Shown here piece by piece: positions 1 through 30,967 of a DNA stretch of 30,967 nucleotides. Source of the stretch: Yuukianura sp. NJ FZ-2021. Taxonomy: Eukaryota. The position numbers were made by a program, and so were the translations under genes. Numbering within the stretch: the stretch's first letter is position 1; each line of letters begins with the position of its first letter. The stretch is from assembly GCA_046563655.1 (NCBI GenBank), contig CM102285.1:15314001-15344967 (forward strand), in the 5' to 3' direction. A model generated the notes under the pieces. The model was given only the letters and a program-made list of their open reading frames with translations, was not told the DNA's origin and searched no databases.

Positions 1-1628
1 AGCCATCGCCCTCTCACACTGGAGATCCAAAGCCATCTCTACTCTTGGTCACCACATTCAGCTCAGGAATAACTCTGTCCTCAGCCAAGACTCATCTCTC
101 TTCGGCATCTTTGCAGTCATCGTGGCTGTTATGGCCATTGCTTTCTTCTACTTTGCCACTAAAGCATTCCTCAAACTCAGAACACTCACAATCCAAGTCA
201 ACTCGGGCAAAGCACAATTCATAGACTACAGGCAAGCAACTAATTCCTACTTTTAAAAACCATCTTTCTAATGTGCTGATGAATCTAAATTCAGAATCTA
301 ATCTAAAACGAATCTAAATCACAGGATGCAAATCCTCACTCGTTCCGTCATTGTTACCATCGCCACTTTGCTCACAGTGGTCACTGGCATTCTGCACATC
401 AACATGGAATCTCACTTGTACCACCATCTATTTGGACTCTTGGCACTTGTCACCGTGAGACCATCACATTTTCACTCTTTTTCTTAAAATAACTTAAGAT
501 TTGTATTAAAATATTATTATATTTATATTCTTAAATTATAAATATTTTTTTAATATTTAGGGACTGATTGTCTTTCTCTGCTACACCGTCAAAAGCGAGT
601 ATCCAATTCCACATCGTCTCCTCCACTACTTCTCGCAAGATCCATACTCTGACATGAGTGACCCCGACAAGTTGTTGACCATCAGAAGCGTGGACAGGGA
701 AAGACGAAGCCAGAGCAGAACTCCACAAAAAACACTGGAAAATGGACAAGTAGCCTCAATTCTTCTCCCACAAAATCAGTACATGACGGAGTCTCACCGC
801 GAGAGAACAACCACATTTGATTCCATCAACTCTGGACTGCTGAGTGAGGCTGAAACAACTATAGAAACCATCGGAGGCAGCTCCATCCTCTCCACATCCT
901 CCGGACGAAGGGATTCTTTGGCCATGCGCAGTTGTTCCGTCTCTGACAAACGACCATCAGTAGTTTCAAACGGAGTGTGCAGATCTCTCACGAATCCATC
1001 CAACATTACTTCTTCTACTCGTCCACTCCTCCATCAGACTCATGTTTGTTCCGGAGTTTGTCGGAGAGCTAGAAAGGAAAGATCTTTCTCTTGCGGAGGC
1101 GGAAGTTGTGGCCAAATCAAACCAGACAGAGGGCGTTGCCTCATTCGGGAAATCGAGGCGGCTGACTATGTGCTTCCTTCCAAGGGCCCCTCGGACACTT
1201 TACCACTGCAGACGCGCAAGGGCCCTCCTCTGCCCACTGATCTCTGTCCCACTGGCTACATGGATGTCGTCAACTCCAGACCTTCGACGGATCTAAGCAC
1301 CTTTGACCCCCAGTTCCTCAAGGGGTCTCCACTCAGACATGAAGCTCTCTACGAAAGTATCAAATATGAAAGTGTCAAGGGGTCCCTGCAATGCCCAACG
1401 AATGACCAAGTTCCGACTGTGAGGACTCCGTTTGTGACGAACGGAGTGCGAGGGGGCAAGAAGGACCCTTTGCCCCCCACTCCAGCCGAACTAAGTACCC
1501 TGACCAACCACTTTGTGACGAAGTCTGACCCGAATGTCAAAGCGACGCTCAGGAGACTTGACCTGCTGGAGAAGGAAGGGATGGGTGGATTCCGATCCAT
1601 TCCGTTTGGAGCCCAGAGCTTGCACTGA
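1..1628 (+). CDS. Adhesion GPCR, 3' part of left-arm copy (TM4 end to TM7 plus long cytoplasmic tail); exons <1-231, 325-454, 561-1628
   Basis: Spliced frame is continuous (...IDYR|MQILTRSVIVTIATLLTVVTGILHINMESHLYHHLFGLLALVT|GLIVFLCYTVKSEYP...GAQSLH*). It mirrors 9245-10866. The ORF-track start at 654 is internal. AATAAA lies at 1861-1866. Confidence 0.88.
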
Positions 1629-2189
1629 TCAGGGTCAAACAAACAGCCAAACTACTCCGAGCCAATGACGAATTATTTTGAGAAGCGATGCATAGTCTTA
1701 TGCATGGACAGTTACCTTATTCATATTTTCCTATTTAGTAAATTAAGTTAAAATGTTAAAATCCACAACTAGTCATTTGTACATTTGCTACAAGTTGCTC
1801 TATTTCTAAGTAGACGACGTTAGAAAGCCCTTGTTCCAATTGTGTCTGTGTCATGTTACCAATAAACTTAAATTCATGTCACTGCAAATCATTTCAACCA
1901 CTTCAATTCATATGCCTCAACAATAGTTTTGTCACTTTCAAAATGTATGTAAGGAAGTTTGGAATGAGAATCAAAGCTAAACTCCCAAGGTTTGCAGAGG
2001 GAGATACAAAAAATGTTTAGAAAGACGGAGACGAAGGGACTCAAAACAAACCAGACAACCTTGGGAGCAGCAGCTGATTAGTCTACTGCTTAACTTAATC
2101 AAAAATCATTAAAGTTCCTTACTTAAGAACTAATTAGTTTAGAAGTTGAAGTTTGTACTGACCTTTGACCTTGAGTGGAAGTAGGTGTG

Positions 2190-3135
2190 ATGTCTCGATC
2201 CAACAGTCCAGCTGAGAAGCGTTTGCAGAAGGAACTGATGCTCATGATCAATGAACCCCCTCAAGGGGTCACGATCGACACACAAGCGATGTCCAGCAAC
2301 ATCAGTCTGTAAGTCACTAGCTAGATTGTTGTAGATTGTGGAGGTCAGTAATTGATTTGTTGAATTTTAGATGGACTGTGCGGATGGTGGGTTCTGAAGA
2401 CACTTTGTACGCTGGAGAGTCACTTACACTTCAATTCAAGTTCTCAACCAACTACCCCTTTGACTCTCCAGAGGTAAGGGTCAAGAGTTCCAGTACCAGA
2501 TTCCAGAGGAATAAACTATTCAGTTGATCCACTGACCAAGTAATTGACGTTGTTTGTTGAAGGTGACTTTCGTGGGAGAGAACATTCCAGTGCATCCGCA
2601 TGTGTACAGCAATGGCCACATCTGTCTCTCCATCCTCACGGATGACTGGAGTAACTAAATCACAATCACAATTACAAATGGACTCCCTCTAACTTGTGAC
2701 TGTTTAGGTCCTGCGCTGTCTGTCCAAGCGGTCTGTCTCTCCATCGTCTCCATGCTCAGCAGCTGCAAGGAAAAGGTTAACAACTCAATTAAAAACCACA
2801 ACTTATTATTAGGCACTTCAGTTAAAAAGTTACACTTTTACAGAAGAGACCTCCCGACGACATGTTCTACGTGAGAACATGCAGCAAAAGCCCCAAGAAA
2901 ACCAAATGGTGGTATCATGGTAAGCACTCGACCATTTACTTCAAAAATTAAATTGAGTAAATTCAGTAATATGATTAAATATGATTAAGTCATAATATTA
3001 CCTACAATATGTACAACTAAATAATATCATAAAGTTATAATATTATTTAAAATGTTTGTAACTAAATAATATTACTGTTTCATAAAATTATTTCATCATA
3101 ATCCTATTATCTCTTTTCTAGATGATTCTGTCTGA
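2190..3135 (+). CDS. UBE2W: Ubiquitin-conjugating enzyme E2 W (left copy); exons 2190-2308, 2371-2473, 2563-2650, 2708-2775, 2844-2919, 3122-3135
   Basis: Spliced translation MSRSNSPAEKRLQKELMLMINEPPQG...FKFSTNYPFDSPEVTFVGENIPVHPHVYSNGHICLSILTDDWSPALSVQAVCLSIVSMLSSCKEKKRPPDDMFYVRTCSKSPKKTKWWYHDDSV*. HPHVYSNGHICLSIL and the WWYHDD end are UBE2W hallmarks. All introns are GT-AG with matching phases. Confidence 0.96.
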
Positions 3136-3544
3136 GCGGAACTACTGTGTGCCCTTATGTATTTTAAAAGAAGTTCACCTCGCAGCAGGATCACCTGCTT
3201 ACTAAGCATTCTAGATTCTCAGATTCGCACTTGGACATTCTTAGTTTTACGCCTAATTACAATAGTTTTAACGTAGATAGTTTTAGTTGACTCACTAAAC
3301 AAGACAAGTCAAACTTATCAATCAACTAAAAGCACTAAAGTGCTTGTTAAACGTTTTAAGCCACGCACCTCTTCTAGTTTTACGCTCCACGATCTCTCAC
3401 TTCCCTTCCACTCACTTTGAGTTTTAGACTAATTGGACTTGTGTAAATTAGACAAATTACTATCATTACTCTAAAGAAATGGTCAGGATTTGTGGACAAA
3501 TCTACACATTTAGTGTAATGAACTTAAATAAATCAACACTAACC

Positions 3545-4919
3545 TCACTTTTTCCATGCATTTCTCTTCCCTTTGAGACCACCAGTCGGTCTCCGCAGTT
3601 TCCTCCGTTCTTCGTGGTGCTTCCGGGCTGCAAGTCCATCTTTCTCTTTCAGCTACAAATCAAACAATTAAGTTAACACATAGTTAGTCATACTTCAACG
3701 GAATCAAGGCAATTCAAAGTTAAAAAATTCAAAGTTACCGATTTGAGTTTGAATGACATTTCACGGCTTCCGAGGGGTCCCTTCCACTTGACTCCCAATC
3801 CATCGCTTCCCTCTTTTGCAACGCGCTCTCCCAGTGACCTCTTGGACACTTTCGTCTTCTGACCGGAGAGGTCAGAGTGCTTGAACTCTTCTCCAGTCTT
3901 GATTTCGTAGAATTTGGGCTTGATTTCTGCCTGCGAATCTCGCTCCTTCTTCTTCAAAAGCTTCTGCTTCCGAGCATCCATCAATTCTCTCCTGTCATCA
4001 TCCGAAGAACTTTCCTCTTCAGAACTCGGAGCCCCCTCTGCCTCTTCATCCTTCAAAAAATCACAAGGATTCACAATTTTTAAGTCAACTCAAATTACTA
4101 CTTTGTGTCACATTTACCTCGACTGGGGCAAACATGGCTTCCAGTTTCTGTGACTTTTTCTTTTCCAGTTTGGACACAACAGGGTTGAGCAGTCGATATT
4201 CAGCAGCACTCTTGTCAACTTCAAAGTCCGGATTCGCAAACATGGCCTTGAATCGGTCGTCCTCCAGCAGATTTCCGCCTTTCTTTGTCTTCTCAGGCAG
4301 ACTGATCAACTTCATCGCCAACTCTCGGTTGACCTTTGGCAAAGTCTGCAACAGAAGCAGACATGGAATTAACTGACTTTTGACAATAATTACCACAGTT
4401 GTTTCCTTACGTTTAGTTTGACTCGGTTGGCTCTCTCCTCTTCCAGTTTTTCTCGAATCTTCCTCTTTTTGAAATCGTCAAATTGGAATGGCTGGGCTGC
4501 TGACTTGGCCTTCCTGTAGAGTCGCATGTCCAAGAAGTAGCCATGCATGTGAGCTCGCAGAAGGGAAGTTCCGATGAGATGACCAAGTCCAATCTCCTCC
4601 AGTTCTTTCTCAGTTACAAACTTGTAGTCGTCGTACAGAGTCTCCACATTTGTCTCTTCCAGCTCCTCTGTCAAGTTATCCAGGAAGGAACACCACCGAG
4701 GGGCAGGACCAAGACTCTAAACACAAACAAATAAACAAACTAATAATAAAAAATATAAAAAATAATAAATAAAAGATAAGTAAGAGTTTTGTTTGTTACT
4801 GGAATGTAGTAGGTCAAGATCTTCTTTTCCTCGTTGGCTACAAAGAACATTCCCGTGTTGGGAATTAAGCAAAGGTCGTTGAAGTCCGGTTCAGCCTCCA
4901 CCGCAGTAAATGGAGCACC
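3545..4919 (-). CDS. NOL10: Nucleolar protein 10, 3' half only (left copy, 5'-truncated at the palindrome apex; possible pseudogene)
   Basis: Five in-phase exons mirror the right copy, with [49 protein letters not shown] and NUC153-type LLEDDRFKAMFANPDFEVD. It begins at a splice acceptor (TTTTTGCAG) with no upstream exon. Confidence 0.9.
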
Positions 4920-4983
4920 CTGCAAAAACAAAGAAACACCTAATTAGTTTTTAATTTAATTAGGTGTTTCTTTGTTTTTGCAG

Positions 4984-6359
4984 GGTGCTCCATTTACTGC
5001 GGTGGAGGCTGAACCGGACTTCAACGACCTTTGCTTAATTCCCAACACGGGAATGTTCTTTGTAGCCAACGAGGAAAAGAAGATCTTGACCTACTACATT
5101 CCAGTAACAAGCAAAATTCTTACTTATCTTTTATTTATTATTTTTTTTTTTTTATTATTAGTTTGTTTATTTGGTTGTGTTTAGAGTCTGGGTCCCGCCC
5201 CTCGATGGTGTTCCTTCCTGGATAATTTGACAGAGGAGCTGGAAGAGACCAATGTGGAAACTCTGTACGACGACTACAAGTTTGTAACTGAGAAAGAACT
5301 GGAGGAGATTGGACTTGGACATCTCATCGGAACTTCCCTTCTGCGAGCTCACATGCATGGCTACTTCTTGGACATGCGACTCTACAGGAAGGCCAAGTCA
5401 GCAGCTCAGCCATTCCAATTTGACGATTTCAAAAAGAGGAAGATTCGAGAAAAACTGCAAGAGGAGAGAGCCAACCGAGTCAAACTAAACGTAAGGAAAC
5501 AACTGTGGTAATTATTGTCAAAAGTCAGTTAATTCCATGTCTGCTTCTGTTGCAGACTTTGCCAAAGGTCAACCGAGAGTTGGCGATGAAGTTGATCAGT
5601 CTGCCTGAGAAGACAAAGAAAGGCGGAAATCTGCTGGAGGACGACCGATTCAAGGCCATGTTTGCGAATCCGGACTTTGAAGTTGACAAGAGTGCTGCTG
5701 AATATCGACTGCTCAACCCTGTTGTGTCCAAACTGGAAAAGAAAAAGTCACAGAAACTGGAAGCCATGTTTGCCCCAGTCGAGGTAAATGTGACACAAAG
5801 TAGTAATTTGAGTTGACTTAAAAATTGTGAATCCTTGTGATTTTTTGAAGGATGAAGAGGCAGAGGCAGGGGCTCCGAGTTCTGAAGAGGAAAGTTCTTC
5901 GGATGATGACAGGAGAGAATTGATGGATGCTCGGAAGCAGAAGGTTTTGAAGAAGAAGGAGCGAGATTCGCAGGCAGAAATCAAGCCCAAATTCTACGAA
6001 ATCAAGACTGGAGAAGAGTTCAAGCACTCTGACCTCTCCGGTCAGAAGACGAAAGTGTCCAAGAGGTCACTGGGAGAGCGCGTTGCAAAAGAGGGAAGCG
6101 ATGGATTGGGAGTCAAGTGGAAGGGACCCCTCGGAAGCCGTGAAATGTCATTCAAACTCAAATCGGTAACTTTGAATTTTGTAACTTTGAATTCCCTTGA
6201 TTCCGTTGAAGTATGATTAACTATGTGTTAACTTAATTGTTTGATTTGTAGCGGAAAGAGAAAGATGGACTTGCAGCCCGGAAGCACCATGAAGAACGGA
6301 GGAAACTGCGGAGACCGACTGGTGGTCTCAAAGGGAAGAGAAATGCATGGAAAAAGTGA
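4984..6359 (+). CDS. NOL10: Nucleolar protein 10, 3' half only (right copy); exons 4984-5103, 5185-5490, 5556-5783, 5851-6165, 6252-6359 (~358 aa)
   Basis: All introns are phase 0 and GT-AG. NOL10/Enp2 motifs as above, then an acidic tract and a basic C-terminus (...HHEERRKLRRPTGGLKGKRNAWKK*). The N-terminal WD40 region is absent. AATAAA lies at 6393-6398. Confidence 0.9.
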
Positions 6360-6770
6360 GGTTAGTGTTAATTTATTTAAGTTCATTACACTAATAAATG
6401 TGTAGATTTGTCCACAAATCCTTCCCATTTCTTTACAGAGTAATGATAGTAATTTGCCTAATTTACACAAGTCCAATTAGTCTAAAACTCAAAGTGAGTG
6501 GAAGGGAAGTGAGAGATCGTGGAGCGTAAAACTAGAAGAGGTGCGTGGCTTAAAACGTTTACAAGCACTTTAGTGCTTAGTTGATTGATAAGTTTGACTT
6601 GTCTTGTTTAGTGAGTCAACCTAAACTATCTACGTTAAAACTATTGTAATTAGGCGTAAAACTAAGAATGTCCAAGTGCGAATCTGAGAATCTAGAATGC
6701 TTAGTAAGCAGTTGATCCTGCTGCGAGGTGAACTTCTTTTAAAATACATAAGGGCACACAGTAGTTCCGC

Positions 6771-7715
6771 TCAGACAGAGTCATCTAGAAAAGAGATAAT
6801 AGGATTATGATGAAATAATTTTATGAAACAGTAATATTATTTAGTTACAAACATTTTAAATAATATTATAACTTTATGATATTATTTAGTTGTACATATT
6901 GTAGGTAATATTATGACTTGATCATATTATTCGTTTTACTGAATTTACTCAATTTAATTTTTGAAGTAAATGGTGAAGTGCTTACCATGATACCACCATT
7001 TGGTTTTCTTGGGGCTTTTGCTGCATGTTCTCACGTAGAACATGTCGTCCGGAGGTCTCTTCTGTAAAAGTGTAACTTTTTAACTGAAGTGCCTAATAAT
7101 AAGTTCTACTTTTTGATTGAGTTGTTTACCTTTTCCTTGCAGCTGCTGAGCATGGAGACGATGGAGAGACAGACCGCTTGGACAGACAGCGCAGGACCTA
7201 AACAGTCACAAGTTAAAAGAAGTCAACATTTGTGATTGTGATTTAGTTACTCCAGTCATCCGTGAGGATGGAGAGACAGATGTGGCCATTGCTGTACACA
7301 TGCGGATGCACTGGAATGTTCTCTCCCACGAAAGTCACCTTCAACAAACAACGTCAATTAGTTGGTCAGTGGATCAAGTGAATCGTTTATTCCTCTGGAA
7401 TCTAGTACTGGAACTCTTGACCCTTACCTCTGGAGAGTCGAAGGGGTAGTTGGTTGAGAACTTGAATTGAAGTGTAAGTGACTCTCCAGCGTACAAAGTG
7501 TCTTCAGAACCCACCATCCTCACAGTCCATCTAAAATTAATAATCAAGTGTTACTTCGTCCAAAATCATTCTACAAGGAGCCAATTTGTGACTTACAGAC
7601 TGATGTTGCTGGACATGGCTTGTGTGTCGATCGTCACCCCCTGAGGGGGTTCATTGATCATGAGCATCAGCTCCTTCTGCAACCTCTTCTCAGCTGGACT
7701 GTTGGATCGAGACAT
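6771..7715 (-). CDS. UBE2W: Ubiquitin-conjugating enzyme E2 W (right copy)
   Basis: Mirror of 2190-3135, with ATG at 7715-7713 and TGA at 6773-6771. Splice sites are intact, and every coding difference I found is synonymous. Confidence 0.96.
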
Positions 7716-7993
7716 CACACCTACTTCCCACCAAGGTCAAAGGCCAGTAAACTTCAACTTCTAATTAGTTCTTAACTAAGGAACTTCAATTGATTATTGA
7801 TCAAGTTGAGCAGTTGACTAATCAGCTGCTGCTCCCAACCAAGGTTCTCTGTTTTGTTTTGAGTGTTGAGTCTCTCATCTCTCTGCGTCTTTTGTCTTTG
7901 GTTTCTCTTCCGTCTTTATACACTTTTTGTATCTCCCTCTGCAAACCTTGGGAGTTTAGCTTTGATTCTCATTCCAAACTTCCTTAATCCTTA

Positions 7994-8874
7994 AGGGCCG
8001 TTTATACCGGAGCTCTGGATGGATTTTCCTTCCACTGGACGTCCAGTCCAGTGGAAAAAATTTGTCTCGTTCATACCAGATTTTGGGGAAAGTGAGGGGT
8101 GGATTTTTTTTCCATGGATGGATTTTCCTTCCAGTGGAAAAAAAATCCAGGGACGCGGCTATGAACGCTGTTTTTCCACCCTGGATTTCAGAAAGGCGCC
8201 TGCCTTTCCATTCAAAGTTGAAATGTGTCAACAAAGAGTTAATTGCTGTTTTCAACAGCTGACAACATCAAAATAACTAATAGTTAACAATGGAAGACTC
8301 AGGAGATATCGAAGATTCAGAGAGCGTACGAATTATACCAGAACATTTTTTTCAGTATACATACAAGGACTAGCAATACTTGCACATGACAGATTAATTG
8401 TTACTCTCAGGTTAGCGCTAACCTCGTATTAGTAGGTTGAATTAAATGTTGATAAGTTGTTAGGCGTAATTCAATCTATTTACTTTGATTAATTATTTGA
8501 AATAGTAATTAACATTCCAAAAACTGTACTTTTGAGATTAGTTTCGTCATTCGAGCTTATTGTCTCAAAAGTTCCCATGTGTGATTGGGGCACACTGCAA
8601 ATTTGATGATCAATCCAGACCAAAAGTTGAACTGAGTCAACTTTTGGTCTGGATCGTTTCTCCCATCTCTCAACATTACAAGAAAATCCAGTGGAAAAAA
8701 ATTTCCATGGACGGATTTTTTCGGTGTGAACGATGGAAATCCAGTCCAGTGGAAAAAAAATCCACCCCAACTTTCTCTGGATGATCCATCCAGACGGATT
8801 AAATCTGGTATGAACGACTGGATTGCAGTCCAGTGGAAGGAAAATCCATCCAGTGGTCCGGTATAAACAGGCCT
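7994..8874. mobile_element. Non-autonomous DNA transposon (MITE), PIF/Harbinger-like, 881 bp
   Basis: TIRs of ~47 bp: AGGGCCGTTTATACCGGAGCTCTGGATGGATTTTCCTTCCACTGGAC versus the reverse complement of the right end, AGGCCTGTTTATACCGGACCACTGGATGGATTTTCCTTCCACTGGAC. TTA flanks both sides (7991-7993, 8875-8877). The empty site is in the left arm (TAA at 1950-1952). Subterminal TCCAGTGGAAAAAA repeats are present and there is no transposase ORF. Confidence 0.9.
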
Positions 8875-9244
8875 TTATACATACATTTTTTTTTGTACAT
8901 AACATTTGTACATACATTTTTGGAAGTTGCCCAAACTATCTACTGTTGAGGTATAGGAATGAATGTAAGTGGCTGAAATGCTTTCCAGTGACATGAGTTT
9001 AAGTTTATTGGTAACATGACACAGACACAATTGGAACAAGGGCTTTCTAACGTCGTGTCTACTTTAGAAATGGAGCAACTGTTGTAGCAAATGTACAAAT
9101 GACTAGTTGTGGATTTAACACTTAATTTAGTAAATAGGAAAATATGAATAAGGTAACTGTCCATGCATAAAACTATGCACCAATTCCAAAATAAAGTCAT
9201 TGGCTCGGAGTAGTTTGGCATTTGGCTGTTTGTGTAGACCCTGG

Positions 9245-12200
9245 TCAGTGCAAGCTCTGGGCTCCAAAAGGAATGGACCGGAATCCACTCATCCCCTCCT
9301 TCTCCAGCAGGTCAAGTCTCCTGAGTGTCGCTTTGACATTGGGGTCAGACTTTGTCACAAAGTGGTTGGTCAGATTGCTTAATTCGGCTGGAGTGGGGGG
9401 CAGAGGGTCCTTCTTGCCCCCTCGCACTCCGTTCGTCACAAACGGAGTCCTCGCAGTCGGAACTTGGTCATTCGTTGGAGAGTGTAGGGGACCCTTCACA
9501 CTTTCATATTTGATACTTTCGTAGAGAGCTTCATGTCTGAGTGGAGACCCCTTGAGGAACTGGGGGTCAAAGGTGCTTAGATCCGTCGATGGTCTGGAGT
9601 TGACGACATCCATGTAGCCAGTGGGACAGAGATCAGTGGGCAGAGGAGGGCCCTTGTGTGTCTGCAGTGGCAAAGTGTCCGAGGGGCCCTTGGAAGGAAG
9701 CACATAGTCAGCTGCCTCGATTTCCCGAATGAGACAACGCCCTCTGTCTGGTTTGATTTGGCCACAACTTCCGCCGCCACAGGAGAAAGATCGTTCCTTT
9801 CTAGCTCTCCGACAAACTCCGGAACAAACATGAGTCTGATGGAGGAGTGGACGAGTAGAAGAAGTAATGTTGGATGGATTCGTGAGAGATCTGCACACTC
9901 CGTTTGAAACTACTGATGGTCGCTTGTCGGAAACGGAACAACTGCGCATGGCCAAAGAATCCCTTCGTCCGGAGGATGTGGAGAGGATGGAGCTGCCTCC
10001 GATGGTTTCTATAGTTGTTTCAGCCTCACTCAGCAGTCCAGAGTTGATGGAATCAAATGTGGTTGTTCTCTCGCGATGAGACTCCGTCATGTACTGATTT
10101 TGTGGGAGGAGAATTGAGGCTACTTGTCCATTTTCCAGTGTTTTTTGTGGTGTTCTGCTCTGACTTGGTCTTTCCCTGTCCACACTTCTGATGGTCAGAA
10201 ATTTGTCGGGGTCACTCATGTCAGAGTATGGATCTTGCGAGAAGTAGTGGAGGAGACGATGTGGAATTGGATACTCGCTTTTGACGGTGTAGCAGAGAAA
10301 GACGATCAGTCCCTAAACACATTAAAAATATTTATAATATGAAATATAAATAATAAGAATATTTTAATACATTGAAATGTTAACTTATTTTAAGAAAAAG
10401 AGTGAAAATGAGGTTGACTCACGGTGACAAGTGCCAAGAGTCCAAATAGATGCTGATACAAGTGAGATTCCATGTTGATGTGTAGAATGCCAGTGACCAC
10501 TGTGAGCAAAGTGGCGATGGTAACAGTGACGGATCGAATGAGGATTTGCATCCTGTGACATTTACATTCAGATTTAGATTTACATTTAGATTTAGTTAGA
10601 ACGATGGTTTTTAAAAGTATGAATTAGTTCCTTACCTGTAGTCTATGAATTGTTCTTTTCCCGAATTGACTTGGATTGTGAGTGTTCTAAGTTTGAGGAA
10701 TGCTTTAGAGGCAAAGTAGAAGAAAGCAATGGCCATAACAGCCACGATGACTGCAAAGATGGGGAAGAGAGAGGAGTCTTGGCTGAGGACAGAGTTATTC
10801 CTGAGTTGAATGTGGTGACCAAGAGTAGAGATGGCTTTGGACCTCCAGTGTGAGAGGGCGATGGCTGCAGTCCAGATTGGCAATGCACTCACAAGGAACA
10901 AAGTGAGGACGAGAGTGAGAGTGGACATGGATCGGAGACAGGGGTACAAATCCAGTTGATTGGACAGTAAAATGACAAGAGGCTTCGTGAGTTGACTGGC
11001 CAGAGAGAGGAGGGTGAGGGAACAGAAGGCGGTAGACAGCCCAATGGACGACACCTCACTCTGAAATTCACAACAAACGACAATTAGCTAAATTGGTAGA
11101 AAAGGTAGAGTGCAAGTTATTTCATACTCTTAGCGACAGGATGACAAGATGGCTGAAGATGAGGGTGGAGCAGACGATGAGTTTGATTGTGTAGAGACTG
11201 TGTGGAGAAAAGTGGAATTCGATGTGGACGAGAATGCAGATGATAGTGAGTGAACATCCAGCCACTAAAACGACTGTCCCCAGGATGAGTGACCAATGCA
11301 TGCTCAAGGTTGTTGGGGGAGGAGCAGTCTGGAAACAGTGCAATTTTAGTTTCTAGTTTAGTTCGACTAAAGTTAGTTACTTCTTACCAATCCAATGTCG
11401 GAATGGAGAAGTGCAAATTGACCAAAGTGTTCGCAAATGCACTCCACTGTTCCGTTGTCCACAAATTGATTGGGCGTGCATGCGTTTGGAGTCCATGAAA
11501 TTCCGTTGTCATTCCTCAGACTTTCCATTCCTCCGCAACTGAAGTTTTTCCTTGATCGCACCATAATTTCATCCCTCATTGTTGCGGGAAGTTTGAAAGT
11601 GAGTTTGAGAGGAGCAGAGTGCGTGTACTTCGGCAGAGACTGCGAACTGATGGAGATGATTGGAGATGCAACTCGGAAATGATGGACGAAAGAGCCCTTC
11701 GTTTGTGGAAAAGCGATGACGCTCATGTTTCTGAAGGCAATGAAGACGAGAATGGCTCCTTCGTTGACTCGACTTCCGTTGACACTCATTGGAATTTGAA
11801 GGGAAAAGTCCGAGGCCCACTGGATTCTACTCAGAGGAAATCTGTAGGGATGGCCAAATGGAGAGGAAGCAATTTGCAACTTTTCCAGAATGAAAACATC
11901 CGATTCCCAAATGAAAGGATTCGTCTCCCTAAAAACACAACTTTCACTCAAAATCAGGCAGAAAAGATTCCAAATTCAAGATTTGAAAAACTTACGTGCG
12001 GAATTTTGTTGCCATTTTTCTTAGGAGGTGTCCGAGTGCTACAACGCTGCTTTGATGTGAGCAGGAGGCTGGAAAGCGAAGAAACAGGGCCGTTGCGTTC
12101 ATGAAACTCCGCATGAAGAGATCATTCGTTTTGTCGACGGCCTGCGAACATACACATTACACAAGGTATAAATTGAAATTGTTCCACTTTTTAAATTTAA

Positions 12201-15200
12201 TTGAAGATGTTACATCTTTTCTGTGAATTGCATAATTCCCAATGTCTGTGAGCACTTCAATCACAGTCTCCCCTTCTCCGACATACAGAAAACTCTTGCG
12301 ACTCAGATAGTTGATCAGCTTTTGCGTCAGTAGGAATATCTGCGTCTTGTTGGCGAATCCCATCCTTAGAATTTGGAGCTGAAATTCAGAAATTATTCAT
12401 TATGAACTTTTGATCTCTGGATAGAAGTAGAAAGGCATGAGGAAGCAAGAAATGAGAGCACAATGCAATCTATGCACTTTTATGAATCTCCAGCTAAAGG
12501 AAGAGTTTCCTCAAAACTTTTCTCGCTCAGGTGAAAATTAGTGGAGAGCTAACAAGCTAATTAGGAATTCGGAGACGCTGTACTAATTCTTTGTAAACTT
12601 GTTACAGGATCCTACCAACACAATTGGGAAACTTTAGAAGGAGTTCATTAAAAAGAGGATGAAGTTGATACTTTGGTAAGATGGATTACATGTTTGGTCA
12701 ACTCTCTGAGTTCTTTGGCGAAGCATTTGGAGAAATCACTGTGTCCCCATACAGGACTTCCATCTTGCTGTTTTTGACACGTTCTTTGTGCAAATCCGAG
12801 GAAGCCATTGGGACACCATCGTTTGGCCACTTGGCCCATGGCTGTTCTATTCCACGGAATTCCATAGTCGTCGAAGATCTTTGGGCAGAAGCTCAAGTAG
12901 CGTCGGTCCAAAACACGGACATCAATGGACGTCTGGTTCCATCCTACGAAAACAAGTAAGCAACATTTGAACATTGACATAATGCTTTCTCTCTTGTTGA
13001 ATTTATGCTAACCTGCAAAGTTGGTGACTCGACAAGTGTAAGTGGCAGAGTGTTGTGCTTTGCCAATGCGAAGGAGAGATCCATAAGGGTACAGATCTTC
13101 AATGACCTCGTTCGTCCAGTGACCTCTGTCACGAATCACACTCCCATCCCGCTCCCAAATGTAAGAAAAGTTGTGCTTTGGCGTCTCGTTCTCAGAAACA
13201 CAAGTAATCACTTGGTCCTCTTCATCCTTTAAACAATTATAATTTGAATTAGTTCATTCAATTAACAAGTTAATTACAGTAATTACGAGTTCAATTAACC
13301 AATTAATTGATTAGAATAATTAACAATTCAATTAATCTTCTCTTTTCTTTTGTTTTCCCTATCATATCATATGTTTTGGTTTTTTATTTTGAAATTCAAA
13401 AAGTGGAATTTGGCGGGGAGAGTGATCACGTGATGCGATGGCGTCTCCCGTCTCTTCATGAAAAAGATCCTTCCATTTTCTCCCTCTTTGTCTCCCTCTT
13501 TTTTGTCTCTTCTTTTTTCTCTCCCTCTTTTTTTTGTCTCCCTCTTTTCAGTGTTGTTGAGTGACCTCAGTTTCTCTTTGTTTTTAAGGGAGGTCACTTC
13601 GTGTCAGTTAACTTCTACAAGTACTCACCTCTTCCAGTGTCACACTCATGGGATCCACCAGGATATACGGAGGGGCAACTACTTCAACAGTTATCTCCAG
13701 ACATTGTTCCTCCCCCATGTCAGACACCTAATAGAAACACAAGTTCAGTTCCATAGACATCTTCCAGTAGCTAAAGTTTTCCAGCAGTGTCATGTCTCAC
13801 CTCACAAGTGAACACACCACGGTCCTCCAGTGTCGAAGAAGTGAACATAAGAATCGACTTTCGCACGGACTTCGGAAACACGTAAGACTGCTCGTTGATT
13901 TCTCTATTCAACAGTTACATTAATCTTAATTACTAATGTCTACTTTGTCAAAAATGGGCAAAATAGTACCGGGTTGCGAGTGTTTTGTCAATCGGAAGTC
14001 CCTCTTTGAACCATCGGAACTTGACCGTGGCTGATCCTTGAGCTTCGCAGTGGAGGTCAAAGGCCTCCCCAACTTTAAGAGGAGCTGGAGCTCCACTCCT
14101 GAACAACTTCTGGAAACAGGAAAGAAACGACTGAACATGGACAAAATGGAGGCTTGTGTGACTTACCGTCAGTGTGAGAGCTGGATAAGAGTTAATCTTG
14201 AATGTGTCGCTCAATTGCTGGATGGGAAAGAGTGGTCCAGAGGTAAGTGGCTTCTTTACTAATTCTTCCCTTCCCAGCTCCTCATGCGGAGCAAAGTACT
14301 GGAAATTAATCGTGGATGCAATGCTGCAACGTCAAAAATAGACTTAATTAATGGACATACGTCAACAAAGTACCTCACATTTTGATATTTAACGTCTTTG
14401 CTCCTTATCTTAAGTTGTACTTGAGTAATAGCATGGTAGTTACCCGAAAGAGACGACTGCTACGCTCGTGTCAATCCCTTCGAGTCCAGGGACTTTGTCC
14501 AGTTTGTCTCTAATTGCTTTCTCAATTTCTGATTTGAGCTTCCAGTCTGCCGCTGGAATCTGTTCTCGGTCTGACCGAAAGTCCCTGACTGGCAACTCTT
14601 CAAATGTTTGCAACATCACTTCGAACCGCATCCATCCAACACCTTCGTACAAACACAAGTCATGACAACTTCAACCAATAAAAGCCACTGTGGACTGACC
14701 TTTGGGTATGCTTCTGCCCTTGTGACAGGAACAGGGACGATGAGCACTCCCAGATTCGTCTCCACAAACTTCGTCACATTCTGGACCAGGACACTCTACA
14801 AGTAGCAGACAAGGTAAGACAATTTCTTTATTTCTAGACTACAAAATTTTTCTGGAACTGGAGCAGGAAAATAGTTACTCCCTGCAGTTCCTAGCTTCCA
14901 TTCCAAGTTTAAATTTATTTAAGCTCCTGATTCCGCATTGCAATTACCTAAATTGGCTAATTTACTTTCACTCAACCATTCCCTCCACTTGTGCTTTCTA
15001 ATTTGTAAGATATGGTCTGTGAATAGGGACACTTAAGACGTTGTCTTGATGACTTTGTGGCGCCTTCTAATCCCTTAATGCCTTCGCTCGTTGTTAGGAA
15101 GCTTTTGGGAAGTAGTCAAAGTTCAAGGGTGTGGGAAAACATTCCAAATCCCTTTGCCTAGAATAGAAATAGGGAGGAAAGTGCAGGAGATGAAGAGAGA

Positions 15201-17724
15201 TGGCTTTTCCACTTCCAGTTTCAAGGTCAGTAGAAAGTTGTTGTGTGCACTTGGCTTTGCATAACTTTCTCCAAATGGAACTTAAGAGTTTAGGAGGGAA
15301 TGGGGACAGGAAATCCTCACTTTACATGCACACAGGTTCCTGCGGAGGGAGCGTGTCAATGCAAGGGAACTTCTCTTTCCAATCTTTTTCATTCCGAAAA
15401 ATTGTGAGAGGAGAAAGTTGTTTGATGTACCTTTGACAGCAGACTCCAGTTTCACTCCGCACAGAGGTCCACCGTATCCATTGGGACAAAAGCAAACTCC
15501 CACTCCAGGGGCCTGCATCCTAAACACAAACTCACAATTAAAATCCACTTTCTCTTCAAAGTCCAAATCCACTTTCATCTCGGACTCTAAACAGACTTTC
15601 ATCGTTTCATCTTTGAATTCAAATTCCTTCGCTTTGAACCTTTGTTTTTGGATTTGTGATTGAACCACAATAAGGGAGGCTGAGAGGAGAAGGAATTGGA
15701 AGTGAAAGTCAGAGGAATAATTTCCAAAAGTCATTTCGGAAAGAATAATTTGACTACGGAGACTTCTGATCCACAAAGTTGGTTGTTGTATCGCAGGGGG
15801 CTCCTAATTTGAATTTCCCAATTCCACCATCTCCTAGTGAAATTGTGAGTGGAGAAAGCGGAATTGTGAATGAATTTGAGTTGTGACTGATGTTTGAGTA
15901 GCTGGAAGTAGTTTCTACTAAAGTCTAGGCGTTTCTATAAGTACAAGTTTTAAAATTGTTGCTTTCCCTTTTGAGGCACTGGAAGGTGGATTGTGGCTGT
16001 GAATGTGTCAGGACCAGCAGTTGTCTGGGCATGTCAGGAAGCAAAGTTGCTCACTTTTTAATTCCTCAAATTAGGAGAACGTCCCATGGACTTTTGCTCA
16101 TTAGCACCTCAGCCTCCAGTGGTTCTCTTCTTTCAATTTCTAATTAACTCCATGTGCTCCACTTTTCCAAAATTGAATAAAGTAGTTTTCCAGCGGAATC
16201 CTTGGATTCTGGATTCAGTTAGAAGAAGGTATGAAAACTTAATGGCTAAACCTCCATCATCTGTCTCTTTGTCTCCTAAGGCCACTTTTCAACTTGTCCA
16301 AAAGTGAAGTGGTCACAAAGTAGAGCTAAAAGGAGACGTCAAGCGGAGTGAAGGGAATTACAAAGTCCATTCAAGTACATGTGCCCAGGGAAAGTCCCTC
16401 AAATCACTTTCACTTTCTCAGCAATTAGCACCATTTCAAATCCACTTGTACAAACCGCACTACGCTTTCTCTAAACAATTTGTGTCGCGTCAGATGCTTG
16501 AAAGGAATTAGTTGAACAAAACTGAAAGGAAACGAATGATTTTAGCGGATATGAATGTGGAAACTACCTAAGAATCTAACTAATAATGTTATGGTTGTCC
16601 TACATGCGATTACTGTAAATTCCATTTGTAAATGTTCTGCTTGTATATTGATGCGTATCAATTATGTACAATCTACTTGTGCTGATTTTAGTGATTCATT
16701 TCAATCTTTTACAGTCAATTCAATATTCTGCAATAGGTGCAGAGCTTGACTTTGACGTCGAGAGTGAACAATGTCAAAGTGACAAACAAGTTAAATGAAG
16801 TCGTAAGGGAAAAGGAGATTTAGAATGAGCAAGTGGCGTCGACAGACAGTCAATAGAAATTGGATATGAGAGTGGAAATGACTCACTTGCAAGTTCCTCC
16901 GTTGCGACAGAAAGTGACATTGTAGCGGGGGTCACAAGTCTCGCTGTTGTACTCGCAGTAGTCCCCATGTCTCCCCTCGTAGCAACTGCAACTGAATCTT
17001 CTGCAAATATTACAACTAATTTCAAAAACTAATTGGATTTAAATGAATTAGTTCAGAATTTAAGAGTAATTGACCTGTAGTCACTGGAGACGTGGCAGTC
17101 CCCTGCATAAGAGCAGTTGCTCACACTGCAACTGTCTCTCTTCTTGAAATCCTGTTCGTGGATTTGTTCATCCACGATGGAGTACGTGATGTTGAATCCG
17201 TAAGTGTGGAGGAAGTTGGTGGCTCGGAGATGTCTGGCGTAGGGAGTGTGCAGTTCCAGTTGAATTCCGAGGAATCGCAGTTCAGTTGCGTAGGCCGACA
17301 CGATCGTCGTGGAGTTGGAGTCGTCTGAGACGAAGCGAGGGATTGGATGTCTGCTGAACCCGGTGTCCACACCCTGTCTTCTTACGGAGTTGTGTTCGTT
17401 GTCCTCCATGTCTTGTCCATTGGGGAATGGGTACTTGATGTAGTCAGTGAAAGTGAGATTCTCCTTGAGGTAAAGTTGCGTCAAGTAGACGCGAATTCTC
17501 TTTCCGTTGCTGAAGTGGTTGGCAGAAGTGTTGAAGATTGTGTATGGTTTCTGAGAGTCGATGAGCCAGTGGATGCAGAGCGGTGTTTGGAAGGGGCGTG
17601 GGAAGTTGCGTGTTGCGATGACTCCGTTGGGTTCTGTGAGGTGGATGAATGTTGGTTTGTCGCAGACAGAGACACATCCGTCCAGCGTCAAGAGGAAAGT
17701 GGCCAACACCACAGTGACCCTCAT
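9245..17724 (-). CDS. Adhesion G-protein-coupled receptor-like protein, 18 exons: signal peptide-CUB-EGF-EGF-Cys-rich-SEA-like-Ig-Ig-HormR(HRM)-GAIN/GPS-7TM-long tail
   Basis: I spliced it manually and phases agree throughout. Exon 1 (17075-17724) has signal MRVTVVLATFLLTLDGCVSV plus a CUB (NGVIATRNFPRPF...CIHWLI...GFNITY). EGF exons are 16887-17000 (FSCSCYEGRHGDYCE...CRNGGTC) and 15431-15519 (CFCPNGYGGPLC). Ig1 is LHCEAQG...WFKEG...EDRGVFTCE and Ig2 is ITCV...WERDG...ATYTCRVTN. HRM is CPK...WNRTAMGQVAKRWCP...RTC...WGHSDFSKC and the GPS is WTPNAC...ECICEHFGQFALL. Seven hydrophobic segments lie in ~10290-11300. The SEA-like call is the least certain. Confidence 0.88.
13472..13550. repeat. Intronic C/T-rich low-complexity tract (TTTTTGTCTCCCTC-like units)
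   Basis: Degenerate repeats of TTTGTCTCCCTCTTTT inside an aGPCR intron. Confidence 0.6.
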
Positions 17725-20700
17725 CCTACGTCATCAAAGTGGCACTAGTTGTCGTTGTTTCAAAGTGTCAAAGTGGCGGTGTCACATTTTGGAAAACAAG
17801 TCAGTTAATTTAGTTTGTTTATTGGAGAATCAGAAGCTAAAGCAGCGCCGAGTCCTTTGTTTTGACGTCCCTTCGCTGTTCTCAGGAAACATGAGCCATT
17901 TCGTTTAACTGAAAACAAGAGAGGAATAACCACTTTATTACTCTCATTTCAAAGTTCAATTCTAGGGTTAGATTGTTCATCATTTCATTTTCAACACCCC
18001 ACTTTTGCTATTCTCCGTCTCCAGCGGGGCGAGGGCAAGGAATTCAGTCAAGATTGTTATTCTGTGTGATTCTGTTAGCTGACGCCGCAGTTTTGTGTTT
18101 CAAACAACAAAATTAAAAGAGAGCAGTTAAGAGGAAACTTTATGTGAATTTTGGAATAGGACAAAAGCAAATGGTTTGGCTGGCGTCTAAACATGCAACA
18201 AGTAGGAGCGAATGTTGAGAAGGTGAAAGGTTTAGGTTCTCAATTTCCCACGCTTTACCTCATTTGAAGGAGTTGATTGAATGTTAGTTGGGCAGAGTTT
18301 TGATGATTTTGAAGTAGAGAGTTGGTTTGAAGTGGATCCAATTCGGAGTTGTTCTGTGGGGAAAGTGAAGATTGGATTTGGTTGTGGGAAAGGACTCTTT
18401 TGTTCTCCTGCAGAAGTGTGGATTGTTGTGGGCCACTTTCTCTCTTGGGACGACAGGAAATCCCACACAATTTCCCTAACACTCCACTCTCCTGGAATTC
18501 AAAGACTCAATTTCCACTCGTCAAAGGAATCTCCGCCACTAATTAAACAGTGAGCGGAAAAAGGGCGGAAGCGGGTAACGGGCTTCTCTAAATGCTCCCC
18601 ACCAATCCGCAACAACACGCTCCCTCACTTCCACTCACGCAAATGAACAAATCAAAAGTCAAAGGAGCTTAATTTCTGATCTCCACTCTGGGAAAGATCT
18701 CAAAGAAGACTGTGGATGGACGCCAATTCACAAGGTCTCAGTCCAATTAAAGCACAGTTTGAACCACGACTACAGTCACCTTCTCGTCTCCTCCGATCTG
18801 TCTCCCCCTCACGCTCTCAAAATGGGAAAGTTGTTTTGGATTTTACGTAAACTTTGTTAAAGTTTCCATTCGCTTTCCAAGCACCTTGTCACTTTGAATT
18901 GCCCTCTGGGTCGTCAAGCAAACCTTTCTGCCAAATAGAAAAAACACGATCACTCTTTTCATCTAAGGACGTTGTGAGAGTGTCTGTTCTACCAATTCAA
19001 TAAGAGTGTAGCGTCTGGAGTGGGACATTTTGAACTTAAACATTCTTTTGAGTGATGTTAGGAGATCAGAGGTTGTGAATTGCACAAAAGCACTTGTTCA
19101 TTTCCTCTCAGGAGCATGCAAGGTTTCTTTCCAATTCCGAATCGATTTTTGAGAGGTGCTGGAAAGGAAGCGGCCTTTCAACCTCTCAAATGCAAAGTAT
19201 GATGCGCTTGTGTTGTTGAAGTGTCAATGGCCTTATTAGTTGCATACTCCAGTGTATCAATTGTTCTTTGAGACTCTATCTTTTCCTCATGTGTGTTCCT
19301 CAATGGAAACCGCAATGAAGTGACAGGCCAATGTGGCTCGTGGCCAACTGAATCTCTTGATAGGAAACCCACAAATGAAATGCAGTTCCATTGAGGTATC
19401 ACACTCCTCGAGGTCATCCAAACATCTCTCTCTCCGAATCTACCCAAAACCATGTCAACTCTACGCCTCAATTTCACTCAACCATTCCGCCAAATTGTTC
19501 CAACCAAAATTGAATGGTAGTTGGACTGTCCTTTTCCGTGTTTTCTTTTGTAAATTGTGAAAGGAAGTGAATAAGTTGCAGAGTTGAAAAGTGGGGAATG
19601 AGAATTGATTTATGTCATTTACCTTCAAAATCCTCAAACTCGTTTCCGAGAGGCCAGCAATCAGGAGGGAGTAGCTTTGATCCACAGTTGGAATTGAACA
19701 GGAAGTAAAGTTGGCTCCTCTCGTGTCAAGGCCTGAGCAAAATGAATGTTTAATTTGGAAATTATCACATGAAATTATGAATTCCACTTTGAGTTTTTCA
19801 CTTTGTTGTAAAAAGTGGAGCGTGGGAAGAGCGTGTGCGAGGACACAATTAGTTTGGTGTACTTTCACCTGGAGAGTGGAGAAGAGAGAAAGTGTTTGTG
19901 CGGAGGCTTAATGCAGACTGAGACTTTTCATGGTTTGGGAGAGGGAAGTTATGGGAGTGAGTGTAGACTACACAATGGGAACTTATCCATGTTCTTCCGA
20001 CTCTTCTTCTCAACTAAACGACGTTCAGAATTTTACAGAATCACATCTCAGGATAATTTACCATCGGCAACCAACACGCTCAATTATTCAAAGTTCAACG
20101 TCACTCTTTAGAATTATGAAAAAATCAGAGGGACAAGAATCCTTCGGTTATAAAAATTCTAGGTTAATCTAAAATGGCAGAATCTGCTTGTTTTGATTAG
20201 GTCTTTGGATTTTGCTTTTTGATCTTTGATTTACAATTCCAACTCTCCTAACTTTTTATTTCTTGTGAGATTTGATGAGATTAGAGTTGCAGTGGGGAAT
20301 GTACTGGTGATTTACGTGAGTAATTGAGCTCAAATGGAGGATGTTGTAAGTTTAATTGGGGCGTTTGCCATGGAGTGTTACCTGGACGTAGCTAATTTTG
20401 TGTAGTTTCGCAACAGGCAAACTTTATGAGAAAATGTAAAACACAATGCAAACTTGTGCAAAACAAGAATCCACATTTATGAGGCCTTCTGAGTGAACAT
20501 GGCTTTTTATCAATGGGAAGCATCACAAATGCATTCAATTTCAAAGCACAAACGGAGACTTACCAACCCTTTCAATTTGAGGATTTAAATGAGCTTCTGT
20601 TTCTATTGAGCAATTCTAACTTCAGAAACTGACTTGACCTCCAGCCCCGTGTCTTCGTATCTTGAGATCAAGAGTGTATAAATTGATGCTGTTTAGTAAT

Positions 20701-21785
20701 TGTGGTTTTCTATTTGGTGGAATCGCAGGAGTTGGTTATGATTTAGTTTTGATGGATTTGAGGTAGAAGAGGAGATGACATGGCATAAGGTGGAATTTTT
20801 GATGCGGGAATTTGGAAGTGAAACCCATCTTAAGCGTATCTGCCGAAGCGAAGGGAGCGTTGTCATGGAGGGGGGACTTAAAAGGCGCCCATTAAAGTGC
20901 GTCCTCAAAGCAGTTCAGCTTAAAAGTTCTTGGTTTCATTTTGGATTTAGAGCCTTAGCAGATGGGGGGAAATGCGAAATTGCGAATGCACTCTGTCGTA
21001 AAAATCCTGCTCACAATTCGCCTGGGGAATTGTTATGGCCCATTCACCCTCCTCTGCAAGGACACCAACTGCATCTTCACAACATCTCTGACCTCAGATC
21101 CAGCCAACTTCAACTTCCCTCAACCAGAACACCTCCCTCCAACTTCATACTTCCATCCGCTCTTTTTGCGAATTGGGGGTTTGGATGCTAAAATATGAGC
21201 ATAAATAAATGTGTTTTCAATAATAACTTTAACGACATCCCCACCTCTCCCTCTCTTTTCCGAACTGTCGTAAAAGTGTTTTGAAAGTAGCAATTACATC
21301 TCCCATTTTTATGATCCACCTCCAGAATAGGATCCAAAGGGCCCTCCACCTCTTCCTAAAGTTTCCTACTTATTTTTCCTAAAGTTACGACTAATAAAAT
21401 CTGCGTCTTTCCTTTCGTGTTGTTTTCCGATGTCACCATTGCCAAATTACACACAAACAGGAAGTAGGTTCAACCTTCGGCCAATGAACGCAAAGAATTT
21501 ACTAATTCTGGGAGGTGGAGACTGTGAGGACACCTATTTTCACCATTTTCCATCATTTTTCATTTTGAGTGTAAAGTGTAAGAACACGGGAAAAATCCAA
21601 TGGAAATTACATGCAGCATGCTTTCCTTCAACTTTCTCTCCATTTTGGTTTTGCAGTTGAGTTTTCTCCAAAATTCACACGCAAAGGACTAATCAACTGC
21701 CGTGTCTCTCGACTAGTTCTTGGTCCATTTCTTACTTTTACTTCCTTTTTCTGTACTTAACAAAAACATTTTGAGACTAAAGAGA

Positions 21786-24700
21786 TTAGACAAAAACTTC
21801 AGTTTTAACGGAAGGATCTTGTTCGGTTTGGGGTTGATCTTGATTTTTGGACGTCATGTTGTTATTGCAAAAGTCAGCTTCAGTGTTGGTGCACTTGTCT
21901 GATGAATCACTTAGAGTAGATTGAGACACAGAATGACGCAGTTCATCCGGAAGGGAGTTTCTGCGCTGACGAAGGGGCACTGCAGTCTCCTCGGCAGAAG
22001 TCTGTCTTTGCATGGACGCTTGACTCGCCTTGGAAGTCATCCCTTTCAGTTTCTTGACCATCAGTTCCTGCTTCTCCTTGGACAGTCTCCTGCCGTTGTG
22101 TTCTCTTAAGGGCACAGTCCTCAAGTACTCTGCCTTGGCATCACTCACTTCAGAAATCGTTTGGTAGGGGTCGTCACTGTCGCTTTCACTCGCCCCTCCG
22201 TCAGTAGTGGACTGGACGACACTGTCAAGGGCTCTGAGAGCTGCATTAGGACTCGTTTCACTTGAAGATGAGGATTGAGGGGGGAGGGGTGGTAACTGAG
22301 AAGTGGGGGGCGGGGGAGAGGCTTTTCTGGGGAAGATGGAGGACGTGGTGGGGTGAGTGCTTTTGGAACTTCTGTTGGTGGAGCTGGTGGAGTAGGGAGA
22401 GCCATCGCCCTCCTCGATGGGACTCAGCATGAGGTGGGCCTCAGACAGGTCAATGTTGGACGGAGGTGGGGAGGGGATGAGCTGAGTCTGTTTTGGTTGT
22501 TGATTTGGATGATTGGTTTGACTCCGTTCGGAATTCCATTGGAACTGACTGCACTGAGGGAGTAGACATTTGGAGTGACGTTGTTGTTAGGAAGTGTCGC
22601 AGGAGATGGTTTGACGTTGATGTTCTTGTGCAGTTTCCCTGCGAGAGGAATGTTGTCTCCACCAGGGGTTGTTAGGCTGATTTGCGTTTCCTTTGCTACG
22701 TCAGGCGTTGGGACGCGTGGTCTGGAATGACAAAAAAAAAAATTCAAAAGTTTAAAAAACAACTTGAAGTTAATTTGATTTACTAAATTCGTAATTTACT
22801 GGTAGAGTTAGAATGGTTTTAATGAGAGAGGTTAATGACTGTGTCATTTGGAAAATAGAGTGAGGCCAGCTAGTTCATTTAAACTTTAATCGGTTGCATG
22901 TTTGATTCTTCAAATAAATGTAGGTCGATCATTTGCGAAATGAGAAATGGAAGTGTTGTACCTTGCTTGTGGCGTCAAGAGTGTGTCCATGGGCGGTAGA
23001 CTGCCATTGGGTAGAGCCCTTGAAGGGACCCTTGGTGCGCTTTTGTCCTTGGATGAGCGACGATTCATGAGTTTGTCGTAGATGGACATGCGTTGTCCCG
23101 AGTTCTTGACGACACTAGGCAGTCCGCCGTTGTTGTGTAGCTGGTGCACTCTGTTTTTCCCAAAGAGAGAAGAAGAGGAAGAGTTGGAGCGAAAACTCTC
23201 GACTCGCGACAGTTGGCGCTGAATCCACGTCTTCCGGTTGTCACCCAACGGAGACTCGGCCACACTCTCCTGTAACCACAAATTCATTTGTAACTTTCTC
23301 CGAAAAACTTTTGTAGAAAAAGTGTTTTTGGTGGAAAGTAGTACCAGATCAGCATAGACTTCGTCCGGGATGACGCTGGAGTGTCTCTTCCCTGCTGGGA
23401 GGTTGTCGTAGACGGATTCACTAGCTTTGATTTTCATGGAGGCCGTTGACCCCTGCGGTTCTTTCCTTCTGAATTGACCTGAAGCGTGGTTGTAGGGCAG
23501 TTCTGCTGGAACGACTTGCTCCCAATACTGGTCTCTTAAAAGTTCGGGATGCTCCTCGTGCATCTCATCCACCACCATGTAGGACACCTAATACACTCCG
23601 AGTTAATTCCTGTGTTTAGGAAGTGGTCAAACCAGTTAGTTACCTGAATGTGTCTGTCGATGAGCCAGTTGAGTTCAAAGTCATCGTCATCTTCTCCGAA
23701 GGGGTTGATGAGCGTCTCTGCCACTTTGAGCCATCCCACGTAGAAGATAAACTGAAACAGACACACATTTCATCAAAATACGACGCTTTTCTTAGAAAAC
23801 AAAGTGCGTTTGGGATTTGTTGGAATGGAATGTGGAGAAAGTTCGAGTTTTTGAGTACCTGAAGTGAGAGGAAGATGGGGAAGTAGAGATCCAGTTCGTA
23901 TCCTGGGTAGATCCTCGTCCTACTTGCGTCATCATCCGGATGAACCCATTGCCTGCCGAACAGAGCTGCGATGAAGTAGGTGTACACTGCAAGGGTCACG
24001 ACCTAAAACAGACAAATTGAAAATGTTTCCAGGGGGGACTTAAGACTTAAGGGTACCTGAGTGTAGACGAGGGGCACGCTGACAGTGTCGTAGATCATGA
24101 CTCTGCCCAGAAGGCGTCTGAAGTCAGACAGTTCCATGATGATGGTCTGGAGCATTTGGTCCGACTGAATCCGCCCTTCGAGTCTCGCTCGGTTGACCAA
24201 GTTGGAAGCCCACACTGTTGGCATCCAGAACTTGGACACTGTCGTCTTCTCCTCAAACTTGTCAAAGATCTTCTTCTCACTCTCCATCATCAGACCTACA
24301 AGTATTCAAGGACAGCATTAACAAATTTAGCAAGGACGCACCCCAGATAGACCTGTTTAAAACTTGTTGTTTCACTATGAGGCAACAAAAATATTTTTTG
24401 AAATTTTCACACTGGACTTTTAGAATTTCTCGGATCTCGTTGAGAAACTTATTTTTTGTCAAATTCCAAATTTGTTTTCTCCTTTTTTTTAATTTTTGCG
24501 ACGCTTCACGCCATTCCGAAGAGGAAACTCAGAAACTGAACCCAATAATTTTTTCCTCCCCCGAAGGAGGTTTTGTTTGTCAAATTCTATTTTTTCTCTT
24601 ATTAGATTCTGCCCTTAAGAGGCGGAAATGCATTCGCAAATTGTTTTTTCTTTTTTTTGACTGTTGATGACGTTTGAACGTGAAAGAATAGAGGGATTGT

Positions 24701-27491
24701 GTAGCCTAAGTCTTTGCATGTCTCTTTTGTGTGAAAGGGATGAATGGCGTTTAATTATTTGGCACTTGGACACTTCATCTCCACACGGAGGAAAACAAAG
24801 CGTTGAGAGTTAATTTGGAATTTGGTAATTGCAGCCGCCGTGACTTTGAAGTCTGGGAATGGTTGAAGGCAGAAGAAGATTTCCTTATAAAAAGTGGTGG
24901 GGAAACGAGTCATGAATTGGCGTGAATTGGCAATTTGTGCCGAGGGGTGGCCTCCCCCAATCAATCTCCTCCTTTGTAAAAAGTCCAATAATTAATGGCG
25001 TTAATGAAGCGAGGAGAGAAATTGAGCAGAAGTTGTATTAGTCAGGGCCATTTGTCTCCGAATGGCTGGGGGATTTGCATTTGTCAACATTTCCACATGA
25101 AAGGATTCCACTCTTTAGTTGAATCAAGGTTTTGTGGAATTGCCCAATTGTTGTCAAACACTTTTCCACTTTTAAGTTTCATCTTTGAGAGGACGCGTGG
25201 AGAGCAGCTTAATAAATTAGTGTAATGTTGGATGAGGGTGTGTCAATTCCTGGAATCACTTTCAGTTACCTGCGTCCACCAGATGCTGGAGAGATGGAAA
25301 TCTTTTCTTGACGCGGAAGCTGATGCGTTGGAGGGTGATGATGAAGGCGAGCATGGTGTAGCGCATGATGGTGCGTCTGAGGATTCTGCCACGCTCATCC
25401 TGTTACGCAAACAAAAACATTCAATTAGCACCCACTTCTCAACTGCATTGGGAGGTTAGGAAGTCAAACAGGGCAACGGTATAATTGTTTGAACTTGTCA
25501 TTCACTCATCTCCACCTCCTTTAATTCCCATTTGACACTTGAAGGGGGATGAATTTGGAGAGTGACACAATTCGAAGGCTATAAAGTTGAGATTGCAGTT
25601 GGAAAATGTGGTAATGGATGTGCATGATTTTAGATTGGAATCCCCTGATGACACAATCAACCTTGGCACTTCTCTTCCATTCTTTGACAAATGTCTATTG
25701 AGGATGTCTATTTTTGTAAACTCATGACAGTGTAATTGGTGTGTCAATTTCAGAGTGGAATTGAGTGATTGAGTGTTTGTGTATTTGGATTCGTCGGTTA
25801 ATTTCCTGGTTTGGGTTGATACCGTTAAGGGTCCTTAAATGGAATGAGATTTATTGCACTCTGGCACTTGACCATTCACAGCCACTCTACCAACATTCAC
25901 ATCCTCCATTTCACACCTCGCTTTTCATTTTCTTGGAAACTACAACTCTAAATTCATCAAACTAATATTAAGGGCGGTTTTCTTTTAAAGCAACTTCATT
26001 AATTCATTCTTTTTGTCAACGATTAAATTAATTGATTTTTTTACATCTTGCGGTTACACCAAAATTGGTGATTTTTAATTTTTTGTATGTGGAAAGGAAT
26101 GTGGAACCCTGCTGAAAGTGTTCCTGTGCAGAATTGAGTAATTGAGTGTGTAGTTTAGATTTTGGAGTTGAAGCGTAGTGTCCGGTGGAATTGGTGGTTG
26201 TGTAATTAAAACGTGGATGTTTTTTGTTGAGGGATGATTGTTCTGGGAAGTGAACAATGGAATTTGGAACAGGAGTTTGGACACCTCAACAACAGAGGCA
26301 GAACAATCGACTCAAGAGTCTGTCACTCTAGTGATTGATTGTGGGGAGACAATGGACTTTCTTAGTAAAAGTGAATATTAGAGGTCAAGGGCAGTACCTG
26401 TCCATGGAGAGATGAGCTGATGTAGAGAGCGAGGTTGTCTGGCTGAGGGAGGAGCCAGTACTGCTCCCACCATCGCTTCACGATCAGTGACACGTAGAAC
26501 CCCAACACAAAGGACATCGGGATGCTCTCGATCTGCTTGCTGCAGTACACTTTCACCTTCTCAAAACTCCTGCAATTTAAATTCACTTTTCATCCCTTGA
26601 CCTTTGACCTTGGCACTTGCAATTTCTCACTCTCTCTGCTCCTTGTCCATGCCAAATCTGTAGATGAGGTTGAAGATAAAGTAGAGGAACAGGTAGGCCA
26701 GCAGTTCTCGCCAAATCAACTTGTACACACTCCCCTTCCATCTGAAAACACACATTTAAATGAGTTACACCCTCTTTTAATTAAATAAATCTAATTTAAT
26801 TTGTACTTTCAATGTTAACTCAAGGAAAAGCGGGTGACATTGAACATTGAGGGAAATGAGTCATTCAGAGGCTTGACCTCCACAAGGTCAGCGAGAGAGG
26901 TCAGGTCAGCGTAGTTGAATTGGTTCCGCTTTAGGGAGACTTGTGGCGTCACTTTGTGTTGTGTTGAGAGGAAAGTGAGGAATTTCGAACAAGGTCAATG
27001 TCCCTTGTCACCTTGAGGAATTTAGGCTCAATCCCACAATTCCTCTCAACTATCCCTTAAATGGTCTTTAAAATCCACTTTCAAGGGAAATGTAAAGCAC
27101 CGCTAGAAAGCACATTTCACTTGTAACTTTTCTCCCCAAACACCCACAAAACCTCTAACTCTGCATTCTTTGTCACACAAGGTCATCTTTTCCATACACT
27201 TCCAAATCCAAGGTTCATTCCAGATCATAGACATTCTCAACGTTTAGGTTTGAAGTTAGAGCGAGTGAAGATGATTTTGTTGAATGTGATTTTGGACAAA
27301 GTAAATTACAGTTGCGGATAATAATGGTAGGAAGTAATAATACGCAGTTTGAATTGCTATCGTCATAAACTGGTCATGTTGGTTAAGCCTTTTAGAAAAG
27401 ATGTATTGTTGGATGGTTACCTGTGGAGAATCTTCCAGAAGCATCCGAAGCTGCTTCCGTTGGCCACATCTCCCGTGTAGGACACTGTCAT
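21786..27491 (-). CDS. Bestrophin family Ca2+-activated chloride channel with long C-terminal tail; exons approx. 27421-27491, 26631-26741, 26398-26569, 25269-25399, 24057-24295, 23859-24002, 23644-23751, 23345-23587, 22962-23269, 22550-22721, 21786-22487
   Basis: Translation reads [41 protein letters not shown]..., [37 protein letters not shown] (RFP motif), [22 protein letters not shown] and the Ca-clasp [28 protein letters not shown]. It ends ...KTEVFV*. The last intron (22488-22549) is inferred, and the paralog number is not assigned. Confidence 0.93.
26382..27185. promoter_or_regulatory. Candidate intronic enhancer: cluster of nuclear-receptor AGGTCA half-sites plus an AP-1 site
   Basis: AGGTCA/TGACCT at 26382, 26598+26605 (perfect DR1), 26874, 26885, 26898, 26903, 26992 and 27180. 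TGAGTCA at 26857. Confidence 0.35.
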
Positions 27492-29207
27492 GGTGGGTCA
27501 GAGGCACTTGTCAGGAACTGTGTGACTGGAGTGGGTTCATTTGTGTTGTTCTGTCAAACAATGAGGAGTTATGAGGTCTTTGTTGAACATAAACAAAAGT
27601 ACAAAGTGGAGTGATTGAGAAGGAGGAATCCCTCCTCACTTTCCATCAGAATGGAAGAGCAGATGAAGTGGTCCCAAGTGCCCACTTAACTGCTCCTCTT
27701 CTGAAGAAAGTATGTGTGACCTCTACTCTTGTCCAGACTGACTCACCAGGACCCTTTGTTTTATGGCTGAGGTGCATTAAAGAGCAGCACGTACTTGGTC
27801 GTGACTTTGAGATCCATTTGTCACGTTCAACAGGATTCACTTCTAACTTCATCAACGCCTCTTTCACGAATCGTAAAAAGGAATTAAGAAGGAATTGGCC
27901 ATGATCTCATTCCAGTTTCCTTTTTATGAAACAGAGAATAAGTGCCCATAATCAATTTGGCATTAAAAGAAACTACAAGTTGGGATTCCACGTCAATTAA
28001 ATTCCAAAATGGCAACCTCCAGTTTCCAATGAAATTCAAGTCTCTCGCTTCTCTTTCTTCAACATTTGGACAAAAATTTGGTTTTGAGTGGAATTTGTGA
28101 ATTTCATATTGGATATTGAGTAGAATGTTGAAATCTATTTGTCTTACCACAGTGTGTGAGACTAGGTTGATGGTTTTGAATCCATGGGAGGGGCAGCCTT
28201 AAGAATGTTTGGATGAATGCCACAAACTCACTTTCACTTTTCACCTACAGAATGTTGGGAAAATGAGGAGAAAGAGTGTAATTGTTGCTGTGTTGAGGTG
28301 GAATGGTCAAGTGTCAACTGTTCCTTGCACATCTCTCCATCTCCTCAATTCTCTCAACCTCCCCACTCCCCCTGCAACAATCAAACCCCTGGAATCTGCA
28401 CTCCACAGCCATCGACGTTTCTGTCGCTTTCAACCACTCTACCCATCCGTGTCCAGCTCACTTCCACTCTTGATCGCATGACAACTTCAAATACGAATTT
28501 AGACTTTCAATGGCATCCTCACCCTTTGTCACAATTTCCAATTGTAAACCTCCTCTGTGGAAACTTATCCACTTGTGACTGGGATTAGAAGCACGTAGAG
28601 ACTCAGTAGGCAGAGGATTTGATGCGACCTCAACTACAGTTGGAGTTAGGATGGAGAATGTGGTGTTTTCCTTACTTTTGGTTAGTCTGGACTCACGATG
28701 TTTTTTGGAGAGAGTGAGAGAGGGATGAGGGTGGGGGTTGATTGACTTTTGATTTGAGGGTGGTTTGGTGAGTGACCCACTTGGACTGTCCCATTTACAA
28801 CCAACGTGTCACTGCAATTACTCCTTAGCAAACCGGATCTCTTTCACTTCGTTTTCCTCAAAACACACACCAACACTTCAAGTCAAACACTCTCACACTC
28901 GAGTCTTTACTTTCAACCCCAAATCACTCCAAAGCCAATTTACAACAATCTACAACTGGAATCAAACAGTGTCTATTTGAGCGATTCATTCAAAGTCCAA
29001 CGCTAGTCACTCACAAATTGTTTATATTTGAGGTGTTTGGGAAAAGTTAGTGAATAGTGGTCCAAAAATGGTTTCTTGATCAGAAGATGTGGAAGGAAGG
29101 ATTTGCTATTTCCGTGGACACTTGAAACAGTAGATGGGGCAACCGGAAATTAAATTCCTTTGAGGAAGATGGTAGTTAGAGAAAGGACTTGGAGCGACTG
29201 GTGTGCC

Positions 29208-30730
29208 ATGGAGGTCCTTGTGCTTTCACTTTTCACTTTCTTGGGGTCAGTGGGTGGATCAGAACATGGTAAGAATTGAAATCCGAAAGTAGAGAGGAAT
29301 GGAGGTTGACTCGTACTGTTGCGTAGGTCACTTCATCTCGTGCCACAGGATCTTTGCGAGTGCAGAGGGAGTCATCCTCTCCCCAAACTACCCCTCCAAC
29401 TATCCACTGAGTCAGCACTGCGTCTACGACATCGCAAGACCATCTTCCGACATCTGCGGCATCCAACTCACATGTAACTTTCTTTTTAGTCTTCTCTCCA
29501 CTCTCCTCTCTCACTTGTGTCTGTTTCAGTCGAGGCCTTTGACCTTGAACCTCCAGACCCCTATGACGGATTCTGCAAGAAAGACTGGCTGGCCATCGAC
29601 TCTTGCGTGCCCGAAGGGGGGGCCAGATTCTGTGGCAACCAAACTGGAGCCACTTGTGAGTCCATCTTAGCATCTCTTTCCAACAAGTAGAAATGCATTT
29701 GTGTTTTGTTCGTAGACGAGTATCCGTTCCATGGATCTGCAGACGCCTTTCGGTTGTTATTCCACTCGGACAACTCGAGTGGCTACCCGGGTTTCAAGGT
29801 GCAGTACAAAGTGCTGAGGAGATGTGGGAATGGAATCTACTGGGACCCTCCAGTGTCCTCCATCCCAGGACCCTTCCCTCCTCCAGTCCCCTGCTTCACG
29901 CAAGTCACTGACAGGAAGGGCTCCATCAACTCTCCCTTCTTCCCACACAAGTACCCACCCAATCTAGACTGCGTCTACGAATTCATCAGGTCAAATTCAT
30001 TCAACTAGAGGTCTAAATTCCTCATCGCTTTCTCCAAATCCCCATTTCGGATTTTGATGAATTTTTATTGAAAAATTCAGATTTTGACGAATTTTTATTG
30101 AAAAATTCAGTGAAAAATTCGGATTTAAATCCGCAACCAACAAAAACAGTCGAAGTTACATCTGGAAAAAAAAATCCGGATTTATTTCCAAAATAAAAAT
30201 CCGAATTTATTTCCGGATTAAAAATCCGAATTTACATCCGGAACAAATATCCGGATTTACACCCCCTAACTAAATACAACTCTATTTGTCCATTTACTCA
30301 CTTTCTGTTTCCATGAAGGGAGTCTCCGTTCACTTGCGGAATTCAAATGCGAGTGTTGGCCTTTGACCTGGACTTTCCTCAGCAGACGCAGCTAGGTGGG
30401 GCCTGTCTCGACTTTTTCATCTCCCCGGCTGCGGCTTCCTCTGCGGCAACTTCAGATTCTCATGCAAGTACTTTCAATTCAAACTTTGTTCTGGTGCTCA
30501 CAAAGTGTGTGGTTGTAGGGATTGCCAAGTTCCAGCCTGGAGCCACCTCTCTCAAGTTCCACTTTCACTCGGACGAAAGTGTGGAGAGGTCAGGGTTCAA
30601 GATCTCCTTTGAGCAGCTCTTTGACTGCACGCAGCAATCCTTGTCGCAACATCCCTTCCACAACCACTACTCTCGCACTAACCTCTTCCAATCCATACAC
30701 ACGCCTGTCTCCAAACCATTCTCTTACTAG
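29208..30730 (+). CDS. Secreted protein with two CUB domains; exons 29208-29268, 29327-29473, 29530-29655, 29716-29989, 30319-~30463, 30519-30730; apparent 1-nt frameshift near 30411-30420
   Basis: GCCATGG start and signal peptide MEVLVLSLFTFLGSVGG. CUB1 is CHRIFASAEGVILSPNYPSNYPLSQHCVYDI...FEAFDLE...CKKDWLAI...RFCGN...LLFHSDNSSGYPGFKVQY. CUB2 is CFTQVTDRKGSINSPFFPHKYPPNLDCVYEF...LAFDLD...FHFHSDESVERSGFKISF. Confidence 0.85.
30006..30268. repeat. Intronic repeat array (30-bp tandem duplication plus self-complementary AAATCCG[G/A]ATTT units); possible decayed MITE
   Basis: 30051-30080 and 30081-30110 differ at one base. ATCCGGATTT/ATCCGAATTT units recur at ~30172-30260. The ends (TAGAGGTCTAAAT / ATTTACACCCCCTA) are loosely complementary. 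Confidence 0.55.
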
Positions 30731-30967
30731 AACAATAAACCATTTGGGAATGATTGTTACTTTTACTCTCTATTTTTCATCTACTCAAGTGAGGAAGATC
30801 TTAGTTGCTCCTTTGACTACGGTTCACTCCTGGAGGCCCTGCAGTGGGCAGCACATCTTAAACTACACACTGAATGTCCAGTGCAAAATTAACATAACTA
30901 GTTTAACTTAAGTTAAGCACAGAGTCACTAGTCACTACTTTTGTTGTGTCAAAGCTCTTCCTTCAGA

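Follow-up and report, generated by a model that had tools for sequence, protein, structure and literature searches.

An inverted multi-gene repeat in the genome assembly of Yuukianura sp. is most likely an assembly error

Organization of the mirrored locus

The window analyzed here is a stretch of 30,967 nucleotides from the assembly of Yuukianura sp. NJ FZ-2021 (GCA_046563655.1, contig CM102285.1, positions 15,314,001 to 15,344,967). Positions 1-4946 of this window are mirrored by positions 4957-10866 in the form of 15 collinear inverted-repeat pairs, with BLAST recovering two main blocks, namely 2039-4946 versus 7864-4957 (96.0% identity) and 1-1951 versus 10866-8909 (92.3% identity). These comparisons, along with a global alignment of the arms, bear out the initial annotation, which had described a palindrome spanning 1..10866 with a 10-nt spacer and arms of at least 4.9 kb; this arm length is a lower bound because the start of the window cuts the left arm. 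The gene content that it had placed in mirror image, i.e. the 3' end of an adhesion GPCR gene (aGPCR), UBE2W and the 3' end of NOL10, is likewise recovered by Pfam and, in the case of NOL10, by tblastn. A 5-kb mirror at 95% identity cannot be produced by chance. The features are:

1..4946, no strand: left arm (haplotype 'L'), delimited by inverted repeats, BLAST and global alignment; exits the window at its start
2..1628, plus strand: last three exons of the adhesion GPCR, left arm (2-231, 325-454, 561-1628); the donor at 232-233 is GC
2190..3135, plus strand: UBE2W, left arm, six exons (2190-2308, 2371-2473, 2563-2650, 2708-2775, 2844-2919, 3122-3135); complete 155-aa ORF
3545..4919, minus strand: 3' half of NOL10, left arm, exons 4919-4800, 4716-4411, 4345-4118, 4050-3739 and 3652-3545; residues ~303 to the stop, AG/GT sites all intact
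4947..4956, no strand: spacer of 10 nt, GTTTTTAATT, separating the two arms
4957..10866, no strand: right arm (haplotype 'R'), continuous with the remainder of the window
4984..6359, plus strand: 3' half of NOL10, right arm, exons 4984-5103, 5185-5490, 5556-5783, 5851-6165 and 6252-6359 (Pfam, tblastn, codon comparison)
6771..7715, minus strand: UBE2W, right arm, six exons (7715-7597, 7530-7428, 7338-7251, 7197-7130, 7061-6986, 6784-6771); protein identical to the left-arm copy
7987..8912, no strand: multi-copy TIR (MITE-like) transposon block of 926 bp, right arm only, with 48-nt terminal inverted repeats at 7993-8040 and 8828-8875
9245..10865, minus strand: last three exons of the adhesion GPCR, right arm (10865-10636, 10552-10423, 10312-9245; Pfam, codon and splice-site comparison)

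The ends of the arms mirror each other exactly, leaving a 10-nt loop, and the junction carries the self-complementary AT-rich motif TAATTA. The 154 nt flanking the spacer are identical on both sides, the first difference between the arms being encountered at 155 nt. Over its 4907 columns the global alignment contains 235 mismatches (4.8%, or 95.2% identity) and 27 indels, besides the 926-bp block that is confined to the right arm. There are no N's and no direct repeats of 60 nt or more within the window, and no adapter sequence at the apex.

NOL10 is a normally essential gene of ribosome biogenesis. Both of its copies break off within the same intron, with the first acceptor of the right-arm copy lying 27 nt from the start of the arm. 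A tblastn search with full-length springtail NOL10 as the query placed residues 303-668 on each arm, and residues 1-302 were found nowhere in the 31-kb window. The retained part matches the Pfam domains NOL10_2nd and NUC153 together with the end of the NOL10 beta-propeller. P0001 (289-bit score), a candidate for the window's own protein, was rejected as an unrelated fish gene model that is 64% identical and has an internal duplication. The UBE2W product contains a UQ_con domain (Pfam), and the right-arm aGPCR extends upstream past the end of the arm through GPS, HRM and Ig exons to ~14.3 kb, the GPS match being below the Pfam threshold.

Divergence between the arms

All reading frames are intact on both arms, as are all 13 of the intron donor/acceptor sites that were mapped on both, the thirteenth, a donor, differing between the arms (GC versus GT). 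The coding differences between the arms comprise 61 synonymous and 20 non-synonymous changes (n=81; dN/dS 0.092; binomial p=2e-23), and divergence stands at 2.7% in coding as against 8.0% in non-coding sequence. All nine changed codons of UBE2W are synonymous; the initial annotation had correctly called these changes uniformly synonymous, although it listed eight of them, having missed GTC/GTG at codon 27. Its count for the NOL10 exon 5185-5490 (8 synonymous and 1 non-synonymous) is reproduced exactly. Across the truncated NOL10 halves synonymous changes outnumber non-synonymous ones by 9 to 3, where the expected synonymous share is 0.217 (p=1.2e-4). Since these halves bear the mark of purifying selection despite being truncated, nearly all of the divergence predates the junction and stems from a time when both belonged to whole genes. 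Thus, the overall dN/dS and the NOL10 halves both uphold the earlier proposal that the arms evolved under purifying selection as intact loci before they were joined.

Non-coding divergence climbs away from the apex (1.7, 2.1, 11.4, 11.4 and 21.1% per successive kb), with the distal non-coding sequence reaching an identity between arms of only 79-89%, and the dS of the individual genes climbs likewise (NOL10 0.040, UBE2W 0.098, aGPCR 0.136). Such a gradient would equally result if the palindrome were real and its arms underwent gene conversion with each other close to the center. A palindrome maintained by gene conversion is further expected to have near-identical arms as a result of concerted evolution, and the product of a fresh fold-back inversion or breakage-fusion-bridge event to have identical ones; the arms observed here are 95.2% identical overall and are set apart by 235 substitutions, 27 indels and the 926-bp insertion. 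Judged from the sequence, the differences look like those between alleles of functional genes rather than those of a fresh copy. The left arm has the transposon-free (empty) site corresponding to the right-arm insertion, and contigs from public sequencing runs show the empty-site joint (7986->8959), the 38 letters of which are identical to the left arm. The target-site duplication of the transposon is ambiguous and does not place it in a superfamily.

Public-run contigs at the apex

We compared the window with contigs of public runs, rather than with raw reads, using four of the five runs with matches (X3 was left out). Runs X1 and X5 both derive from a single sample (S1), which is possibly but not certainly the individual that was assembled, while X4, which has another organism label and comes from another study, has a depth of 0 at the apex and supports the empty transposon site only. 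Contigs of this kind prove the presence of a molecule and not its absence, with an uncovered part counting as no evidence, and their depth is a single figure per contig rather than a copy number.

Record 1 of X1 is a contig of 2,434 nt (depth 231), whose own positions 1602-2434 align to 4957-5787 and whose first 1,601 nt match nothing in the window, including the spacer and the other arm. At 12 of the 12 listed sites that distinguish the arms between 5111 and 5458 it has the left-arm letter. X5 has a loose end at the same position, 4957, with at least 189 letters and a 30-letter consensus the same as that of X1; this consensus has no matches in the window at up to 3 mismatches. Hence, the contigs with left-arm alleles in both runs depart from the sequence of the window exactly at 4957, and this exit, taken with the left-arm letters at all 12 sites, indicates that the left-arm haplotype is a linear locus without a fold-back at the apex. 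Arm sequence running on past the apex had been suggested at the outset as a test for an artefact, and it is seen here, in sample S1, for the left-arm haplotype only; among the matches listed none takes the right-arm haplotype past the apex. Further, none of the matches listed is a contig bridging 4947-4956 (738 pieces and 109 loose ends lie outside this list). The first depth bin of X1 (190.7) equals 330/400 of the depth of the single contig (231.2), which means that nothing else was placed on 4887-4956, where no cover again amounts to no evidence. The spacer GTTTTTAATT is identical by eye at 8 of 10 positions to the natural continuation of the left haplotype in the run contigs, which places the false join at 4956/4957.

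The contigs also speak to the allelic state of the locus. X2 has the left-arm letter at 5117 and 5190 at a depth of 30.9 of 46.5, and at position 5944 the left-arm letter is found in the X1 contig and that of the window in the X2 and X5 contigs. Both alleles are present in one sample (S1). Past the end of the arm, differences of 1-13% separate the run contigs from the window as well, which shows that a second haplotype continues there.

A probable false join of two haplotypes and its alternatives

Although the assembled sequence does contain the mirror block, this most likely reflects an assembly error and not a real chromosome structure. We consider it very probable that two haplotigs were falsely joined in inverted orientation, probably by way of a fold-back chimeric read. 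The initial annotation had held an artefact to be at least as likely as a real fusion, and the exit of the left-arm contigs of X1 and X5 at 4957 now favors the artefact. The allelic character of the arms is as expected of a false haplotig join: 4.8% mismatches, a dN/dS of 0.09, presence or absence of the transposon and the occurrence, within sample S1, of both letters at 5117, 5190 and 5944 and of the empty-site joint. We propose that a heterozygous animal carried an ordinary locus, with the order aGPCR - UBE2W - NOL10, as two diverged haplotypes, and that the assembler would have retained both, joining them head to head inside the NOL10 intron such that L (reversed) leads into R. The most likely seed would be a fold-back chimeric long read, i.e. 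a strand followed by a ~10-nt loop at the self-complementary TAATTA and then by its own complement; palindromic reads also arise by read-through from template to complement. Since the arms derived from one chimeric molecule would be identical and those observed are 4.8% apart, a second step is needed, in which the arms beyond the chimeric read would have been extended and polished with reads of different haplotypes, thereby becoming allele-like. In the real genome the exon at 4984 (or 4919) of each haplotype would then adjoin the remainder of the intron, of which 30 letters of continuation were read, and the 5' exons of NOL10 would probably lie beyond it.

Comparable cases offer points of likeness and of difference. 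Palindromes in the 2013 draft of the Adineta vaga genome (AV13) were, in the report on the 2021 chromosome-level assembly, which used long reads and Hi-C, laid to erroneous joining of phased haplotypes; as portrayed there, they are multi-gene mirror blocks with allelic copies for arms, like the one described here (PMC8494291). The present organism is not that rotifer, there being no close protein match and the closest relatives of NOL10 being arthropod sequences (79-80%). Unlike in AV13, moreover, the join here shows neither a seam nor an N gap, just a 10-nt loop, which points to a chimeric read rather than to scaffolding. The Pacasus report describes palindromic long reads, stemming from phi29 whole-genome amplification or missed SMRTbell adapters, that give rise to inverted duplications in assemblies and a disappearance of these once the reads are split (PMC6218980). 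Each such read contains, by that account, one strand and then the reverse complement of it, as proposed here, but has identical arms. The locus resembles uncollapsed haplotigs in that a pseudo-haploid assembly retains both alleles, which are a few per cent divergent, differ by insertions and have their genes intact; such haplotigs are usually separate contigs, whereas the present pair shares a single contig, fused in inverted orientation.

The false join could also have come about without a fold-back read, if two haplotigs ending in the AT-rich intron were connected by a scaffolder, a gap-closer or an end-overlap merger. This shares the general evidence for an artefact (the truncation of NOL10, the allelic arms and the linear contigs), and the account of the rotifer case cited above blames erroneous scaffolding of phased haplotypes (PMC8494291). 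Nevertheless, we regard it as unlikely, since the window has no N's and since exactly mirrored arm ends, a 10-nt loop and 154 identical nt to either side of it are the mark of one folded molecule and not of two contigs that ended independently. Another candidate is a real and recent fusion of two homologous haplotypes on one molecule. Had it occurred within the NOL10 intron by end-joining or an inter-homologue template switch, the product would be an iso-dicentric-like allelic palindrome of the kind formerly proposed for ameiotic genomes, and the allelic character of the arms agrees with this. The short self-complementary AT-rich motif at the junction could mediate such a switch in vivo, and the contig data are compatible with junction-bearing molecules. 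Yet the left-arm haplotype passes the apex linearly at an ordinary contig depth, both joined copies would have lost the 5' half of NOL10, and the sole well-known precedent is the rotifer claim, withdrawn as a scaffolding artefact (PMC8494291); we therefore see only a small chance of such a fusion. Were it real, the linear left-arm haplotype would have to represent a third copy or else be derived from different cells or individuals within the sample, a combination to which we attach a similarly small chance.

The last alternative is a real, older inverted duplication with paralogous arms, in which the UBE2W and aGPCR copies are under selection, the center has undergone gene conversion and an intact NOL10 resides elsewhere. 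The divergence gradient away from the apex and the intact UBE2W and aGPCR tails on both arms are in keeping with it. However, the NOL10 halves would then be pseudogenes, whereas their changes are biased towards synonymous ones (9:3, p=1.2e-4) and neither arm shows damage to any of the five exons or their splice sites; left-arm sequence is moreover linear past the apex in the read contigs. Inverted gene-bearing arms around a short spacer are seen in genuine palindromes too, such as P1-P8 of the primate Y and those reported in Folsomia candida and Botryllus schlosseri. The arms of the primate Y palindromes are more than 99.9% identical, and the 95.2% observed here falls far under the identity of known converting palindromes. 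Also, reads cross real palindromes, whereas the read-derived contig here exits at the apex. We accordingly hold an older duplication to be very improbable. Palindromes have been proposed to permit gene conversion in non-recombining genomes, with the warning that palindrome lists built from assemblies include mis-assemblies (PMC7953838), and those of Botryllus schlosseri passed depth and CRAQ checks (PMC12448946).

Consequences for annotation

If a false haplotig join is indeed the explanation, the locus most likely has no biological importance, and its relevance lies in assembly quality control, as a contig in which a haplotype is duplicated and falsely joined in inverted orientation. Annotation would show NOL10 as two 5'-truncated genes and would count UBE2W and aGPCR twice each, and synteny-based palindrome screens would log a false positive, a risk of which PMC7953838 warns and which PMC8494291 demonstrated for the rotifer claim. 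If, on the other hand, the junction were true, it would give new life to the idea that allelic palindromes, formerly claimed to be a signature of ameiotic evolution, mark lineages without meiosis.

A minor observation concerns the 30 letters of natural continuation, which contain copies of TAATTA able to pair with 4941-4946. Microhomology at the join may be offered as a suggestion only, given that fitting the apex in this way needs two substitutions and a 1-nt indel.

Allele-like divergence between the arms of the palindrome

An inverted-repeat search of the window recovered 15 collinear inverted pairs tiling 1-4946 (the left arm) against 4957-10866 (the right arm), and BLAST gave two main blocks, 2039-4946 versus 7864-4957 (96.0% identity) and 1-1951 versus 10866-8909 (92.3% identity). 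Between the arms lie the ten bases 4947-4956, GTTTTTAATT. Together with a global alignment of the arms, this bears out the inverted repeat with a 10-nucleotide spacer described in the initial annotation; as the left arm reaches the window start, its visible length is a lower bound. The global alignment comprises 4907 aligned columns with 27 indels and 235 mismatches (4.8%), of which 117 are transitions and 118 are transversions, and a 926-bp block (7987-8912) is present in the right arm only. The 154 bases flanking the spacer on either side are identical between the arms, the nearest difference being at 4792/5111. Genuine converting palindromes, like those of the primate Y chromosome, have near-identical arms, in contrast to the overall identity of 95.2% observed here.

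Pfam and homology uphold the names proposed for the mirrored genes: UBE2W matches UQ_con, NOL10 matches NOL10_2nd (2.7e-26), NUC153 (1e-12) and the final positions of the N-terminal beta-propeller, and the adhesion GPCR (aGPCR) has a GPS match under the Pfam cut-off. Exon models were built from splice sites and homology. Of the 13 intron donor/acceptor sites that could be placed in the left as well as the right arm, all are canonical save one aGPCR donor, which is GC at 232-233 in the left arm versus GT at 10634-10635 in the right, an allelic GC-AG / GT-AG splice-site polymorphism. The arm copies were then compared codon by codon.

Coding differences between the arms (synonymous; non-synonymous; dS; dN/dS)
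aGPCR tail: 43; 16; 0.136; 0.11
UBE2W: 9 (9/9 changed codons); 0; 0.098; no dN/dS
NOL10 half: 9; 3; 0.040; 0.09
All genes: 61; 20; dN/dS 0.092

The two arms encode identical UBE2W proteins, and the path-averaged count for this gene (9 synonymous and 1 non-synonymous step) includes the latter because of the CGT/AGG codon. The earlier observation that all UBE2W changes are synonymous holds, with a count that was one short (GTC/GTG at codon 27 had been missed), and the 8 synonymous and 1 non-synonymous changes reported for NOL10 exon 5185-5490 were right. In NOL10 the arms further differ by an in-frame 3-nt indel at 5867-5869, in an acidic stretch (EEAE-GAPSS versus EEAEAGAPSS). Divergence is 2.7% (81/2970) in coding versus 8.0% (154/1937) in non-coding sequence, and the synonymous excess over the neutral expectation has p=2e-23 for all genes combined and p=1.2e-4 for the truncated NOL10 halves by themselves. 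Judged from these sequence comparisons, the arms differ as alleles of working genes do.

A springtail NOL10 protein (P0004; full-length at 668 aa, with 79% identity across the query exon) was used as a tblastn query: residues 303-668 align on both arms, and no alignment of residues 1-302 was obtained anywhere in the 30,967 bases. Since the NOL10 exon starting at 4984 has its acceptor 27 nt downstream of the arm boundary, the apex lies within a NOL10 intron, with the 5' half of the gene missing from both copies. A NOL10 fragment devoid of residues 1-302 cannot be selected as a protein, implying that the divergence accrued while both copies sat in whole genes and, hence, that the junction is younger than nearly all of the arm divergence.

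Contigs from public sequencing runs at the apex

Five public runs match 41-52% of the words sampled from 4900-14899. One sample (organism A) supplied four of these runs, and the fifth belongs to a separate study (organism B); each is represented by contigs, and none is an RNA run. We compared contigs of four of the five, X1, X2 and X5 (organism A) and X4 (organism B), over 4887-16886. One X1 contig (2,434 nt, depth 231) matches 4957-5787 with its positions 1602-2434, while its leading 1,601 letters match nothing in the stretch and form a loose end before 4957. This loose end recurs in X5, where it has 189 letters and a 30-letter consensus identical to that of X1, and a search of the window allowing up to 3 mismatches did not find this consensus. 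At 12/12 listed arm-distinguishing sites in 5111-5458 the letter of the X1 contig is that of the left arm. Because this contig runs past the apex into other sequence, the left-arm haplotype is, in these run data, an ordinary linear locus that does not fold into the right arm. The linear continuation, read over 30 letters and for this one haplotype, comes from two runs of one sample, possibly not the assembled one, and presumably leads to the NOL10 5' exons.

The organism A sample contains both arm alleles: at 5117 and 5190 X2 has the left-arm letter at depth 30.9/46.5, the remainder being the window's letter, and X1 differs from X2 and X5 at 5944, its contig having the left-arm letter and theirs that of the window. 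The second haplotype also extends beyond the visible arm end, as run contigs past 10866 still differ from the window by about 1-13%. Just past that end, at 11078-11131, a contig in each of X2 and X5 has 75 other letters in place of 52 window letters, so that the second haplotype shows an indel-type difference there.

Origin of the palindrome

We consider it highly probable that the palindrome represents two haplotigs falsely joined in inverted orientation, though contig data cannot show that junction molecules are absent. This agrees with the artefact, which the initial annotation considered at least as likely as a real fusion, as contigs of the left-arm haplotype leave the window sequence at 4957. 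Among known cases it most resembles the allelic palindromes of the Adineta vaga draft of 2013. Both A. vaga and Folsomia candida are listed as having palindromes in a survey of parthenogenetic genomes, which cautions that palindrome lists contain mis-assemblies (PMC7953838); in an account of a tunicate assembly real palindromes were vetted via depth and a structural-error tool (PMC12448946).

A real fusion of two homologues would also unite allelic arms on one molecule, and we regard it as unlikely beside a left-arm haplotype that passes the apex linearly. An older real inverted duplication appears slightly less probable still, the NOL10 halves pointing to a young junction. In favor of a real palindrome, divergence drops towards the apex, as central gene conversion would give: non-coding divergence per successive kb from the apex is 1.7, 2.1, 11.4, 11.4 and 21.1%, and dS climbs from 0.04 in NOL10 to 0.14 in aGPCR. 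The same gradient would result from ordinary regional variation in heterozygosity, or from a draft partly homogenised over the length covered by a fold-back read.

Within the false-join reading, a fold-back chimeric read is the most likely seed, with one strand folding back after a loop of about 10 nt. By eye, the spacer matches the reverse complement of the continuation's last ten letters at 8/10 positions and diverges thereafter, and the self-complementary hexamer TAATTA is found both at the start of the right arm and at the end of the left arm. The sequence native to the left haplotype would then continue through the spacer, placing the false join at 4956/4957, beside TAATTA. Chimeric long reads arising from whole-genome amplification or missed SMRTbell adapters are described as taking a fold-back form, and such reads are reported to cause inverted duplications in assemblies (PMC6218980). 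Folding of one molecule yields identical arms; since those observed here are allelic, a second step would be needed, in which each arm was extended and polished with reads of a different haplotype. On the false-join reading the palindrome is not real as a biological feature, its worth being that of a flag on the assembly.

A polymorphic transposon and neighboring genes

The right-arm-only block at 7987-8912 is an insertion-polymorphic TIR transposon, with 48-nt terminal inverted repeats at 7993-8040 and 8828-8875 and sub-terminal TCCAGTGGAAAAAA-type repeats; the left arm is its empty site. X1 and the independent X4 join 7986 to 8959 through 38 intervening letters identical to this empty site, which is thus represented under both organism labels. 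Over 8087-8886 the contig depths sum to 219-11,509 in X1, X2, X5 and X4, compared with roughly 40-300 in most flanking bins of the three organism A runs and mostly 1-7 in those of X4. The transposon is multi-copy, its depth being many-fold that of its flanks and several different flanks being seen at its borders as loose ends in run contigs.

Upstream of the right arm, aGPCR extends over 10632-14331 on the minus strand, with the following matches:

11373-11975, minus strand, sub-threshold GPS match
12648-13007, minus strand, HRM match
13948-14331, minus strand, weak sub-threshold Ig-like matches

For two neighboring ORFs at 23640-24305 on the minus strand, matches to the Bestrophin family (at 7.2e-24 and 1.5e-07) indicate a bestrophin chloride-channel gene downstream of aGPCR. 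Finally, a fish NOL10 model in the protein database (P0001, flagged UNVERIFIED_CONTAM) has a doubled bit score because its NOL10_2nd block of ~100 residues is present twice, apparently a further duplication artefact that belongs to another assembly.
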